Sequence record: PQ863255.1 | Source: Escherichia phage Ptacy1532 | DNA length: 64,000 bases | Direction: 5' to 3' (one strand) | Shown: piece by piece, positions 1-64,000 of the stretch | How the letters are laid out: each line of letters begins with the position of its first letter | Position numbering within the stretch: the first letter of the stretch is position 1 | Position numbers and translations under genes: made by a program | Notes under the pieces: model-generated | Told to the model about the DNA's origin: nothing | Database searches by the model: none | The model's input: only the letters and a program-made list of their open reading frames with translations

Positions 1-146
1 AGTATGACTAATGACATGGCCTTAATGTGAGGGTGCCTTAACATGAAGTCCCCTCTATTTCAGCGTACACGGGTTGTTGGTATGAGGTGGCCTTTACGGG
101 TTGGACATGACTAGCCCTTTATACTCTTATTCAGAGGAGAAGAATT

Positions 147-413
147 ATGAATTTAGTATTAGACTTTTTATCAGAGTTGATTCCACGGTTCAGAACGGAG
201 AAATGTGCCTTCATTAAAGAATCCTCTGATAAGTATGGAGATGGTGAGATGATGGAACTCACTTGCATTGGTCGTCTAGTTGACTTGGATGACGATGAAG
301 ATTTTGATGTTACGATAGATGTTAGCAGTTTAGGTTGGTTATTCTTCAGAGCATTCGTATCGTACAAATATGAAACATTTAAAGACTACAGTAAGGGAGA
401 TACAGATGAATAA
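147..413 (+). CDS. hypothetical protein (88 aa)
   Basis: ORF with GAGGAG Shine-Dalgarno 7 nt upstream; stop overlaps next start (ATGAATAA). Confidence 0.5.
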   Translation: MNLVLDFLSELIPRFRTEKCAFIKESSDKYGDGEMMELTCIGRLVDLDDDEDFDVTIDVSSLGWLFFRAFVSYKYETFKDYSKGDTDE

Positions 414-1041
414 TTTAATCAAAGCGATGGACCTTAACGAGTATAATTCACAGCTGTGTCGCTCTGGCTGTAGTTTACAGCATTTAGAAACTATGGGAAA
501 TATTTCAGGATTGGCTGTACAAGATTTATATAGTGGAAGTATTCTTAAACCAACTATTACGGAGAAGAAAGATATGATGAGTTTAGTAGAACAATACCGT
601 GGACTTCAAGTCGGTACTATTGGTGATAAATATGAGAACTACTACAAAGATCGCTCAAAAGTACTTGAAGAAGTTGCACGGGCTAAGCCTTCTACTCTGG
701 AAGTAGTTGAATATGAGTCTACTAAACACGATCACCTCCCTGACTATGCTCGTGCAATGATTGAGATGATTGAAGAAGCTGAATATGAAATGCTCCATGA
801 TTACATTACCTCCAAAGATGAATGGCATCGTGATGTTCGAATCGAAGAGGATGGTACAGAAACAATTACGTGGATTCACAAGAGTGAGCTAGTAGACGAC
901 GCACTGCGAGACTACGAAAAATTTTTGGTCGACGGCTCTTCTATTCTTTTAGAGGAAGAGAAGGGTGCAGAACTTCCGTGGGAAGGTGAGACGATTGCTC
1001 TAGGTAAGATGTTTAACCTGTCCGTTGGTGATTGTAAGTAA
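406..1041 (+). CDS. hypothetical acidic protein (211 aa)
   Basis: ORF track gives 370..1041; ATG at 406 preferred because AAGGGAG SD lies 7 nt upstream; followed by terminator. Confidence 0.5.
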   Translation: MNNLIKAMDLNEYNSQLCRSGCSLQHLETMGNISGLAVQDLYSGSILKPTITEKKDMMSLVEQYRGLQVGTIGDKYENYYKDRSKVLEEVARAKPSTLEVVEYESTKHDHLPDYARAMIEMIEEAEYEMLHDYITSKDEWHRDVRIEEDGTETITWIHKSELVDDALRDYEKFLVDGSSILLEEEKGAELPWEGETIALGKMFNLSVGDCK

Positions 1042-1046
1042 TGTTT

Positions 1047-1070
1047 GCCTCCTTTGGGAGGCTTTTTGTG
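1047..1070 (+). terminator. rho-independent terminator
   Basis: GCCTCC-TTTG-GGAGGC perfect stem-loop followed by TTTTTGTGTTG. Confidence 0.5.
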
Positions 1071-1097
1071 TTGTTGATAATGTAGAAGGAGTATAAA

Positions 1098-1571
1098 ATG
1101 TTTGGAGAAAACGGAGAACTCACGCCTGCACAGGTAGCTGAGGTTACAGGAAGATTACCCGGAGTAACGGAAGAACTCGAAAGCCGTGGTATGAACCCAA
1201 GCAATGGGAAGTTTCAAAAGGGAAATAAATTCGGACGACCCAGAGGTAGTAGAGGTAAACTGACACAATTAATGTTGGACCGTGTTGCTGCAAGTCATTT
1301 GTCTCCTGATGAAGTGTTAATTCAAATTTACGAAGATCCTAATATTCCACCCGATCTTAGATTCAAGGCTGCATCAAAAGTTGCAGATCTGGTATATCCT
1401 AAGGCGGCCTCTGTTGAAGTTAAGATTGAGGAAGAGAATGTAATCAACGAAGAATCATTGAATGCACAAATCAAGGACTTCTTGACTGGAGCACTTGGTA
1501 TCGACGTTATGCCTCCAGAAGAAGACAACTCTGAGGACGCTGAAAAGGGGGATGAAGCGGACGAGAGTTAA
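1098..1571 (+). CDS. putative terminase small subunit
   Basis: 157-aa ORF with AAGGAG SD immediately upstream of large terminase; basic N-terminal region, acidic C-terminus; assignment by position only. Confidence 0.3.
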   Translation: MFGENGELTPAQVAEVTGRLPGVTEELESRGMNPSNGKFQKGNKFGRPRGSRGKLTQLMLDRVAASHLSPDEVLIQIYEDPNIPPDLRFKAASKVADLVYPKAASVEVKIEEENVINEESLNAQIKDFLTGALGIDVMPPEEDNSEDAEKGDEADES

Positions 1572-1732
1572 TTAAAGGAAACAGGGAGCTGTCGAAGATC
1601 ATCTGATTAGCAATCTGAGGATTGTTATATTTTTATTGCCACGATGTTCTTTTGCAGTGTACCCTTGTAGTGGAGAGGGGAGGTTCTTTGACGAAGGGAC
1701 TTTCCCTTTTCTATTTTTAAACTGGAGGAAGT

Positions 1733-3274
1733 ATGTCATTAGATAAACAAATTTATGAAGCTCTAACTGGTAACAACCTTAGTGTAAATGAAAAGAAAGC
1801 ACTATTGAATATGTTGAAAGAGCGTGACCAATGGAGGAAGTATAATAGGATTTTGTCTTTCAAGGCGTATGACTTCCAAAAGAAATTTTATGCAGCAGGA
1901 TTGAAGCATCGCTTTAGATTCTTGTGTGCAGCGAACCGTGTTGGTAAATCTTACAGCGAGGCATACGAGTTTGCTTGTCATGTCACAGGTCGCTACCCAA
2001 CTTGGTGGACAGGATATAAATTTAAAAGACCTATCTTAGCATGGGCAGTTGGTATTACAGGGGATTCCACAAGGAAAGTATTGCAAAAGGAGTTGTTTGG
2101 TACACCTATCGGAAAGGATACAAACTTATTGGGGACAGGTGTCATTCCTCGTGATGCTATCGTCATTGACACGATAGAACGAGATGGTAACAAACTTCAA
2201 ATCGTACAAATCAAACATCAAAACGAAAGAGGAGAGTTTGACGGTTTAAGTACAGTAGAATTCCGTTCAACCCAACAGGGTGAACACACATTGATGGGTG
2301 CGACAGTTGACTACATTTGGTTAGACGAAGAAGATCCATACGAGTCTATGGCTATATTCGCACAGTGCGTCACACGTACACTCACAACTAAAGGTCTAGT
2401 TACAATTACAGCTACACCAGAGAACGGTTTAACGGAACTGGTAGATAAATTTATGAAAGGTGAAGGGGATGAGAACACAGGTTCTCTATATTTCCAGAAT
2501 GCTTCTTGGTGGGATGCTCATGTAGACCTAGGTGGACATATCACTGACCAAGATATAAAAGATATGACTGAAGGTATTCCAGCGTGGCAGTTAGAGATGC
2601 GTTCGAAAGGTATGCCATTGTTAGGAAGTGGTTTGATATATGATGTATCGGATGACACAATTAAATGTGAACCGTTTGAAATTCCTGATACATGGAAACG
2701 TGTCTGTGCAATTGATATTGGTATTGATCACCCAACTGCTGCTGTTTGGACAGCTTACGATGCAAACACGGATACTATCTATGTTTACGACTCGTATAAA
2801 GAAGGTGGCTTTACTCCAGTGTATCATGCTCCAGCTATTAATGGTCGTGGTCAGTGGATTCCTGTCATCCTACCGCATGATGCGGACAATATTGAGAAAG
2901 GTAGTGGATCTTCTGTTGCTCAATTCTATAAGAATGCAGGAGTTAACGTACAGAGTGAGACCTTCTACAACAAAATTGGAATGGATGGTAAAAAGAACTT
3001 CTTTGTAGAACCGGGAATCACAGATATCCGAGAAAGAATGATGAGTGGACGCTTTAAAATCTTTAACACAGCCGCTAACGCTAAGCTATTCGAAGAGAAA
3101 GCTAGATATCACCGTAAGGTTGGTAAGATTATTAAAGAACATGATGACTTAATGGATGCAATGCGCTATTCAGCGTGCTCTGTTACACATCGTGGTCGCT
3201 CTAAACATGATGTTAGCTACGGAAGTGCTTCTCTGTATGAGGCAAACGTAAGCAGATGGAATCAGAGCTACTAA
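1733..3274 (+). CDS. terL: terminase large subunit
   Basis: 513 aa; Walker A-like AANRVGKS, Walker B-like DYIWLDEED, C-terminal nuclease-like region; GGAGG SD. Confidence 0.8.
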   Translation: MSLDKQIYEALTGNNLSVNEKKALLNMLKERDQWRKYNRILSFKAYDFQKKFYAAGLKHRFRFLCAANRVGKSYSEAYEFACHVTGRYPTWWTGYKFKRPILAWAVGITGDSTRKVLQKELFGTPIGKDTNLLGTGVIPRDAIVIDTIERDGNKLQIVQIKHQNERGEFDGLSTVEFRSTQQGEHTLMGATVDYIWLDEEDPYESMAIFAQCVTRTLTTKGLVTITATPENGLTELVDKFMKGEGDENTGSLYFQNASWWDAHVDLGGHITDQDIKDMTEGIPAWQLEMRSKGMPLLGSGLIYDVSDDTIKCEPFEIPDTWKRVCAIDIGIDHPTAAVWTAYDANTDTIYVYDSYKEGGFTPVYHAPAINGRGQWIPVILPHDADNIEKGSGSSVAQFYKNAGVNVQSETFYNKIGMDGKKNFFVEPGITDIRERMMSGRFKIFNTAANAKLFEEKARYHRKVGKIIKEHDDLMDAMRYSACSVTHRGRSKHDVSYGSASLYEANVSRWNQSY

Positions 3275-3279
3275 AGTAA

Positions 3280-3310
3280 GGGGGAGGTTTGTCCTCCCTT
3301 CTTTTATTTA
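3280..3310 (+). terminator. putative terminator hairpin
   Basis: GGGAGG-TTTGT-CCTCCC stem-loop followed by TTCTTTTATTT. Confidence 0.4.
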
Positions 3311-3335
3311 AGCTATCAACCGAGGGAGAGAATAG

Positions 3336-5579
3336 ATGGCTAAGCAAAAATATAGTGAAGAGGTGTTGGACGAGTTACGTGTTGACCTTCAACGTCGTTT
3401 TAATTATGCTCAAGGCTACGTAGATATGGCTGTTAAGGGCTATGCTCGTGAAGCTTGGGAATATTTCTATGGTAACTTACCTGCACCAGTAACTGCTGGC
3501 AGCTCTAGTTGGGTAGATCGTACTGTTTGGGAATCTGTTAACGGTACATTGCAAGATATTATTAACGTATTCTGTTCTGGTGATGAAGCAGTTACTTTCG
3601 TAGCTGACAACCAACAGGATTCTGATGCTGCTGATGTAGCAACTAAATTAGTTAACCAAATTCTTCTGCGTGACAATCCGGGATACAACATTATCTCTTC
3701 TGCTGCACAAGAATGTCTGGTTACTCGCAACTCTTTTATCAAATATTATTGGGATGAGCAAACTTCTACTCAAACTGAGGAAGCTGAAGGTGTACCACCG
3801 GAAGCATTGGCTGCATATGTTCAGGGGTTAGAAGCTGGTGGACTCAAGAATCTGGAAATCTTCACTGAAGAAAATGAAGATGGTACAGTAGATGTTAAGG
3901 TTACTTATGAGCAAACTGTCAAACGTGTGAAAGTTGAATATGTTCCTTCAGAGCAAATCTTTGTTGATGAACATGCTACCTCTTTTGCAGATGCACAATA
4001 CTTCTGTCATCGTGTACGTCGTTCTAAAGAAGATCTGGTTGCTATGGGCTTCCCTAAAGATGAGATTGAAGCATTCAACGACTGGACAGACACGATGGAT
4101 ACTACTCAATCTACAGTTGCTTGGTCTCGTACTGACTGGCGTCAGGATATTGATGCTGATATTGGTACAGATACCGAAGATATCGCTTCTATGGTTTGGG
4201 TTTATGAGCACTACATCCGTACTGGTGTTCTAGATAAAAATAAAGAGTCTAAACTCTATCAGGTTATTCAAGCTGGTGAGCATATCCTTCACACTGAAGA
4301 AGTAACTCACATTCCGTTTGTAACCTTCTGCCCGTATCCGATTCCGGGTTCCTTCTATGGTCAATCGGTCTATGACATTACGAAAGATATTCAAGATTTA
4401 CGTACCGCGTTAGTTCGTGGTTATATTGATAACGTCAACAATGCTAACTATGGTCGATACAAAGCTCTTGTTGGTGCATACGATCGTCGCTCTCTGCTTG
4501 ATAACCGTCCCGGTGGAGTGGTTGAAATGGAACGTCAGGACGCTATTGACCTGTTTCCATACCATAACCTACCTCAAGGTATTGACGGCCTCCTAGGTAT
4601 GTCTGAGGAGCTTAAAGAGACACGTACAGGTGTAACTAAACTTGGCATGGGTATCAACCCTGATGTGTTTAAGAATGATAACGCTTATGCAACCGTAGGT
4701 TTGATGATGAATGCTGCACAGAACCGTCTCCGTATGGTATGTCGTAACATTGCTCATAATGGTATGGTTGAATTGATGCGTGGTATTTACAATCTTATCA
4801 GAGAAAATGGTGAAGTTCCTATCGAGGTACAAACCCCTCGTGGTATGATTCAGGTAAATCCAAAACAATTACCAGCTCGTCACAACCTCCAAGTTGTTGT
4901 AGCTATCTCTCCTAATGAGAAAGCAGAACGTGCACAGAAACTGATTAGCTTGAAACAGCTGATTGCAGCAGATGCACAGTTAGCACCTCTCTTTGGTTTG
5001 GAGCAAGACCGTTACATGACTGCACAGATCTTTGAGTTGATGGGTATTAAGGACACACATAAATACCTTCTGCCTCTGGAACAGTATCAGCCTCCAGAAC
5101 CTTCTCCGATGGAAATCCTCCAGCTTGAGATGACTAAAGCACAGGTTGAGAACGTACAGGCTTCTTCTCAGAAGATGATTGCTGATGCATTCGACCAACG
5201 TGAACGTACTACATTCGAACAGCAGAAAGCTGCGGATGAATTAAGTCTGCGTCAGGAAGAGTTGCAGTTCAAGCAAGAAAATGCAGCAGATGCTATGACT
5301 CTGGAAAACCGTAAAGAAGATAACAATGCTACTCTGGAACAAGCTAAACACAAATTAGCTCTTATGCAACAGCAGGTCCGTCAGTATGAATCTGTACTGA
5401 AAGAATTGCAGATGGTTATGTCTCATCAGGTAGACCAAGAGAAGATTGTTCAGCAATCTCGTGTTCAGGATAAAACTTTGGAACTCCAAAAGAAAGAAGC
5501 TAATGTACCTAAGAAAGAGCAACAAGCTACTCTCAAAGATTCACGGATTCCAGGCAAACGTCTTGGAAGTAAAAACTAA
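3336..5579 (+). CDS. portal protein (putative)
   Basis: 747-aa ORF directly downstream of terminase and upstream of scaffold and capsid; C-terminal coiled-coil; assignment by synteny and size. Confidence 0.6.
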   Translation: MAKQKYSEEVLDELRVDLQRRFNYAQGYVDMAVKGYAREAWEYFYGNLPAPVTAGSSSWVDRTVWESVNGTLQDIINVFCSGDEAVTFVADNQQDSDAADVATKLVNQILLRDNPGYNIISSAAQECLVTRNSFIKYYWDEQTSTQTEEAEGVPPEALAAYVQGLEAGGLKNLEIFTEENEDGTVDVKVTYEQTVKRVKVEYVPSEQIFVDEHATSFADAQYFCHRVRRSKEDLVAMGFPKDEIEAFNDWTDTMDTTQSTVAWSRTDWRQDIDADIGTDTEDIASMVWVYEHYIRTGVLDKNKESKLYQVIQAGEHILHTEEVTHIPFVTFCPYPIPGSFYGQSVYDITKDIQDLRTALVRGYIDNVNNANYGRYKALVGAYDRRSLLDNRPGGVVEMERQDAIDLFPYHNLPQGIDGLLGMSEELKETRTGVTKLGMGINPDVFKNDNAYATVGLMMNAAQNRLRMVCRNIAHNGMVELMRGIYNLIRENGEVPIEVQTPRGMIQVNPKQLPARHNLQVVVAISPNEKAERAQKLISLKQLIAADAQLAPLFGLEQDRYMTAQIFELMGIKDTHKYLLPLEQYQPPEPSPMEILQLEMTKAQVENVQASSQKMIADAFDQRERTTFEQQKAADELSLRQEELQFKQENAADAMTLENRKEDNNATLEQAKHKLALMQQQVRQYESVLKELQMVMSHQVDQEKIVQQSRVQDKTLELQKKEANVPKKEQQATLKDSRIPGKRLGSKN

Positions 5580-5588
5580 GGACGTCGA

Positions 5589-5825
5589 ATGAACATTAGA
5601 CATCAATTTAATAAAGAGCACGCCGCCGCTTTGGCGGCTCTCAACCTTAACGGCAGTCTTGACGCAGCATTAGAGGCATTGAAAGAAAGACTCATGACAG
5701 AGATAGTTCAAACAGAACCTCATGAGAATAAGAAACGCGAAGATTGTTATCAAAAGTATAAAATGGTTGGTAGCTTAAAAGAGGTCATAAAAGCTGCTAT
5801 CAATAGTGCAGGAGATGTTTCATAA
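5589..5825 (+). CDS. hypothetical protein (78 aa)
   Basis: ORF with AAGGA SD between portal and scaffold genes. Confidence 0.4.
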   Translation: MNIRHQFNKEHAAALAALNLNGSLDAALEALKERLMTEIVQTEPHENKKREDCYQKYKMVGSLKEVIKAAINSAGDVS

Positions 5826-6910
5826 TGCCACAAGATAATTATATTGACCCGAACGATTTTAAATCTTTCCTCCAACTGGATGACCTGAAAGGTTCTTTCA
5901 AAGAAGAACTCGGTCGATTAGAATCTGAACAAGAACCAGAAGTGGACATTGACGATGAGTTCCCTGAAAAAGACGGTGACGATTTCGACTTTGATACCGA
6001 CCTTCTCGGTGAAAGCGATGTGCTTAAGTTCGAAGATGAAGATGGTTGGGAAGATCATGACGAGGAAGGCGAAGTCGAAGAAGATGAGGACGACTCCGAT
6101 GAAGGTGCTGAAGACACTGAAGCAGATGAGGAAGACTCAAGCGATGCAGGATATGAAGATGATTCTGCTGACGGTGATGGTGAAGTCTTTGATGTAGACT
6201 ACGAAACCGTTATCACCCTTCCTGATGGACGTGAGATGACTATTGAAGAACTTTCTAATGGCTATCTTACTGGTGCTGATATGACAGAACGAGAGACTAC
6301 TCTTCAGCGTCATATGGAAGCATTCGAGGAACGTGTAGTAGGTTTGAAGGATGTATTAGAACTAGCGTCTTTAGAAGCAGACCGAGTAATTGAAGATTAT
6401 AACGGTTTTGATTGGGACAAGCTTGCAGTAGAAGATCCTCAAGCGTATGTTGAAAACAAACGTTTCTTAGAGAAGTACACAGCTCGCCGTCAACAGCTTG
6501 AACAGGCTCAGGTCCGTATTAAGCAGGAAGCAGCAGCTAAAGAGCAGGAAGCTTTCCAAGCCAAGAGCATTGAATGTGTTAATATTCTGAAACGTGAGAT
6601 TCCAAATTGGGATGAAAACTTATATCAAAACTTAATGCAATACGCAATTGACTTAGGTGCTACTGAAGAAGAAGTATTGAAGGAAAACCGTCCGTCTATT
6701 TTCCTAGCTCTCCATAAAGCATACCAATTTGATAAAGGTAAGCAACAGGTGATGGCTAAGATTAAACGTCCCGGTGCTCCACGCAAGGTTGTGAAGTCTG
6801 ATGCTGCAAAGTCTCGTACTTCCAATAAGCCCGACAACGCTAAGGTTGCCAAGGCATTCGCAGAGGGTCGCGTTAGTCACGAAGACGCATTCAAATTCCT
6901 CGTAGATTAA
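5825..6910 (+). CDS. scaffolding protein (putative)
   Basis: 361 aa; extremely acidic D/E-rich N-terminal half and helical C-terminal half; located between portal and major capsid genes. Confidence 0.55.
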   Translation: MPQDNYIDPNDFKSFLQLDDLKGSFKEELGRLESEQEPEVDIDDEFPEKDGDDFDFDTDLLGESDVLKFEDEDGWEDHDEEGEVEEDEDDSDEGAEDTEADEEDSSDAGYEDDSADGDGEVFDVDYETVITLPDGREMTIEELSNGYLTGADMTERETTLQRHMEAFEERVVGLKDVLELASLEADRVIEDYNGFDWDKLAVEDPQAYVENKRFLEKYTARRQQLEQAQVRIKQEAAAKEQEAFQAKSIECVNILKREIPNWDENLYQNLMQYAIDLGATEEEVLKENRPSIFLALHKAYQFDKGKQQVMAKIKRPGAPRKVVKSDAAKSRTSNKPDNAKVAKAFAEGRVSHEDAFKFLVD

Positions 6911-6950
6911 TCGACAAATTAATTATTAATAGTATAGGAGCTAACATAAC

Positions 6951-8009
6951 ATGGCTAATCCAACTTTATTTGTATCGTATGACCAGAATGGTAAAAAACT
7001 TTCTTTTGCTAACTGGATTTCTGTTCTGTCCCCTCAGGATACCCCGTTCGTATCTATGACCGGTAAAGAGTCTATCAACCAGACCATCTTTAGCTGGCAG
7101 ACCGATGCATTGGCAAGCGTTGACGCTAATAACGCACACGTCGAAGGCTCTCGTGCTGAAGACGGCGAAATGAAACCGACTGTTATCAAATCTAACGTTA
7201 CTCAGATTCTGCGTAAGGTTGTTCGTGTTTCTGATACTGCTAACACCACCGCTAACTATGGTCGTGGTCGTGAACTGATGTATCAGCTGGAGAAGAAAGG
7301 TAAAGAGATCAAACGTGATCTCGAGAAGATCCTTCTGTCCGGTCAGGCTCGTACCGACGTTCTGGCTGACCAGTACCTGACTAACTCTGCAACTGATCCT
7401 GATGTTGTTGGTCTGAACGACACCCATGCAGCTCGTAAGACTGGTGCTTTCCAGTTCCTGTGTGCTCACGGCGGTCTGTCTGGTGGTTTTGTTGACAAGA
7501 CCAAAAATGGTCCTGCTGACCCGGATACTGGTGCAGTAACTGTTAAAGTTGCACAGAATGCTTCTAACCCGACCACTAACATCGGTTTCGACGAAGCTGA
7601 TATCTTTGATATGACTCTGCAACTGTACACCGCTGGTTCTGAAGCAGATATCATCATGATTAACCCAGCTCATGCTAAGATCTTCGCTGGTCTGCAAGAA
7701 AATACTCAGGGTTCACGTAAGCGTATCTTTGAGAACACCAAGCAGTTCATCTACGAAGTTAACAGCATCACTGACCCGCTGGGCCAGAGCTACAAAATCA
7801 TCGTTAACCGTTGGATGCCTACCGATGCAGTTTACTTCTTCCGTAGCGCTGACTGGACCCAGATGGTTCTGCGTGCTCCGAAACGTACTGAACTGGCTAA
7901 AGATGGTTCTTACGAGAAGTGGATGATTGAGATGGAAGTTGGTCTGCGTCACCGCAACCCGTACGCTTCCGGCGTTCTGTTCACTGCTGCGGGAAAGGTG
8001 GTGGCGTAA
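6951..8009 (+). CDS. major capsid protein
   Basis: 352 aa; AGGAG SD; position after scaffold; strong terminator downstream; immediately followed by Ig-like ORF in -1 frame. Confidence 0.7.
   Translation: MANPTLFVSYDQNGKKLSFANWISVLSPQDTPFVSMTGKESINQTIFSWQTDALASVDANNAHVEGSRAEDGEMKPTVIKSNVTQILRKVVRVSDTANTTANYGRGRELMYQLEKKGKEIKRDLEKILLSGQARTDVLADQYLTNSATDPDVVGLNDTHAARKTGAFQFLCAHGGLSGGFVDKTKNGPADPDTGAVTVKVAQNASNPTTNIGFDEADIFDMTLQLYTAGSEADIIMINPAHAKIFAGLQENTQGSRKRIFENTKQFIYEVNSITDPLGQSYKIIVNRWMPTDAVYFFRSADWTQMVLRAPKRTELAKDGSYEKWMIEMEVGLRHRNPYASGVLFTAAGKVVA
7991..7997 (+). other. candidate -1 ribosomal frameshift slippery heptamer G_GGA_AAG
   Basis: Heptamer is aligned X_XXY_YYZ in the capsid frame, 4 codons before the capsid stop; -1 frame is open from 7931 into the Ig-like ORF. 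Confidence 0.5.
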
Positions 8010-8533
8010 CAGTAGACAGTGTGACTGTTAGCCCTGCGTCTTTAGCAAGTCTAGAGACAGGGGCTACTCGGCAGTTCACTGCAAGCGCGGAGAAAAGTGA
8101 TGGTTCTACCGAAACAACTGGCTTTACTTGGTCAGTGACAGGAGGTGGTTCTATCACTCAGTCGGGTTTGTATACTGCTCCGAGTGCGTCTCAATCCACT
8201 GATGTATCCATTACTGCAACTTTAGAAGGTGTTTCTGGTACAGCAACCATTTCTGAAATTGTTGCTCCTGCTCCTACTATTGTAGCTAAGGGTCCAATTA
8301 CGGGTAAAACTGGTGGTTCCTCCACTAATTTCACTACCATGTTTACTGTAACTAATTCTGCTGCTGCGGATTACACGTTTGTTGTAACTCCTACAGAAGC
8401 TGGTACAGTGAGCGCCGCTGGTGCGTTAACCTTAGATGCTGCTGCAAGTGGCGAAGTTACTGTTAAAGCAAGTCTGACAGCTGACCCATCCATCAATGCA
8501 ACATGCACTTTTACTGGTGTAACACCTGCTTAA
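7997..8533 (+). CDS. Ig-like (Big_2-type) domain, probable C-terminal extension of major capsid protein via -1 frameshift
   Basis: ORF track 8021..8533 (GTG start, no SD); sequence VSPASLASLETGATRQFTA...WSVTGGG...GLYTA fits bacterial Ig-like group 2 pattern; no independent RBS. Confidence 0.5.
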   Translation, partial: GGGVTVDSVTVSPASLASLETGATRQFTASAEKSDGSTETTGFTWSVTGGGSITQSGLYTAPSASQSTDVSITATLEGVSGTATISEIVAPAPTIVAKGPITGKTGGSSTNFTTMFTVTNSAAADYTFVVTPTEAGTVSAAGALTLDAAASGEVTVKASLTADPSINATCTFTGVTPA

Positions 8534-8540
8534 AACTAGA

Positions 8541-8566
8541 CCCTGCCTTCGGGCGGGGTTTTTTCG
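8541..8566 (+). terminator. rho-independent terminator
   Basis: CCCTGCC-TTCG-GGCGGGG stem-loop followed by TTTTTTCGTTTT. Confidence 0.7.
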
Positions 8567-8592
8567 TTTTAAGACCTATACAAGCTAGTGTG

Positions 8593-8601
8593 TAATGTAT
8601 A
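8593..8601 (+). promoter_or_regulatory. TAATGTATA motif, candidate phage promoter element
   Basis: Exact 9-mer 33 nt upstream of ATG at 8635 and just after the capsid terminator; same 9-mer recurs at 4 other intergenic sites. Confidence 0.4.
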
Positions 8602-8634
8602 TTCTTTGTCTACATATAACAAGGAGGACAACCT

Positions 8635-9387
8635 ATGGCAATGCCAGATGTTCAATACCCCATCAATACCTATGGGTGGCTAAAGAAGGCCGTGGCCCTC
8701 TGGGCAGATAGGGACGATGACGAATTTGTTAATCAAATTCCAAACTTTATTAACTTTGCAGAGAAAGAGATTTATCGTAACTTACGTATCCCTCCTCTGG
8801 AAAAAGAAGTATATCTCAGTATTAAAAATGGAGTGGCTTTTATCCCTCCGGATTATTTACAAGCTCAGTGGATGATGAGAGCTAAAGATGGAGCAATATT
8901 CCAAGTAACTTCTCCAGAAGAAATAAGCTATCGCAAACAACACGGTACAATTAATCCTTCTCATTGGAATAATCAACCTGTTAATTTTGCTCGTTTCGGA
9001 AGTCGTTTCCTTTTCTATCCACTGATTGATGCTGATATTCCCGTTTACCCGGATGATGGAAGTCCTGCTATTCCAGCAGAGAACTCTGTGATTCTTAGTT
9101 ATTATGCAGATCCTCCAGAGTTTCATGCAGATGAAGACACCAGTGCGATACTTACGATTGCTCCGGAACTTCTTCTATATTTTACCCTTAGGCATGCCTG
9201 TCTTTTTGTTCAGGATGATAACGGTGTTCAAAAATGGTCTGCATTAGGTAAGGCTATTCTTGATGAGATGGTTGAGCAAGATAAGAAACAGGAGTATTCA
9301 GGCTCTCCTATTGCGATACCTAATAATATGACCAGACTTCAGAGTAGCCTACCAGATATTTATGGGATACGTACCTCTAGAGTATAA
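8635..9387 (+). CDS. virion structural protein (putative)
   Basis: 250-aa ORF with AAGGAGG SD downstream of capsid gene; function unassigned. Confidence 0.45.
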   Translation: MAMPDVQYPINTYGWLKKAVALWADRDDDEFVNQIPNFINFAEKEIYRNLRIPPLEKEVYLSIKNGVAFIPPDYLQAQWMMRAKDGAIFQVTSPEEISYRKQHGTINPSHWNNQPVNFARFGSRFLFYPLIDADIPVYPDDGSPAIPAENSVILSYYADPPEFHADEDTSAILTIAPELLLYFTLRHACLFVQDDNGVQKWSALGKAILDEMVEQDKKQEYSGSPIAIPNNMTRLQSSLPDIYGIRTSRV

Positions 9388-9396
9388 GGAGATTTT

Positions 9397-12300
9397 ATGA
9401 TCAGTTACAACAACTCAGCACCTAATGCGGTTAATAACGTAGGTCAATTTGGTGCTACAGAAGGCTCTATCGGTGCTTACAAGTCAGCAGCTGAATATGC
9501 AGCTGATTCTAAATACTGGGCGATGCTTTCTCAAAAGAACTACAACAATATTGGTGAGATTCTTAAAGAAGTAGAGAGACTTTATTCAGAAGGCGAGCTG
9601 CTGAAAGCAGATATTGAACAACTCAAATCTGATTTTGAAAACCAAAACCAAATACTTCTAGGACTCATTCAGCAAACTGGTGAAGCTATTGACGACACTA
9701 ATACCGCTATTGGTGAAGCTAATGCAGCAACAGACCGAGCCAATCAAGCAGTACAAGACGTTCTTACTCAGTTAGATAAGATTTCTAATATGTCTGTTGT
9801 TGCCACCACTCTTCCTCCGGGAGCGCCTGCAACTGGAAGTTTTGATAACAGCACAGGTGTTTTCTCCTTCGGTATCCCTGAGGGTCAACCCGGTAAAGAT
9901 GGTAAAGACGGAACGGACGGTACAATCTCTGATATTGGGGATGTTGCCATAAGCACTCCTGTGGCTGATGATTACGGATTCTTTGTGGATAAAGATGATG
10001 GTGGTTTGTATCGAACTCCGATGAGCGAGATTGCTAAGCTAGTTCCGGCAGTGATTAGTTTCAATGGTCGTACTGGTCCAGTTGTTCCAGCTGCTGGGGA
10101 TTATACGGTAAGTCAAGTTACGGGTGCAGCTGCTTCTGGCGTTAACAACGACATTAACCAAATTCGTGGATTAACCACCGCTCTGTCTGTAGCTCAAGGT
10201 GGCACAGGTGCTAAGAATGCAGATGACGCTAGAACTAACCTATCTGCAATGCTTGACTCTAAAACAGGGCTTTCTAGTACAACCGATCTTAATACTCTGA
10301 ATGGAACAAAAGCAGGTTTCTATTACCAACCTATGTCAGCTTATGCTACCACCGAGTTGAACTATCCTGTACCACTGGCAGGATCTTTACTAGTTGTGAA
10401 AACTGGAGCAAACACTGGGTACTCATGTAAGCAAGTTTATAGTTTGTATGATAACCCAAATGTAACATATTCGCGGGTGCTTAATGCTAGCGCAGGTCCG
10501 ACCTCTCCTTGGTCTGCATGGAAACGTCATATATTTACTGAGAGAGTAGAAGAGGGAGCTTCCGCTACTTTCATGTATTCCACTTATTCTCCGGATGCTC
10601 CTAGACTTCAGGTTGGGACTAATGGTTTGTGGGGGTGTCATAACGGAACTAACTGGGTTTCTTTGGCCTTGGCTCAAGGTGGTACTGGGGCAACAACAGC
10701 AGCTGGTGCTCGAGCTAATTTAAACTTGGATAGATTTGGGGCAATTGGCTCTGAGACTCAAATGTTTTCTCCTAGCGGTAGTAAGAAAATCATTATTACT
10801 AATGACAAATGGGGAGCTTATGACATTGCTGCTGCCAAATACCTCCCTTTAGGTATTGACCAAGGTGGTACAGGTGGTGGAACAGCTGATGCAGCTCGTA
10901 TGTCTCTTGTTGCTGCTAAAAGTGGGGCTAACTCTGATATAACCTCAATGACTAATGTGGTCAATTTCACTCAGTCTCCAACAATCCCTGATGCAGTGTC
11001 TTCTAATGAACCTGTTGCTCTTGGACAACTCTCTACAGAGACTGCCGCTTTGGATACGAAGATTACAGAAGCTAAAGATGCTGCTGCTGCTGCTAACACT
11101 AATGCTAACAGTAGGGTTCTTACTTCTCAGCTTTCAAACACATCTGAAGTAGCTCAAGGAGATGCTTTAGTGGGGGTTATGGCTCCCTTCACTGGTGCTA
11201 CTGCTCGTACTCAGCACGACAAGAACCTTGATGTAATCTCTATAGCTGATTTTGGTGGTGGTACAAGCTTGTTAGATAATGGTACTGCTCTTCAAAGAGC
11301 TGTCACTTATGCAGCAACCGCATCCGGTAATAATCGTGGTATGGTCTATATTCCTCCAGGAGTGTGGAATTTTACTTCCGGTGTATCTGTTCCGGGTAAC
11401 GTTTCTATTAAAGGGGCTGGGGTTGGTTCAACCCAATTAAAAATAAACTCTGCAAACTTGGTTTTGTTTGATATTGGTAATGGAACGAATAACCCGAACA
11501 ACGTCAGCATCTCGGATTTGCATGTTCTTGTAAGTTCTACTTGCACAGCAAACCCTTTATTCCGTTTTAGAAATGGATACAATTGTGGTATTGATAACAT
11601 CCGTGTTGATGGACCTTGGTACGATCTTATCCACTTCCGTGGTGGTTCTGCTCAGTTCATCTATCGTGTCTCGGATAGTATTCTAAATGGGACTACTACT
11701 AGCCGTCACACAATAACCATCGGTGAATCCTCAGCAGATGGTGTTGTTCAAGATGTGTTCTTAACAAACTTAGTTCTTGGTGGGAAAACCACTGGATATG
11801 GTGTTTATGAAAAATACTCTTCTGGTGTATATGCTACTAATGTTGACTCTCTTACTGTCAACGTAGGCTGGGCTTGGGAACCTGCTACTGGGTGCTACTG
11901 CAAAGGTAGTTTCTACACTGCAATCCTAGGAGATACTAACTCTACGGCTGGTCTTAGAATTAGACCTCAGGCTGGTACAACAGTTAGCGACTTAACTTTC
12001 AATGGGTGTTGGGCAAGTTCCGCTGGGTCTAACAGTTCTCATCATGGTTTGATCATTGATAGTTCTGCTGGTACTGTAGCAAACATTAGCTTTAATGGTT
12101 TAACTGCTGTGAATAACAAAGGTCATGGTGTCTACATTAATGGATCTACCAATGGATACGGTTATGAGTTCACAAACCTTAGTGTTTCTAATAACAGTCA
12201 AGCTGGTGCTTCTCTGTGTAGTGGTATGAAAATTGTAGCCGGTTCTTCTCACATAAACATTTCTAATGGTCATGCGGGTGGTACTCTTGGTTTAGGTACA

Positions 12301-12681
12301 AACAACCAAGCCTATGGTATTGACGTTGAGGCTGGTACTGGCAACTCTATTAAAATTGTAAACATGGAGATGCACAATAATAAGCTCGGGGCTATGAATT
12401 TTGGGGCAACTGGTCCTTACAATAGGATTGAAGGGTGTTCACCTTTTAGAACTCGTATGAAAGGGTCAGTAGAGCTTAAAAATGGTACATCCTCTATTAC
12501 AGTAAACCCAGGTTTGAACAGACCGTTCGGTGGTGCTGATGTGCAGGTTACTCCTACTACAGATCTAGGCGCTTTGCGCTATTGGGTTACCCAGAGTGGG
12601 AATAGTTTTACCATCAATACCAATGCTAACGTCAGCGGTGGTCAGTGGTTCTCTTGGGCTGTTGATGCATCTTATAGTTAA
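9397..12681 (+). CDS. tail fibre / tailspike protein with beta-helix domain
   Basis: 1094 aa; three copies of a GGTGA..A.AR.NL repeat typical of phage tail-fibre repeats; C-terminal half rich in N/G/S/T repeats consistent with a right-handed beta-helix. Confidence 0.65.
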   Translation: MISYNNSAPNAVNNVGQFGATEGSIGAYKSAAEYAADSKYWAMLSQKNYNNIGEILKEVERLYSEGELLKADIEQLKSDFENQNQILLGLIQQTGEAIDDTNTAIGEANAATDRANQAVQDVLTQLDKISNMSVVATTLPPGAPATGSFDNSTGVFSFGIPEGQPGKDGKDGTDGTISDIGDVAISTPVADDYGFFVDKDDGGLYRTPMSEIAKLVPAVISFNGRTGPVVPAAGDYTVSQVTGAAASGVNNDINQIRGLTTALSVAQGGTGAKNADDARTNLSAMLDSKTGLSSTTDLNTLNGTKAGFYYQPMSAYATTELNYPVPLAGSLLVVKTGANTGYSCKQVYSLYDNPNVTYSRVLNASAGPTSPWSAWKRHIFTERVEEGASATFMYSTYSPDAPRLQVGTNGLWGCHNGTNWVSLALAQGGTGATTAAGARANLNLDRFGAIGSETQMFSPSGSKKIIITNDKWGAYDIAAAKYLPLGIDQGGTGGGTADAARMSLVAAKSGANSDITSMTNVVNFTQSPTIPDAVSSNEPVALGQLSTETAALDTKITEAKDAAAAANTNANSRVLTSQLSNTSEVAQGDALVGVMAPFTGATARTQHDKNLDVISIADFGGGTSLLDNGTALQRAVTYAATASGNNRGMVYIPPGVWNFTSGVSVPGNVSIKGAGVGSTQLKINSANLVLFDIGNGTNNPNNVSISDLHVLVSSTCTANPLFRFRNGYNCGIDNIRVDGPWYDLIHFRGGSAQFIYRVSDSILNGTTTSRHTITIGESSADGVVQDVFLTNLVLGGKTTGYGVYEKYSSGVYATNVDSLTVNVGWAWEPATGCYCKGSFYTAILGDTNSTAGLRIRPQAGTTVSDLTFNGCWASSAGSNSSHHGLIIDSSAGTVANISFNGLTAVNNKGHGVYINGSTNGYGYEFTNLSVSNNSQAGASLCSGMKIVAGSSHINISNGHAGGTLGLGTNNQAYGIDVEAGTGNSIKIVNMEMHNNKLGAMNFGATGPYNRIEGCSPFRTRMKGSVELKNGTSSITVNPGLNRPFGGADVQVTPTTDLGALRYWVTQSGNSFTINTNANVSGGQWFSWAVDASYS

Positions 12682-12688
12682 TTCTAAT

Positions 12689-12708
12689 AACCCTCTTCGG
12701 AGGGTTTT
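12689..12708 (+). terminator. putative terminator
   Basis: CCCTC-TTCG-GAGGG stem-loop followed by TTTTAG. Confidence 0.45.
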
Positions 12709-12777
12709 AGTAGTACTTAGGTGAGACAGATAATGAATTCAATATGAATGAAAGGTTAATACATAGGAGACACTCAA

Positions 12778-12996
12778 ATGAAAATGATGAAACAAGCTGT
12801 ATACGGTTTAGTTTGTCTAGGTGCTGGAGTTGTTGTATCAACAGCGGTTCCAGTCAGTGCAGTCCATCCACTTGTCACTTCTCCTGCTCCAGTAGAGAAG
12901 CTTAGTTCGCAGTGTAAGCAGAGAACTATTCAAAACAATTTGGTTGTTATTTGTCCTGATGCTGAATCTAACGCTCTGAGAAAGATACTACCTTAA
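12778..12996 (+). CDS. small membrane protein, possible holin
   Basis: 72 aa; N-terminal hydrophobic segment VYGLVCLGAGVVVSTAVPV; AGGAGA SD; directly upstream of endolysin. Confidence 0.3.
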   Translation: MKMMKQAVYGLVCLGAGVVVSTAVPVSAVHPLVTSPAPVEKLSSQCKQRTIQNNLVVICPDAESNALRKILP

Positions 12997-13025
12997 TTTA
13001 AAGGGACCACGAAAGGAGGTTAGAA

Positions 13026-13517
13026 ATGGATAACGTCGCATTGCCACCTGTACAATTAAACTTAAGCCCAGCTGGAATGGAATTCATCATGAAGCATGAG
13101 GGTATGAGAACCAAGGCTTATAAAGATTCCGCAGGCATCTGGACGATATGTGTAGGGGCTACGCGCGATATGAATGGTTATCCGGTTAGGCAAGGATTAA
13201 CATATTCTATAGAGGATTGTCTAGCTCTGCTAGATAGAGACACACAAGACTCTGTTCGTGCTACTCAGAAAAACATAAGGGTTCCTTTGCTAGTTCATGA
13301 ATTTGATGCACTCACATCTTTCAATTTTAATGTGGGAAGTGGTGCACTAAGTACATCCAAGCTAAGGAAAGTTATCAATGGGGAAGTTAAGGGTGATATA
13401 TACTCAGAGTTTCTTCGTTGGGATAAAATTACGGTGAAAGGAAAGAAGCAGAGAAGTCAGGGTCTTCATAACAGAAGGGTTGCGGAAGCTGATCTTTATA
13501 CCGAAGGTAAATATTAA
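13026..13517 (+). CDS. endolysin, GH24 lysozyme family
   Basis: 163 aa; MKHEG...YKDSAGIWTICVG motif region matches the T4/P22-type lysozyme catalytic core; AAGGAGG SD. Confidence 0.8.
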   Translation: MDNVALPPVQLNLSPAGMEFIMKHEGMRTKAYKDSAGIWTICVGATRDMNGYPVRQGLTYSIEDCLALLDRDTQDSVRATQKNIRVPLLVHEFDALTSFNFNVGSGALSTSKLRKVINGEVKGDIYSEFLRWDKITVKGKKQRSQGLHNRRVAEADLYTEGKY

Positions 13518-13529
13518 TGGAGGTGCCTT

Positions 13530-14333
13530 TTGGCTATTGAAACTAATGCGGTCGTCATTACTGACCTAAACCCGCTCTATCCCAGAGATAGGGATTATAT
13601 CTACGAAGGGGCGGCTCAAATCCGCCTCATCAAACAAACACTAAAGAACACATTCCCTAATGTCACTGAACCTGTTGAGATTGATTCTGATACATTTAAG
13701 ATCATGTCAGAGAAACTCAAATTTACCGGTGATGCAATGGATGTTGGCGGTCTTATGATTAAGAACGCTGCTCCGGGAACTGGAGATAAAGATGTTGTTA
13801 CTAAAGGCCAGATGGAGGCTTTTATGAACAACTGGATGGAAAATAAAGTATTCCGTATTGGGTCTTACTATATCACTGAAGAAGATGTTAATCCGGGTGA
13901 TTCTATCTCTCTTGGGTTTGGCTCTTGGGCTAAAGTTACTGGCGTTATCATGGGTACTGGTGTTGTCAACCCTGATGGTACAGTTCCTAATGCCTCTAGG
14001 GTTGAGTTTACTTCTGGGGCTACTGGTGGTAGGATTTTCAACACAGTTCAAACAGAGAACTTACCGTTGATGACTATTAATGGTTCGAGCTTTTCTGTTT
14101 CCAGTAACACTCACGCACACAACATTAACTTTGGTCGTGGGGATGCTAGCGGTCACAATAGTTCCCCTAACTGGTATAGTCCCGGTTCTGGATTTACCCA
14201 CAGAACAGAGTCTGATACTCACACCCACACAATATCTGGTTCTGTTAGTTTTGGACGTGACGACATATCTCGTCAACCTATTAACACTTTGCCACCATTC
14301 AGAGCGGCTCACATCTGGAGACGTATTAGCTAA
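13530..14333 (+). CDS. tail fibre protein (putative)
   Basis: 267 aa; TTG start with GGAGG SD; C-terminal His-x-His repeats (HAHNINFG, HTHTISG) as seen in fibre tips. Confidence 0.45.
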   Translation: MAIETNAVVITDLNPLYPRDRDYIYEGAAQIRLIKQTLKNTFPNVTEPVEIDSDTFKIMSEKLKFTGDAMDVGGLMIKNAAPGTGDKDVVTKGQMEAFMNNWMENKVFRIGSYYITEEDVNPGDSISLGFGSWAKVTGVIMGTGVVNPDGTVPNASRVEFTSGATGGRIFNTVQTENLPLMTINGSSFSVSSNTHAHNINFGRGDASGHNSSPNWYSPGSGFTHRTESDTHTHTISGSVSFGRDDISRQPINTLPPFRAAHIWRRIS

Positions 14334-14342
14334 GGAGGAATT

Positions 14343-17300
14343 ATGGCGTTGTATCCAATAAAATCACTCGGTGCTGTCGGTGTTATTGCTGACCAAGCAC
14401 CTACTGATTTAGCTCCTAATGCTTTCACTAACGCTATAAACGCTCGGTTTGTTGAGCAGAGAGTTTTTAAGACGGGGGGCAACGCCCCTCTTTCTTACGT
14501 AGATGAAGATAAAGATTTAACTCCTCTGTCTTTCATATCTATGCCTTTCGATTACTATAGTGCAGGTAATAGCTTTCTTATTGTAGGCACTGACAAGAAG
14601 CTATATAAACTGACAGATGAAAGCTTGACTGATATCAGCAGAAAAGTCGCTACGGTGACTAAAAAAGCCTCTGCTACTATCAAAATATATCCTGTGGTCT
14701 CTAGGATTACCCCTAAAGAGTCTACTATTTCCATGAACTTCAATCAAACTAAATCTTTAGAAGTTACAATATCTCCAGAAGATGCTAATAATCCTGAACT
14801 TGTTTGGAGTGTTAGTAACCCTTCTTACGGTCAGATTACTGTAGACCCTACTGACTCTAAGAAAGCCTCTTTGACCTCTTTGAATAAAGAAGGCAATCTC
14901 GTAGTGACGGTCCAGACTAAAGATGAATCTGTATCAGCTCAGATTGCTGTCAATATTATTGACGGAGACTCAGGTATCTTCTTGAGTCAAGATACTGTAA
15001 CAGTTCGTAAAGGTGGTAATACCACAATAACTGCGGTGACTGGTAAAACTCCTGTAAGTTGGTCCACTACTAACGGTTCTATCGTTTCTGTGACTCCTAA
15101 TGCTAACACACTCACGGCAGTGCTTGTTGCTAATGGAGAAGGAACAGCAACTATCACAGCGGATAACGGAACTAAAACTGCATCATGCGTTGTTAATGTA
15201 ATACCACAGATTGACAGTATCACTCTGAGTCAAACAGATGTTACCATTAACAGAGGGACTCAATATATTCTTACAGCTACAGTATCTCCAACGAATGCTC
15301 CTAATAAAAACATAACATGGACTTCCTCTAACCCGAATATTGCTACAGTATCTGGTACAGGTACAGAGGCAACCATTACTGCGATTACAGCTGGCTTCAC
15401 TGAGATTACCGCTACTACTCAAGAAGGCAGCAGAACCGCTGTCTGTACAGTTCGTGTAGATTTGTCTGGAAGGATGATGAGAACCTCTCTTATGGCTATG
15501 TCTTCTACTGAACCAGATGCTCCAGAAGTGGTTGAGGATGTAGTAGTTCCTGAGTCAGAAGAGGTTTTGTATTTTGCATCACCTTCCTCTGGGATAGATA
15601 CTACTGGAATGTCTGAAGGGAATAGCTTCTATGATTATTCAAACGTGGATGACATGGAGGGTTTTGCAAGAGCTTCTCTTTTTGCCACCCCTTTAGATTC
15701 TGTAACGTTAGATGTAGTTAGTGCTTCTCTGGATGTAGGAGAGGAGATTGTTATTACAGCTACAGCTTCTCCAGAGGGTGATTATTCTTACTTGTGGTCT
15801 GTTGATAAGACTGGGTATGTATCGACTACTTCTGTAACTGGTAAGTCTATAAAACTTACAGCTCTTCGTAAAGGTGAGATTAACATAACATGTTCTGTCA
15901 GTCAAATGACACAGAGGGATTATGATGCGTTTGATGACTACCCTTGGTATCATGCTGTTATATCGAACTGTGTTGTTGCTACTACTCACTATGAAACCCC
16001 TCAAGTAAAAGAGTTCGAGTCTGAATACTTTACCGACCTTCCGGGATGGGGAGAACAAACAGTAGTAGATAACGATGGGAACCCCTCGGTTAAGAAGTTC
16101 AACTGGAAGTGTGAAAGGGTTCGCTCTTTTAATAACAGACTCTTTGCTCTGAACATGAGGGAGTCAAACGCTTCTGGCGTTACAACTAACTACCCGCTTC
16201 GTCTTCGTTGGTCTAATTTTGCTAATGAGAACAAAGCTCCTACATTGTGGGATGACTTTGCCTACGATCGTTTAGTAACGTCTGACTTAGCTTCGAATAT
16301 AGTCGGGCAGACTGAAGCTCTGGAAAATGGTTATGCTGGTTACATTGATTTAGCAGACTCCAATGGCAGCTTGATTGATATCCTACCTCTTAAAGATTAC
16401 TTGTTCGTTTACACGGAGTTTGAAACGTATATTGGTTCTCCAACTAATAACACATACCAACCTCTAATGTTCAAGAAACTCTTTAACGATTCAGGTATCC
16501 TTGCCCCTGAGTGTGTAGTAGAAGTTGAAGGCAGCCATTTCGTTGTTACTCAGAATGATGTGATCTTGCATAATGGTGCAACTAAGAAGTCAATTGCTTC
16601 CAACCGTGTCAAGAATATGCTGATTAACGAGATATGTCTGGTCAACCCATTAGCTACCAGAGTTCACTTACATCAAGATAAAAAGGAGGTTTGGATTCTT
16701 TATGTAGGTCCGGGAGAGCCTAAGGAAAGTTATGCTTGTACTAAAGCTGCTGTATGGAATTATGAGTTTGATACTTGGTCTTTCCGTACTATTCCTTATG
16801 CTCAATGTATCGGTTTGGTTGATCCTCCTGTTCTTGAAAGAGGTCCGATCTGGGCTGACTTCCAAGAGATTTCTTGGGATGACCCATCAATCAAAGAGCT
16901 TGTCTGGAGAAAAGATGCAACAAACTTCCGTCAGAGGATAACCATAGTAGGTTCTTTCTTACGTGGATTCTATCAAGTGGATATAGGTTCTTTAGACTAT
17001 TTCTATGACAGGCTTAATGATGTTGTTATAGAAAAACCTCTTGAGATGAGATTAGAGAGAACAGGTATTGACTTTGATAACATCACAAATGAGTGGAATC
17101 AGAAGCATGTTAACAGGTTTAGACCTCAAACCACAGGCTCTGGGACTTACACATTCGAAGCAGGAGGTAGTCAATTCTCAAACGAATATGGTCATCCACA
17201 CACATCTAAAACATACACAATCGGTGTTGATAGGCATGTCTCTGTGAGACTGAACCATCCATACCTTTTCTATAATGTTATAGATAATGATGTTAACAGT

Positions 17301-17354
17301 AATGCTGCTATCAATGGTTTAACGATAGAGTTTGCTGTTGGCGGGCGGAGATAA
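14343..17354 (+). CDS. large structural protein with Ig-like (Big_2) domains
   Basis: 1003 aa; AAGGAGG SD; several repeated segments of the type TVTVSP....WSVSNPS..A.V typical of Ig-like group 2 domains. Confidence 0.55.
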   Translation: MALYPIKSLGAVGVIADQAPTDLAPNAFTNAINARFVEQRVFKTGGNAPLSYVDEDKDLTPLSFISMPFDYYSAGNSFLIVGTDKKLYKLTDESLTDISRKVATVTKKASATIKIYPVVSRITPKESTISMNFNQTKSLEVTISPEDANNPELVWSVSNPSYGQITVDPTDSKKASLTSLNKEGNLVVTVQTKDESVSAQIAVNIIDGDSGIFLSQDTVTVRKGGNTTITAVTGKTPVSWSTTNGSIVSVTPNANTLTAVLVANGEGTATITADNGTKTASCVVNVIPQIDSITLSQTDVTINRGTQYILTATVSPTNAPNKNITWTSSNPNIATVSGTGTEATITAITAGFTEITATTQEGSRTAVCTVRVDLSGRMMRTSLMAMSSTEPDAPEVVEDVVVPESEEVLYFASPSSGIDTTGMSEGNSFYDYSNVDDMEGFARASLFATPLDSVTLDVVSASLDVGEEIVITATASPEGDYSYLWSVDKTGYVSTTSVTGKSIKLTALRKGEINITCSVSQMTQRDYDAFDDYPWYHAVISNCVVATTHYETPQVKEFESEYFTDLPGWGEQTVVDNDGNPSVKKFNWKCERVRSFNNRLFALNMRESNASGVTTNYPLRLRWSNFANENKAPTLWDDFAYDRLVTSDLASNIVGQTEALENGYAGYIDLADSNGSLIDILPLKDYLFVYTEFETYIGSPTNNTYQPLMFKKLFNDSGILAPECVVEVEGSHFVVTQNDVILHNGATKKSIASNRVKNMLINEICLVNPLATRVHLHQDKKEVWILYVGPGEPKESYACTKAAVWNYEFDTWSFRTIPYAQCIGLVDPPVLERGPIWADFQEISWDDPSIKELVWRKDATNFRQRITIVGSFLRGFYQVDIGSLDYFYDRLNDVVIEKPLEMRLERTGIDFDNITNEWNQKHVNRFRPQTTGSGTYTFEAGGSQFSNEYGHPHTSKTYTIGVDRHVSVRLNHPYLFYNVIDNDVNSNAAINGLTIEFAVGGRR

Positions 17355-17358
17355 CAAC

Positions 17359-17388
17359 AAGGGGCTTCGTGCCCCTTTTATTGTTTTG
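17359..17388 (+). terminator. putative terminator
   Basis: GGGGC-TTCGT-GCCCC stem-loop followed by TTTTATTGTTTT. Confidence 0.45.
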
Positions 17389-17397
17389 GAGGAACTT

Positions 17398-18408
17398 ATG
17401 GGTGCAGGTGGTTTTCGTAAGAACACAGGTCGCAACAACACCACACTCCCGTACAACGTTGGGTTTCTCAATAATGTACAGGATACAGAAAATTATAACG
17501 TGGCTGTGTATGATGAACTACAGAAAGTAAGCACAGCTACTAATCAGATGTTCCAAGCTATAGATGAGATTCATGATGAAATTGATGTTCGTATCAAAGC
17601 TCTAAATGCGATGAATCTACAGTTTGATGAACTTGAGAATAGAATCACTACAGAGATTGAAACTGCTATTGCAGATATTCAAACACAGATGGGTAATCTA
17701 TCCACTGATGACATTTGGGATAACTCAGTACAACCACCTGTCAAACTTGAAAGTTCTATTTCAGGGATTAAGACGAGCATTGAAGGGAATGACTTAAAGA
17801 TTCAAACTGTTCAAGGCATCGTCAATGATCAAGGGGAGGAGATAGCTCTAGTCCAAACAGAACTGACTTCACAGGGGCAACAGATTACAGATGTTGATGG
17901 AAGAGTTACTACAGTACAAAACTCTCTTTCTCAATATATGAAGTTATCCGAATATGAAGCCACTTGGGGTGTCAACTCTTCTGTAAACGGAAAATATGCT
18001 GGGGTTAAATTGACTAACAATGGAGTTAACAGCAAGTTCCAAGTAACAGCAGATAAGTTTGTTGTTGGTAATGGAACAACAGGGAACACTCCTTTTGTTT
18101 TTGAAAATGGTAGAGCAAAGATGGAGTTTGCTGATATAAAAAATGTCAACATAACTACTGCTCAGATCGCTAATGCTAGAATACAGTGGGCCCAAATTGA
18201 TAATGTCAACATCACAAACGCACAAATTCAGAGTTTGTCCGCTGATAAAATTACAGCTGGTTCTATGAGTGGGTCTAATTGGAGACTAACTGTTGGTGGT
18301 GATTTTGTCTTGGGTGGTACGGGTGGTTCTCAATTATGGATGAATGGAAGCAGAATGGATTTTTATGATGGAAGTGGTGTTCTCAGAATAAGAATAGGGA
18401 GTTGGTAA
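17398..18408 (+). CDS. virion/tail protein with coiled-coil N-terminus
   Basis: ORF track 17332..18408; start moved to ATG 17398, which has GGAGG SD and lies after the terminator hairpin. Confidence 0.45.
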   Translation: MGAGGFRKNTGRNNTTLPYNVGFLNNVQDTENYNVAVYDELQKVSTATNQMFQAIDEIHDEIDVRIKALNAMNLQFDELENRITTEIETAIADIQTQMGNLSTDDIWDNSVQPPVKLESSISGIKTSIEGNDLKIQTVQGIVNDQGEEIALVQTELTSQGQQITDVDGRVTTVQNSLSQYMKLSEYEATWGVNSSVNGKYAGVKLTNNGVNSKFQVTADKFVVGNGTTGNTPFVFENGRAKMEFADIKNVNITTAQIANARIQWAQIDNVNITNAQIQSLSADKITAGSMSGSNWRLTVGGDFVLGGTGGSQLWMNGSRMDFYDGSGVLRIRIGSW

Positions 18409-18409
18409 C

Positions 18410-19444
18410 ATGGCTTATGGAATATGGACAAGACCTGTCGGTCCCGGACCTGCGGCAGCTTCTGATATTTACATTGACAGTAATTCTACTTTCCCTCAAT
18501 TTAAGAACAGGGTTAGTGGTAATTATAACTTTAATGGGGGCAGTAGAGATTTCCCTATTTCTGGATGGGATGGCTCAGGCCAAATCGTTGTAGTCCCTAC
18601 CGGCTCTTTGTGTTGGCAATGGGAAGTCCCTCCTAACCTCGTCCCTGATGTGTATGTTGTAAACAATATCAGTATTGTAAATAACTCAACTTTCAGGGTT
18701 AGCATAAACATGAATCCCGGAAGTAACCCGCTGTTTGACGTGGCTTTCAATGTATATCAAATATGGCCTAGAGCCAATAGAAACTATGGTATAACCTTTT
18801 CAAACACAGCTGATTACTTCTCTATATCAGATGCTGGAGTTGTTGGTCAATGCATTTGGGCTTGGGAAGGAAATATTAATGGCTCTATGCAAGTTCCTGC
18901 CATTAGTGGTTTTGATATGTCAAGAGCTTCGGTATTTGCTAACTGGTCTGGAGGGCAAGGTTTACTATACGATGCAGGTAGTCGTAATATCAGAGTTTAT
19001 CAAAATAGAACATACGACAATGGAAACAACAACCAAACAGGTACAATTAACAATGTTAGGGTTGCAGTATTCTGTGATGGGGCTGGAGTCCCTACGCACA
19101 ACGGTGGATTGAATATCTACTCACCTAATGGTTCTCAATGCGTATTTTCTACCTACAGGACGCCTTTTATAGTTGATCGTTTTATGGCTATGAGTGGAGG
19201 GGATACTGGATTATCATACCCTATGATTCCTCTGACAAATGGGGCTGGTTCGATTAGAGGTCAAGCTGGTAGTTGGTATTTCCAACACGCAAGATCCCAT
19301 ATAATGAACGGGTCTTCTTTTGGCACAGGGTATGGTCGATATATGTTCCAGTGGGATAGAAGTTACGATATGGGTGGTGGTGGAGCTATCTCCCTTCAGG
19401 TTCCAGTGCTAGATGCTAGGAAGATTTTTAGAAGCATACAATAA
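18410..19444 (+). CDS. virion structural protein (putative)
   Basis: 344-aa ORF with AGGGAG SD in tail gene block. Confidence 0.45.
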   Translation: MAYGIWTRPVGPGPAAASDIYIDSNSTFPQFKNRVSGNYNFNGGSRDFPISGWDGSGQIVVVPTGSLCWQWEVPPNLVPDVYVVNNISIVNNSTFRVSINMNPGSNPLFDVAFNVYQIWPRANRNYGITFSNTADYFSISDAGVVGQCIWAWEGNINGSMQVPAISGFDMSRASVFANWSGGQGLLYDAGSRNIRVYQNRTYDNGNNNQTGTINNVRVAVFCDGAGVPTHNGGLNIYSPNGSQCVFSTYRTPFIVDRFMAMSGGDTGLSYPMIPLTNGAGSIRGQAGSWYFQHARSHIMNGSSFGTGYGRYMFQWDRSYDMGGGGAISLQVPVLDARKIFRSIQ

Positions 19445-19453
19445 GGAGAACTT

Positions 19454-20236
19454 ATGGCAATTAGAATGGGTATAGAAGAACTAGACCCGATGGTTCAACA
19501 GGCTTCAAAGAAGTATGGTATACCAGCTGCTTTGATTCATGCTGTAATTCAAAGGGAGTCTAGTGGTCATCCTAAGGTGGCTTCCGGAACTGGTCCTGTT
19601 GGTTTGATGCAGATCAGTAAAGGATTAGCCAAAGATTATGGTTACAAGCTAGAAGATAGGCTTGACCCAGCCAAGAATATCGATATGGGTGCTCGTTACA
19701 TCAGAGATAACCTGAAAGCTTTTAATGGTGATGTTAGGAAGGCAATGGTTGGCTACTCAGAGGGAACTGGTGGTGCTAAGCAGATGTTCGCTGGTAAGAA
19801 AGGATTTACCCCTCAGGCTCTTGACTCAATGAACAACAAACACTTTCTTCCTTTCTATGGTGATGCAGCTTCTCAGATTGCTAACCCTATTGGGGCTTTA
19901 CAAGCTGTTCAACCAGTTAATCAGTTTAATCCTGACTTGTTAGACAGAGAGAAGGCTGCACAAGCTCCAACTCAGGCAGAGATTGCTGCTTCTAAGACAG
20001 GTGCTTTAGGAGGTAATCCTGTAGAGTTCTACTCTGATGAAGTGCAGGAAGGAGAAGATCAGAAGCCTCAACAGAACTTTGGTAATGCAGTATTAGAGGT
20101 AGCTGCTATGCTTGCTGGTAAACCTCCTACTTCTCAAACAGTTCAGAGGGCAAGTGCACCACATGCAGCAGGTTCTCAGTACAGTCCACAAACACAAGCA
20201 GTGCTCAGACGTTTGGCTAGCATTGGTGTAAAGTAA
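19454..20236 (+). CDS. lytic transglycosylase (SLT domain), probable virion-associated
   Basis: 260 aa; ...VIQRESSGHP...GLMQIS... matches SLT catalytic Glu and GLMQ motifs; AAGGAGA SD. Confidence 0.7.
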   Translation: MAIRMGIEELDPMVQQASKKYGIPAALIHAVIQRESSGHPKVASGTGPVGLMQISKGLAKDYGYKLEDRLDPAKNIDMGARYIRDNLKAFNGDVRKAMVGYSEGTGGAKQMFAGKKGFTPQALDSMNNKHFLPFYGDAASQIANPIGALQAVQPVNQFNPDLLDREKAAQAPTQAEIAASKTGALGGNPVEFYSDEVQEGEDQKPQQNFGNAVLEVAAMLAGKPPTSQTVQRASAPHAAGSQYSPQTQAVLRRLASIGVK

Positions 20237-20255
20237 TAATCTTTAAGGAGGACTT

Positions 20256-21308
20256 ATGTCTTTATTTGGAAAATCAGCTTCTAGCAAAACCACAGTGGCT
20301 CCTTCCTCTCAGGTTGATGCCCTGCTGAAGCAGATTGTTGCTAATGCTCAGAATATGCAGAACAACGATCCGGGATTCATTTCCCAACAGCTGGCTGGGT
20401 TTAATGGCAACCAACAGGGTGCTCTGAATAATTTGGCAGCTTCTACAACTCAGAAGCAACTAGCTGATATGTACACGCCTCGTACTCAGCAAGGGTTGGA
20501 CCAACTAAACTCTCTTGCCCAACAGTATCAGGATATCATAAACGGTGGCGGTATAACTGCTGATGGTGTTAATAACTTTAATAAAGGGTTGAATAATTCA
20601 GCTCTTGCTCAAGCCACTAGTAAAGCAGCTTCCAACGTATCTCTCGGGAATGGCTCTGATTCAGGTTCTCTTCGTAGAGCTGCTGCTCAGGGTGCTGCTT
20701 TGAATGGTGCTAATACAAACCTAGCTCGAACTATCAATGGAAAGAATATGGGAATTAATGCCCTTCAACAAGACCAAAACTTCCAGAGAGGATTACTTGG
20801 TGCTCAGTCGGGGTTAGCTGGACAGAATCTTAATCTTGGTGCACAAGGTGTTCAGGCAACCCAACAAGCTATCCAGAATCAACTCTTGGCTGGTAATTTA
20901 CAACAGCGACAAGATCAAGCTCAAGCTGACATTAATTGGCAGAATGCTATTGGCTCTAGGCAGTATGGATGGAATCAGCTTAACAACCAGCTTAATGTAT
21001 TAAACAGTGTAAGCCCAATGGCTGGATATACAATTAAGAATGCCGCTCCGGGTGTTAACACAGGGCAGCAGATTCTTGGTGCTGGTATTACTGGATTAGG
21101 TATTGCAGGTCGTATGGGCGCTTTCTCTCCTAACCAACAGACTCAAAATGCTTGGAGTTCCTATAACAACTCAGGTGGGCAATCTGGAATGGCTGGTCCT
21201 ATGATTGGAGGTTCTAATCTCTCTCAACAGAGAAGTCAGTCTAACTGGTTATCCACAGCAGGTAGTAATATCTTAGGTGGCGTCTTAGGGGCATTCGGAG
21301 CAAACTAA
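20256..21308 (+). CDS. internal virion protein, Gln/Asn/Gly-rich
   Basis: 350 aa low-complexity Q/N/G/A-rich protein; N-terminus MSLFGKSASSKTT similar to next gene. Confidence 0.45.
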   Translation: MSLFGKSASSKTTVAPSSQVDALLKQIVANAQNMQNNDPGFISQQLAGFNGNQQGALNNLAASTTQKQLADMYTPRTQQGLDQLNSLAQQYQDIINGGGITADGVNNFNKGLNNSALAQATSKAASNVSLGNGSDSGSLRRAAAQGAALNGANTNLARTINGKNMGINALQQDQNFQRGLLGAQSGLAGQNLNLGAQGVQATQQAIQNQLLAGNLQQRQDQAQADINWQNAIGSRQYGWNQLNNQLNVLNSVSPMAGYTIKNAAPGVNTGQQILGAGITGLGIAGRMGAFSPNQQTQNAWSSYNNSGGQSGMAGPMIGGSNLSQQRSQSNWLSTAGSNILGGVLGAFGAN

Positions 21309-21320
21309 AGGAGATTTAAT

Positions 21321-22289
21321 ATGGCTTTATTTGGAGGAGGGAATAGTAAAACTACTTCCCAAATGATTCGCCCTGAATACATTCAACAGTATATTGACCA
21401 GCTTAATAAGCAGATTGGTAATACCAGTTCAGGGGATTATGTTTATCGAGACAATGTAGGGTTTAATAACAACCAGACGGAGGCACTTAATAACTTAGCA
21501 CAATCTGGTGCTCTAGGAACTCTCTCACAGCAATATATGGATGCAGCAGGTCAAGGGTTAGGGTATCTGGATAATGCCTATAAAGGTTATCAGAGCCTCT
21601 CTGGACAAGGTGGGATTACTGGAGAGCAGATCGGTGCTCTCGCTGGTCAACTGTATGATGACGATGCTGTGCAAGCAGCTATTACAGCTAATAACGAGCA
21701 GGTTCAACAGAACTTGGCACGTAACGCTCTTCCTCAGTTAGCTCAACAGTTTGCTGGTCAACAAGGCTCAGGTGCTCGTATGGCTAAGTCTTTTGCCCAA
21801 GGTGATGCTCTAAATCAGATGCAAGGCCAAGCAACAGATATTACCAACAGTGCCTATAACTCGGCTATTAGCCAAGCTGAAAGTATTCTCTCTGGTAATA
21901 GACAGAATCAGGCAGCTGCTCTCTCAGGTCTTTCTAATATCGGTTCTAATCTTTCTAACCTAGGCCAGCAGGGTGCTAATTTGTCTCAACAGCAAATAAT
22001 GAATCAATGGAATGCAGGATTGCAGCAACAACAGCAACAACAGAATGAATATGATAATGCCTACCAGAATGCTCAGAACGCAGCTAATTGGGGGTGGCAG
22101 GATATCAACAATCAACTCGGTGCAGCAGGTGTACTTAACGGCGCTCTTGGACAAACTACAACTACTAAAACATCTGGTGGCAAAGGTGGTTTCCTTGGTG
22201 GAGCTATGAGTGGTGCAGCAGCTGGCTCTTCCTTTGGGCCTTGGGGCGCATTAGCGGGGGGTGTAATCGGTGGGTTGGCTAGTACTTAA
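21321..22289 (+). CDS. internal virion protein, Gln/Asn-rich paralog
   Basis: 322 aa; N-terminus MALFGGGNSKTTS parallels upstream gene; poly-Q tract; Gly-rich C-terminus. Confidence 0.45.
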   Translation: MALFGGGNSKTTSQMIRPEYIQQYIDQLNKQIGNTSSGDYVYRDNVGFNNNQTEALNNLAQSGALGTLSQQYMDAAGQGLGYLDNAYKGYQSLSGQGGITGEQIGALAGQLYDDDAVQAAITANNEQVQQNLARNALPQLAQQFAGQQGSGARMAKSFAQGDALNQMQGQATDITNSAYNSAISQAESILSGNRQNQAAALSGLSNIGSNLSNLGQQGANLSQQQIMNQWNAGLQQQQQQQNEYDNAYQNAQNAANWGWQDINNQLGAAGVLNGALGQTTTTKTSGGKGGFLGGAMSGAAAGSSFGPWGALAGGVIGGLAST

Positions 22290-22302
22290 TTAGGAGATAA
22301 AT

Positions 22303-23958
22303 ATGCAACAGACAACTTACGCTCAGGTTAGAAGTCGTGACCCGAGAAATACTTTCTATGGTGTTAATCCGGGAGCGGCTTCGGCCTCTCCTTATATGGC
22401 TAGACCGACTCAGACAGCAGATATTTCTATGTACCAACGTCCTGCTGTACCTTCATCTCTTGCGGGTCTTGTCTCTCAAGCAGAAGAAGATCAGAATGCT
22501 ATGATTAATCCGGGGTTCCAGCAGCGTCTTATGGAACAGCAGAATCAAGGAACCCCTACCAGTCTTCAGGGTATTGATATTGGAGCACCAGCCCCTGTAG
22601 CGGCTAATCCTAACCTATCCACTGATCAAGGTTTACAAGATGCAGGGCTTATGCCTAGTGACCCTCTTCCGGTAACACCTCCTCCTAAACCATTAGAAGA
22701 TGGTCCTATGGAGTTTACTCCTTCTCAGGTGGAACAGGCACAAGGTGTGATTAACACTCTTGCTCAAGGACAAGATACTGGTGATGGGATGGCTGCTGCT
22801 ACTCGTGCTAAAGATCAGGAACGTGTTAACAACGATATCTTGCAAGTTGCGAAAGCTAAAGACCCTTCGGAAGCTTGGAACAAACTACAGAAAGAACCAT
22901 TCTACCAAAACTCCAGTTTCTATACAGGTTTGATGGGTGTAGGTCTTTCCATCATGTCAGGTAAATCTCCTATCGAAGCTTTCCAGATTGGTCAGGGAAT
23001 GGCTAATCAAGATGAGACTAAGAAGCAACTGGAAGCTAACCGTGATGCTCTAATTGAACAAGGTTTCTCTCAAGATTCGATCGCAGCTGCTATTGCTAAC
23101 GGAGATCCTTCTCTGCTGAAGATGAAAGCTGTGGACCCTGCTCAGAAAGAAGCGTTGTATGCTGCTCGTGAAGAACGACAGAATGCTGAATGGGACAGAC
23201 GTCAACAGATTCAAGAGCAGACTATGCGTGAGCGTGCTGAGGAAACTCGTCGATCCGCTGAAGAAAGAGCTAATATGAACTTTGAACGTCAGAAAGAGTT
23301 GATTGGCTATCGTGATAAAGTTAAGGCTGAACGTGCTGAACAGGCTGCTCAGAGTTTTAACTTCAACCCGAAAGAAGTCCGTCTTGCTCAGAATACAGCT
23401 GAAGGTACGGTTGCTAAGCAGTGGGCAGAGAAAGGTGGCTTGTTTAACCAGTCCAATAAAGACTTGGACTTGGCTGATAAAGCTGTTAAGGACAAAGATT
23501 ATCAGACGGCCCGTTCTGCTTACATGCAGGCTATCATGAACTCCGCAAGGGCTGAAATCGGTGCTACTCGTTCTCTTACCGAAGAAGACTTGGGACACTT
23601 TGCAGAAGACCCATCAATCTTCGTTCGTGTTGGTAACAAGTTTTCACTTAAATCTGGATGGCGTCCTACTGATTCTGCTCTTGCTTATGCTCGTAAGCAG
23701 GCTAACGTTGGTCACACCTCTGCAATGAAAGGTGTTGCTGATGCTAAGAGAGCTACGATTGAAGCTTATATCGGTTCTGGTATGGATAAGAAGAGAGCTA
23801 CTGCATTGGTCAACCGTGCAATCCCTTCTGGTGGTTTCTATGACCCTCTAGGTGTTTTCTCTGAACAAGCGGAGGAAGCAGTTGGTGGTGCAGCAACCAA
23901 TCCTAAGCTTAATGGTGCTTTATCGGCTGTAGAAGATACTAGCTGGTTCACGCAATAA
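22303..23958 (+). CDS. internal virion protein (putative)
   Basis: 551-aa ORF with AGGAGA SD in the internal virion protein block. Confidence 0.45.
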   Translation: MQQTTYAQVRSRDPRNTFYGVNPGAASASPYMARPTQTADISMYQRPAVPSSLAGLVSQAEEDQNAMINPGFQQRLMEQQNQGTPTSLQGIDIGAPAPVAANPNLSTDQGLQDAGLMPSDPLPVTPPPKPLEDGPMEFTPSQVEQAQGVINTLAQGQDTGDGMAAATRAKDQERVNNDILQVAKAKDPSEAWNKLQKEPFYQNSSFYTGLMGVGLSIMSGKSPIEAFQIGQGMANQDETKKQLEANRDALIEQGFSQDSIAAAIANGDPSLLKMKAVDPAQKEALYAAREERQNAEWDRRQQIQEQTMRERAEETRRSAEERANMNFERQKELIGYRDKVKAERAEQAAQSFNFNPKEVRLAQNTAEGTVAKQWAEKGGLFNQSNKDLDLADKAVKDKDYQTARSAYMQAIMNSARAEIGATRSLTEEDLGHFAEDPSIFVRVGNKFSLKSGWRPTDSALAYARKQANVGHTSAMKGVADAKRATIEAYIGSGMDKKRATALVNRAIPSGGFYDPLGVFSEQAEEAVGGAATNPKLNGALSAVEDTSWFTQ

Positions 23959-23965
23959 GACCTAA

Positions 23966-24010
23966 GTCCTGCCTTCTATAATGTATATAGGGGGTAGGAC
24001 ATTTTTATTT
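23966..24010 (+). terminator. hairpin followed by T-run, possible terminator/attenuator
   Basis: GTCCTGCC...GGTAGGAC 8-bp stem with G-U wobble and 19-nt loop, then ATTTTTATTT; loop contains the TAATGTATA motif. Confidence 0.3.
23979..23987 (+). promoter_or_regulatory. TAATGTATA motif, candidate phage promoter element
   Basis: Exact 9-mer 38 nt upstream of ATG at 24026. Confidence 0.4.
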
Positions 24011-24025
24011 ATAAAAGGAGACGTT

Positions 24026-27000
24026 ATGGCTAACATTAAACCGTGGGAAGAAGCTTCCAAAGCTCCTGCGTATCTGAATGCCTCTCCGGAGCAACAAGCT
24101 CAAATGAGAGAACAATATAAGGCAGCAGGTGGCTCTATTCCTGAGGAACAACCAGTAGCACAACCACAACAAGAAGAACGTGGTGCTATAGGTGAGTTTG
24201 CTCAAGGTGTGTCAAATGCTCTTCAATCTGGTGGTGCAAATATTGCAGCTAGTGCTGCTAAAGGTATTGGTGGTTTAGTTGAGATTGGTGAGAATCTAGC
24301 TGGAACACAAACTAGTTATGGTAAGCGTATCCAAGAGAACTCTCAGAACCTTCTGAAAGAACGTATGGATAAGATTGAGGATGGGGTTGGTAAAACTGTT
24401 GGTCAGTATGCTGGCGTTGCTGGTGATATTGGTATGACTGTTGCTAATCCATTGGCTGCTGCTGCTATCATCGCAGGTCGTGAGACAGGTCGTGCGTATG
24501 CAGACCAAACACCTGAAGAGGGAGAAGATAAATCTATTCTAGATGCGGCCTTAGTTGGTGGTGCTAACTATGCGGCTCAGAGAATCCTTCCGGGTGCTGT
24601 TGGTACAGCTGAGTCCACACTTGGACGTATCGGTCAGAACGTTGCTAGTAACGCAGTGGCTGGTGCTAAAGGTGGCGCTCTTGTAGGTGCTGCTGAAGCT
24701 CAGAACAAGCATGGAGATGATACAACCTTTGCTAATGTATTAGAGGGTGCTATCGAAGAAGGTGCTATGGGTGCTGCATTTGGTGGTGCAGTTGGTGGGG
24801 TTCATGGTTTGATTAGCCGTCCAGACTCTGCTGTCTTCAAGAATACTCCAGAGTATGCGAAGACTGATATTGCTGCTGATGACGAACTAATTCGCAGTGC
24901 TAAGAATATTGATGAATTGAAAGAAGCCTACTCTAAAGCTGAAACTGCTAACGCTGCTTCTGCTCTGAATCTTCTGGATGAGAATGGATTCCGTATTACA
25001 GATGCTGTTGCTGTAGATTCTCCTGCTGCTCAGCGTATTCTCAATACTGACCAAGCTCGCGCTGAGAAAGCTGCTTCCATTCAGAAAGAACATTCCAACA
25101 TTCCGGGCCTTAACCCTTTAGCTTCTCCTGCTAAGACTCGTGGTAAAGCATTCGCTGATAACGAGCACAACCAGAAGCAGGCTGTTGCTATGAAGGATGC
25201 AATGGCTGATTACACCAAAGACAACACGAAAGCTCTTACAGATGTTCTAGATAATCTAGACCGTGAATTAACATCTCTCCGAGCTTCTGGTGATTTTACT
25301 GGTAGTCCGATTGATATTAAGAATCGTACACAAGCCGACCGTGACTTCATTGATGCTTACAAGACTTTCTACAACGAAGCAAATCGATTCAAAGCTCGTG
25401 ATGGTGAAGACTTTAATAACTTTGTAGAGAAAGCTGCTGAACTACAGAAGATGGCTGATAATGTTTCTCCAGAGATGAAGAAAGCTATTGGTGGGTTGAA
25501 GAAACTGAAAGGTATGCCTGAAGGTTTTAATCCTATCCAAGATGCTTACACTCTGAACAATACAGCTAAGTTCATGAGCAATCAAGATCGTGGTTGGACT
25601 TCCCTGACTGATGATGGATTCCGTGAGGCTTCTTCACCTAGTCTGGTAATGAATACTCTCGGTGCTGCTAAGTATGCTCTGAATCGCTTCTCTTCTCAGC
25701 GTGCTCGCTCTCAACGCGTTAAACAACAAGAGTCTAACAGTGAAGCTATCCGCTCTCTGGCTCGTGGTGATTTGGAAGTTGCTCGTGCTAAGTCTACTGC
25801 TGACGAAGCTCGTGCTAAGATGGAAGAAGAACCAGTTGTTGATGACATTAAATTTAAGACGCAAAATGACGTAGAAACCGAACCGGTTCGGGAGCCTTCT
25901 TCTAGTACTGTGACGGAAGAAAATCTTCCTTCTTCTACTCCTCAAGAAACCCCTCTTACAGCTCGTGATTTAGTTGCGCAAAGACGCGCTATCCGTCAGG
26001 CTGAACAGCGTCGCGCTGAAGAAGAGGCATTGGCTGCTCAAGAAGCTCCGGTCGAACAAGCTCCACAGGCTGAACCTCTCCCTGCTCGTAACCCTTTAGA
26101 GGAACGTCGTGCAATGGAACAGCAACGTGCTCAAGAAGAGGCCGCACAGGCTCCAGAACCCACCGTAGAGGAACCAATAGTCAAAGCTGAGCCATTACCT
26201 GCCCGTGCTCCTAAAGCTCCTAAGGAGGCTGTACAGGACGTTAAACCGGCAAGTGGTGTAGAACGTTTAGCTGCTATGTCTAGTGCTGCTCGTCAGGCTA
26301 CCAAAGATCGTGCAGAACGTTTTGCTCGTTCTCTGTACTCCAAGGCTGCTAAGGCTAAAGCTACTGCTGAAAACTTCTTGGCTTATAAAGGTGATCCTAA
26401 GGAATTGATGCGTCGTATTCGTCAGGAAGATAATGCTATCAACACTGAACGTCATGAAGAAATGGCTCGTAACCAGCTGGCTTCTCAGCAAGGTATTGCT
26501 ACTGCTAAGAACAACACTGTACGAACTAATTTTGCTGAATGGGTTAAAGAGCGTGGTCTGCCAGAAGACATTGCTACTAAGGCATTACGTGCTGAAGAGA
26601 AAGGTTTAGGTGGGAACGTAACTAACTTGGATAGTCTGAAACGTCGTGCTGAAAGGTTGTATCAGAAGCAGCGTGAGGATGAGTTTGATAGACTGTACCA
26701 ACAAGCTCTAGAAGAGAATAAAGCTTTCGATAACAAGAATGCTCCTAAGCTGGCTGACCAGAAGAAAGAGCTTCAGTCTGAGATTGATGCTTTGATTGAT
26801 TCAGAACCTTTACGTCCTGCTCAGAAAGATGCTATGCGTAAGCTGATGAATGATTTTGTAGATGGGAAGTTTAAATCTTCAGAGAAGGCTGGTAGGGAAG
26901 AGGCTTTGGAAGTTGGTCAGATGAAGGATATTTGGGATGGGTTTATTAATACCTATAACAGAGAGGTGAATGCCTTCAACAAAGCTAACAAGAACTCTCA

Positions 27001-28447
27001 GTACGAAGCTGCTGCTAAGCATTTACAGGCTCGTGAAGAACGTCTTGCTACACTCAGGAAAAAGGCTCAGGCTCGTTCGGATGCTAAAGCTGCTGTTGAG
27101 AATGAACGTAAAACTCTAGAGGCTATTGCAGCTCAGAAGAGTGAGATTGAGAAGATGATGGAGGGTTTACCTAAACCTGTTCGTGAGGCTCAGGAATCTC
27201 GTACACTGAAACAGTTGGCTGCTCACCACGATAAGAACTCTCCAGTTCCTCCAGAGAAGTTCCGTAGTTATATTGAACGTATTCACAACGCCGAGTCAGA
27301 TTACCTTGATCGTCAGCGTCGTTTAACTGATGCAGAGGAAGATGCTCGTCAGGCTAAGTGGAATAAGATGTATGAGCAAGCGGAAGAGATGAACCGTAAG
27401 TTTGATGTGGACAAGAGAGTTAAGCGCAGTGAAGAGCTTAAAGCGGCCCAAGAACGTGAGAATGACCTTATGGCAGTACAACGTCAACGTGATGACATTC
27501 ATCGCCGCCTGATGCGTACTATGGAAGATAAGGGCATATCTAGAGAGGATGCTGAAGCGTTTGCTGGTTCCTACATGGATAACCGTTATGCACTTCTCGA
27601 GAAGCCTATGACTCCAACTGAACATCAGAATGCTCGCTCTCGTATTGAAGCTGATGTTGAGAAGTTCGCTAAGAAGTACGAATCAATGACTCCTATCGAG
27701 AAAGAGATTGTTAAGGTTACTGGAGATACTGAAGGTAAGCTTGATAACTTGGATGCGGATACTAGGAAGGCTATTGAGGAGGCTCAGAAGGTTGACTCTG
27801 ATATTAAGAAACTGCAAGAGGAAGAGTTGGAGATGGAGAAGATTCGTTCTGCTCTGCCTGACGATGAAAGATCTCAAGCAAATTCTGATATCTTGGAAAG
27901 CATTAAACAACAGGAAGAGGTCTTTGCTGATAAAGTAGAGAAAGCTTTCTTGAGTGGGAAAAGCTTGGATGAGTTGGTTAGTGTGGCTGAAGTTTTAGAC
28001 AGGGTTCATGGTGCAGATAAGGCTGGTAACAACCGTCGCTTTGTACGTGCATTGCAGACTGCTGCTGAAAACAAGAAGAAGTATGGTGATAATCCGGTAG
28101 CTTGGTTTAGTGCTGATGATTACTCTGCCATTGCTAAACTTGGTGCTTCTTCCGCAGGTGGTAACAAATCTAGAGCACTGGAGAAGATCTTTGGTTCTAC
28201 AGCTGAACAGGCTAAGAGTAAGTTGCTTGGTAGGGATGATGTAGCGAAGATGAGACGTGTGATTGAAGAAAACCCTGATATCAAGATTCCTTCTTACAAG
28301 ACAACGAATCGTACTGAGTACTTGCAGTTCTTGGAGAAGTTTAATGACGAAGGGAAGCCGAAGATTAAACGTGGCTCATTGTCAGAGAAGCTTGAACGCA
28401 GTAAGCGTCAATCGAGACTCCGTGTAAGAGTTCGACCTAAGGAGTGA
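24026..28447 (+). CDS. large internal virion / ejection protein (1473 aa)
   Basis: ORF track 23981..28447; ATG 24026 preferred (AAAGGAG SD); long helical charged protein with internal AEPLPAR repeats; last gene of the plus-strand module. Confidence 0.5.
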   Translation: MANIKPWEEASKAPAYLNASPEQQAQMREQYKAAGGSIPEEQPVAQPQQEERGAIGEFAQGVSNALQSGGANIAASAAKGIGGLVEIGENLAGTQTSYGKRIQENSQNLLKERMDKIEDGVGKTVGQYAGVAGDIGMTVANPLAAAAIIAGRETGRAYADQTPEEGEDKSILDAALVGGANYAAQRILPGAVGTAESTLGRIGQNVASNAVAGAKGGALVGAAEAQNKHGDDTTFANVLEGAIEEGAMGAAFGGAVGGVHGLISRPDSAVFKNTPEYAKTDIAADDELIRSAKNIDELKEAYSKAETANAASALNLLDENGFRITDAVAVDSPAAQRILNTDQARAEKAASIQKEHSNIPGLNPLASPAKTRGKAFADNEHNQKQAVAMKDAMADYTKDNTKALTDVLDNLDRELTSLRASGDFTGSPIDIKNRTQADRDFIDAYKTFYNEANRFKARDGEDFNNFVEKAAELQKMADNVSPEMKKAIGGLKKLKGMPEGFNPIQDAYTLNNTAKFMSNQDRGWTSLTDDGFREASSPSLVMNTLGAAKYALNRFSSQRARSQRVKQQESNSEAIRSLARGDLEVARAKSTADEARAKMEEEPVVDDIKFKTQNDVETEPVREPSSSTVTEENLPSSTPQETPLTARDLVAQRRAIRQAEQRRAEEEALAAQEAPVEQAPQAEPLPARNPLEERRAMEQQRAQEEAAQAPEPTVEEPIVKAEPLPARAPKAPKEAVQDVKPASGVERLAAMSSAARQATKDRAERFARSLYSKAAKAKATAENFLAYKGDPKELMRRIRQEDNAINTERHEEMARNQLASQQGIATAKNNTVRTNFAEWVKERGLPEDIATKALRAEEKGLGGNVTNLDSLKRRAERLYQKQREDEFDRLYQQALEENKAFDNKNAPKLADQKKELQSEIDALIDSEPLRPAQKDAMRKLMNDFVDGKFKSSEKAGREEALEVGQMKDIWDGFINTYNREVNAFNKANKNSQYEAAAKHLQAREERLATLRKKAQARSDAKAAVENERKTLEAIAAQKSEIEKMMEGLPKPVREAQESRTLKQLAAHHDKNSPVPPEKFRSYIERIHNAESDYLDRQRRLTDAEEDARQAKWNKMYEQAEEMNRKFDVDKRVKRSEELKAAQERENDLMAVQRQRDDIHRRLMRTMEDKGISREDAEAFAGSYMDNRYALLEKPMTPTEHQNARSRIEADVEKFAKKYESMTPIEKEIVKVTGDTEGKLDNLDADTRKAIEEAQKVDSDIKKLQEEELEMEKIRSALPDDERSQANSDILESIKQQEEVFADKVEKAFLSGKSLDELVSVAEVLDRVHGADKAGNNRRFVRALQTAAENKKKYGDNPVAWFSADDYSAIAKLGASSAGGNKSRALEKIFGSTAEQAKSKLLGRDDVAKMRRVIEENPDIKIPSYKTTNRTEYLQFLEKFNDEGKPKIKRGSLSEKLERSKRQSRLRVRVRPKE

Positions 28448-28454
28448 TAAAAGA

Positions 28455-28495
28455 AAAGCCCTCAAGGAGAAATCCAAGAGGGCTTTATTTGTTTC
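28455..28495. terminator. bidirectional terminator at convergence of late and early modules
   Basis: Perfect 9-bp stem AAAGCCCTC/GAGGGCTTT with 14-nt loop; T-runs on both strands. Confidence 0.55.
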
Positions 28496-28811
28496 TAAGT
28501 TTTAAAAACCATCAAATTCGTCATACATCCCAATTCTCTTCAGAGGTCTGGATGTTCATCTTCAAAGCACCCTGAGATGCCTCCATAGAACCAATCTGAT
28601 TTACTACCAAGAATAACAACTTCTTCATTCATATAACCCCCCTAGATTGTGTTTATAAAATTAATAAGCTTCTCTTCGCTTTCATCAAAAGCTTTTCCAG
28701 CTGCTTCCATCTCCCAAGTATCGGCATTGTCAATAAAGCTCTGAGCTTCTAATAGATCGTGGATTAAGTCGAAGAGTTTATTTTTATCTGCTTGTGTGAT
28801 CATGTCAGTTC

Positions 28812-29039
28812 CTAGATTAAATCGTAATACTGAATAATGTCAGAGAGTTTGAACTCTCGAATCTCATCTTTCTCTACATCTATCGCTGTCATAATCCAAC
28901 AAGGTTTGCCACCATTATGAAAACGGGAGCTAGCAACGGAGGTTCGGAGTGGAATAACGGACCGGTCAGCAACCTCGCCTCTCCAATTGCGATAGCGAAA
29001 GCGAAGCACTTGTTGCGTAGATTTTTGATCATCACTCAT
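28812..29039 (-). CDS. hypothetical protein
   Basis: ORF track 28812..29180; shortened to internal Met MSDDQK to avoid long overlap with the HNH gene. Confidence 0.35.
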   Translation of the reverse strand: MSDDQKSTQQVLRFRYRNWRGEVADRSVIPLRTSVASSRFHNGGKPCWIMTAIDVEKDEIREFKLSDIIQYYDLI

Positions 29040-29433
29040 TTCCTTTTTTGAATTGTTTTCTTGCATCATTTTCCATCTTAGTTTTAATCTTGTGACAAGG
29101 GTCTTTACACAGAACCTGAAAACCTTCTTTCTCACATAGAGCACGAGAGATGATTTCATCCCAAGTTGCTTCATGGTCAAGAGGAACTATAGGCTCTATG
29201 TGGTCAATAGCCATATCCTTTACAGGGTGGTCAGAACCACATATGGCACACTTAAAGTGCATTGCCAGTCTACCTGTCTTTGGATTAATCTTTTGCTCTG
29301 TCTTGGCGTCTGCTAGTGCATCGAACATGGGCTTCCACTTTCTAGTCAGAGAACGAATCCCTGACTTGATGAAAGAATTATAACGAGCTTCAGTCCACAT
29401 TCCACTACAGCGAGTCTTCTCAGACTTCGCCAT
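29032..29433 (-). CDS. HNH endonuclease
   Basis: 133 aa; Cys/His-rich core with AIDHIEP...CH..K motif characteristic of HNH nucleases. Confidence 0.7.
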   Translation of the reverse strand: MAKSEKTRCSGMWTEARYNSFIKSGIRSLTRKWKPMFDALADAKTEQKINPKTGRLAMHFKCAICGSDHPVKDMAIDHIEPIVPLDHEATWDEIISRALCEKEGFQVLCKDPCHKIKTKMENDARKQFKKGNE

Positions 29434-29612
29434 AATCAGCTTCTTCCCAAACTCGTTTGTTTACACGATGGCTCACTTTACCCTCACGAGGAATACGACC
29501 AGTTCTCTGATCAAACAGTTGATGCTTGATCTTTTGATCTTTACGAGATTCACGATTGGAGGAGTTTTCATCATATGAACGATAATCAAATTTACCCATT
29601 ATAATATCCTTA

Positions 29613-30431
29613 TTACCAAGATTTATCTAACCATGTCCAGTCGAACAGGTCTTCCGGAGTCTGACCAACAAAGAGCAGACGAGCATTCTCAAGCATCTTC
29701 TCTTCATCTTCAGTATCGAACTTCTTATAATATTCCATTCGTACTATATGATACATGGTCCACTTATCTGTAACACCAGCTAGTAATTTAGCTGCTGCCT
29801 TCTTCCCTATGCCTTGACGTCGAAGCTGAAGCTTACCGCCCCACATAACCTCTTTACGTTCCCCACATCCGGGGATATTATCCGTACCGTCTCCAATCAA
29901 CATTTGATAGAAGAAATTTTGCCATGAAACTAAATCGGATACGTAGTGAGGGGGAACCTCTTTTTGCCTTTCTCCACAAGCCCAACGATAATGCCATCCG
30001 GGAGTTATCAACAAATCTTTGTCTCTAGTACAGATGATAGTGTTCTTATCCCTACGTTGCCTTTCAGCTAGTGCATCATCAGCCTCTCTCCCAAATACAT
30101 CTATGTATTCATATTTACCTTTAATATAATCACCAACGTTTTGCCAGTGAAAAGGTCTTTCTCCGGGAGGTCTATTTGCTTTGTAGTCTTGCTGCTTAGC
30201 AACATCGAAACGGAAGTTACCACCTTCGCTGAAGTAGAACACGATCTTGCTACAACCCGATCGAGCTATGATTGTATCAATCTTATACTGAAGTCGTTCA
30301 ATCATGAAATTGTAATCAACTGGAACACGTCCTGTGTCAAGGAAGGGATGCTCCTGAGTAAGAGCACCCACTTCATATCGAAGAACGTCAGCATCCACTA
30401 TAGCTACTTCAGGGAGCTTAACGTCTTCCAT
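29613..30431 (-). CDS. 5'-3' exonuclease / flap endonuclease (T7 gp6-like)
   Basis: 272 aa; acidic metal-binding clusters DKDLLI and LIGDGTDNIPG typical of the 5' nuclease family. Confidence 0.75.
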   Translation of the reverse strand: MEDVKLPEVAIVDADVLRYEVGALTQEHPFLDTGRVPVDYNFMIERLQYKIDTIIARSGCSKIVFYFSEGGNFRFDVAKQQDYKANRPPGERPFHWQNVGDYIKGKYEYIDVFGREADDALAERQRRDKNTIICTRDKDLLITPGWHYRWACGERQKEVPPHYVSDLVSWQNFFYQMLIGDGTDNIPGCGERKEVMWGGKLQLRRQGIGKKAAAKLLAGVTDKWTMYHIVRMEYYKKFDTEDEEKMLENARLLFVGQTPEDLFDWTWLDKSW

Positions 30432-30432
30432 A

Positions 30433-30959
30433 TTATTCTCCTAACAGCTTACGTATTCCATTGCGGAAATTATCGTACTCTTCAGGGTATTCAAACCCAC
30501 ACTCAAGAAGAGCATAGTGAACAACCTTCAACAAATCCTGAACCTTATTCTTATCTTTGTGTCGATAAGCATATTTGATCATATTGGTTTGTTGGAAGTT
30601 CAACTGTGGGTTTGCATGATAAAACTCAACAGGTTGAATGATTTTAGATTCCGGGTTATAGTGTGCACCGCCAACCATAGTGTCTAAAGCTGGACTTCTT
30701 TTGCTGGTTTGTTTAGTTGTGGACTTAAAACTGACCACAGGAACAGAAGAGTAAACTATATACTCTTCCCCTACTGGTGGTTTTATTCTTAGTCCGCGCA
30801 TGGCATATTCAATCTTCGTGTCAGTGGAACCTGAAGCAATCTCTTCAACAGACTTGCGATAGCTGTCAATAACTGCCCGTAGCATAGAGATTGTTTTGGT
30901 CATATCTTTTACTTTCTCATTAAGTACAACAACCTCTGATTCTTTGAAATCAAACAAAT

Positions 30960-30969
<10 letters not shown>
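30433..30969 (-). CDS. hypothetical protein (178 aa)
   Basis: ORF in operon context, overlapping neighbours by a few nt. Confidence 0.45.
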
Positions 30970-32253
<1,284 letters not shown>

Positions 32254-32500
32254 AATGCATCTCTTTATAAACAGTTTCCGTGTTCTTCTTCCAGTTAGAT
32301 AAACCGGTAAGAACTCTCTGAGCAACTTCATCAGCTGCCCTACTTCTTTCAATCTCTAACTCTTGTTGATGCTTTTCTTTATCCAGATTGTTACTGTCTG
32401 TTCTGTACTCATTAAACTTCATGCCACCAAAGAATACAAGAGCTGAAAAGATAACAAATCCTAGATTATCACTTAAAGTGCTTTGCATATTGACTCCAAC

Positions 32501-32524
32501 GAAAAAAGCCACCCGGAGGTGGCT
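32501..32524 (-). terminator. rho-independent terminator (minus strand)
   Basis: On minus strand AGCCACC-TCCG-GGTGGCT perfect 7-bp stem followed by TTTTTTCG. Confidence 0.6.
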
Positions 32525-32546
32525 AAGCTATAACAAGGAGAGTTAT

Positions 32547-32960
32547 TTATATGAATTTCTGCATACCTTTGATACGAGGGTTATCATCACCAACTCTCGA
32601 TTTACAGTAAGCGATAAAAGATTCAGTATTGAGGTTATCCTTTTGAGAACCCCACTGGAGATTGTCTGCTCTATTGTTGCTCGGATTATCATCCAGATGC
32701 ATAACAACAGCGTTAGGAAAAGGTTTCTCACCATGAAAAGTCTCACACACTAAGATATGAATCCTTTTCTTAAACTTTCTTTTCCTGTTTACAAACACCA
32801 TTCTTCCATCTTTCTCTCTATATCCGCTATATGGTTTTCCTACGAAAAGCCTAACTCCACCATTATTCGTTATGGCTGTGAAAGGCTTAATCTTAACTCT
32901 ACCAAAAGATGATACGGAAAGGAAATCATAATAGGGGTGATCTTTCCAGACTTCTTCCAC
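32547..32960 (-). CDS. HNH homing endonuclease
   Basis: 137 aa; HILVCETFHG...HLDDNPSNNRADNLQWGSQKDN matches HNH_3-type motif. Confidence 0.7.
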   Translation of the reverse strand: MEEVWKDHPYYDFLSVSSFGRVKIKPFTAITNNGGVRLFVGKPYSGYREKDGRMVFVNRKRKFKKRIHILVCETFHGEKPFPNAVVMHLDDNPSNNRADNLQWGSQKDNLNTESFIAYCKSRVGDDNPRIKGMQKFI

Positions 32961-32969
32961 TATCTATCC

Positions 32970-33716
32970 TCAAAATGGGCTATCGTTGTCGTCTTCGTAA
33001 GTAGAAGCAGGCTCTTTATCAATCGTAGGGATTGAAGGAGTAGCTTCTTTCTGTTCTGTTTCAGAAGCACGAGTAATTTCACGACCAGCCAGAGGCATGT
33101 TCTTAGCGTCATTAGCTTGAGTAAGCAGGTTGCGCTGGAACGGGAACATCAGTTGATAGGATGCTACGTTCTCATCGGTTTCAGCATACGGTTCGAAGAA
33201 TACCAGAGGACTACGAGCTTCACCAACTGCTGCACGATATTTGGTTGGGATTGGAGAAATGGTCTTGATGGAGTTTTTAACTTCACCAGCTTTGTTAGTG
33301 TAAGAGTTAACCAGAATGTTAACAGGCTGGCCTAACAGAACATCCTTGAACCAAGACAGATCACCTTTCAGTGCTTGAATACTTGGGTCAATCATCTTGC
33401 AAAGATCAAGAATACCAGAGTTCTTAGCTCGTGGGTTTACATCATAGCTCTTGAACTGGCAAGCCGGACGTGGTTCTAATGCCTTACCATCGGAATCTTT
33501 ACCAGTAGCATCAACACCAATCAGCTCGAAAGCTAAATCCATACGGAAAGCTGGATTCTTAGGAGTTACTGCTTTGGTCTTCGGGTCAATCCAAGGGTCA
33601 CGATTGTGAACACCCAAACCTACTACACGAACGATACGTGCTTCGTACTCACCATCAGGGATTACATCGTAGTTGGATTTACGGGAAGCAGTTGCGATAG
33701 TTGGAATCATAGACAT
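32970..33716 (-). CDS. single-stranded DNA-binding protein (T7 gp2.5-like, putative)
   Basis: 248 aa; acidic C-terminal tail ending EDDNDSPF as in SSB proteins; located in T7-like replication module; AAGGAA SD. Confidence 0.45.
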   Translation of the reverse strand: MSMIPTIATASRKSNYDVIPDGEYEARIVRVVGLGVHNRDPWIDPKTKAVTPKNPAFRMDLAFELIGVDATGKDSDGKALEPRPACQFKSYDVNPRAKNSGILDLCKMIDPSIQALKGDLSWFKDVLLGQPVNILVNSYTNKAGEVKNSIKTISPIPTKYRAAVGEARSPLVFFEPYAETDENVASYQLMFPFQRNLLTQANDAKNMPLAGREITRASETEQKEATPSIPTIDKEPASTYEDDNDSPF

Positions 33717-34132
33717 ATTTTAATTTCCTTATTTAATTTGAAAGATTGTTGCTCTCTTTGAGCGGTTATGTATAGTATACATTACGCTTATACCGATAAG
33801 AGTACTATATAATATAAGTATCTTTGGTAGTAGATATAACACACTAGTAATGTATATATTGTATAGCTGATAAAGTTATTGCAGGCTTGTATATTGGGCA
33901 ATTCACAGAATCCCTTGCAAGTACCGAAGGGCAGGAGCCACCTGCGAGATAAAAATAGAGAATTAAGGAATCCTTGATTTAGGTTGTAGGGACTCCTAGG
34001 GACTTTGATTCTCTATTTAAAAGAATATTAATTACTTATTACCTAAATAATTAACTAACTTACTTAAACCAAATTCAAGAATAATAGATAAAAAGATTAT
34101 TCCTAAGAAAGCTAAAAAGTAAAGGATATAAG
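33717..34132. promoter_or_regulatory. AT-rich intergenic region with promoter-like motifs, palindromes and direct repeats
   Basis: 416 bp non-coding; TAATGTATA on both strands (33848-33856 plus, 33776-33784 minus); palindromes GTATAC, AGTACT, CTTGCAAG; hairpin GCAGG-AGCCA-CCTGC; TAGGGACT direct repeat. Confidence 0.4.
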
Positions 34133-34297
34133 TTACCATTCAAGTAAACCTTTAAAGTTAGTTTGTTCTACTATCCTCTGATAACGAAGATTAGAATCAG
34201 CTTGTTTCTTTAACATCTCATTATATTGATCTCTGATAGAGTCTTTATATACTACAGGTTCTTTAAATAATGAGATCTTGTTCTTTTCTTCTTTCAT
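34133..34297 (-). CDS. hypothetical small protein
   Basis: ORF track 34133..34381; internal ATG at 34297 has AGGAAGG SD and limits overlap with the phosphoesterase gene. Confidence 0.3.
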   Translation of the reverse strand: MKEEKNKISLFKEPVVYKDSIRDQYNEMLKKQADSNLRYQRIVEQTNFKGLLEW

Positions 34298-34766
34298 CAA
34301 AGACCTTCCTAATCTCTTGCAGAGAAACAGCTTTATAGTTAATTTGCTCCATTGATGTACAGAAATATCTCCAATCATCAATTACATGGTTATGAGTATG
34401 AGCATAAATATTAAACTTCCCTCTCATCTCGTCAGTGTGAATAGGAATATGAGTTACCCAAAACTCTTTATATTTATAATCACCAGAGATTCTACGGAAT
34501 ACTTTCATCATATCGGGGAGAAGTTCTAACCTGTCATGGTTCCCCAAGACCAGATGCTTCTCTCCTTTTACTTCAGCGATGATATCAAGGGCATACTTTT
34601 CAAACACCCAATCACCGGTAAAGAAGATTTTATCACGCTTAGTTACATGATCAAATGCAGCTAGGATTGCTTTGTCATGCTCTTCAATGTTTTTAAATTG
34701 CTTACGAAAACTACAGATGTTGCGATGACCTAAGTGACCATCTCCTGCAAAATAAACTTCAGCCAT
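34263..34766 (-). CDS. metallophosphoesterase (calcineurin-like phosphatase)
   Basis: 167 aa; GDGHLGH, TGDWV, GNHD and HTH motifs in canonical order. Confidence 0.7.
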   Translation of the reverse strand: MAEVYFAGDGHLGHRNICSFRKQFKNIEEHDKAILAAFDHVTKRDKIFFTGDWVFEKYALDIIAEVKGEKHLVLGNHDRLELLPDMMKVFRRISGDYKYKEFWVTHIPIHTDEMRGKFNIYAHTHNHVIDDWRYFCTSMEQINYKAVSLQEIRKVFDERRKEQDLII

Positions 34767-34775
34767 AAAGACCTC

Positions 34776-34991
34776 TTAGATAGTGCACCCGTCACAAGTT
34801 AAATCGCCTAGAAGGGATAGAGAAAGTAATCTGGATTGCTCATCACTGTATAGTTGATCAATCTCTTCTTTAAGTTTTGCCAACTCCATGAAATTGATAA
34901 GTTGACCATGTTCAAGACAGTCTGTTTTTAGTATAAACAAAACTTCAGCGTCTGTTGAATCTTCACTTGAATATTTATCAATGTATTCCAT
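34776..34991 (-). CDS. hypothetical protein (71 aa)
   Basis: ORF in operon. Confidence 0.4.
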   Translation of the reverse strand: MEYIDKYSSEDSTDAEVLFILKTDCLEHGQLINFMELAKLKEEIDQLYSDEQSRLLSLSLLGDLTCDGCTI

Positions 34992-35146
34992 TTTTACTCC
35001 TATTAATTATGACCAAGATTTAGCTTTCACTTCGACGTATGTTTTAACTTCACCTTTCAAAACTTCCTGAGAAGCATTTGCACTTTCCTCAGAGTGATGT
35101 ACAACGGTGATCTCTTTCTTTCCAATCTTATAAGTGTGAATCCAAA

Positions 35147-35347
35147 TCATACTTCTTCCTTATATTCCCAATTTCTTTCATAATATCCAGAGTTATAGTT
35201 TAGGGCGCACTTCTCGGCCTCTTCTATGTCGTCAGTGTTTAGGATATTTACCCATCCTCCAACTTCATCAAAACCTTCCTCTACTTCGTTAAACCATACA
35301 CTATATTTCTTCATCGAGAAGTTCTTCCCCAATCTTTTACATAGCAT
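35147..35347 (-). CDS. hypothetical protein (66 aa)
   Basis: ORF in operon. Confidence 0.4.
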   Translation of the reverse strand: MLCKRLGKNFSMKKYSVWFNEVEEGFDEVGGWVNILNTDDIEEAEKCALNYNSGYYERNWEYKEEV

Positions 35348-35483
35348 CGACCGTTAACCCACTTCGTCTCTGACTTAAATTCTTGAGACAATCTCACTTC
35401 ACAGTCTTCTCTACTGGCATCCCCTCCGATATCAATCAGATATAGGAACAGAGCTATACCTAAAGCCCAAAGAGTTATCTTCT

Positions 35484-35894
35484 TCATCGAATCACCAAAG
35501 GCTCCTCAGAGTACACAGGAGCGGCTATTTCTACAGGAGGTGCTGCCCTAAGGTCGTTAAGTCTTACACCCTTCAGCATCCCATCTAGGTGGTCCTTTTG
35601 GGGGATTCCAACAGGGAAGTCGTCAATCCAGATATCTACAAAGAAACCTAGCTGCCGACATACCTCATCCTTCTGTACACCATTGCAAAAGATGATAGGA
35701 ATCTGCAAACACTCTGCATCAATCTTAATGTCGTGATTGTCATACCCATTAGGCTCTGCAAAGCGATAAGTTACAAAACGTACATCATAACCTTTAGCTT
35801 GCATTAATGCCACCACAGAGCGCCACAGCTTTTTATCTGAGGTGTAAGTGTCATCATAATCTAAACCAATATTCATGTCAAATCCTTTAGACAA
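35484..35894 (-). CDS. HAD-like phosphatase (possible nucleotidase)
   Basis: 136 aa; N-terminal IGLDYDDT resembles HAD motif I; VDIWIDDFP resembles HAD motif IV. Confidence 0.4.
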   Translation of the reverse strand: MSKGFDMNIGLDYDDTYTSDKKLWRSVVALMQAKGYDVRFVTYRFAEPNGYDNHDIKIDAECLQIPIIFCNGVQKDEVCRQLGFFVDIWIDDFPVGIPQKDHLDGMLKGVRLNDLRAAPPVEIAAPVYSEEPLVIR

Positions 35895-35898
35895 GAAA

Positions 35899-35925
35899 AG
35901 CCGCCCGAAGGCAGCTTCTTATTTA
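35899..35925 (-). terminator. rho-independent terminator (minus strand)
   Basis: On minus strand AGCTGCC-TTCG-GGCGGCT stem with one U-G pair followed by TTTTCTTG; the plus-strand version has a C-A mismatch. Confidence 0.5.
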
Positions 35926-36278
35926 ACTGTTCACTTTAGCTTCAAGTGTTTCGTTTTCAATACTCAAGTCAATCACTACACCAGTAAGCTCAACGACTGC
36001 TTGGCGAAGGGCATCTTTACCCATAGAGTGTACTTGAGATAAGAAGAAAGCTTTACCTTCTTCAGTGGATAGGGTTTCTTTCAGTTCAGTTGCAGTCATT
36101 CTTTTCCTCTCTCTCTTTCCATAGTTCAGCCAGTTCTAAATAATATTGTGCTTCATCAGCACGTCCTTGTTCACTACAGATGGCGCTTTGACGATAACAC
36201 CAATCCGATGGCATCTCTTCCACTTCAATCTCCTTGTTACGAACCAATCAATAAGAATAGTTCATTCGTCTTATTTGT

Positions 36279-36515
36279 TCACTCTGCCAATGCAGGTATC
36301 TCTAATCTCTTAATTGTGAATGCTTTGTCTGGAAACTTTCGAACTAGCTCCGCTGCTTTGCTAATTGCTAAGTTCTCTGTTTCAAAGATACAGAATTGAC
36401 CATTCAGCGCGGTAATAGTGGAGCCACCACTGAAGATGGCCCAAGATTTATAATAACCACGAACGCTCATAACCCACCTTAGTGCGTATGCATCCAGTTT
36501 AGTCCAATCTGACAA
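36279..36515 (-). CDS. hypothetical protein (78 aa)
   Basis: ORF overlapping the 3' end of the polymerase gene in another frame. Confidence 0.35.
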   Translation of the reverse strand: MSDWTKLDAYALRWVMSVRGYYKSWAIFSGGSTITALNGQFCIFETENLAISKAAELVRKFPDKAFTIKRLEIPALAE

Positions 36516-38323
36516 TCAGAAGCCAGAGGACATTCCATGTTCAAATATTCACCCGCTTTCTTAACACAAAGCTCAGTGTGTTCTTTGAGTTTCTGTACAT
36601 CATTACGATTCACTGAGAATTGGCCCTCATCGTGCATATCAATTACCTTAGCACAACGAACCCTATCCCTCTCAATCCACTTGTTTAGGAACATCATAGC
36701 ATATTTCATAACAACAGCACCAGCACATTGCAGGAGAGTGTTAAGTGCTTTATGAACCATAACCTTACCAGTGGCATCTCGTCTCATTGTAATCTTACGA
36801 CCATCAACACCAATCAAGTATCCTTGAGCAGCTTTCTCTGTCATACGATCAATGAGGATTGCAATACATGGGTTCTCTGCCAAGAAACGTGCTCGCATCA
36901 CTGAACCTTCGTCAGCCCCACCACCTACAATTGAACCAAGCTTAGCGTCTCCAGCACCGTAGTTGAATGCATAGATAAACGTTTTAGCATTGTCACGAGT
37001 AGGAAGACCAGCAAGTTTCTGGTTGTGGGAGTGGATATCGCCTTCAAGGAGGATATCACGATACATAATAGCAGAAGCTAAACCACGTTCTGCCAGAGCT
37101 TTCTTAGCTGGATTGTTTTCTTCTATTGCTTCAGCAAGCATATCCCTACACTCTTTAATGAGGTAGTGAGCGAGCATACGAAGCTCAAGTCCAGAACCAT
37201 CATACCCTAAGAATACTTCTTTACCAGCGGGTATGTAATATTTGTAAGCACCTACAGGTTTGTCTTTCTTCCCCGGCTTACCTTTCTCGTAAATTACGTT
37301 AGTACCTTTTCGTATATAACAACCATCAGGAACAACGTTAGTAATAACGAAAGGACGAGAATGATCACTGTCTGAGTTATAGTCAGACTCAAACAGACTG
37401 CGACACTCGTGACCAAACAGACCACGGGAGGGAATATTAACCACGATACGATGTTTGAATCGAAAAGTCGGAGTAGCGCAGCTGTTAGCTTCTGCCGAAA
37501 GTTTACCATCTTCGCGTTCCTTTGCTATGAGTCCACTGATAAGACCTAGCCTGTGAGCCGCTACAACGCGTCTCTTAAGCAAACTTCCGACACTCCCTAG
37601 CTCACCCCCTAGCCCCTCTTCAAGAGTCTCCTCGAGGTTTGTAGGAGCTGTAGGCCACTTGTTTGATGTGGCTAGTGCTTTCTTAATCTCATCAAACGTT
37701 ACAGGATTACGACGATTAGGGTTCAATCCCAAACCAAATACGTAAGCCTTCATATAGTTCTTAGTCTTAAACCTGAAATGCTTTTCTAAGAACTTCTTAA
37801 TATCAGCGTCAACCATCTCGGCTGTCTGCTTCTGTTTAGTATTGCCTCGCATCCAAGCAGTGTACCATGCTTGATACGTTCCATACTTTCTCATATCTTT
37901 CTTAATTTCGAAAGTATTCCAAGGCTTCTTAGATACATTAAACTCTGGAGGAAGAAAGCCCTCATCCATAAGAGCTTCTTTAACTCGAGCATCTTTCGAT
38001 GGGTCAAAGTCTACGTATTCAACACAGGTGAAAGCTCCACCAATATCTTCTCTTTTCAGCCCAACCCTATCACAATAGGCTTGAGGCCACTTCTGTAAAG
38101 CTCCAGACTTCTTAAACGGCTTCATATAAGTAGAGCCGTCTAATCTCATCTTAGGTAAGAGAGGAATCAACTCTCTGTCAATATTAACAATAATCTCTTT
38201 AAGGAGGTGAACATACCACCGAGCATTTCTTCGGTTGAAACTCACTCCGTGCTTTGCTTGCTTAGAGATTATATCAGCGACAGTCATCTCTGTCAAAAAT
38301 GGAAGAGCGTCCGGGTTGCTCAC
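36479..38323 (-). CDS. DNA polymerase, family A polymerase domain (T7 gp5-like), lacks exonuclease domain
   Basis: 614 aa; motif A YDGSGLELRMLAHYL, motif B PTRDNAKTFIYAFNYGAGDAKLG, motif C VIDMHDEGQF; no Exo motifs. Confidence 0.8.
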   Translation of the reverse strand: MSNPDALPFLTEMTVADIISKQAKHGVSFNRRNARWYVHLLKEIIVNIDRELIPLLPKMRLDGSTYMKPFKKSGALQKWPQAYCDRVGLKREDIGGAFTCVEYVDFDPSKDARVKEALMDEGFLPPEFNVSKKPWNTFEIKKDMRKYGTYQAWYTAWMRGNTKQKQTAEMVDADIKKFLEKHFRFKTKNYMKAYVFGLGLNPNRRNPVTFDEIKKALATSNKWPTAPTNLEETLEEGLGGELGSVGSLLKRRVVAAHRLGLISGLIAKEREDGKLSAEANSCATPTFRFKHRIVVNIPSRGLFGHECRSLFESDYNSDSDHSRPFVITNVVPDGCYIRKGTNVIYEKGKPGKKDKPVGAYKYYIPAGKEVFLGYDGSGLELRMLAHYLIKECRDMLAEAIEENNPAKKALAERGLASAIMYRDILLEGDIHSHNQKLAGLPTRDNAKTFIYAFNYGAGDAKLGSIVGGGADEGSVMRARFLAENPCIAILIDRMTEKAAQGYLIGVDGRKITMRRDATGKVMVHKALNTLLQCAGAVVMKYAMMFLNKWIERDRVRCAKVIDMHDEGQFSVNRNDVQKLKEHTELCVKKAGEYLNMECPLASDCQIGLNWMHTH

Positions 38324-38339
38324 TTTATACTCCTTTAAA

Positions 38340-38762
38340 TTATTGGTAAAGTAAATCTGTAAATGCTTGGTTATCTTCTACCACACCTAACATGGTAGCT
38401 TCATCACTATAAGCTCTAACCGACCCATTGACAACTGTCCAAGGAGGGGGCGGAGGAGGTGTATGTGTAGCTCTGGCTTCACGAGGTTGTTCTCGTACCA
38501 GATGAGCCACAACTCTCTGATTAGCAACCTCTTCCCTTTCTCGAATAGCTCTTTGAATGTAAGCCAGCTTCATACCCCAAGCTTCTTCAAATTCTTGAGG
38601 GTGCTTATCGCTGATAACCACATACTGACGTTCAGGAATACCAGAGCGAATCTCTGATAATAATTCATGGAACAGGTCCAGTTCGTGCTCAGTGAGATTC
38701 ATTTCAATATCATCCCACTTGAGAACTAGGAAACGGTTTTGGTGTCTAGCTGGTAATGGCAT
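38340..38762 (-). CDS. hypothetical protein (140 aa)
   Basis: ORF with PPPPPP tract. Confidence 0.45.
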   Translation of the reverse strand: MPLPARHQNRFLVLKWDDIEMNLTEHELDLFHELLSEIRSGIPERQYVVISDKHPQEFEEAWGMKLAYIQRAIREREEVANQRVVAHLVREQPREARATHTPPPPPPWTVVNGSVRAYSDEATMLGVVEDNQAFTDLLYQ

Positions 38763-38925
38763 CCTACTCCACCTCTACTTCAATGTAAGTTCTCTCTCCA
38801 ACATCGTCTTTTAAGACCCATGACTTGGCATCTTCTTCCGACTTAAAAGCTTTCACAACGCTGTATCCGCCTTCCCATTCATCACCGAACCAGCGCTGTC
38901 CTACGTAAATGTATTCTTTCATCAC

Positions 38926-39210
38926 TCAACCTTTCGGGAATGGCATTAAAAATTCTACAGCAGATTTGATTTCGTTATTGATTCGTGAATCACGGTAAGA
39001 GATAAACTTACCTTTGCTGTCACGTAACATCACATGGGTTCTGGCTGTTTTGTGAGGAAGCAAAGTGATACTGGTTGGTATAGTATCAATTCCTACAGAG
39101 CATGAATTGATAGTCTTACTCTCTACTAGCAGATAAGACCAAGTACGCGGTTTCTGCTCCGGACGGTTGGGGTATGTGTCTCGAATCTGTACCATAGCTA
39201 ATTTATTCAT
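38926..39210 (-). CDS. hypothetical protein, paralog A
   Basis: 94 aa; shares ...GKFISY...N.E...AVE.L.PFPKG C-terminal pattern with the adjacent gene. Confidence 0.45.
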   Translation of the reverse strand: MNKLAMVQIRDTYPNRPEQKPRTWSYLLVESKTINSCSVGIDTIPTSITLLPHKTARTHVMLRDSKGKFISYRDSRINNEIKSAVEFLMPFPKG

Positions 39211-39211
39211 A

Positions 39212-39466
39212 TTAAACCCCTTTAGGGAATGGGATGAGATTTTCTACTGCAACACGGAAAGATTTTTCTACGTTCTTATTCTTATAAGAGATAAATTTTC
39301 CATCAGCCCCGCGAAGGAGCACGTTAGTGCGAGCTGTATTTGGGTTTTGTTGAATCATAGAACGAATGATGTTCTCTGAACCTCTATGCTTATTGGTGAA
39401 TTTCCAACTGATAGTTTTACCGGTACGAGTTACATCAATGATATTTACGATTTTTACAATAGACAT
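39212..39466 (-). CDS. hypothetical protein, paralog B
   Basis: 84 aa; tandem paralog of 38926..39210. Confidence 0.45.
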   Translation of the reverse strand: MSIVKIVNIIDVTRTGKTISWKFTNKHRGSENIIRSMIQQNPNTARTNVLLRGADGKFISYKNKNVEKSFRVAVENLIPFPKGV

Positions 39467-39535
39467 AGTTATTACCTAAGAAGTTTAGTTTGGTTTATAT
39501 AAAAGAAAAGGCCACCTGATTAGGCAGCCTTTGTT

Positions 39536-39829
39536 CTAGAGACGAAGCCAAGTTTGATAGTCAGCTTCAGTGTAATGGTTGTTCCGAGAGTTGTTTTTCA
39601 TCTCCTTGAGGGTAGCTCTTAGGTCGATGTTATGCTCTCTCCTTGTTCTATTCGGGTCTGTATCTTCTAATAGATGGGAGTGATCACTACAAGAGTAGTG
39701 CTTATAGTGGTCCCTGTACCCCCTATTTGGAGAATACTTGGTCATTAAAGTTGCAACTCTTTTTACACCCTCTGCTTTACAGAATTTACAGTAAGTGTGA
39801 ATTGTACATCTTTTTGTTTCTGCTGACAC
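39536..39829 (-). CDS. Cys/His-rich small protein
   Basis: 97 aa with CTIHTYCKFCK and further C/H residues; possible zinc-binding. Confidence 0.4.
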   Translation of the reverse strand: MSAETKRCTIHTYCKFCKAEGVKRVATLMTKYSPNRGYRDHYKHYSCSDHSHLLEDTDPNRTRREHNIDLRATLKEMKNNSRNNHYTEADYQTWLRL

Positions 39830-39839
39830 TATAACCTCT

Positions 39840-40154
39840 TTATGAGCTTAAAGCTCCTTTGCGTGCTCCAGCTGCTTTTCCAGCTCGATCACCACTTTTG
39901 CCGCCGTTTGAACGGTTTGAGCTGACTGATTCAACACGTAAATTGCTTGACGCATTAGAACCTCCAGACTTGACAGCTCGTTTGTGTCCAACATCTTTAC
40001 CTCTGACAGCAGCTTTTCCATCGCGCTTTTCAACGATGCGACGTGCACGGTGGCGCTGAGCATCTCCGCTCTTGCTCCCAACGCCTGTCTCACCACGGGC
40101 AATTGCGGTACGTCTTTCTTGTGCATAATCTCTCTTTCCTACATGGTCTGCCAT
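39840..40154 (-). CDS. highly basic Gly/Ser/Arg/Lys-rich protein
   Basis: 104 aa; strong TAAGGAG SD 6 nt upstream; TAATGTATA motif 36 nt upstream; an alternative overlapping frame (39848..40126) has weaker RBS. Confidence 0.4.
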   Translation of the reverse strand: MADHVGKRDYAQERRTAIARGETGVGSKSGDAQRHRARRIVEKRDGKAAVRGKDVGHKRAVKSGGSNASSNLRVESVSSNRSNGGKSGDRAGKAAGARKGALSS

Positions 40155-40190
40155 TTAGAACTCCTTAATATATCAGTGTACACTAAGGAG

Positions 40191-40199
40191 TATACATTA
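40191..40199 (-). promoter_or_regulatory. TAATGTATA motif, candidate phage promoter element
   Basis: Exact 9-mer on minus strand upstream of gene 39840..40154. Confidence 0.4.
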
Positions 40200-40208
40200 T
40201 AGATGATG

Positions 40209-40376
40209 TTAAAACTCTGCTAAGTACTTAATATCAGAGGCATATACCTCATCAAAGGAAATAACTTCCCCGTTGTAAAGAAGCTCTATTTTCAGTATAC
40301 CAGAGCATTTGGTGTCTTTAGAGTCAACTCTGATAGAGAGTTTATCAACTATATGAGCTTTAATCTCTTCTATCAT
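40209..40376 (-). CDS. hypothetical small protein
   Basis: ORF track 40209..40457; shortened to internal Met to avoid overlap. Confidence 0.3.
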   Translation of the reverse strand: MIEEIKAHIVDKLSIRVDSKDTKCSGILKIELLYNGEVISFDEVYASDIKYLAEF

Positions 40377-40389
40377 TAACTCTTGAGTA

Positions 40390-40575
40390 TTACTCACTCC
40401 ACCCTCCCGGTGGTACAAAATCATCAGGAACGTCAATGATAGTAGGTTCTCCATCATTCATGCAGGTGTCTTCATTGAACTCTTCACACTCAAAACATGC
40501 TCGTTCGATATTTTTGTAGAAGTCGATGGTTGCTGAACCATCACCACAATCTCGGATAACTAAAGCGACTTTCAT
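40390..40575 (-). CDS. hypothetical small Cys-containing protein
   Basis: 61-aa ORF, 4-nt overlap with phoH stop. Confidence 0.4.
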   Translation of the reverse strand: MKVALVIRDCGDGSATIDFYKNIERACFECEEFNEDTCMNDGEPTIIDVPDDFVPPGGWSE

Positions 40576-41315
40576 TTATCTTGTTCCTTTTCCATAGCTT
40601 TAACAATGGCTTTACAGAAACCAGAACGAACAATGTCATCTGACTCACCGTCTACAATCTCAGCAAACTCATACAGATCATGTTCATCAATAAAGTTAGT
40701 AGCCCAAGTCAGGCCACTCTCACGACCACGCATATCATGCTGGTTTGTATCACCCATGCAAAACAGCTGAGAGGTTTCTCCCAATCGAGTCATGATGGAG
40801 AAGGCTTCATCCTTAGTTGTGTTCTGGAACTCATCTACGATAACAATAGCATCATTGAAAGAACGACCACGGAGGTATTCCAGAGGTACGAACTCGATGT
40901 TGCTATTACCAAGTTGGCATTCATAGAACCCCTTACCATATCGCTGAGTAATAACATCAATGATAGGCATCAGGTAAGGTTCAAACTTCTCACGCATTCC
41001 TCCCGGAAGTAACCCAAGAGAATTGCCCATGCCAACCGAAGGACGACTCAGAATGATCTTCTGAATCTTACCACTCTTCAGTGCATCGATAACCGTGGAA
41101 GTGATTACAAAGGTCTTACCACAGCCCGCAGGAGCGTCTGTGAACACAACTTGTTTAGTCTTAATAGCATTGAGTAGCTCAGACTGAAACTGGTTCTGAG
41201 GGACTACAGGCTTTGCTAAAACCACCTCTTCATACTCTCGCTTACCTTTACGAGTAACAAGTGCTTCCCGACGAAGGTCTTTCCGTGATTCTTTCCGTGA
41301 TTGACGACGACTCAT
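40572..41315 (-). CDS. phoH: PhoH-like ATPase
   Basis: 247 aa; Walker A APAGCGKTF and PhoH-like core. Confidence 0.8.
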   Translation of the reverse strand: MSRRQSRKESRKDLRREALVTRKGKREYEEVVLAKPVVPQNQFQSELLNAIKTKQVVFTDAPAGCGKTFVITSTVIDALKSGKIQKIILSRPSVGMGNSLGLLPGGMREKFEPYLMPIIDVITQRYGKGFYECQLGNSNIEFVPLEYLRGRSFNDAIVIVDEFQNTTKDEAFSIMTRLGETSQLFCMGDTNQHDMRGRESGLTWATNFIDEHDLYEFAEIVDGESDDIVRSGFCKAIVKAMEKEQDK

Positions 41316-41509
41316 TTACGCTCTCCAATTTCTTCGTAATGACACTCAGTAGTTAAGCAGTCTTTACAGATTGCTGTATAAACCCTGACGTTAGTAAATC
41401 GTTTGTTCTTCCCTTTGGTTGGAGAGCCTTTGGCAAGCTCTCTGATAACCTTGTTACTTAAATGAAGGTTTGTTCCTTCACATCTAGAGCACTTCACCAC
41501 AATGTCCAT
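41312..41509 (-). CDS. small zinc-ribbon-like protein
   Basis: 65 aa; CSRC...CKDC Cys pairs. Confidence 0.4.
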   Translation of the reverse strand: MDIVVKCSRCEGTNLHLSNKVIRELAKGSPTKGKNKRFTNVRVYTAICKDCLTTECHYEEIGERK

Positions 41510-41694
41510 TCAGTAAGAGACCACAGGGAGTCACCTATGTGGGCATTGTCATTCCTGATGAGGTCTTTGATTTTATCAACATCAGTTAAGTGAGTCACAT
41601 TCAAAATATCCTCAACATCCGGGGTATATTTAAATATGGCAATAATACTGTTGTGATCTTCAGCATATCTTTCTAGAACATAAACTACACTCAT
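41494..41694 (-). CDS. hypothetical protein (66 aa)
   Basis: ORF in operon. Confidence 0.4.
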   Translation of the reverse strand: MSVVYVLERYAEDHNSIIAIFKYTPDVEDILNVTHLTDVDKIKDLIRNDNAHIGDSLWSLTEWTLW

Positions 41695-41897
41695 AAGGCA
41701 TCAACCTCTCTCAGATACCACCATTTAAACTCAACACCTTTACGACCACCACCATTCATAACCCAACGCATCATCTCATCAGGTATTCCAAAAGGTTTAA
41801 GTTTCGCATAGTTAGGTTTTTCTAAGAACACAGCTTCAAAATACTCACCATCTTGATCATACTGGTTGATTGCTCTTGTTAGTACCCATACTTTCAT
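41691..41897 (-). CDS. hypothetical protein
   Basis: ORF track 41691..42008; shortened to internal Met MKVWVL to resolve overlap with upstream gene. Confidence 0.35.
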   Translation of the reverse strand: MKVWVLTRAINQYDQDGEYFEAVFLEKPNYAKLKPFGIPDEMMRWVMNGGGRKGVEFKWWYLREVDAL

Positions 41898-42213
41898 TAC
41901 TCTTCTCTTTATGAAGTCTATAAACAGCTGTCGCCATGCAAGCAACAGCTTCATTATGCGGAAGGTGCATCCCTGTAGAACCATCCCAATCTTTGAACTC
42001 ATTGTCAAAGACTCCGGTAGGTTCTGGATACAGAGCTTGCAGCTCCACTAGATCATTAGCAACTTGTTGCCATTTATCATCAGACCAGATAGGGTCATCC
42101 AACCAGTAATACAAATAGGAATGGATGATCAATTGCCTTCTATGCCGATTGATTACTTCAGCGGGACTTATTTCACTTCCATTTGAAGTTCTAAATGTAT
42201 TACCGTCGATCAT
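41857..42213 (-). CDS. small protein resembling the N-terminal Ia domain of NAD-dependent DNA ligase
   Basis: 118 aa; HSYLYYWLDDPIWSD...L.EL.ALYPE parallels the LigA H.YLY..D.P.I.D..YD..L.EL....PE pattern; no adenylation KxDG motif. Confidence 0.35.
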   Translation of the reverse strand: MIDGNTFRTSNGSEISPAEVINRHRRQLIIHSYLYYWLDDPIWSDDKWQQVANDLVELQALYPEPTGVFDNEFKDWDGSTGMHLPHNEAVACMATAVYRLHKEKSNESMGTNKSNQPV

Positions 42214-42416
42214 TATGAAAATTTCCGTTCTGTTAAAAAGTATATAACTTCATTATCTGGAGACCGAACTTTCTCTCCATTTACTAATTTCTTAGCATCT
42301 TCATATGAAGCACAATCCAAAGCAGGGTTATCAGGTGTTGGCTTCCCTAGGAAATATTTCCAAGTCCAACGCTCTCTGTCATCATCTTGACAGTCAAGAG
42401 TCCACAATGTTTTCAT
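42213..42416 (-). CDS. hypothetical protein (67 aa)
   Basis: ORF in operon. Confidence 0.4.
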   Translation of the reverse strand: MKTLWTLDCQDDDRERWTWKYFLGKPTPDNPALDCASYEDAKKLVNGEKVRSPDNEVIYFLTERKFS

Positions 42417-42601
42417 TTAACAACCTTAAATTTGAATGTTGTTGGGTGATAATAGTGCAACCTGTTGATAGTATGCTTTGTTTCAAGGTATGTCCTACAG
42501 GAGTGGCACATAACATGAGACAAACCAGTCACAGGATTGGGCTTAAAATTGATGATAAGCTTCTCTTTCTTACAGAAGCTACAGACTTTCTTTTCCATCT
42601 T
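42413..42601 (-). CDS. small Cys/His-rich protein
   Basis: ORF track 42413..42667; internal Met MEKKVCSFCKK...CHSC preferred. Confidence 0.3.
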   Translation of the reverse strand, partial: KMEKKVCSFCKKEKLIINFKPNPVTGLSHVMCHSCRTYLETKHTINRLHYYHPTTFKFKVVK

Positions 42602-42812
42602 TTCTCCAGTGGTCAACGAATTGCTGAAACACTTTATGGTCGAAGGTGAAACCACGAGCAATCCCACACTCTACGAAAGTAGAAGGCATATAGTCTACAT
42701 CACCTTTAGATGTATGACCATAAACTTGAATAAGCTTTTTAATCTTACCCTTCTCTCTTCGAGGAAGCATCCTAAATGCCTCCTGAATATCTGTAATATG
42801 TTTGACTTTCAT
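42579..42812 (-). CDS. hypothetical protein (77 aa)
   Basis: ORF in operon. Confidence 0.35.
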   Translation of the reverse strand: MKVKHITDIQEAFRMLPRREKGKIKKLIQVYGHTSKGDVDYMPSTFVECGIARGFTFDHKVFQQFVDHWRKDGKESL

Positions 42813-42958
42813 CAGAAATTCCTGCTAATCCTCTGGATTATGAGAACAGCAATACTCACATACTCCGCAATATGGACAAATTTCTACACTTGGGTCATAT
42901 GCATCATCCACTGTCATTCCGCACTTGGTACAGAACACGTCGTCATCTTCTTCCAATA

Positions 42959-43615
42959 TTAAATCTCCAATGTTTTCTTCAGAGCTGCCCACGAGATTGG
43001 GTAGATCTTAGTCATCTCTTCGTCTACAGATTTAGCAAACACTCGAACTTCATATTGAGCGTGAGAGGAGAGTCGCTGACGACACAACTCAAACCATCCA
43101 TACAAAGAACCAGTCCACACCCACTCAGTGATCATCCCCTGAGGAAGAACAAATCGAGCTTGCTCTGGTGCAATAAATTCAATCAACTTGTCATATGCTG
43201 CTAGAGAAGCTTCATATGCATCATTAATCAGCATTAATGCTTCAGCTCGTTCTCCGTCGATGAGTTGAATCCCTGAACCTGCATGGAGGTCCGAAGGTCT
43301 CGCAAAAATCTCTTTAGGGATGAAGACTTCAACTGCTCCATCTTTATACCGCCGGGACATTTCGTTCCACGAGAATCCAACCTGATGCTTCTGTAGTTGA
43401 CGAGCGATTGCAATTGGAGCCTTACAACGAAAGGACACTTGTGGGTGACGGAACGGAGTGCAGTGTTTCTCTCTAGCCAAGAAATTAATCAACCGAGTGT
43501 CACGATCGTTCAAATCACCCTCTCGTACAACACCAAAAGAAACTCTTGCAGCATTAACAACAGTTTTATCACTGCCCATAGCCTCAATCAATGTTGCTTG
43601 CAATTGTTCATTCAT
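42959..43615 (-). CDS. thyX: flavin-dependent thymidylate synthase (ThyX-like)
   Basis: 218 aa; overall ThyX-like pattern with HCTPFRH and SRRY segments; call from motif resemblance only. Confidence 0.6.
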   Translation of the reverse strand: MNEQLQATLIEAMGSDKTVVNAARVSFGVVREGDLNDRDTRLINFLAREKHCTPFRHPQVSFRCKAPIAIARQLQKHQVGFSWNEMSRRYKDGAVEVFIPKEIFARPSDLHAGSGIQLIDGERAEALMLINDAYEASLAAYDKLIEFIAPEQARFVLPQGMITEWVWTGSLYGWFELCRQRLSSHAQYEVRVFAKSVDEEMTKIYPISWAALKKTLEI

Positions 43616-44087
43616 ACTTCAACTTCTCCTTGTTATAAGCAATCTCTGCTTCCTCTGGAGTATGGAAAGTTCCTAGATGCTTAGTCTTTCCATTAACTCC
43701 GATGATAGCTCTGAATTTTGTACCACTAGCCGTCTCTCTGATGTAAACACCCATTGGAAGTTTTCCAGCTTTTCCGGCTCTGTTGTATTGTTTTCTGTTA
43801 TGACAGTTTGTAGATGGGTCAACATCTCTTAGATTTTTAAGAGAGTCATCCAGTTTAATCTGGTTGATATGATCAATCTCAAACTCAGGCATCTTTCCAT
43901 AAGAGAAAAACCAAGCTAATCGACATGCTCTGTAAGATTTCCCTTCATAATAGATATACCTGTAACCTAATGTTGAGATACACCCAGCAATGTTCCCTGA
44001 TATTCTCCGACCTTTAGTATTCTTCCACCTAAAGACCCCAGTATCAGGGTCATATGCTAGGTCATCTTTTATTTTATCAGTTAACAC
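43608..44087 (-). CDS. HNH homing endonuclease with AP2-like domain
   Basis: 159 aa; EIDHINQIKLDDSLKNLR HNH motif; C-terminal GVY..ASGTKFRA AP2-like segment. Confidence 0.7.
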   Translation of the reverse strand: MLTDKIKDDLAYDPDTGVFRWKNTKGRRISGNIAGCISTLGYRYIYYEGKSYRACRLAWFFSYGKMPEFEIDHINQIKLDDSLKNLRDVDPSTNCHNRKQYNRAGKAGKLPMGVYIRETASGTKFRAIIGVNGKTKHLGTFHTPEEAEIAYNKEKLKYE

Positions 44088-44352
44088 CTAAAGCTGTGTC
44101 CAAAAATGCTTTCAGGTTTGCTTCAGTCTGCATACCAGAGAGGCTGTAATGTGCACCGCTGTTACGGTCAGGTACAACGAAAGCAGGGATGCTTCGTACA
44201 CCATACTTAACAGCTTGCTCACGACCATCACCTTCAAGGATGTTAATCTCTTCCACTTCTACATCAAACTCCTTAACAACCTTCTCAAAGGTAGGAGCCA
44301 TTGCTTTACATGGAGCACATTGATCACTATAAAACTTAATTACTTTAGACAT
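44077..44352 (-). CDS. thioredoxin-fold protein
   Basis: ORF track 44077..44358 (TTG); ATG 44352 preferred (GAGGA SD); CAPC active-site motif and cis-Pro region VRSIPAFVV. Confidence 0.65.
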   Translation of the reverse strand: MSKVIKFYSDQCAPCKAMAPTFEKVVKEFDVEVEEINILEGDGREQAVKYGVRSIPAFVVPDRNSGAHYSLSGMQTEANLKAFLDTALGVN

Positions 44353-44522
44353 TAACAATCCTCGTTAACAAATTCTTTAAGGTGGCGTTCTGTGGTAGGT
44401 ATTACGATGTAATCTTTATACCCTTGAGCTTTGGCTAAATCCTCAGCTATCTTTTTAGTAGCCCCCAATGCCATCACACACTGACAAACAATCACCGTGT
44501 GAGCTTTGTATTCGTCCTTCAT
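44352..44522 (-). CDS. hypothetical small protein (56 aa)
   Basis: Below ORF-track cutoff; stop overlaps thioredoxin start (TAATG); contains CQC. Confidence 0.25.
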   Translation of the reverse strand: MKDEYKAHTVIVCQCVMALGATKKIAEDLAKAQGYKDYIVIPTTERHLKEFVNEDC

Positions 44523-44772
44523 TTAAGAACCTTATGCAGTCAGGAGGTGAAGCAGGAATGGGATAACAACAGCTACGATAACCATGATGGTTGATGCTGT
44601 TTGAATCTCACCTTTCTTGTCAGGGGTTTCTTCGATAAGCTTACCAGAAGCCCAATAAATACCACCACCGATAAAGATAGCCCAAATACCCCATACGATT
44701 GCTGATAACATATATCTATATCCTTATAAATAAGTTCGCCCCACCTCGGGTTAGGAGACAGGGCGGAGGTTT

Positions 44773-45384
44773 TTAGTAAGACACATCACCACTTGAGTGG
44801 GACATGTTGCTCTTGACGAAGTAGCAATACTTGCCAAGACCTTCATTAATTTCTTGAAGCATACTCTGGTCAACTGGATAAGTGGCTAAATCGCCATCAA
44901 ACTCATCCATCTTCTCAATAATACACATCAAGGTCATGCACATATCAGAGAGCATACCGTCCATATCCAGATCAGCATTACCCTCTGAGAACCAAGCATG
45001 GGAGAGGTAGTTAGCTGCTGTAGCATCCACCTTAACACAGTGGTATCGCATACGCTCAGCAATACGATCTCCTACTTGTCGTGCGTAATCTTCCAGCTCA
45101 TCAAACATACCATGAACACCCTGAAATCCTGCACCAGAGACATTCCAGTGGTAGTTCTTAGCTTTGATATGCAAGAGTTCCATGTTAGCTTGTAAGCAGC
45201 TTAGGATGTGTTCTAGGCTGTTTCCACTAATCATACCCTGCATAGTTTCAAGGCGAGAGATTGAAAGCTCAGACCGGTCTAACATGTTATATTCTGCACG
45301 ACCAATCTCAGGTAAATCAAAGACATTCTTATGCATTTGGGTTTTCTCCATCAAGTTCAACTGAGTTAGCAACGTTACGTGCAA
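44773..45384 (-). CDS. Dps/ferritin-like protein (putative)
   Basis: 203 aa; KNYHWNVSGAGFQGVHGMFDELEDYARQVGDRIAERM fits the Dps pattern HWN..G..F...H...E.......D.IAER. Confidence 0.45.
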   Translation of the reverse strand: MHVTLLTQLNLMEKTQMHKNVFDLPEIGRAEYNMLDRSELSISRLETMQGMISGNSLEHILSCLQANMELLHIKAKNYHWNVSGAGFQGVHGMFDELEDYARQVGDRIAERMRYHCVKVDATAANYLSHAWFSEGNADLDMDGMLSDMCMTLMCIIEKMDEFDGDLATYPVDQSMLQEINEGLGKYCYFVKSNMSHSSGDVSY

Positions 45385-45658
45385 TATTATCCATTACCTG
45401 CTGGGTAATTACGATGCAGTTCTGTGGGTCTACTGACTTAGAACGCCCCATTTCAGGGTCATACACCTTAACTCGCTTAGCAGTTGAACCTGTAACCTGA
45501 AGAACCTTCAACAGATATCCCTGATTACCAATAGACCAAGCAACAACATCACGATTCTTGATAAAGCGACCAAGCATATCACGATGATAAAACTGTTGCA
45601 TCACCTTGGATTTTGTAATCTCTTCAGTGGGCGGGGCCACTTTACTCAAATCTAACAT
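45329..45658 (-). CDS. hypothetical protein (109 aa)
   Basis: ORF; AAATGTATAT promoter-like variant 40 nt upstream. Confidence 0.4.
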   Translation of the reverse strand: MLDLSKVAPPTEEITKSKVMQQFYHRDMLGRFIKNRDVVAWSIGNQGYLLKVLQVTGSTAKRVKVYDPEMGRSKSVDPQNCIVITQQVMDNIARNVANSVELDGENPNA

Positions 45659-45698
45659 AACTCTCTCCTGTAAAAATACAAATTCTTATTGTACTCTA

Positions 45699-45707
45699 TA
45701 TACATTT
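45699..45707 (-). promoter_or_regulatory. AAATGTATA motif variant, candidate promoter element
   Basis: One mismatch to TAATGTATA; intergenic, upstream of 45329..45658. Confidence 0.3.
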
Positions 45708-45731
45708 GAGAGTTACCATATCTACTACCAA

Positions 45732-45941
45732 TCAGTAATAAATTACTTTAGACATAAAAGAACCCGAGCTAGGGTCTTCGTACCAGCGATGAATGTCAGC
45801 ACTTTTAACAGTTCCTATTAGAGCTTTCATGTTCTTTTTAGCGACACGAGCCTCTTTGCGAGTGTTAAACAGTTTGATATTATCTTTACCTAAGTGTTGT
45901 TTCTGTTCCCAAACAACACGAACAGCCCACATCTTTTTCAT
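45732..45941 (-). CDS. small basic protein, tandem paralog 3 of 3
   Basis: 69 aa; W.VRV...F.TR.EAR..KK pattern and C-terminal YY shared with two upstream genes. Confidence 0.45.
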   Translation of the reverse strand: MKKMWAVRVVWEQKQHLGKDNIKLFNTRKEARVAKKNMKALIGTVKSADIHRWYEDPSSGSFMSKVIYY

Positions 45942-46150
45942 TAGTAATGTACCTTTCCGCTGATATAAATACGACCAGAGGAATACTCCTTGGCCTTATG
46001 GATACTAATGCTCTTAGTTAAGTCCATATTGAACATAGACTTTTTAAAATCTCGAGCTTGTTGACGGGTGGGCAGTGCAGTCATAGTCATACCACCTGAT
46101 GCCCACTTAATCTTCGCTAACCAGAACTGTCTCATAGTGATTGGTCTCAT
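45941..46150 (-). CDS. small basic protein, tandem paralog 2 of 3
   Basis: 69 aa; same family; 1-nt start/stop overlaps. Confidence 0.45.
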   Translation of the reverse strand: MRPITMRQFWLAKIKWASGGMTMTALPTRQQARDFKKSMFNMDLTKSISIHKAKEYSSGRIYISGKVHY

Positions 46151-46347
46151 TAATAATAAACCTTGCTGTTGGCAAAAAGAGCACCTTCGTTATTCACAAT
46201 AGCTTTTCCTATTGTAATCTTACCTGACAGACCTATCCCCTTAAAAATCTTCTTAATTCGACGGGCGTGCTCTCGAGTATTAACAAAATCTACAGATTTT
46301 ATATCACCTGTCTTGTTATCATGTACACGAACAATCCACTTTTTCAT
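46150..46347 (-). CDS. small basic protein, tandem paralog 1 of 3
   Basis: 65 aa; MKKWIVRV...TREHARRIKK...KVYY. Confidence 0.45.
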   Translation of the reverse strand: MKKWIVRVHDNKTGDIKSVDFVNTREHARRIKKIFKGIGLSGKITIGKAIVNNEGALFANSKVYY

Positions 46348-46550
46348 TTTACTAAACCTTTCATATAATCATAAAGAGCATTAGAAGCTTTACCCCATTC
46401 AAGGTGCTTCTTATCCATATAACTCTTACAGGTTTCTTTACTGCTTTCATCACAAATATCAAATCGATGACATGCTCGACCAAATACCATGGCTTTTAAC
46501 TGAACATCGGTAGTTAGATATTTAAGTTCTTGAAACTCTTCTTTAGTCAT
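46344..46550 (-). CDS. hypothetical protein (68 aa)
   Basis: ORF in operon. Confidence 0.4.
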   Translation of the reverse strand: MTKEEFQELKYLTTDVQLKAMVFGRACHRFDICDESSKETCKSYMDKKHLEWGKASNALYDYMKGLVK

Positions 46551-47084
46551 TTACACACCTTTAGATGCAACTACACCTTCAGAGTTATTATAACGACCCT
46601 TCACTGCATAGGAGTGTTCCCCTGCATGAGAGTGCTCAAACATGACCATCTGACCAACACGCATACCAGCACGAACTCGTAAGCTATGATGCTTGGTTAC
46701 GTTATGGAACTCAAATGTCAGCTTACTGCTGTTAAACCCTGCGTCTGCCCACCCGGCGTGGAGATGGTTCAAACCACAACGAGCCATAGACGAACGCAGA
46801 ACAAACAGACTTGAGATGTTATCTGGAAGATTAAACTCCTCCATAGAGTGAGCCAAGAAAAACTGACCCGGAGTGATAACCAAACCCTCTTCAGGAATCT
46901 TTACTTCTTTCCACTGAAGATTCTCTTTCGCATCAATATCAACGATGCCATCAGCCTGTTCTTCAACAAGGATAGTATCACCAATACGGATATCCACACT
47001 AGCAGCGTTAACATACTTATGCTCCGCATCCAGATAGCCATTGTCAATTACATCGTGCAGTTCAACACTTCCTAGTAAACTCAT
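46551..47084 (-). CDS. dcd: dCTP deaminase / dUTPase-family enzyme
   Basis: 177 aa; AASVDIRIGDT and GWADAGF match dCTP deaminase signature regions. Confidence 0.7.
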   Translation of the reverse strand: MSLLGSVELHDVIDNGYLDAEHKYVNAASVDIRIGDTILVEEQADGIVDIDAKENLQWKEVKIPEEGLVITPGQFFLAHSMEEFNLPDNISSLFVLRSSMARCGLNHLHAGWADAGFNSSKLTFEFHNVTKHHSLRVRAGMRVGQMVMFEHSHAGEHSYAVKGRYNNSEGVVASKGV

Positions 47085-47093
47085 TCTTATTCC

Positions 47094-48404
47094 TTAGTTA
47101 TTTGTTTCCATGTCAAAAGAGATTCCACGACCCGCTTCATCGGCAAACCGATCATCGAGACTGTGACTGACAGTATCAGCAAGTTCTTCATGAGAGGGAA
47201 TGTCAAGACTACCTACCACATCTTGAGCAGAAGCTTCATCAGTCCAGATAACACGAGAAGGGGCGTTGATATCACCAACAGCAAAACCCTGACCAGAGAA
47301 CTGGTGACGGCTAATAGTCAAACCATTTGATCGACCACGAGAAGGACTAGACATCCATCTCTCCATAGAATCACTTGTAATGCCAAGAGCTTCTTCAAAA
47401 GATGTTCTACGAGAAGAGCTTAGATTTCGTGCTTCATTTGCTCGGCGTCTTGTAGGGGCTACAAACACCCCTTCGATTGCGTTATGACGACTAGGCTCTT
47501 CTTCTCTACCAAGCAAATCACCACCCGTGTTAGTCGTTAAATTTGTCAACCCTTCAGACCAATACGCATAAATTTGACCAGACCCATGAAGACTTGACAT
47601 AATCTGAATCTCTTCATAGGGGATTCCAAAGAATCGACTCATGTCACGGTTAACGCAATACTGAGCACTTGTTGTATCCTCAATAAGAGAAACCTGACCT
47701 AATCCATTAACCAGATGACTAACTGGCTGAGGTGTAGGAAGGTATCGAGTTTGGGCCATATATTGATATGCAACAGATGGAGCTGAGAATCTCAACACTT
47801 GTGAATTAGGCCACTTTTTGTGAACGTATCTGATTTCACGACTAGAAACAACCACAGGGCAAGGAGCGGTCATAGCTAAATACCCATGAGGGGTCATGAA
47901 TAAGTTGTCAAGAGTCATCGCACCACGGCACATCATAGGAAAATTATCCAGAACCTCTTCAATAGAAGTAGGATAATTAAACATGAACTGGATACGAGTT
48001 CCATTCCACTGAAACTCAATAATATCAGTGAACGTTAATTGAGAAGTCCCTGTGTATGGCTCATCTGTAGCTTCAGCAAGAAGTGACGAATATTCAATAT
48101 CTTGTGACTCAAGCCACTCCTTCACGTTACTTTCAATTTCTCTTCCAAGAGCTTGCCAATGATCAGTTGATGTGAAAGTATTTTGGGTTCTTGGTGTTTG
48201 TCCTCTGACAATAAAGATATCAATGTCATGTGGAGCTGTGTTGTTAAGGACAGCATCACGAACAGCCCCACCAGTAATGATGGGACAGATACCGTCTGGA
48301 ATCAAGTTGTTGTTAATCAACTGTTCAATGAAGTGACGACCAACAGTGATATCAGGTTGTTGAGCAACCTTATCTTCAATTCGGTTAATCGGGATAACAA
48401 TCAT
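47094..48404 (-). CDS. nucleotidyltransferase, Pol-beta superfamily (CCA-adding / poly(A) polymerase-like head)
   Basis: ORF track 47094..48461; internal Met start preferred; ITGGAVRDAVL...HDIDIFI matches the GGxxRD...DxD head-domain motif; divergent C-terminal 300 aa. Confidence 0.5.
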   Translation of the reverse strand: MIVIPINRIEDKVAQQPDITVGRHFIEQLINNNLIPDGICPIITGGAVRDAVLNNTAPHDIDIFIVRGQTPRTQNTFTSTDHWQALGREIESNVKEWLESQDIEYSSLLAEATDEPYTGTSQLTFTDIIEFQWNGTRIQFMFNYPTSIEEVLDNFPMMCRGAMTLDNLFMTPHGYLAMTAPCPVVVSSREIRYVHKKWPNSQVLRFSAPSVAYQYMAQTRYLPTPQPVSHLVNGLGQVSLIEDTTSAQYCVNRDMSRFFGIPYEEIQIMSSLHGSGQIYAYWSEGLTNLTTNTGGDLLGREEEPSRHNAIEGVFVAPTRRRANEARNLSSSRRTSFEEALGITSDSMERWMSSPSRGRSNGLTISRHQFSGQGFAVGDINAPSRVIWTDEASAQDVVGSLDIPSHEELADTVSHSLDDRFADEAGRGISFDMETNN

Positions 48405-48405
48405 T

Positions 48406-48963
48406 TTACATTTTCCAATATAATGAAGGTGGGTCGTAAGGGTCAAATCCTGTGAGTTCACACAAGAAAAGATAAACCTTAACAGTTAAGTTAACGTCCT
48501 GTTCACAATAAGTAAACATATCTTCAGTGAAAGCATCCCATGCTTCCTCTTGCTCACCATAATCGCCCTTAAGTTCTCCTAAGAACTCACCCCACTGCTT
48601 CAAACCATGACCTCTTGGGCCACGTCTAGGGTCGCCTTTCGGATACTCAGGACTGTCACCAATACGGTCAGGTTTAAGATATCGACTAAGACATAAAGTG
48701 TCAAAGACGTTAAAACGATATTCAATTAGATTAGGATACATTTTCTTCAGAGCACAAAGGTCGAAGTCAATAATATTATGACCCACGAGCACATCTGCTT
48801 CTGTCAGTTTACGAATCCCGTCTTCGATTTGGTGAGGCCGATAGCCCCACCTTTCACCAGTTTCAACATCGAAGATATAAATACACCATACTTTAGTTAT
48901 GTCATCGTACAGTGCATTACTCTCGATATCGAATGCAAACACTTTCTTCTTTTTCTTTACCAC
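48406..48963 (-). CDS. 3'-5' exonuclease domain protein (T7 gp5 N-terminal-like)
   Basis: 185 aa; FDIESNAL (Exo I), [13 protein letters not shown] (Exo II), YCEQDV (Exo III); encoded separately from the polymerase domain. Confidence 0.7.
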
Positions 48964-50747
48964 GGTGAAGCTCCATCTGCTTGGTTGACGAGAGAAGCTG
49001 CATCCTCTCCATTAGTTAAAACGAATGGATTATCTTCATCAACTTCAAAGTCTTCCCTTTCTACAAGTCTACCGGTTTCACTGATATACTTAGTATAGCA
49101 GACACCCGTCTGACCGTAGTTACGTTCTTTCAGTAATCGAATGACTGAGAGGTTCTTAGCTAAGCCATCAGCTTGCTTGTCGCGCTCAAAGCCAATGATA
49201 CACTGACACCAACGCATAAGGGAACGAGAACCAGTGAACTGCACTTCACGTACCTGTCCACCTTCTTCATGAGGAGCACCACCTGCCGGAGCATTAAGGT
49301 GAGATAGAACGAAAGCGGTAAAGTCTAATTCTTTACACATACCAGCAAGCTCAGAAGCAATCTTACTGATTTCAGTGTTAATCTCTGAAGGTGTTAAATG
49401 AGATACCAGAGCGGTAATGTTATCAAGGATGATAAACTTACACTGGTTTTCAACTACCCAGAAACGGATACACTGTTTAATGTCTTCCCATTCGTTCTGT
49501 CCGAAGTTGTCATACAAGAAGAATTTGTCTGCATAACGAAGTGCTTCATTACGCAAATCCTCCTCATCATATTCAACATCAGGTCGGTGGAAAGGAATTG
49601 ATGCTGACTTACCAGCAATGTTCTTAACAGACATGCCTACCTTCTCTTCCAAGAAGAAGCCACCTCCATTAAAACCGTGCTCTAAGCACAGATGAGCAAC
49701 TAGTTCGTGAGCAATTAGTGTTTTACCACTACCTACACCACCACCGATGGCTACCACCTCTCCCCATCGAATACCGAAGGTCATCTCATTCAGAGTCTTC
49801 CACGGATAGGGAATACCCCACTCCGCTTTCTTCAGAGCATCATCAAGACAATCAAAGATTGTTACAGCGCCAGCAGGAGATTCCCGCTTTGCTGAATACT
49901 TGAGAATGTTGAATAGCTCTTGACCACGACCAGATAGAAGCATGTCATTCGCATCCTTAATCTCTTTCTCCACACCATTGTATGGGAAAGTTCCTTTAGG
50001 AATACGAGCAAACTTGACATGAGGGAATAAAGAACGACCTTTTGTTAAAGCTATCTCACCTGCATCATCGTTGTCCATGCAGAGCACAACCTCCTCAAAA
50101 CCATTTACGAAGTCTCGATTACGAGACAACACAGAAGAGATTGAACCTGCACCGAACGGTAAAGAAACACATGCTGGTTTAATATTTGTTGCATTTGTAA
50201 AAGCTGTAAGGACATGGAATCCGGACATACAAGATAGCGGGTCTTCAAAAATGAAGAGCTTCTTGTTGTACACATCTCCACGTTGAGCCTGTGCCATACC
50301 AAATAGGTCTGCTTCTTTCACGCTGCCGACGTAATAGAATTTCTTACTATCTAGTAGCTTAACCTCGTAACCAACAATGTTTCCATCACGTTCACGAGGA
50401 AAGAAGTAGCTGTCTGGAGTCTGTCCATCAGTCTGACTTAGACCAATGCGACACTCAAAACGCTCTGATACAGCTTTAGGGATTAAACGTCGAGTAAGTT
50501 CACCCTGAGGAAGTTCCAAGCAATCATCTAAGACTTCTCTCAACTCTTCAGGGGATAACTCTTTCTTCTCGTTTGGAGTAGGTGTAGTGCCCTTTTCGAA
50601 CACTTCGTAATTCCCACAACGGTTACAACTTCCCCACTCCTCACCTGTCTCTTCGTTACGGAAGAGAATCATGTGGTTGTGGGTTTTATCACGACCATGA
50701 GAGATACATTCCTTACAACCTGTGTCTCCCAAAATGATCTTTGACAT
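48957..50747 (-). CDS. primase-helicase (T7 gp4-like)
   Basis: 596 aa; N-terminal Cys4 zinc motif, central TOPRIM-like region, C-terminal Walker [12 protein letters not shown] DnaB-like helicase. Confidence 0.8.
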
Positions 50748-50773
50748 GCTCTTCCTCCTTGGAATCCTTGAGC

Positions 50774-50977
50774 TTAGTAGAACGAACGAATTTCATCCCA
50801 CACTTGTTCCTGTTCTTTCCTATAAAAAGAAAGTTGGGTCTTGAACATCTCCACTGATGATTCAAAGTTTTTAGATTGTGCAGCTTCAACGAAACGTTCA
50901 TGTCGGTTGATTTTGCACCGTAGCATTAAATACTTGGCTTCAAGTCTCCGAAGAGCCTGTCTTTTCTCAAGATTCAC
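50774..50977 (-). CDS. hypothetical protein (67 aa)
   Basis: ORF in operon. Confidence 0.35.
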   Translation of the reverse strand: MNLEKRQALRRLEAKYLMLRCKINRHERFVEAAQSKNFESSVEMFKTQLSFYRKEQEQVWDEIRSFY

Positions 50978-60720: not shown

Positions 60721-60948
60721 TTACTCCTGTTGTTTACACTCGTCAATAACCCACTGATAAGTGGATTGCCCAGAAAAGAAACACTGAATAAATCCAGATG
60801 TTCTCTGCGTTACCAGTGCTAGTGCACAAATCACTACCGCTGCTGCTAGCAGTTTTAAATCTAATTTAGACATATTTCCTCTCATTGAATTTAAAAAAGG
60901 ACTCTCCGAAAAGAGCCAAGCTTTAAATCCAAAAAAGATATTACCCAA
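60721..60948 (-). CDS. small membrane/secreted protein (putative)
   Basis: 75-aa ORF; internal Met gives MSKLDLKLLAAAVVICALALV signal-like hydrophobic segment. Confidence 0.35.
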   Translation of the reverse strand: MGNIFFGFKAWLFSESPFLNSMRGNMSKLDLKLLAAAVVICALALVTQRTSGFIQCFFSGQSTYQWVIDECKQQE

Positions 60949-61109
60949 TATCTGTGGATAACCTGCTCTTAAAATATCTATCCGACGGATGTTCGAGGAT
61001 TGTTCCTCTCCCTAGCATCGGCCCCATACGGGAAATATATTAAGATTAGGTTAGTTGAGTCAGAATAACTCACATAGCCCTCCGAAGAAGGCTATAGGCG
61101 TTACTACAA

Positions 61110-61325
61110 CTAAAAATCACTTGATTTTACAAAATCATCACTAAGGATTTCGTCAATCTCTTTGCTAGTCAAATCTTTCCTGAACCAGCAACAAGGAACA
61201 TCCACCCATTGACCAGAGTTGTTTTCTACAGAGCATCTATTGCCTGTCTTACTCTTGCACTTATAGGTTTTCCCTTTGTCTAGACGATAGTGTATTCTGT
61301 AAACGATCGACACAAGTGCTATCAT
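61110..61325 (-). CDS. hypothetical Cys-rich protein (71 aa)
   Basis: ORF in operon. Confidence 0.35.
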   Translation of the reverse strand: MIALVSIVYRIHYRLDKGKTYKCKSKTGNRCSVENNSGQWVDVPCCWFRKDLTSKEIDEILSDDFVKSSDF

Positions 61326-61789
61326 TACTCTATCCTAACTGAAGGGCAGTATTTCTCTTTCTTGCTGCGATACATCACAACAATCCAGTTTGAATCACGA
61401 CGCTCTTTCTTACGTCGTTTCTTTTCAGCACGAGTTTCATATGTGCTAGTTCGGTGGTCACGGTATATTCCACGAAGTTCATGAAATGCCCAACTACCAC
61501 CAAACACTACACCAGCCAAAGCAGCCAAAGGTAAGGCACCAAGAGCAGGGGCAGTGAACCATGTCCACCAATTGAATGACAAAAAATTCTCATGTCCAAG
61601 GAGAGAGCCACCAATCATGGATAGTGCAGCGTATACAATCCCTAACAGCAGCGTCAGTGCAATGAAGTGCATCACTGTACGCCAGAAGTATTCGCAAAAG
61701 TTAGTCATATTATCCCAATGAGGGTTGGGTAAACCTGACATGGTTTTGTTTAACTTATGCAACCATCCGTTCTTGTTAATCTTGATCAT
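61325..61789 (-). CDS. membrane protein (putative)
   Basis: 154 aa; at least two hydrophobic helices (FIALTLLLGIVYAALSMIGG, APALGALPLAALAGVVFGG); basic C-terminus. Confidence 0.4.
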   Translation of the reverse strand: MIKINKNGWLHKLNKTMSGLPNPHWDNMTNFCEYFWRTVMHFIALTLLLGIVYAALSMIGGSLLGHENFLSFNWWTWFTAPALGALPLAALAGVVFGGSWAFHELRGIYRDHRTSTYETRAEKKRRKKERRDSNWIVVMYRSKKEKYCPSVRIE

Positions 61790-62022
61790 TACTCACCTTT
61801 CTTGGCACGATCTTTGGCAGTTTTACCAGTGCGGATGCGATGGGAAACGTTAACCAGAGTACCACCATCAACTACGGTAACGCTCTTGTTTTTAGCCAGA
61901 TCAAACACAGTCTTCTCTGTGCCACCCAAGCGAATTTGCTTAGGCTCACTGAAGGTTTGGGTTGATTTAGATTGGAACTGGAACGGTTGACGGATTGCAT
62001 CGATTGCGCTTACTTTAGACAT
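61789..62022 (-). CDS. hypothetical protein (77 aa)
   Basis: ORF with AAGGAA SD; hairpins upstream. Confidence 0.4.
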   Translation of the reverse strand: MSKVSAIDAIRQPFQFQSKSTQTFSEPKQIRLGGTEKTVFDLAKNKSVTVVDGGTLVNVSHRIRTGKTAKDRAKKGE

Positions 62023-62050
62023 AGGGGAAATTCCTTAAAAAGTTATGGCT

Positions 62051-62099
62051 GCGTAGAGGGAATTCCCTACGCAAATTGGGACGCCCACAGAGAGGCGTC
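62051..62099 (-). terminator. tandem hairpins (possible terminator/attenuator)
   Basis: GCGTAGAGGG-AATT-CCCTACGC palindrome (62051-62072) followed on minus strand by U-run; GACGCC-loop-GGCGTC hairpin (62080-62099). Confidence 0.3.
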
Positions 62100-62256
62100 A
62101 TAGTACTAAAAGGAGGAGAGAAGAGGGATTATTTAGCTACCTTTTTCTGTCCATTTACGAACCAGATAATTGAACCGTCAGGCTGTCGTTGACCGAAGCC
62201 TTTTTGGTTAATCATATCGTCATAAGAATATGCTTTACGTCTCATTTGTTTTCCTA

Positions 62257-62469
62257 TTAACAGGCGTAGTTACGTAGGTATACATGCCGATCTCTCAGCA
62301 CCTCACCAAGAAAAGATTTGTAATCTTCTGTTATGCCAGAATAAAACTTCTCTTTAGCTTCTTCTTCGGACACTTTCCACAACTTAGAAAGTTGGTTGAA
62401 CAAGATTTCCTCTGAGGAAAACAGTAGATAGGCATTCTGTATGAGTATGTCTTTCTCTTCTTGAGTCAT
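62257..62469 (-). CDS. hypothetical protein (70 aa)
   Basis: ORF in early operon. Confidence 0.4.
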   Translation of the reverse strand: MTQEEKDILIQNAYLLFSSEEILFNQLSKLWKVSEEEAKEKFYSGITEDYKSFLGEVLRDRHVYLRNYAC

Positions 62470-62478
62470 AGACCACCC

Positions 62479-62724
62479 TTACATTAGAGTTAAGATGATC
62501 TCTGCTTTGGCAAACTTCTCACCAACTTCAAGAGTGTCAGAAACAGGACGAGGTTCGCCTGTGCCTAAATTAACTGCTCTGCGATATCCACCAGATAGAG
62601 GCATCATCAAATAAATGACCTGACTGTCATCATCTTTTAAAGTAAAGATGTCAGCGATCGCTAGATCTTTAACAAAGAGTTTCTTTTCTTCTTCATGATG
62701 AACTTTGATATGTATTGTGCTCAT
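62479..62724 (-). CDS. small early protein, paralog family member 4
   Basis: 81 aa; shares length and spacing of hydrophobic/Gly positions with the three upstream genes (weakest member). Confidence 0.4.
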   Translation of the reverse strand: MSTIHIKVHHEEEKKLFVKDLAIADIFTLKDDDSQVIYLMMPLSGGYRRAVNLGTGEPRPVSDTLEVGEKFAKAEIILTLM

Positions 62725-62726
62725 GC

Positions 62727-62978
62727 CTACTCCTGAACCACTGACATACGAATCATTTCTACCTGATCATCAAGACCTTTAACAGATAATACACCTGTGG
62801 AAAGGTTTATCACAGGAACCCAGCCACTGGCTATGCGAATGTTACCAGAAGCATTTTCAACCCTCATGTAATACTGAGGAGAAGCACTTCCGTTCTGAAC
62901 TACGAAGGGGTTTCCGGGAATGATTGTTTCCAATCGTACCGTATTATCCTTTTTCTTAGGGATGATTTTCATTAGCAA
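62727..62978 (-). CDS. small early protein, paralog family member 3
   Basis: 83 aa; VRLETIIPGNPF...IRIASGWVPV pattern. Confidence 0.4.
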   Translation of the reverse strand: MLMKIIPKKKDNTVRLETIIPGNPFVVQNGSASPQYYMRVENASGNIRIASGWVPVINLSTGVLSVKGLDDQVEMIRMSVVQE

Positions 62979-63220
62979 TCACTCACTAAAAGTTCTGCCG
63001 ACACAGGAATAACTTGGCACCAGCTAGACGGTGCTGTTACGTTACCATCAGATAGACGGAGAGAGAGTACTCGATCAGAGTTAACGGTTACATTAGGACT
63101 TTCAGATACAGTCCCTTTGACATAGAGAGTAGCACTCTCGGGGAATTTAAACACTGCTCCGCTGGGAAGGGTGTTGAGATCAACCTTGGTCACTTCTTCT
63201 TTCTTGTGAGTAATCTTCAT
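62972..63220 (-). CDS. small early protein, paralog family member 2
   Basis: 82 aa; VDLNTLPSGAVFKF...RVLSLRLSDGNV...QVIPV aligns with member 1. Confidence 0.45.
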   Translation of the reverse strand: MKITHKKEEVTKVDLNTLPSGAVFKFPESATLYVKGTVSESPNVTVNSDRVLSLRLSDGNVTAPSSWCQVIPVSAELLVSDC

Positions 63221-63471
63221 TTAGAATCCTTAATAACGTTAGCTTCAACCTTAACAGGAATAACAGAGATGCCCTCAACGGGGCCACTTAAGTGTCCATC
63301 TTCCAGTCTGACACACACGACTCGATCTCGTGCAACTTCTACCCAATTAGTAGATGCCGCAGTACAGACCATATGAATTGGACCGTTCTCTTCCAGCCGG
63401 AAGGTATCGCCCTTCTTCAGAGTGTGGAGTTTCACAGTCTTGATAGTTTTGTTCAATTCGTTAACTTTCAT
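63217..63471 (-). CDS. small early protein, paralog family member 1
   Basis: 84 aa; VKLHTLKKGDTFRL...RVVCVRLEDGHL...SVIPV. Confidence 0.45.
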   Translation of the reverse strand: MKVNELNKTIKTVKLHTLKKGDTFRLEENGPIHMVCTAASTNWVEVARDRVVCVRLEDGHLSGPVEGISVIPVKVEANVIKDSK

Positions 63472-63479
63472 ATTGATTC

Positions 63480-63791
63480 CTATTTAAGTTTCAGGCTAAT
63501 ATTAAGGTGCATACATGCCCTGTTCTGTACAGCAGCATAGCTTCTACCGAGCATGTCAGCCATTCTCTGAATAGGCATGAACCCAGCATTACGGATAAGG
63601 AACTGATCTTCTTCTTCAGACCACTTAACTCGGATTGAAGCTCTTGATATTCCGAACTTAGTGCAAGCTGTGTTAACAGCATTCTCCGTTACATTCATAA
63701 TCTGAGCAACTTCTTTAACCGAGTACTCTTTGATTAATCTCCGAAGATTTTCAATCTGCATCGGAGTCCATATAGTTCTTCGCGCTTTCAT
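63480..63791 (-). CDS. HTH DNA-binding protein (putative early regulator)
   Basis: 103 aa; two HTH-like segments (VKEVAQIMNVTENAVNT and IQRMADMLGRSYAAVQNR); first gene of minus-strand operon; ends with TAG stop. Confidence 0.45.
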   Translation of the reverse strand: MKARRTIWTPMQIENLRRLIKEYSVKEVAQIMNVTENAVNTACTKFGISRASIRVKWSEEEDQFLIRNAGFMPIQRMADMLGRSYAAVQNRACMHLNISLKLK

Positions 63792-64000
63792 ATACCCTCC
63801 AATTAAAAAGAAGAAAACTATCAGGGGAGTACACTAGCTCTGGGCCACGCTGTAGACATCGGCCTACCTTCCACAGCTAATCAGCTAATGTACTCTCCTA
63901 ATAGTTTATGAATAGGGGGAGGGGACGAATCCTCCCATATCCTATTAATTAATATTGCATGTAAGATCTAACAATCGGTTGCCTTTGTAGGAATAAGCGT

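Follow-up and report, generated by a model that had tools for sequence, protein, structure and literature searches.

A stand-alone homologue of LigA domain Ia in a phiEco32-like phage of Escherichia coli

Identification of the protein

We analysed a window of 64,000 nucleotides from Escherichia phage Ptacy1532 (PQ863255.1), a phiEco32-like Kuravirus of E. coli, and confirmed that it encodes a 118-residue stand-alone homologue of domain Ia of the NAD-dependent DNA ligase LigA, without an adenylation domain. The protein matches the Pfam family Nlig-Ia (PF22745) with residues 16-103, covering positions 1-91 of the 92-position model at 121.4 bits (cutoff 27), and PHROG 6466 with an E-value of 8e-43. 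Solo proteins of this type are already known as a Pfam family and were described in 2022 (see below). The gene and its immediate surroundings comprise the following features:

41857..42213, minus strand: complete CDS of the stand-alone Nlig-Ia protein, 118 aa (ATG 42213-42211, stop 41859-41857; ORF list)
42031..42168, minus strand: two-helix hairpin, residues 16-61, homologous to LigA domain Ia (AlphaFold2, Foldseek, HMM alignment)
42109-42111 (Y35), 42106-42108 (Y36), 42079-42081 (D45), 42070-42072 (W48) and 42067-42069 (Q49), minus strand: counterparts of the NMN-contact residues
41905..42030, minus strand: family-specific second half, residues 62-103 (Pfam model coverage, invariant columns, AlphaFold2)
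41857..41904, minus strand: C-terminal tail KEKSNESMGTNKSNQPV, residues 104-118 plus stop codon, outside the domain; strain-variable, low-confidence
41691..41897, minus strand: downstream small gene, 68 aa from an ATG at 41897, phrog_6933, unknown function
42213..42416, minus strand: upstream small gene, 67 aa (sequence, ORF list)

The original prediction had placed the ORF at exactly these coordinates and given the same length, and the strings it quoted are present in the translation (IIHSYLYYWLDDPIWSDDKWQQVANDLVELQALYPEPTG). Its central claim, a resemblance to domain Ia, exceeds chance by a wide margin and is borne out by the Pfam match, by the family profile searched against PDB sequences, by the match between the Pfam model and LigA itself and by Foldseek. 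Profile similarity to domain Ia, on which that claim hung, is present with an E-value of 2.5e-35 to PF22745.

A profile built from 61 family sequences found E. coli LigA as its best match among PDB sequences (residues 3-53, E about 1e-3), and nearly all its matches there were LigA N-termini. The PF22745 model aligned to residues 1-103 of E. coli LigA with an E-value of 1.5e-12, through model positions 2-52 only. A tblastn search with residues 1-70 of E. coli LigA recovered the solo genes in about 60 related loci at E-values from 1e-3 to 8e-8.

The AlphaFold2 model of the 118-residue protein has a mean pLDDT of 89.5 and a pTM of 0.79. It comprises helices 17-36 and 45-61, which form a hairpin, a short helix 70-73 and a helix 88-110. 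In a Foldseek search of the PDB with this model the best 25 matches were all LigA, with 46-73 aligned columns and r.m.s.d. values of 0.6-5 Å. The hairpin superposes on LigA domain Ia (E. coli LigA 1-70; PDB entries 5TT5, 2OWO, 1TAE), most tightly at about 1 Å over 47-48 columns. Unlike domain Ia of LigA, the phage protein is joined to no catalytic domain and cannot ligate DNA; it also carries Gln in place of Asp36 and an extra conserved segment of ~40 residues after the hairpin.

Conserved positions and the second half

Residues H31, S32, L34, Y35, Y36, D45, W48 and Q49 of the hairpin, and F73, W76, G78, T80, G81, H83, L84 and P85 of the second half, are invariant in 61 family members, and all of them are present in the window protein. 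Five of the hairpin positions correspond to NMN-contact residues of LigA (Y22 to Y35, H23 to Y36, D32 to D45, Y35 to W48 and D36 to Q49). These five LigA residues are essential, as Sriskanda and Shuman reportedly found in 2002 (cited in PMC7470946). The pair of stacking aromatics at the LigA site (PMC7470946) is preserved in the family. Position 49, Asp36 in LigA, is mostly Gln, with WQ in 200 of the 246 sequences scored, and a Gram-positive/actinophage subgroup retains the LigA-like Y/F-D at the last two contact positions. Since Gln stands at the Asp36 position in most members, the ligand or the affinity may differ from those of LigA.

The second half consists of the short helix 70-73, an invariant loop (F73..W76.G78.T80 G81.H83 L84 P85; FKDWDGSTGMHLP) and the helix 88-110. 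This solo-specific part (F.DWDGSTGMHLP plus helix) has no counterpart in LigA, and PF22745 covers it in the solo proteins only. We conjecture that it completes the ligand pocket, a role supplied in LigA by the nucleotidyltransferase domain.

The gene is under purifying selection, with dN/dS values of 0.0-0.2 for codons 1-103 in seven kuraviruses; a reading as a pseudogene is ruled out by these values.

Gene organization

The C-terminal tails of the protein are different in every kuravirus compared, and the pLDDT drops to 53 across the last residues of the model. Nucleotide homology with most kuraviruses stops near 41893. The strain-variable tail (residues 104-118) accounts for the length of 118 residues here, as opposed to 106-109 in relatives, and is itself a consequence of a different downstream gene cassette. 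The downstream 68-residue gene overlaps the final 41 nt of the Nlig-Ia CDS and matches phrog_6933 from residue 38 of the long ORF (residues 1-54 of the 68-residue form, E = 1.3e-15). It is a swapped cassette that is shared in full only with phage Ptacy1479, the sole phage spanning the whole 851-nt query.

For the upstream 67-residue gene there was no match in Pfam or PHROG. Its TAA stop codon (42215-42213) overlaps the ATG of the Nlig-Ia gene in the sequence TAATG, which suggests translational coupling in a tightly packed, co-directional gene array. Apparently truncated, 67-residue versions of Nlig-Ia in some kuraviruses are really this upstream neighbour, misplaced into the same 90% cluster. 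Motifs of the gp36-type promoter (AATGTATA) were observed on the minus strand at 45706 and 40198, and a terminator-like hairpin (44765-44737) lies between the upstream one (45706) and the Nlig-Ia gene.

Family and previous description

Iyer, Burroughs, Anantharaman and Aravind (Viruses 2022, PMC9503650) identified solo Nlig-Ia proteins computationally in 81 phages. In section 3.5.1 of that paper they are proposed to act as an NAD+ sensor or shield, and the exemplar given, ECBP2_0056, comes from a phiEco32-like phage. The window protein is 77% identical to ECBP2_0056, its orthologue in ECBP2 (L018). The two share the family, the phage genus, the full-length model match, the single-domain architecture and a host phage without a ligase, and the window protein is set apart only by its last ~15 residues, the strain-specific tail. 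Literature searches found no experimental work on solo Nlig-Ia proteins.

The family comprises at least 1,072 clusters with a consistent length of ~100 residues; with few exceptions its members consist of a single domain and measure 75-190 residues. The protein is conserved throughout the 100 matching records of phiEco32-like and related coliphages, among them therapy candidates and the BASEL phages Bas86-94. One member, P0234, is a triple tandem copy of the domain. Apart from P0234 and a helicase fusion described below, the C-terminal regions of long members belong to no clear family; that of P0201 matches a PHROG named 'minor head protein', a label we do not trust. This extent and the solo-specific second half, together with the clamp-type motifs, the helicase fusion and the replication or nucleotide-metabolism context reported below, seem to go beyond the earlier description; motif, fusion and replication context are absent from the passages of PMC9503650 that deal with Nlig-Ia.

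Absence of a DNA ligase

In GenBank, PHROG and UniRef the family is named 'DNA ligase' or 'NAD-dependent DNA ligase'. The label would imply that the gene is either what remains of a decayed phage LigA gene or the smaller part of a ligase split over two genes. The 118-residue ORF has no match to the nucleotidyltransferase family PF01653 and reaches only 13-16 bits with the NCBIfam LigA models (cutoffs 369-444), at model positions 3-46 only. Its nearest approach to the adenylation motif KxDG is the string KDWDG, that is K-x-x-D-G, in keeping with the original prediction that the motif is missing. Neither the ORF nor the window contains OB, Zn-finger, HhH or BRCT domains.

Beyond the ORF itself, no ligase domain was detected in the scanned non-structural window ORFs of at least 170 residues, the window being all but ~13 kb of the phage genome. 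Searches by tblastn with LigA 60-671, used as the two segments 60-400 and 401-671, gave no match in the window or in 93 loci, and catalytic modules are missing within 10 kb of the gene at more than 90 loci. A 94%-identical relative whose genome is complete has a single annotated 'ligase', the 107-residue Nlig-Ia homologue. These results refute a remnant or split ligase for this phage, and the low dN/dS, the at least 1,072 clusters of consistent ~100-residue length and the conserved second half of the family's own make such an origin extremely improbable. The routine label is wrong, and it implies that these phages seal DNA on their own.

Replication context, clamp-type motifs and helicase fusion

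In the window, the Nlig-Ia gene is situated among genes for PhoH, ThyX, thioredoxin, dCTP deaminase, Pol A and a primase-helicase. Its counterpart in Streptococcus phage Dp-1 stands downstream of DnaN, with RecA on one side and the clamp loader on the other. Pol I precedes it in Arthrobacter phage Cassia and Rhodococcus phage RGL3, and Clostridium phage phiCTP1 has it between genes for a DnaN-like protein and for Pol III. Across 42 dereplicated IMG/VR groups, genes that recur in its neighbourhood include those for the gp59 helicase loader (9 groups), gp32 SSB (9), PhoH (6), ThyX (6) and the gp44 clamp loader (5). The two commonest neighbours in these groups are, however, a late-transcription coactivator and a cell-wall hydrolase, and many others are unannotated small early genes. 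Gene neighbourhood in phages is weak evidence.

Of 247 family representatives, 27 (~11%) terminate exactly in Q..L[F/W] behind a Pro/Ala linker; among 2070 ORFs from the neighbourhood just 2 do (odds ratio 127, p = 5e-25). The ending has the form Q[LMA][SA]LF and stands behind a flexible linker. The bacterial β-clamp-binding consensus is QL(S/D)LF, and DNA ligase is among the contacts of the clamp in E. coli (PMC9690074). In this ending the members resemble β-clamp clients such as Pol II, Pol IV, Hda and the delta subunit, which carry a terminal QL(S/D)LF. Two further members carry a clamp-type motif at the N-terminus, Gp16 of Dp-1 (MQKSLF) and P0260 (MKQRSLF). A lambdoid prophage that carries one motif-bearing copy encodes a DnaB helicase and, in the 18 kb read, no polymerase. 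For high-GC, motif-bearing contigs the precomputed Pfam context is almost empty, and the simple ORF caller is unreliable there. ReqiPoco6 gp102 is a fusion of Nlig-Ia to an SF2 DNA helicase.

Unlike the β-clamp clients, the window protein bears no terminal Q-x-x-L-F peptide (it ends in ...GTNKSNQPV); it has no other clamp-binding motif and no fusion, so that its link to the replisome is borrowed from relatives.

Links to NAD metabolism

In Rhodococcus phage Weasels2 the Nlig-Ia gene adjoins a gene for NAMPT, the product of which is NMN, and a PRPP synthetase gene is nearby. By tblastn neither enzyme was found in any other of more than 90 loci or in the kuravirus window, and the scanned window ORFs contain no NAD-salvage enzymes. 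A general link to NAD salvage was rejected, Weasels2 alone having these neighbours. The phage NAD+ reconstitution systems NARP1, NARP2 and NARP3, which counter host defence by regenerating NAD+, are likewise phage-encoded functions centred on NAD+/NMN, and the enzyme adjoining the solo gene in Weasels2 is of the NARP2 type. Unlike the NARP enzymes, the Nlig-Ia protein has no enzyme domain and therefore binds at most. The NARP3 paper does not involve the Nlig-Ia domain; the word 'ligase' has 0 occurrences in it.

Proposed role and alternatives

Based on the homology and fold, the conserved ligand-contact positions, the lack of a ligase module, the purifying selection and the position among replication and nucleotide-metabolism genes, we propose that the protein is a non-catalytic NMN/NAD+-binding accessory that acts at the replication fork with host LigA. 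The mechanism is our inference, and we give the proposal slightly less than an even chance. The first part of the protein is the two-helix hairpin that binds NMN in LigA (domain Ia), and the second is the family-specific segment of ~40 residues. The ligand would be either NAD+, held by its nicotinamide-nucleotide half, or NMN on its own. The protein would work where phage DNA is made, as an accessory to host LigA, the only ligase available to a phage that has none of its own. The likely purpose would be to keep nick sealing going, either by capture or hand-off of NAD+ under cofactor scarcity or by removal of NMN, the product that drives de-adenylation of LigA. In other phages the clamp-binding-type peptide or the helicase fusion may provide a tether, of a kind that the Kuravirus copy lacks. 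The original prediction had speculated that a free Ia-like domain could bind NAD/NMN, or could interfere with the host's ligase or with NAD-dependent defence; these ideas accord with the published proposal for the family and are compatible with the conserved NMN-contact positions, the missing phage ligase and the replication context. Host LigA already owns an Ia domain, so the benefit of a second copy in trans is puzzling.

The cellular NAD+ concentration is estimated to be about millimolar, and depletion of NAD+ is a common anti-phage strategy. The latter favours the published proposal (Iyer, Burroughs, Anantharaman and Aravind 2022) of a sensor that reports host NADase effectors or a shield that sequesters NAD+, in either case unconnected to ligation. 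The exemplar behind the proposal is the close relative ECBP2_0056 described above, the putative ligand-contact residues are conserved, and many copies are found within runs of small genes of the early or accessory kind, as is typical for counter-defence. An engineered NAD+ biosensor derived from a bacterial DNA ligase (8jyd) is among the structural matches, and the Weasels2 gene stands next to NAMPT and PRPP synthetase, an adjacency that, among more than 90 loci, was seen only there. A sensor would have to signal to something, yet nearly all members consist of a single domain, and stoichiometric sequestration is implausible against millimolar NAD+. The proposal also leaves the terminal clamp-binding-type motifs, the helicase fusion and the positions in replication modules unexplained. 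We regard a sensor or shield as possible but rather unlikely. It is quite unlikely, in our view, that the Ia-like fold has been reused for another small ligand or as a protein-protein adaptor, with the DWDGSTGMHLP loop as the real functional site. Such reuse would fit the replacement of Asp36 by Gln and of Tyr35 by Trp in most members, and the half of the domain without a LigA counterpart, which holds 8 of the 18 invariant positions. A weak match to the Imm41 immunity proteins (PF15592) also points this way, although it is sub-threshold (21 bits against a cutoff of 26.9, E = 3.6e-4) and restricted to residues 32-67. On the other hand, at four of the five positions that contact NMN in LigA the family invariably has the LigA residue or a conservative substitute; one subgroup is LigA-like at all five, and the sole metabolic neighbour seen, NAMPT, makes NMN.

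The protein could also act against its host. A loaded Ia domain would dock on the nucleotidyltransferase domain of LigA and block adenylation or drive de-adenylation, and clamp-tethered versions would compete for the β clamp as well, the outcome being less repair and replication of the host's DNA. The sliding clamp is a known target of phages, relatives carry clamp-binding-type motifs, and at the level of a domain the protein mimics the host enzyme; interference with host ligase had been raised in the original prediction. By the searches above and PMC9503650, this phage and most carriers have no ligase of their own, so blocking LigA would also block the joining of phage Okazaki fragments. Temperate carriers that apparently rely on the host replisome would suffer too, and we consider a hijacking of LigA or the replisome very unlikely.

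A more specific form of the accessory role is that solo Nlig-Ia proteins dock on the sliding clamp, the helicase or LigA and tune the NAD+-dependent host ligase in trans. We consider this unlikely. If it were true, phages without a ligase could go on joining Okazaki fragments despite a shortage of NAD+, such as NADase defences would cause, or a build-up of NMN. The protein would then be the first known trans-acting cofactor domain of a DNA ligase and would represent a new class of counter-defence. The clamp-type motifs and the helicase fusion make the vague idea of a 'sensor' specifically testable. Phages without a ligase depend on host LigA, the only essential replication enzyme known to consume NAD+, and destruction of NAD+ is the mode of action of many anti-phage systems. 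A phage copy of the ligase's NAD+-recognition module is a plausible meeting point of replication and NAD+-centred immunity.

Genomic setting of the Nlig-Ia gene

The window represents the greater part of the genome of an E. coli podophage of the phiEco32-like type (Kuravirus, Gordonclarkvirinae; taxonomy taken from the record of phage Paul). The Nlig-Ia gene is part of a long, closely packed run of minus-strand genes. Over 3.2 kb around it, the identity with Escherichia phage Ptacy1479 is 97.5%; the best matches among the other kuraviruses show 91-94%. The relevant features are:

41857-42213, minus strand: Nlig-Ia ORF, 118 aa (exact ORF match)
42213-42416, minus strand: upstream 67-aa gene, whose TAA overlaps the Nlig-Ia ATG as TAATG
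41691-41897, minus strand: downstream 68-aa gene (phrog_6933), overlapping the last 41 nt of the Nlig-Ia gene
43608-44087, minus strand: HNH_3 endonuclease, 159 aa (E = 6.6e-7), between thioredoxin and ThyX
44765-44737, minus strand: terminator-like hairpin, between the promoter-core site at 45706 and the Nlig-Ia gene
47094-48461, minus strand: nucleotidyltransferase, 455 aa (phrog_12715, E about 1e-237; weak PolyA_pol head-domain match)
51893-60344, minus strand: cluster of ATP-grasp, glutamine amidotransferase, amidoligase and 'phiEco32-like COOH-NH2 ligase' genes
45699-45706, 40191-40198 and 33776-33783, minus strand: copies of AATGTATA
8594, 18749, 23980 and 33849, plus strand: copies of AATGTATA

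The octamer AATGTATA, which forms the core of the gp36-sigma promoter element of phiEco32, thus occurs in seven exact copies, compared to 2.8 expected. Phage Paul carries a 67-aa hypothetical gene in place of the HNH_3 gene, which is therefore probably a mobile homing endonuclease insertion. The nucleotidyltransferase gene is flanked by dCTP deaminase and 3'-5' exonuclease/polymerase genes. One gene of the 51893-60344 cluster matches a Pfam family named after phiEco32-like phages; the cluster resembles a system for peptide or amide-bond modification.

Three 67-aa sequences (P0122, P0123 and P0128) were considered as truncated Nlig-Ia copies and rejected. They represent the unrelated upstream neighbour gene, and their grouping with the kuravirus Nlig-Ia in the 90%-identity cluster of P0001 is a clustering artefact.

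The Nlig-Ia ORF is a real gene under selection, with a strain-specific tail. Among seven kuraviruses, codons 1-103 show dN/dS values of 0.0-0.2, and past about residue 102 no two strains have the same tail (4-16 residues). Homology at the nucleotide level to most kuraviruses ends near position 41893, just within the start of the downstream phrog_6933 cassette, which is common in full to Ptacy1479 only. The 5' end of this cassette supplies a new 15-residue tail (41857-41904) via the 41-nt frame overlap. Since the tails vary and homology stops at the cassette start, the length of 118 aa (106-109 aa in relatives) is a by-product of the swapped downstream gene.

Similarity to LigA domain Ia

The peptide strings on which the original prediction was based are present in the translation of the ORF, which indeed lacks a KxDG motif (nearest string KDWDG). 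Residues 16-103 match Pfam PF22745 (Nlig-Ia, 'DNA ligase-like, N-terminal NAD+-binding domain') with an E-value of 2.5e-35, and the protein matches PHROG 6466 with E = 8e-43. In the reverse direction, PF22745 recognized residues 1-103 of E. coli LigA (E = 1.5e-12) via model positions 2-52 of 92 only. A profile of 61 family members gave 28 matches among PDB sequences, nearly all of them LigA N-termini; the top matches were to residues 3-53 of E. coli LigA (E about 1e-3). With residues 1-70 of E. coli LigA as tblastn query, solo genes were matched directly in about 60 related loci.

An AlphaFold2 model of the protein (mean pLDDT 89.5, pTM 0.79) comprises helices at residues 17-36, 45-61, 70-73 and 88-110, with low confidence in the C-terminal tail. 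All 25 top Foldseek matches in the PDB are NAD+-dependent ligases (46-73 aligned columns), the tightest with an rmsd of about 1 Å over 47-48 columns. The predicted stand-alone Ia-like protein is thus borne out by five independent routes, and the profile similarity to LigA domain Ia whose absence was to count against it was found.

A sub-threshold match of residues 32-67 to Imm41, a polymorphic-toxin immunity family, was also observed (E = 3.6e-4, 21 bits compared to a cutoff of 26.9) and recurs in the homologue P0010. This could point to a remote kinship of Ia-like hairpins with this family.

Solo Nlig-Ia proteins are already known from comparative genomics and have a Pfam entry. In section 3.5.1 of their paper, Iyer, Burroughs, Anantharaman and Aravind (Viruses 2022, PMC9503650) described 81 phages with solo Nlig-Ia proteins, all but one of which lack a ligase catalytic module, and noted conserved ligand-binding residues. 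Their exemplar phage ECBP2 is also a kuravirus; the window protein shares 77% identity with the ECBP2 orthologue. Our literature search found no experimental study of any family member.

Family anatomy and ligand site

An exhaustive profile search yielded 1,072 clusters (50% identity) at E ≤ 1e-3 and 598 at E ≤ 1e-10; almost all of the best 150 of the 1,072 are 75-190 aa long. Isolated phages with the gene include Escherichia kuraviruses and phages of Arthrobacter, Rhodococcus, Erwinia (jumbo), Clostridium, Streptococcus, Bacillus, Salmonella and Enterococcus.

In the 61-sequence alignment, H31, S32, L34, Y35, Y36, D45, W48, Q49, A52 and L55 are invariant in the Ia-like hairpin, and F73, W76, G78, T80, G81, H83, L84 and P85 in the second half, which has no counterpart in LigA. 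Residues Y22, H23, D32, Y35 and D36 of E. coli LigA were reportedly found by Sriskanda and Shuman in 2002 to be essential for the reaction with NAD+. The aligned residues of the solo proteins are Y, Y, D, W and Q. Two aromatic residues of LigA stack on the nicotinamide (PMC7470946), and this alignment indicates that the pair is kept. The counterpart of Asp36 is Gln in most members (WQ at the last two positions in 200 of 246 scored sequences); one subgroup, which stems from Gram-positive hosts and actinophages, has retained Y/F-D as in LigA. We infer that the solo-specific half may stand in for the nucleotidyltransferase-domain surface of the LigA NAD+ pocket.

Some members have unusual architectures. 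In the metagenomic P0234 (321 aa), an Nlig-Ia-like unit is repeated in tandem up to three times (three stretches by family profile, two by Pfam). P0201 (290 aa) and P0222 (315 aa) are fusions of Nlig-Ia with a common C-terminal domain of about 200 aa, which has no match in Pfam and a sole PHROG match labelled 'minor head protein' (E = 2.5e-24).

Absence of a ligase

NCBIfam LigA models scored 13-16 bits on the window protein (cutoffs 369-444). Our scan of window ORFs of at least 170 aa outside the structural block returned a 5'-3' exonuclease, sigma factor, DNA polymerase A, 3'-5' exonuclease, primase-helicase, dCTP deaminase, Dps/ferritin-like protein, nucleotidyltransferase, ATP-grasp, amidoligase and GATase enzymes; no ligase was found among these or the PhoH and ThyX also encoded. 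A tblastn search of the window with LigA residues 60-400 and 401-671 gave no match. The complete VTCCBPA_211 genome (94% identity in the Nlig-Ia region) has a single annotated 'DNA ligase', the 107-aa homologue of the Nlig-Ia ORF. About 13 kb of Ptacy1532 lie outside the window; the corresponding part of relatives holds small early genes only. Judged from the scanned window and the relative's complete genome, the protein is no ligase, nor does the phage encode one. The database names 'DNA ligase' and 'NAD-dependent DNA ligase' given to most copies are wrong.

Clamp-type motifs, helicase fusion and gene neighbourhoods

The C-terminus is exactly Q-x-x-L-F/W in 27 of 247 family representatives (about 11%), usually Q[LMA][SA]LF preceded by a Pro/Ala-rich linker. 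Only 2 of 2,070 neighbouring ORFs on 80 viral contigs end this way (odds ratio 127, p = 5e-25). Carriers include P0018, P0020, P0026, P0030, P0033, P0039, P0043, P0052, P0064, P0070, P0073, P0083, P0085, P0096, P0111 and P0119; in loci L022, L031, L032 and L036 the gene is at about 10001-10390, and in L091 at 2389-2952. Several of the motif-bearing proteins also contain an internal PALFDAP. Motif-bearing IMG/VR copies are on contigs of 61-65% GC (median of the rest 42%), and a few A/T-richer representatives have variants such as QRSLF, QFTLF and QQTLF. Two members carry the motif N-terminally: P0260 (MKQRSLFS...) and Gp16 of Streptococcus phage Dp-1 (MQKSLFGP...; L009, 4812-5225), whose annotated start upstream of the motif Met is probably wrong. 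QL(S/D)LF is the bacterial consensus beta-clamp-binding peptide, and in E. coli the clamp makes contact with DNA ligase and promotes early ligation (PMC9690074). One motif-bearing copy is located in a lambdoid prophage encoding a DnaB helicase, with no polymerase in the 18 kb read. In Rhodococcus phage ReqiPoco6, gp102 (541 aa; L095, 3917-5542), annotated 'DNA ligase', joins Nlig-Ia (residues 16-101, E = 1e-32) to an SF2 DNA helicase (phrog_62, E = 9e-66).

In Dp-1 the gene has RecA on one side and the DnaX/HolA clamp loader of the phage itself on the other; DnaN is upstream. It directly follows DNA polymerase I and primase/helicase in Arthrobacter phage Cassia, is downstream of polymerase I and thymidylate synthase in Rhodococcus RGL3, is flanked by DnaN-like and Pol III genes in Clostridium phiCTP1 and is located among thymidylate kinase and synthase genes in Erwinia Phobos. 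Unbiased clustering of metagenomic neighbours in 42 dereplicated IMG/VR groups gave as recurrent neighbours a T4 gp33-like late coactivator and a cell-wall hydrolase (13 groups each), gp59 helicase loader, gp32 SSB and DUF932 (9 each), SNase (7), PhoH and ThyX (6 each) and gp44 clamp loader (5). In Rhodococcus phage Weasels2 (gp245-gp242; L014, 985-4246) the gene overlaps the 3' end of that for NAMPT, the nicotinamide phosphoribosyltransferase that makes NMN, with PRPP synthetase and HNH endonuclease genes just upstream. No other direct neighbourhood with NAD-salvage genes was seen; tblastn with NAMPT and PRPP synthetase found no further case among the searched loci.

Proposed function

Established are a non-catalytic Ia-type domain with conserved ligand-contact positions, a phage without a ligase, purifying selection and a context of replication and nucleotide metabolism. 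The motifs, the helicase fusion and the neighbourhoods, which appear to be new relative to the 2022 paper, point to the replication fork. We tentatively propose that the window protein is an accessory of the replisome and host LigA, which would be the only ligase available to Ptacy1532. The solo protein would bind NMN, either free or as part of NAD+, and act at places of phage DNA synthesis. NMN reverses the adenylation of LigA (see the title of PDB entry 1TAE), and the protein might act by removing NMN. Alternatively, NAD+ could be captured or handed off when the cofactor is limiting, for example under Sir2-HerA, which lowers NAD+ 7- to 17-fold (NARP3 paper).

The main weaknesses of the LigA-accessory proposal are that the Kuravirus copy has no tethering motif, that many neighbours are anonymous small genes and that LigA already owns an Ia domain. 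The section by Iyer et al. proposes NAD+ sensors that signal host NADase deployment, or NAD+ shields; the conserved ligand positions and the Weasels2 locus would suit this role, the fork-directed evidence is set against it, and we regard it as rather unlikely, if a serious competitor. An adaptor role or a non-nicotinamide ligand, for which the Gln at the Asp36 position might speak and against which the retained aromatic pair stands, is improbable. Slightly less probable still is an inhibitor of LigA or the replisome. With purifying selection and no tblastn match to the rest of LigA in the window, we consider a ligase remnant or split ligase very improbable.

The clamp-motif, helicase-fusion and context data sharpen the functional hypothesis for solo Nlig-Ia proteins, whose function is a testable question where replication meets NAD+-centred phage-host conflict.

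Follow-up and report, generated by a model that had tools for sequence, protein, structure and literature searches.

A Dps-family gene of Escherichia phage Ptacy1532, orthologous to phiEco32 gp67, with a probable role as an iron and peroxide sink

We conclude that the window, meaning the whole 64,000-nucleotide stretch of Escherichia phage Ptacy1532 that was analyzed (record PQ863255.1), carries a Dps-family gene on its minus strand. The best explanation of this gene, and one that we consider likely, is that it encodes a catalytically competent mini-ferritin that protects the replicating phage DNA and the nucleotide machinery. By analogy with other Dps proteins, twelve subunits would assemble into a hollow shell, Fe2+ would be oxidized at sites between subunits with H2O2 as the preferred oxidant, and Fe3+ would be kept as a mineral core, so that both Fenton reagents are removed. 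We infer a protective role during infection, in which the protein would be an Fe2+ and peroxide sink during replication of the phage genome, shielding the DNA and the nucleotide-metabolism machinery from iron/peroxide damage. The host, meanwhile, is perhaps unable to mount a dps/OxyR response of its own.

As a discovery, the gene has little weight. It is already known as the orthologue of phiEco32 gp67 and its identification as Dps is correct and ordinary: the RefSeq entry for phi32_67 (YP_001671812.1) reads "DNA binding protein; member of the Dps family," and the papers on SU10 and Privateer also note the gene. The literature that we searched held no report of a phage Dps examined by biochemistry or genetics. 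The new points of the present analysis are modest and comprise a corrected start codon, the division into two tail subfamilies with an argument against the "DNA-binding" label, and, as a detail of the locus, a gp68-Dps pair (Dps being the second cistron) with promoter P68 upstream and a hairpin after it. The practical uses are that a mis-annotation as "integrase" is flagged and that the "DNA-binding protein" label is argued against for the Kuravirus subfamily. If the proposed role is true, a lytic phage that brings its own iron/peroxide sink while it shuts off host sigma70 would be a defined case of viral oxidative-stress management. Coordinates of the features discussed are collected in Table 1.

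Table 1. Features of the Dps locus in the window (positions count from the first nucleotide of the window)
Feature	Position	Strand	Basis or remark
Dps-family gene, phiEco32 gp67 orthologue	44773..45336	-	ORF, PF00210, PHROG 3636, PDB Dps chains, identity to phi32_67
Ferroxidase-center segment K60-M96 with H63, W64, H75, D79, D90 and E94	45049..45159	-	Alignment with E. coli and Listeria Dps
N-terminal extension, residues 1-40, non-basic	45217..45336	-	Charge, pI, alignment of extensions, AlphaFold2
Shine-Dalgarno GGAG	45346..45349	-	Read from the sequence
Upstream part of the maximal ORF (from TTG), probably not part of Dps	45337..45384	-	Homologue starts, phiEco32 annotation; contains GGAG
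gp68 homologue, 109 aa, phrog_10984 (no known function)	45329..45658	-	Overlaps Dps by 8 nt (stop with start)
P68 element aAATGTATA (AAATGTATA), gp36 (phage sigma) promoter	45699..45707	-	Some 40 nt before the ATG of gp68
Terminator-like hairpin, 11-bp stem	44737..44765	-	Scan; 8 nt past the Dps stop

Gene call, family membership and ferroxidase site

An earlier note, made from the letters of the sequence, had assigned a Dps/ferritin-like protein to positions 44773 to 45384. That frame is real and codes for the Dps protein. It is an uninterrupted minus-strand ORF of 203 amino acids from a TTG at 45384, and its translation contains the quoted peptide KNYHWNVSGAGFQGVHGMFDELEDYARQVGDRIAERM at 45049-45159 (minus strand). 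The 5' end did not stand, as these coordinates are those of the longest ORF. The true start is almost certainly the ATG at 45336, rather than the TTG, because a GGAG lies 9 nt upstream of it, phi32_67 of phiEco32 is annotated from the same start codon, and the N termini of the homologues agree, nearly all of those listed beginning with MH(K/N)N. Read from this ATG, the product has 187 residues (21.2 kDa, pI 4.73) and begins with MHKNVF. The part of the frame upstream of the ATG is probably not translated as part of Dps, and it lies within the gp68 coding region.

The Pfam, PHROG, PDB sequence and fold evidence all point to the Dps branch of the ferritin-like superfamily, and the identity proposed in the earlier note is upheld. 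Pfam assigns the protein to one family, Ferritin (PF00210), with a score of 30.9 bits that exceeds the gathering cut-off of 24.5, and all 121 relatives match the same family. The protein aligns with positions 2-149 of the 149 in PHROG 3636 (phrog_3636, phage "DNA binding protein"; E 3.1e-55, 187 bits). When it was compared with the PDB by phmmer, more than 30 solved Dps chains were matched, the best being Mycobacterium smegmatis Dps2 (E of about 3e-9), which aligned across the whole core; the matches are almost exclusively Dps proteins. Nothing outside the superfamily scores significantly, so the result that the earlier note had named as refuting, best profile hits outside it, did not occur. 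The NCBIfam matches, too, are all Dps/DpsA equivalogs, and all are below threshold: 34.3 versus 114 bits for Dps (NF006975, PRK09448), and 31.9 versus 170 and 17.4 versus 300 bits for the DpsA equivalogs NF041388 and NF052461, respectively. The Dps score is far under the equivalog cut-off, and the protein is therefore a divergent family member. It belongs to the Dps family without being an equivalog of these cellular Dps and DpsA proteins.

The AlphaFold2 model of the monomer, built on 121 sequences, has a mean pLDDT of 86, with block means of at least 89 across residues 41-180. Its helices span residues 41-65, 71-98, 107-112 (BC), 125-150 and 154-177, a predicted subunit fold of four-helix bundle plus short BC helix in the Dps topology. 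In a Foldseek search of the PDB, all of the top 50 matches were Dps proteins (probability 1.0, target TM-scores of 0.75-0.91). Cellular Dps proteins (M. smegmatis Dps2, Bacillus anthracis Dlp-2, Bacillus subtilis MrgA, Listeria and E. coli Dps) have the same bundle and BC helix, and most Foldseek matches superimpose on the model with an rmsd of 1.1-2.4 Å over about 135-143 residues. They also have the identical ligand pattern, H-x11-H-x3-D-x10-D-x3-E plus Trp, but share only 18-27% identity with the window protein.

The ferroxidase-site pattern that the earlier note had seen is no chance match. Its His/His/Asp/Asp/Glu set aligns residue for residue with the sites of two reference proteins. H63, W64, H75, D79, D90 and E94 correspond to H51, W52, H63, D67, D78 and E82 of E. 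coli Dps and to H31, W32, H43, D47, D58 and E62 of Listeria Dps; with 167 and 156 residues, the two reference sequences (E. coli and Listeria innocua) are as long as PDB chains 1dps and 1qgh, respectively. In solved Dps proteins, the site is formed by the equivalents of H63 and H75 (with D79) from one subunit and those of D90 and E94 from its two-fold partner. The note had suggested checking the conservation of these ligands. In all 121 relatives, down to identities of about 20%, H63, H75, D90 and E94 are unchanged; the D79 position is Asp or Glu in 118 of the 121, and W64 is kept in 116. This conservation down to such low identity argues that the ferroxidase chemistry is under selection.

The aspartates that line the three-fold iron-entry pore in Listeria and E. 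coli Dps seem not to be retained, by a sequence alignment that is unreliable in this loop: D121, D126 and D130 of the Listeria protein fall on D149, P154 and S158. D156 is conserved close to these positions, and the C-D turn is acidic (EKMDEFDGD). Each subunit has 5 Cys (C47, C100, C132, C137 and C171) and 15 Met, compared with 0 and 4, respectively, for E. coli Dps. Kuravirus-type Dps proteins are unusually rich in Cys, with 5-10 per subunit and several of the positions conserved in the clade. A thioredoxin gene lies three genes downstream of the Cys-rich Dps.

The N-terminal extension and the DNA-binding label

A further difference from cellular Dps is the 40-residue non-basic N-terminal extension, which has conserved motifs of its own. 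Its net charge is -2, and the pI of the first 47 residues is 5.05. Alignment of the extensions brings out the motifs MHNN[VP]FDLP and SxxRL[ED]xM, and AlphaFold2 places a low-confidence helix at residues 18-37. The C terminus, KSNMSHSSGDVSY, is non-basic as well, so that a Lys/Arg-rich mobile tail of the E. coli Dps type is absent at either terminus. Where E. coli Dps has the tail lysines K5, K8 and K10, the window protein has Y, L and R.

In the 121-sequence alignment, phage Dps proteins split cleanly into two groups by tail. Members of the Kuravirus-like group have 169-195 residues and an N-extension of 24-48 residues with a net charge of -2 to +1. Those of the second group, from Grimontviridae, Lahexavirus and related metagenomic sequences, mostly have 137-157 residues, and most of their tails are 9-18 residues long with a net charge of +2 to +5; in the short-tailed Grimontviridae and Lahexavirus relatives, the pI of the first 20 residues is 8.3-11.8. 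On this alignment the window protein is a member of the Kuravirus-like, long-extension group. The short-tailed proteins of Privateer/3H10_20, GAP52, SE131 and LAh_9 (146-156 aa, 29-41% identity) share its ligands, its gene module and a gp68-like partner, but have basic N-tails, again with a net charge of +2 to +5, in place of the long non-basic extension. Their loci often adjoin anaerobic ribonucleotide reductase genes, which the window is without.

These tails bear on a different function, in which a DNA-binding and -compacting dodecamer would coat phage or host DNA, like the Dps of stationary-phase E. coli, with iron chemistry secondary. Many relatives are annotated as "DNA binding protein," the basic tails of the Grimontviridae/Lahexavirus relatives resemble that of E. 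coli Dps, and the Privateer homologue was found by mass spectrometry (MS) in CsCl-purified virions (PMC7881722), all of which would suit such a coat. However, the Kuravirus protein is acidic, with a negatively charged extension, a non-basic C terminus and no counterparts of the E. coli tail lysines, and strict conservation of the ferroxidase ligands would be unexpected if DNA coating were its sole function. Dps proteins that have no mobile basic tail, such as those of Listeria and Agrobacterium tumefaciens, are not known to bind DNA. We consider it unlikely that the window protein is chiefly a DNA coat. The "DNA-binding protein" label is doubtful for the Kuravirus subfamily, because a non-basic extension replaces the basic tail and the pI is 4.7. 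For the same reasons, the acidic pI and the non-basic extension, Kuravirus Dps probably acts as an iron and peroxide sink and not as a DNA coat. The earlier note had offered iron or oxidative-stress handling, or DNA protection, during infection; among these roles, the Kuravirus form agrees better with the handling of iron and peroxide than with direct binding to DNA.

The presence of homologues in phage preparations could also indicate that Dps is packaged in the virion and delivered with the genome, acting as soon as infection begins or within the prolate head. In Privateer, MS showed the homologue in particles from CsCl step and equilibrium gradients, and its function was called unverified (PMC7881722, 2021). 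In SU10, the orthologue was detected by MS in a lysate concentrate (6 peptides, 35.8% coverage), but this sample had been concentrated only with PEG, thioredoxin and DNA polymerase were present in it as well, and its authors caution that non-structural proteins may be carried over (PMC4281155). The report of the SU10 virion structure gives gp20-24 as the head-borne ejection proteins (major gel bands) and leaves Dps unmentioned (PMC9509320). The gene also sits in the middle replication cluster, not in the late cluster. An iron-loaded cage, moreover, could co-band with phage in CsCl. Packaging thus seems to us very improbable, and we keep to a sink that works inside the infected cell during replication.

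Two further readings of the protein were rejected. Many Kuravirus records (e.g., NC_070993.1, NC_070986.1 and NC_070983.1; protein P0005) label the Dps orthologue "integrase." It has a ferritin-like domain only and no integrase domain, and the label is a propagated annotation error. The extension was also considered as a targeting peptide common with the ORF at 370-1041 (plus strand); the 48% identity over 33 residues is a chance resemblance, and a profile of 27 extensions gave an E value of 17. This 223-residue ORF of the late region matches phrog_12176, whose "ABC transporter" label looks implausible for its size and position.

The gp68-Dps pair and its locus

Cellular dps is driven by OxyR or sigmaS, and induction of dps in the host depends on OxyR; the window gene lies downstream of a phage-sigma promoter instead. 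The gp68-Dps pair would be expressed from the gp36 promoter P68, with Dps as the second cistron. The window has an exact match to AATGTATA in a region 98% identical to phiEco32. The same element is given as P68 in Table S3 of PMC8948821, where six gp36-dependent promoters, P68 among them, were found experimentally in phiEco32, with transcription starting 6-8 bp downstream of the element. Because gp79 inhibits sigma70 transcription (PMC8948821), the host may fail to induce its dps/OxyR response. A sigma70 promoter had been placed upstream of gp68 in SU10 (PMC4281155), but a consensus scan found none there on the minus strand of the window, and the gp36-type element stands there instead.

The gp36 promoter core, TAATGTAT, occurs 8 times in the window, against 2.5 expected by chance. 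Core sites lie at 8593, 20993, 23979, 24733, 33777, 33848, 37933 and 40192, plus 45699. Only some of them match the six phiEco32 promoters; among the others is a convergent pair at 33777 (minus) and 33848 (plus).

At the other end of the pair, the hairpin past the Dps stop folds as RNA with -15.9 kcal/mol and a z-score of -1.8, only marginally above shuffled sequence. Its T-run is weak (AACTTATTTA), and it is conserved in phiEco32.

The AlphaFold2 model of gp68, of moderate confidence (pLDDT 68.5), consists of a small beta-barrel and one helix. The protein has no match in Pfam or PADLOC, and Foldseek returned no significant structural match from the PDB, only generic SH3/Tudor/KOW-like barrels with E values of 0.014 or worse. 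An exhaustive profile search of 1.84 billion proteins recovered 32 representatives of the family, all of them short stand-alone proteins with no Pfam domains. A role in defense or counter-defense was considered and rejected, as neither Dps nor gp68 nor either of the two small ORFs downstream gave a match in PADLOC.

All ten related loci have a gp68 homologue upstream of Dps in the same orientation, and in seven it directly adjoins the start of Dps. The ten loci come from phiEco32, EcP-vB, SE131, Proteus phage 3H10_20, GAP52, LAh_9 and four phage-sized metagenomic contigs (62-101 kb). Kuravirus Dps, with its conserved non-basic extension, and the small beta-barrel protein might work together as a phage-specific two-component unit distinct from cellular Dps, in which gp68 would tether the iron cage to phage DNA or the replisome, or gate the release of iron. 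The observation that points this way is the conserved adjacency of the two genes by itself, and we regard such a unit as speculative and improbable.

The pair belongs to a middle-gene cluster that also includes thioredoxin, ThyX, dCTP deaminase and replication genes; the middle-class assignment, like the status of P68, is taken from PMC8948821 and PMC4281155. Downstream, Dps is followed by ORFs of 59 and 56 aa and then by the genes for thioredoxin, an HNH endonuclease and ThyX. The 59-aa product is gp66-like (phrog_9296, no known function), hydrophobic and probably membrane-spanning. Upstream of gp68 there are three tandem phrog_4939 paralogues, followed by dCTP deaminase. These paralogues (45732-45941, 45941-46150 and 46150-46347, minus strand) have no known function, encode 65-69 residues ending in KV[IHY]Y and correspond to phiEco32 gp69-71.

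Over the region, about 100 genomes of Escherichia and Shigella phages from the phiEco32 group (genus Kuravirus, subfamily Gordonclarkvirinae) share 93-97% DNA identity with Ptacy1532, and the window is from a Kuravirus, a phiEco32-like podophage of E. coli. The gp67 of phiEco32 is like the window protein, with 97.9% amino acid identity, 187 residues and the same start, and the genes differ by point substitutions only. The neighbors are also the same, with gp68 upstream and gp66, thioredoxin and ThyX downstream; the window differs in having the 56-aa ORF and the HNH endonuclease, both missing from phiEco32. The former (44352-44522, minus strand; phrog_19504, no known function) lies between the gp66-like gene and thioredoxin, in what is a variable slot. 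The latter is an HNH_3/AP2-type homing endonuclease (43608-44087, minus strand; phrog_99, E 8e-54) between thioredoxin and ThyX, which are adjacent in phiEco32. This insertion occurs in some Kuraviruses only, and many of the DNA matches begin just beyond it.

Conserved context and occurrence in phages

Dps lies in a nucleotide-metabolism module at all ten related loci, with neighbors drawn from dCTP deaminase, thioredoxin, ThyX and PhoH. Eight of these loci are from other genera, and there Dps is often beside NrdD, NrdG or ATP-cone genes. Such a setting would suit a protein that stores iron for, or donates it to, phage or host enzymes that need iron to make nucleotides, such as the Fe-S activase of class III ribonucleotide reductase: the Dps gene directly abuts NrdD, NrdG or ATP-cone genes in relatives, and in the window and at the ten loci the module has thioredoxin, dCTP deaminase and/or ThyX nearby. 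Yet tblastn found no match to NrdD, NrdG or ATP-cone genes in the 64-kb window, where the Dps site is nevertheless intact, and a link to ribonucleotide reductase was rejected for Ptacy1532. None of ThyX, dCTP deaminase and thioredoxin is known as an iron enzyme. Nor was a Bfd-like ferredoxin or another iron-release partner found, gp68 having no recognizable domain. We judge a role as iron donor quite unlikely, and protection of the DNA and nucleotide machinery by an iron and peroxide sink remains our preferred explanation.

A stand-alone ATP-cone protein of 85-90 residues is encoded directly downstream of Dps in LAh_9 (3429-3701 of locus L006). The same gene follows Dps in two metagenomic relatives (4461-4733 of L008 and 4510-4767 of L009), and the Kuravirus window is without it.

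The earlier note had called Dps-like genes uncommon in phages. This holds overall, at well under 1% of records: a tblastn search with the window protein matched 138 of 50,697 phage records. It does not hold within the C3 podophages, as the gene is present in every one compared, and several lineages carry it. In SU10 the orthologue (CDS67) was described as a middle gene with a DPS domain, present in all five C3 podophages then known (PMC4281155, 2014), and phi32_67 is among the genes common to all eight phiEco32-like phages in Table S2 of PMC8948821. Nearly all of the 138 matches are to prolate podophages of Escherichia, Shigella, Salmonella, Cronobacter, Proteus and Aeromonas; of other phage lineages, this search reached only a few Streptomyces and Synechococcus phages. 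With Listeria Dps as the query, 171 phage records were matched, partly overlapping the 138 and mostly from Streptomyces, Lactobacillus, Campylobacter and Clostridium phages. The Dps-like genes of these phages and of the gut "Gratiaviridae" are phage-borne like that of the window, in other groups and hosts. For the "Gratiaviridae," whose Dps genes were described by Benler et al., a role in oxidative stress was proposed (PMC8008677).

Follow-up and report, generated by a model that had tools for sequence, protein, structure and literature searches.

Phages related to phiEco32 carry an annotated nucleotidyltransferase (NTase) gene, whose described copies include phiEco32 gp73 (YP_001671818), CDS74 of phage SU10 and the members of PHROG 12715. 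These have the same length, neighbors and annotation as the gene studied here, and identity within Kuravirus is 81–98%. In SU10 preparations, the orthologous protein has been seen by mass spectrometry (PMC4281155). The other described system that bears on this gene is Gad2 of Bacillus phage SPbetaL7, which has an AlphaFold-predicted NTase domain, is toxic in B. subtilis and, when knocked out, leaves SPbetaL7 sensitive to Gabija (bioRxiv 10.1101/2023.05.01.538930). In the literature that we found, Gad2 goes unmentioned in the Gabija structure paper, later papers give no mechanism for it, and no paper joins Gabija with Kuravirus or Gordonclarkvirinae. Smaller phage NTases are also known, for example gp22 of phage Emajogi, which adjoins the primase/helicase gene and is toxic at high induction.

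Here we analyze the copy of this gene in a stretch of 64,000 nucleotides, referred to as the window, from Escherichia phage Ptacy1532 (PQ863255.1). An earlier note made from the letters of the window had proposed a Pol-beta superfamily NTase with a CCA-adding or poly(A) polymerase-type head, encoded in the replication operon, and had suggested the repair of damaged host tRNA 3' ends as one possible function, with RNA tailing and the modification of nucleic-acid ends as others.

Gene and Genomic Context

The NTase gene and its neighbors in the window are as follows:

48957..50747, minus strand: T7 gp4-like primase/helicase, first in the gene string (phrog_239, E 1e-175; DnaB_C, Toprim)
48406..48963, minus strand: upstream neighbor, family A DNA polymerase 3'-5' exonuclease subunit, 185 aa (PF01612, E 2e-8)
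47094..48404, minus strand: NTase gene, orthologue of phiEco32 gp73 (phi32_73), 436 aa plus stop (ORF listing, sequence)
46551..47084, minus strand: downstream neighbor, dCTP deaminase-like protein, 177 aa (PF22769 DCD, E 3.5e-34; phrog_1663)

The NTase ORF runs on the minus strand from an ATG at 48404 to a stop codon at 47094–47096 and encodes 436 aa. A longer version given by the ORF lister, with a GTG start at 48461, was rejected, as it overlaps the upstream exonuclease gene; the ATG at 48404 is taken as the start because all homologues begin at MI(V/K)IP. Orthology to phiEco32 gp73 is indicated by 80.9% aa identity to the phiEco32 protein, and a protein of vB_EcoP_WFI101126, annotated “nucleotidyltransferase” in RefSeq, is 98.4% identical. 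The profile phrog_12715 ‘nucleotidyltransferase’ matched at full length (residues 1–436, E 3e-237), and an exact-sequence look-up of the window NTase returned no existing record. Compared to most Kuravirus copies, the window NTase has a 20-residue deletion in its tail and otherwise no substantive difference. The gene is already annotated, and the NTase label agrees with RefSeq, PHROGs and a 2014 paper.

The location in a replication operon was borne out by the order, on one strand, of primase/helicase, PolA 3'-5' exonuclease subunit, NTase and dCTP deaminase genes. The stop codon of the exonuclease subunit gene, whose product also matches phrog_38876 and phrog_403 ‘DNA polymerase exonuclease subunit’, is 1 nt ahead of the NTase ATG, and the dCTP deaminase gene begins 9 nt past the NTase stop. 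The order GGACT, primase/helicase, PolA-exo, NTase, DCD is retained in EP335 and SU7 and in the metagenomic sequences P0085, P0086 and P0101 (26% identity). In phiEco32-like podophages, the NTase is a conserved core member of the gene string for replication and nucleotide metabolism. A promoter and terminator scan near the NTase gene found nothing over shuffled background. As had been noted earlier, the window has no tRNA gene by ARAGORN (0 hits) or Rfam (0 hits); in the nearest relative, a single tRNA-Arg(UCU), with its CCA encoded in the genome, lies ~1.4 kb past the window end.

Catalytic Head and Domain Architecture

The protein is a stand-alone Pol-beta-fold NTase with a class-II-like head, an extra helical subdomain that extends to residue 282 and a disordered tail of 154 residues. 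The features within the gene are:

47559..48404, minus strand: folded NTase domain, residues 1–282 (Pol-beta-type head plus helical extension)
48210..48281, minus strand: motif A, ITGGAVRDAVLNNTAPHDIDIFI, residues 42–65 (G45, G46, R49, D50; catalytic D60, D62)
48015..48026, minus strand: DIIE, residues 127–130, on the beta strand 125–133 (strand taken from models)
47814..47990, minus strand: family-specific conserved core after the head (conservation counts, alignment to Gad2)
47097..47558, minus strand: disordered C-terminal tail, residues 283–436 (pLDDT <50)

Motif A has the layout GGAVRD-x9-DIDIF. When the window was translated in six frames, the pattern GG..RD-x6-16-D.D turned up a single time, and it was absent from all 200 shuffles. 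Conservation was determined in 28 representatives with ≤50% mutual identity, which are 16–35% identical to the query NTase. G45, G46, R49, D50, D60, D62 and F64 were invariant (28/28), so that loss of the catalytic aspartates in homologues, which the earlier note had named as a ground for refutation, was not observed. Of the 28, 25 have D or E at position 127 and 18 have an acidic residue at position 130, and D127 is likely the third catalytic carboxylate based on Pol-beta-fold topology. In the conserved core that follows, Q139 and K197 are invariant, and M141, F155-P156, C159, Y193 and K196 are also conserved. The protein has both the Pol-beta superfamily signature (hG[GS], [DE]h[DE]h and a third carboxylate h[DE]h) and the alpha/beta NTase fold of that superfamily; its assignment as a Pol-beta superfamily NTase with a class II (CCA/PAP-type) head was correct. 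It is a real and probably active nucleotide-adding enzyme.

The ~300 aa that follow the head had been described as having no recognizable motif. That description does not hold for residues 66–282, which are part of the same folded domain and include D/E127, Q139 and K197 as invariant or nearly invariant positions of the family; residues 283–436 are predicted to be disordered, and a Pfam search of them found no match. The tail is rich in S, R, E and G; it has a basic patch, TRRRANEARNLSSSRRTSF, after which its end is acidic. It is the least conserved part of the NTase, having lower identity than the N-domain as well as indels, and it bears short conserved motifs. NTase C-termini vary across genera, whereas the ...PW end of the helicase is invariant. 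A helicase-like polymerase-docking aromatic at the end of the NTase tail was considered and rejected on these grounds, and because the helicase end is conserved but the NTase ends are not, docking by the NTase tail remains speculation.

Comparison with CCA-Adding and Poly(A) Enzymes

In class II enzymes, motif B (RRD) functions in ribose recognition and motif D (EDxxR) is the amino-acid template for CTP and ATP. Motif A of the window NTase, GGAVRD-x9-DID, has the class II form GGxVRD...DxD. By sequence, no other stretch could be aligned with CCA-adding enzymes of known structure (6ibp, E 3.9e-4). When PDB sequences were searched with the single sequence or with a profile, nothing past motif A was matched, and the profile alignments covered residues 18–63 only. 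The match to the Pfam PolyA_pol head (PF01743) scored 21.3 bits, under the 23-bit gathering cut-off, and it covered profile positions 3–84 of 126, ending ahead of motif B; similarly weak matches were found in 10 of 15 family members. No RRD or ED..R pattern was conserved in the folded domain of the 28 representatives, CCA-type RNA-binding body and tail domains were absent, and no further Pfam or NCBIfam match was obtained (NCBIfam had no match for the window NTase, its relatives or Gad2). The nearest structural neighbors are class II CCA-adding, A-adding and poly(A) enzymes. Overall, a CCA-repair role of the NTase is unlikely, and this result guards against the label ‘class II CCA-adding enzyme’, which is misleading and is spreading in phage records.

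Relationship to Gad2 and Other Phage NTases

The NTase family is small: at E ≤1e-10, a search of 1.84 billion representatives gave 33 clusters, besides a series of shorter proteins of about 170–240 aa. Those of the shorter proteins that were sampled all had phrog_1614 or phrog_7967, both viral families, as their best match. The small relatives in BOESR1, Ka1 and Percy are located inside replication modules, and some small phrog_1614 NTases carry a Gad2-family annotation.

For comparison with Gad2, its sequences were obtained from the supplementary tables of the preprint (bioRxiv 10.1101/2023.05.01.538930). Direct pairwise BLASTP between the NTase and Gad2 gave a marginal match (E 0.003 over 45 residues). 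With hhalign, the NTase family matched three Gad2 sequences at E 6e-5 to 7e-5 (probability 63–65%), and it matched Gad2 together with bridging sequences, which were retrieved by the NTase's own profile, at E 1.3e-10 (probability 96.9%, residues 38–204). P0189 matches both Gad2 (9e-16, small database) and the NTase profile (1.6e-5, library-wide), and phrog_1614 is a secondary match of both Gad2 and the window NTase. Precomputed matches to Pfam PF26128 ‘Gad2’ exist for ~30 Kuravirus homologues (‘weak’ for homologue P0038), and the match is strong in the bridging proteins P0088 and P0114. In the profile-profile alignment, Gad2 residues ~88–160 align to the conserved core region of the NTase; past Gad2 residue ~168 there was no NTase alignment with the Gad2 C-terminal region (residues ~170–400). 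A tblastn search for Gad2 in phage genomes with the bridging protein P0088 returned a Bordetella phage fragment only. These alignments suggest that the window NTase is distantly related to Gad2.

Possible Functions of the NTase

Our best guess is that the NTase has a Gad2-like counter-defense or RNA-end-modifying role. Counter-defense or host manipulation was judged the most likely role because, among the relatives, a phenotype is known for Gad2 alone. We tentatively favor, at somewhat less than an even chance, a phage NTase of the Gad2 superfamily that transfers NMP without a template and acts in Gad2-like counter-defense or host manipulation. In such an enzyme, two metal ions would be held by D60, D62 and D127 and the NTP by G45-G46, R49-D50 and K197, and NMP would be transferred in a template-independent manner to a hydroxyl acceptor, most likely an RNA 3' end or other host nucleic acid. 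The superfamily, which would be phage-restricted, would take in the window family, the small podophage ‘PolyA_pol-head’ proteins and the anti-Gabija protein Gad2. While phage DNA is being replicated, the NTase would neutralize a host response or forestall it, with its tail probably anchoring the enzyme to a partner. Because later papers supply no mechanism for Gad2 itself, a Gad2-like mode of action predicts little.

We noted that the strict conservation of the gene and its fixed position among core replication genes are atypical of accessory anti-defense genes, and that a housekeeping role fits equally. A more specific version of the counter-defense proposal, which we consider doubtful, is that phiEco32-type NTases, small podophage NTases and Gad2 form one superfamily with a shared chemistry, a non-templated nucleotidyl transfer that disarms immunity just as phage DNA replication sets it off, and that in Gordonclarkvirinae the enzyme has become a fixed core gene product that is tethered by its tail. 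The immunity targeted could be nucleotide-sensing, OLD-family (Gabija-like) or RNA-targeting, and short linear motifs in the tail could serve to tether the enzyme to either its target or the replisome.

Two alternative explanations have the NTase acting on RNA. The repair of tRNA, in which CCA or acceptor ends damaged by host defense nucleases would be rebuilt or extended, fits the identity of the structural neighbors and the near-perfect class II motif A, and a defense that cleaves tRNA 3' tails is known (Cas12a3, PMC12851939). However, motif A is all that aligns by sequence: the PolyA_pol match is under its gathering cut-off, RRD, EDxxR and the body and tail domains are missing, and the C-terminus is disordered. 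The sole tRNA-Arg of the nearest relative, moreover, already encodes its CCA. E. coli also possesses a CCA enzyme of its own, which we count against tRNA repair, and we give this explanation, proposed in the earlier note, little credence. Template-independent tailing, as by a poly(A) polymerase, could steer RNA decay or shut-off through the tailing of host or phage transcripts. Consistent with this are the toxicity of related phage NTases when over-expressed and the basic patch of the tail, which could bind RNA, but the neck motifs are absent as they are for CCA addition, there is no recognizable RNA-binding domain, and the context has no RNA-metabolism genes. The phiEco32 type of host shut-off is ascribed to the phage's sigma factor together with gp79 rather than to tailing (PMC8948821 gene map). 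RNA tailing also seems unlikely.

Alternatively, the NTase may be linked to replication as an accessory to the split family A polymerase, acting on DNA 3' ends, primers or a nucleotide-pool metabolite, or nucleotidylylating a replisome protein. Its start directly after the PolA exonuclease stop, the adjacent dCTP deaminase gene, the persistence of the gene order to 26% identity and the fact that unrelated podophages carry small relatives in their replication modules all favor such a role, as does the loose likeness of the acidic NTase C-terminal end to the tails with which T7 gp4 and gp2.5 dock to the polymerase. Against it, the NTase ends, in comparison to the helicase ...PW, are not conserved across genera, there is no DNA-binding domain (8-kDa, fingers or thumb-like), the nearest structures act on RNA and NTPs, and T7-type replication does not need an enzyme of this kind. 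Gene position alone is weak evidence because T7-like middle-gene clusters also carry anti-host genes, and we regard a replication-linked function as rather improbable. That the protein is a catalytically dead scaffold, with its role residing in the disordered tail, is very improbable: activity has never been demonstrated and the tail has conserved short motifs, but the signature catalytic residues are all invariant in very divergent relatives and the tail is the least conserved region.

Comparison with Known Systems

At present, the gene counts as an ordinary, annotated phage gene. It provides well-studied E. coli phages (phiEco32, SU10, BASEL Bas87-94) with a conserved, single-copy and probably active representative, which makes it a convenient model for determining the substrates of phage NTases. 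Finding a substrate of the phiEco32-type NTase could also account for the blocking of Gabija by Gad2.

Among cellular enzymes, class II tRNA NTases and poly(A) polymerase I superpose on the window NTase over ~150 of 284 residues; compared to those enzymes, which have a PF01743 head with neck, body and tail, the 154-aa disordered tail is the window NTase's own feature. Minimal NTase toxins of the MenT type are a different family that occurs in toxin-antitoxin pairs, outside phage replication modules, and has no sequence similarity to the window NTase. The small phage ‘PolyA_pol head domain’ NTases of phrog_1614 (e.g., those of Ralstonia phage BOESR1, Caulobacter phage Percy and Pseudomonas phages Ka1 and LKD16, and Emajogi gp22) have a minimal NTase core in common with the window NTase, and their genes are found within or next to T7-like replication modules. 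They are ~170–240 aa in length, whereas the window NTase, which belongs to a tight clade of its own, has in addition a helical extension of ~80 residues (205–282) and a long disordered tail.

Gad2, the anti-Gabija protein of SPbetaL7, is likewise phage-encoded and has an N-terminal NTase core (hhAGGA...hxDhDIaF) like that of the window NTase. Both proteins have an hQhM/I...F(P/D)xxxC pattern and an RxxxY..K(K/E) helix, in an alignment of ~135–150 residues. They differ in that Gad2 is without the R-D pair of GGxxRD, present in the window NTase as R49-D50, and in that its C-terminal region of ~230 aa is folded and unrelated, where the window NTase has its disordered tail. They also belong to different PHROGs (18122 for Gad2 and 12715 for the window NTase), and Gad2 is encoded at a variable anti-defense locus of a temperate Bacillus phage, whereas the window NTase is encoded within a replication gene string.

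Gene Model and Family of the Nucleotidyltransferase

Bases 46000-51000 of the window shared 98.8% identity with Escherichia phage vB_EcoP_WFI101126 and were matched by 99 phage records in the collection; WFI101126 and phiEco32 are both classified as Kuravirus, Gordonclarkvirinae. GC skew and ORF orientation revealed the usual layout: the plus strand carries late genes to ~28 kb, and thereafter the minus strand carries the middle and early genes. The gene under study lies among the latter:

47094..48404, minus strand: nucleotidyltransferase (NTase) ORF, ATG at 48404, stop at 47094-47096, 436 aa

Its ATG follows the TAA of the upstream gene by one base, and 9 nt separate its stop from the start of the next gene. 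A longer ORF from a GTG at 48461 was rejected, as it runs into the upstream gene and the homologues all begin MI(V/K)IP. Residues 42-65 are the peptide ITGGAVRDAVLNNTAPHDIDIFI, in which the earlier note had recognized a catalytic head. The ORF and this motif were confirmed: translation of the window in six frames gave a single occurrence of the pattern GG..RD-x6-16-D.D, and 200 shuffles gave none.

Both gene and label were already known from RefSeq, PHROGs, and the literature, and the assignment made in the earlier note therefore repeats existing annotation. PHROG 12715 ("nucleotidyltransferase") matched the NTase end to end (E 3e-237) and PHROG 1614, of the same name, weakly (1e-7). The protein is 98.4% identical to its WFI101126 counterpart, annotated "nucleotidyltransferase", and 80.9% identical to phiEco32 gp73. 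SU10 CDS74 is also so labelled, and mass spectrometry of PEG-precipitated material detected it (PMC4281155). Word-indexed searches returned only Gordonclarkvirinae proteins, plus a few metagenomic outliers, in three groups: Kuravirus, an EP335 type (34% identity), and an SU7/MLP3 type (~31%). Only the first ~265-280 residues can be aligned between groups, the C-terminal 100-200 residues varying in length and sequence. When 1.84 billion representatives were searched exhaustively with a family profile, 26 clusters reached E<=1e-30, 33 reached E<=1e-10, and 257 reached E<=1e-3, the weaker matches being proteins of ~170-240 aa.

Alignment of 28 representatives sharing 16-35% identity with the query showed G45, G46, R49, D50, D60, D62, F64, Q139, and K197 to be invariant, and position 127 was D or E in 25. 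Since the catalytic aspartates D60 and D62 are thus kept throughout, the objection foreseen in the earlier note, that they might not be conserved in homologues, does not apply. Judged from its sequence, the NTase is probably active.

Predicted Structure and Comparison with CCA-Adding Enzymes

A full-length model (15 sequences) was confident for residues 1-282, with residues 283-436 below pLDDT 50, and a model of the N-terminal domain (28 sequences) reached pLDDT 90.3 and pTM 0.87. The top Foldseek matches in the PDB were class II CCA-adding enzymes (5hc9, 3h3a; E ~3e-5), followed by TENT5/FAM46 and OAS1, with alignments spanning just the catalytic head (143-170 of 284 residues). D127 sits on a predicted strand (125-133) that appears to neighbour the DxD strand, and its position in this topology would fit the third carboxylate of the Pol-beta fold.

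The evidence says that the NTase is not a CCA-adding enzyme. The Pfam PolyA_pol head scored 21.3 bits against a 23-bit cut-off, its match stopping at profile position 84 of 126. In profile searches of all PDB sequences only residues 18-63 (motif A) aligned to CCA enzymes (best E 3.9e-4), and in another such search the alignment was not significant. RRD and EDxxR, which we take to be motifs B and D of class II enzymes, were absent from the folded domain of all 28 representatives. Domain-profile searches detected no RNA-binding body or tail domain, and the C-terminus is instead predicted to be disordered. Annotation as a "class II CCA-adding enzyme" overreaches.

As the earlier note had observed, the window contains no tRNA gene, and scans for tRNAs and Rfam families were empty. 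The complete genome of the nearest relative carries a single tRNA, ~1.4 kb beyond the 3' end of the window:

L019 (locus of this relative) 25913..25988 = NC_070991.1 65913-65988: tRNA-Arg(UCU) gene, early region, reading ...GGGCGCACCA

The CCA end of this tRNA is genomically encoded, and the tRNA can therefore mature without CCA being added. A CCA enzyme is also present in the host.

C-Terminal Tail

Residues 283-436 are rich in S, R, E, and G and include a basic patch (TRRRANEARNLSSSRRTSF); their C-terminal end is acidic, the last 74 residues carrying a net charge of -10. Kuravirus copies share 63-86% identity in the tail, where indels occur, and 80-95% in the N-terminal domain; between genera tail identity is ~20%. 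Short motifs recur, namely R..S.F..A(L/F)G and, in Kuravirus, also RFA(D/N)E(A/S)GRG. At 47097..47200 (minus strand) the NTase lacks ~20 residues (IANNPEVLEPQT-RTV) present in most Kuravirus copies, the gap falling between two "RF" repeats (...DRF|ADEAGRG), and a 392-aa variant, P0042, has lost the greater part of the tail. This part of the protein is therefore prone to indels. These features would suit a flexible tether bearing short linear motifs.

A helicase-like aromatic end for polymerase docking was considered for this tail and rejected, as NTase ends are not conserved. The acidic tail of the primase/helicase terminates in ...(S/A/R)PW, which was invariant among the relatives examined:

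48957..49046, minus strand: primase/helicase C-terminus (also in relatives' loci L002, L003, L005, L007, L011)

In T7 gp4 a C-terminal aromatic residue docks on the polymerase, and the PW end may recall it.

Genomic Context

The genes run in the order GGACT cyclotransferase, a small ORF, T7 gp4-like primase/helicase, family A polymerase 3'-5' exonuclease subunit, NTase, and dCTP deaminase. Small ORFs come next, followed by genes for a Dps-like protein, thioredoxin, and ThyX. The placement in a replication operon proposed in the earlier note holds. The order around the NTase is the same in phiEco32, EP335, SU7, and MLP3, and in metagenomic relatives (P0085, P0086, P0101) down to 26% identity. 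The NTase is thus a core gene of the middle-gene string and not a variable accessory. Small phrog_1614-type relatives lie within or beside the replication modules of unrelated podophages: between primase/helicase and polymerase in Ralstonia phage BOESR1, after a flap endonuclease in Pseudomonas phage Ka1, and directly upstream of the primase in Caulobacter phage Percy. Pseudomonas phage Emajogi gp22, an NTase adjoining a primase/helicase, was toxic at high induction (2026 preprint).

Other features were observed in this region (all minus strand):

36479..38323: polymerase subunit, 614 aa, without exonuclease domains (PF00476; cf. phiEco32 gp53)
48406..48963: 3'-5' exonuclease subunit, 185 aa (PF01612; cf. 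phiEco32 gp74)
44077..44358 and 44773..45384: thioredoxin and Dps/ferritin-like protein genes, inside the replication/nucleotide-metabolism string
43608..44087: HNH_3 endonuclease ORF, 159 aa, GTG start, between ThyX and thioredoxin genes
45732..46347: three tandem small ORFs of 69, 69, and 65 aa, counterparts of phiEco32 gp69-71
50967..51386: GGACT gamma-glutamyl cyclotransferase
51893..53089: ATP-grasp/RimK-like ORF (annotation from relatives)
53533..55224: glutamine amidotransferase-like ORF
55643..56746: Amidoligase_2
57370..58176: phiEco32-type COOH-NH2 ligase

The family A polymerase is encoded by two genes ~10 kb apart, and phiEco32 gp74 and gp53 are annotated as the same split. T7 recruits host thioredoxin as its polymerase processivity factor; by analogy, the phage-encoded thioredoxin may serve the split polymerase. 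The HNH_3 ORF is probably a mobile homing endonuclease, because its site has no gene in phiEco32 and an HNH gene in EP335. The small ORFs look like paralogues, sharing a T/N-R-x-x-A-R-x-x-K-K core and a C-terminal ...KV(I/H/Y)Y(Y). The last five features form a peptide/metabolite-ligase-type cluster (50967..58176) conserved in distant relatives.

Possible Role and Relation to Gad2

The gene encodes a real, conserved, and probably active minimal NTase that has a class-II-like head and a disordered tail and is devoid of the determinants of CCA enzymes. It would transfer NMP, non-templated, onto a 3'-OH or other hydroxyl. We tentatively favour a role in countering defence or manipulating the host as replication proceeds, by analogy with the anti-Gabija protein Gad2. 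RNA tailing we think unlikely; no RNA-binding domain was detected. Repair of tRNA ends, proposed in the earlier note, can draw on the Foldseek resemblance to CCA-adding enzymes, but the sub-threshold PolyA_pol match, the alignment of motif A only, the absence of RRD, EDxxR, and a body/tail domain, and the encoded CCA end make it a poor candidate. A function linked to the replisome, to which the conserved gene order points, is to us similarly doubtful. That the protein is a pseudo-enzyme is very improbable given its invariant catalytic residues.

What this analysis adds is modest: the overreach of the CCA annotation, the fixed place of the family in podophage replication modules, and Gad2 as the nearest relative for which a phenotype is known. 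In Bacillus phage SPbetaL7, Gad2 is required for resistance to Gabija; the protein has a predicted NTase domain and was toxic to B. subtilis (bioRxiv 10.1101/2023.05.01.538930, the supplement of which supplied the Gad2 sequences). Precomputed matches to Pfam PF26128, named "Gad2", were found on ~30 Kuravirus homologues, flagged "weak" for P0038; those on two outlying proteins (P0088, P0114), encoded adjoining a ClpP gene in other phages, were unmarked, that is, strong. Direct comparison of the NTase with Gad2 was marginal by BLASTP (E 0.003, 45 residues), as was that of its family by hhalign (probability 63-65%, E ~6e-5 to 7e-5). Against Gad2 plus four bridging proteins, hhalign gave 96.9% probability (E 1.3e-10), aligning residues 38-204 with Gad2 24-168. 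One bridging protein, P0189, matched Gad2 at 9e-16 (small database) and the NTase family profile at 1.6e-5 (library-wide).

The NTase is distantly related to the small podophage NTases and, probably, to Gad2. Gad2 and the NTase have in common hhAGGA...DhDI(F/Y)F, hQhM/I, F(P/D)xxxC, and an R..Y..K(K) helix. However, Gad2 lacks equivalents of R49-D50 and has its own unrelated C-terminal region of ~230 residues, and the best PHROG is phrog_18122 for Gad2 and phrog_12715 for the NTase, although both touch phrog_1614. From these sequence comparisons we conclude that the two probably share a phage NTase superfamily core but belong to separate families.

Follow-up and report, generated by a model that had tools for sequence, protein, structure and literature searches.

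Four adjacent small genes in the DNA stretch analysed here (64,000 nucleotides of Escherichia phage Ptacy1532, record PQ863255.1, hereafter the window) are, judging by their sequences, all paralogs of one another. Denoted A to D, they occupy positions 62479-63471, and their relationship is strong for A and B, clear for C, and distant but significant for D. A single gene, encoding a single-domain protein of ~80 aa, gave rise to the array through tandem duplication followed by divergence. The best explanation is that the products are SH3-like early proteins that may act as stoichiometric binders of host proteins, a reading to which we assign a probability of about 0.5. Annotations as hypothetical proteins and entries in PHROGs already existed for the four genes; this analysis adds the paralogy of all four, their link to four further copies, and the union of eight PHROGs, including that of gp21 of coliphage N4.

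The window matched 88 phage records, almost all of them Escherichia and Shigella phages, and from the annotations of these records the source phage is a Kuravirus (Gordonclarkvirinae), a phiEco32-like podovirus of the C3 elongated-head morphotype. An N4-like affiliation, suggested at first by match names such as NJ01 and ES17, was rejected on the taxonomy of the matches. The closest complete genome was that of vB_EcoP_WFI101126 (hereafter WFI101126), with 98% identity, in which record position 62868 corresponds to window position 62400. The window covers most of the genome, whose right end lies ~13 kb beyond the window end (64000). The first-pass annotation had placed the array at the start of the early operon, directly after the first helix-turn-helix (HTH) gene. 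The array does lie directly downstream of an HTH gene (63480-63791), but "start" and "first" are artefacts of the window edge: the operon seemed to begin there because the window simply ends at 64000, and in WFI101126 ~30 further genes continue upstream of the array on the same strand. The four genes thus appear to sit inside a long leftward early gene cluster rather than at its start.

The early class of phiEco32 has been experimentally defined (PMC8948821, PMC9965538), and most genes of its cluster are described as having no known function and a probable role in host takeover (PMC8948821, PMC9965538). The early class comprises CDS 69-125 in SU10 (PMC4281155) and gp82-122 in YF01 (PMC9965538, PMC8948821). 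The counterparts of A-D are approximately SU10 CDS95-98 and phi32_95-98, and their position relative to the published phiEco32 classes indicates that A-D probably belong to the early class. For SU10, a close relative, the phiEco32 analogy predicts early sigma70 promoters both upstream of CDS125 and within the 120/121 spacer (PMC4281155).

The HTH gene is preceded by a non-coding intergenic gap of 356 nt, which runs from 63792 to 64000 in the window and to ~64150 in the complete genome (locus L019, 259-614, minus strand). The gap folds unusually well as RNA (z=-5.0). It showed no Rfam match, no consensus terminator and no consensus sigma70 site on its minus strand; as this is the correct strand, a promoter directly preceding the HTH gene was not supported. 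An imperfect hairpin of ~85 nt within the gap (window ~63805-63890), single-copy in the window, is an indel between phages: it was present in the window, WFI101126, ES17, Bas90 and 1-6bf, and missing from 172-1, Bas89, Bas91, YF01 and NJ01. This hairpin may represent a terminator, an RNase III site or a small mobile palindrome. The gap is also an insertion hotspot, which contains a 73-aa ORF in phiEco32 (phi32_100; locus L007, 1226-1447) and Paul (gp104; locus L010, 1458-1679), and in 1-6bf a sequence with a tRNA T-arm-like motif (GGTTCGAATCC; locus L012, ~1542-1680).

All four array genes are encoded on the minus strand, at exactly the interval given by the first-pass annotation. Read from the HTH gene, they are A (63217-63471, 84 aa) and B (62972-63220, 82 aa), both in PHROG 7832, C (62727-62972, 81 aa from its ATG), which belongs to PHROG 7431, and D (62479-62724, 81 aa), the most diverged member, which belongs to PHROG 12612. 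A and B overlap by 4 nt, B and C overlap by 1 nt, and C and D are separated by 2 nt. A Shine-Dalgarno-like motif stands before each gene (AGGA, AAGGA, GTGAG and AGGAG), and the four are translationally coupled. The ATG start of C is supported by its orthologs, every one of which begins with MKIIPK, and the TTG at 62978 is an unlikely alternative. The HTH gene, on the same strand, ends 8 nt upstream of A and encodes a 103-aa double-HTH protein (Sigma70_r4_2 / Myb-like; phrog_323, "D5-like transcriptional regulator") that is not a member of the family. Just downstream of D, a 70-aa ORF (62257-62469, minus strand) is variably present: it is annotated as gp100 in WFI101126 and has a same-sized counterpart in 1-6bf, while most other Kuravirus matches begin only at window ~62475-62490, past this ORF. 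It matched neither the family profile nor any PHROG.

The first-pass annotation had proposed four diverged paralogs, and profile-profile comparison bore this out. For A and B, BLASTP alone was sufficient (33% identity over 76 residues, E=2e-14), and the motifs that had been aligned between them are present exactly as written. BLASTP matches of C were weak (E=0.018 with A, E=0.003 with B). We therefore turn to profiles: 108 relatives were gathered and sorted into four ortholog groups, and comparison of the group profiles by hhalign gave E-values of 1.6e-10 for A-B, 1.4e-4 for A-C and 9e-4 for B-C. Furthermore, the independently built profile phrog_8365 matched A (8.5e-9), B (6.9e-4) and C (1.8e-4), and phrog_6570 weakly matched the same three.

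The placement of D rests on the wider family. D could not be aligned with A or B by BLASTP, and the ABC profile reached it with E=0.007 and 5% probability in hhalign, in a collinear alignment. A second profile was built from distant members only, which had been recovered by searching exhaustively with the ABC profile in HMMER. This distant-member profile matched the D family with 87-88% probability and E=3-4e-6 over 53 collinear columns, and in the shuffle control none of 200 column-shuffled D alignments reached the observed score of 31.8 (maximum 17.0, mean 9.9, SD 2.2). The same profile matched A (8e-23), B (3.5e-20) and C (1.3e-18), values that are partly circular in that A-C seeded the search, whereas the match to D (3.9e-6) is independent of the seeding. 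When all 643 ORFs of 40 aa or more from the six frames of the window were scanned with the distant-member profile, D ranked fourth (E=0.047), the next ORF scoring 1.7, and no fifth family member was found. In addition, many Kuraviruses carry at the D position an allele, D' (phi32_95, Bas90_0091), that also belongs to PHROG 12612 and is ~47% identical to D. D' was recognised by both the D profile (2e-30) and that of the family (5e-8), and it cross-matched PHROG 7431 (1.4e-4) as well as 6570 and 8365.

The family extends well beyond the Kuraviruses. A first search for relatives reached only close Kuravirus relatives, and the distant members came from the exhaustive search of representatives. With the ABC profile, that search yielded 92 representative clusters at E<1e-3, nearly all of them full-length proteins of 70-90 aa; the family accordingly comprises at least 92 representative clusters and is widespread in lytic phages. 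In tblastn searches with distant members, P0136 reached PaP3-like Pseudomonas phages, near the left end, and one Vibrio phage, P0123 reached only Kuraviruses among GenBank phages, and P0193 and P0121 had no match among GenBank phages. Foldseek matches in BFVD to the model of A included PaP3 ORF.65, N4 Gp21, proteins of T4-like, Ackermannviridae and other phages, and many uncharacterised phage proteins.

N4 belongs to the Schitoviridae, a different family from that of the phage studied here. Its gp21 matched the family profile with E=1e-15 and, like C, belongs to PHROG 7431 (2.2e-24); with 74 aa it is of the same length class and carries the same motifs. It also matched the model of A structurally (BFVD E=2e-4, TM 0.67-0.75), and its gene is placed among small genes upstream of the replication genes. 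The gene is single-copy in the first 20 kb of N4 that were scanned, in contrast to the eight copies of the Kuravirus type. We found no literature on the function of N4 gp21, and the match to it adds no mechanism.

Besides the PHROGs of A-D, other Kuravirus copies fall into PHROGs 6570, 9955, 16423 and 10911 (the last being that of phi32_98), and PHROG 8365 forms a bridging group through its cross-matches. The profiles of all eight (7832, 7431, 12612, 8365, 6570, 9955, 16423 and 10911) match one another. PHROGs treats them as separate families, all of "unknown function"; joined here and given a predicted fold, they constitute one uncurated SH3-like superfamily of ~80-aa phage proteins. No Pfam family was found for A-D at E<=1 and none was consistent among 91 members, and NCBIfam, PADLOC and PDB sequences gave no matches for the A-D family; no curated anti-defence match was thus obtained from Pfam, PADLOC or NCBIfam.

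WFI101126 carries eight family members in three clusters: gp101-104, which correspond to the four genes of the window, gp109, and the tandem run gp125-gp126-gp127. The four further members lie upstream, outside the window (in locus L019, gp109 at 1134-1355, gp127 at 4272-4490, gp126 at 4491-4745 and gp125 at 4735-4971). Bas90 gave about ten matches to the family profile. An unrelated, wholly unannotated metagenomic phage contig of 17.9 kb (SRR32548263_301002) contained three tandem members (locus L017, 5057-5752; E-values of 1e-16, 5e-10 and 7e-10), and P0129 is a fusion of two family domains. The repeated tandem sets and the two-domain fusion suggest that tandem amplification is a recurrent habit of the family.

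The AlphaFold model of A (pLDDT 87.8) is a generic SH3-like small beta-barrel, five-stranded and closed, that superposes on known SH3-like domains. The model of D is of modest quality (pLDDT 70), and the fold of D is predicted mainly from its sequence. Positions conserved across the family are an N-terminal MK[IV], G-D-x-F, Y-M, V-N-L-x-T-G and V-x-P-V, none of which is a polar residue of catalytic type. A, B and C carry most of these motifs, with VEMI instead of V-x-P-V in C. D keeps the VNLGTG hairpin motif and IYLM, has IADIF in place of GD.F, and lacks V-x-P-V, departures that mark it as a diverged member. We read the conserved motifs as the core strands and turns of the barrel, on the basis of strand positions in the model rather than a residue-by-residue mapping. 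Within ortholog groups, substitutions cluster at about residues 37-50 and 60-69 of A, which form two loops, and the strands are invariant.

The model resembles several known SH3-like barrels, including the ribosomal L2 C-terminal domain, EF-P/eIF5A domain I / KOW, Tudor/PWWP, the DtxR C-terminal SH3 domain, FeoA and the VapX antitoxin. However, these domains share only 5-20% sequence identity with the A-D family, with no Pfam match and no common functional motif. The resemblance is therefore one of fold class only and carries no functional assignment. As for Tudor-like domains that interact with RNA polymerase (CarD_CdnL_TRCF/TRCF-RID, UvrD C-terminal), the family showed neither sequence membership nor a close structural match.

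The family consists of small, single-domain proteins that lack enzymatic signatures, are probably encoded on an early transcript, differ in copy number between near-identical phages and vary mainly in loops of a stable barrel, a profile that would be expected of stoichiometric binders. In our model, each copy would be made early in infection from the long early transcript and would act as a small stoichiometric binding module, which would bind a housekeeping or defence protein of the host and block or redirect it. The variable loops would set the binding specificity, so different copies may have different targets. We infer both this binding function and its targets; nothing in the profiles, structures or literature ties the family to any function, and the literature searched contained no functional data on any family member. 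That they serve host takeover or anti-defence as small binders expressed early is plausible, and their small size, early position and presence/absence variation fit this idea. More tentatively, the superfamily may serve as a diversifiable "binder scaffold" whose tandem copies and two variable loops neutralise different host defence or housekeeping proteins; we regard this broader proposal as possible but speculative. If true, it could help explain why, as noted by BASEL, Kuraviruses resist restriction-modification (RM) systems without known inhibitors, a resistance that it does not tie to the A-D genes (PMC11990801).

The main rival to the binder model is that the proteins are small regulators that bind nucleic acid or RNA polymerase, with KOW, Tudor or Sm-like barrels, and tune phage or host transcription or translation in concert with the HTH regulator next to them. 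In its favour are the types of SH3-like domain that were recovered and the adjoining HTH gene. However, the predicted pI values are mixed (A 8.7, B 5.7, C 9.2, D 5.5; family median 6.3); the family is not uniformly basic, which counts against a generic role in nucleic-acid binding, and conserved surface residues are absent. We consider such a regulatory role rather unlikely.

The array varies among Kuraviruses. We compared 15 loci, namely 14 related loci and the window's own interval, over the span from the HTH gene to a conserved 117-nt gene (the phi32_94 homolog). The arrangement A-B-C-D was found in the window, Paul and WFI101126 (with B truncated), A'-B-C-D in 172-1, A-B-C-D' in Bas90, B-C-D or B-C-D' in NJ01, YF01 and 1-6bf, gp98-B-C-D or gp98-B-C-D' in phiEco32 and ES17, A-C-D' in Bas89 and Bas91, and C with a truncated D in a KBNP1711-like locus. 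A is the variable member, being absent from phiEco32, NJ01, ES17 and YF01; B is absent from Bas89 and Bas91, and C was present in every Kuravirus locus examined. In WFI101126, gp103 (locus L001, 6649-6819), the counterpart of B in the window, has lost 2 nt from a CTCTCTCTC run and encodes only 56 aa, whereas B is intact in the window. This frameshift reflects either natural inactivation at a slippage-prone site or a sequencing error in WFI101126.

Among orthologs, each of A-D had a median dN/dS of 0.17-0.19 and the HTH gene one of 0.064, so the orthologs are overall under purifying (dN/dS ~0.18) rather than diversifying selection. Between phages, dS was 0.7-1.3 for A-D against 0.21 for the adjacent HTH gene. 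This several-fold excess suggests that old alleles were moved in by recombination rather than inherited by simple vertical descent. It would also suit the view that these duplicates are redundant or decaying and have scant function, if any, being selfish or neutral filler in an accessory region that is prone to recombination and undergoes mosaic exchange, as would the presence or absence of A and B among close relatives and the frameshifted B of WFI101126. However, the purifying selection in all four ortholog groups and the wide conservation of the family, which reaches phages as distant as N4, make redundant filler very improbable; C and D/D' were moreover kept in every locus examined, and the Shine-Dalgarno motifs and translational coupling are intact. 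Finally, that only A and B are true paralogs, with C and D alike by chance in size and in a few hydrophobic and glycine positions, might be argued from the faint or missing BLASTP alignments of C and D, the poor match of the ABC profile to D and the deviating secondary structure of the D model (a helix at residues 11-23), but this is largely refuted by the profile matches of C, which also cross-matches phrog_8365, 6570 and 7832, by the shuffle-controlled match of D and its bridging allele D', and by BFVD matches common to the D and A models (A0A7T6ZLB4, the SU7 protein A0A8F3C9H7 and a Cronus protein).

Undiscovered functions in host takeover and anti-defence reside mainly in small early phage genes, most of which are orphan "hypothetical proteins". 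Our analysis gathers eight separately catalogued, unannotated PHROGs into one fold family, found in N4 and PaP3-type phages and in eight copies in Kuraviruses. It should be noted that a multi-copy family of small early hypothetical proteins is real but fairly ordinary, with no surprising mechanism in evidence. The family nonetheless offers a concrete and tractable set of targets: deletion and pull-down experiments are feasible, since E. coli K-12 is a host of Bas89-91. If its members are target-specific inhibitors, they would be useful as a scaffold and could supply new inhibitors; otherwise they form a well-documented paralog family.

Among known systems, the array may be compared with anti-defence or anti-CRISPR (acr) operons that carry an HTH "aca" gene. 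It differs from them in that A-D have no similarity to any curated family, in that the HTH gene lies upstream rather than downstream of the small genes, and in that A-D lie midway along a very long polycistronic early cluster. Like those operons, however, it consists of small, fast-evolving and variably present genes beside an HTH regulator in the early region of a phage genome.
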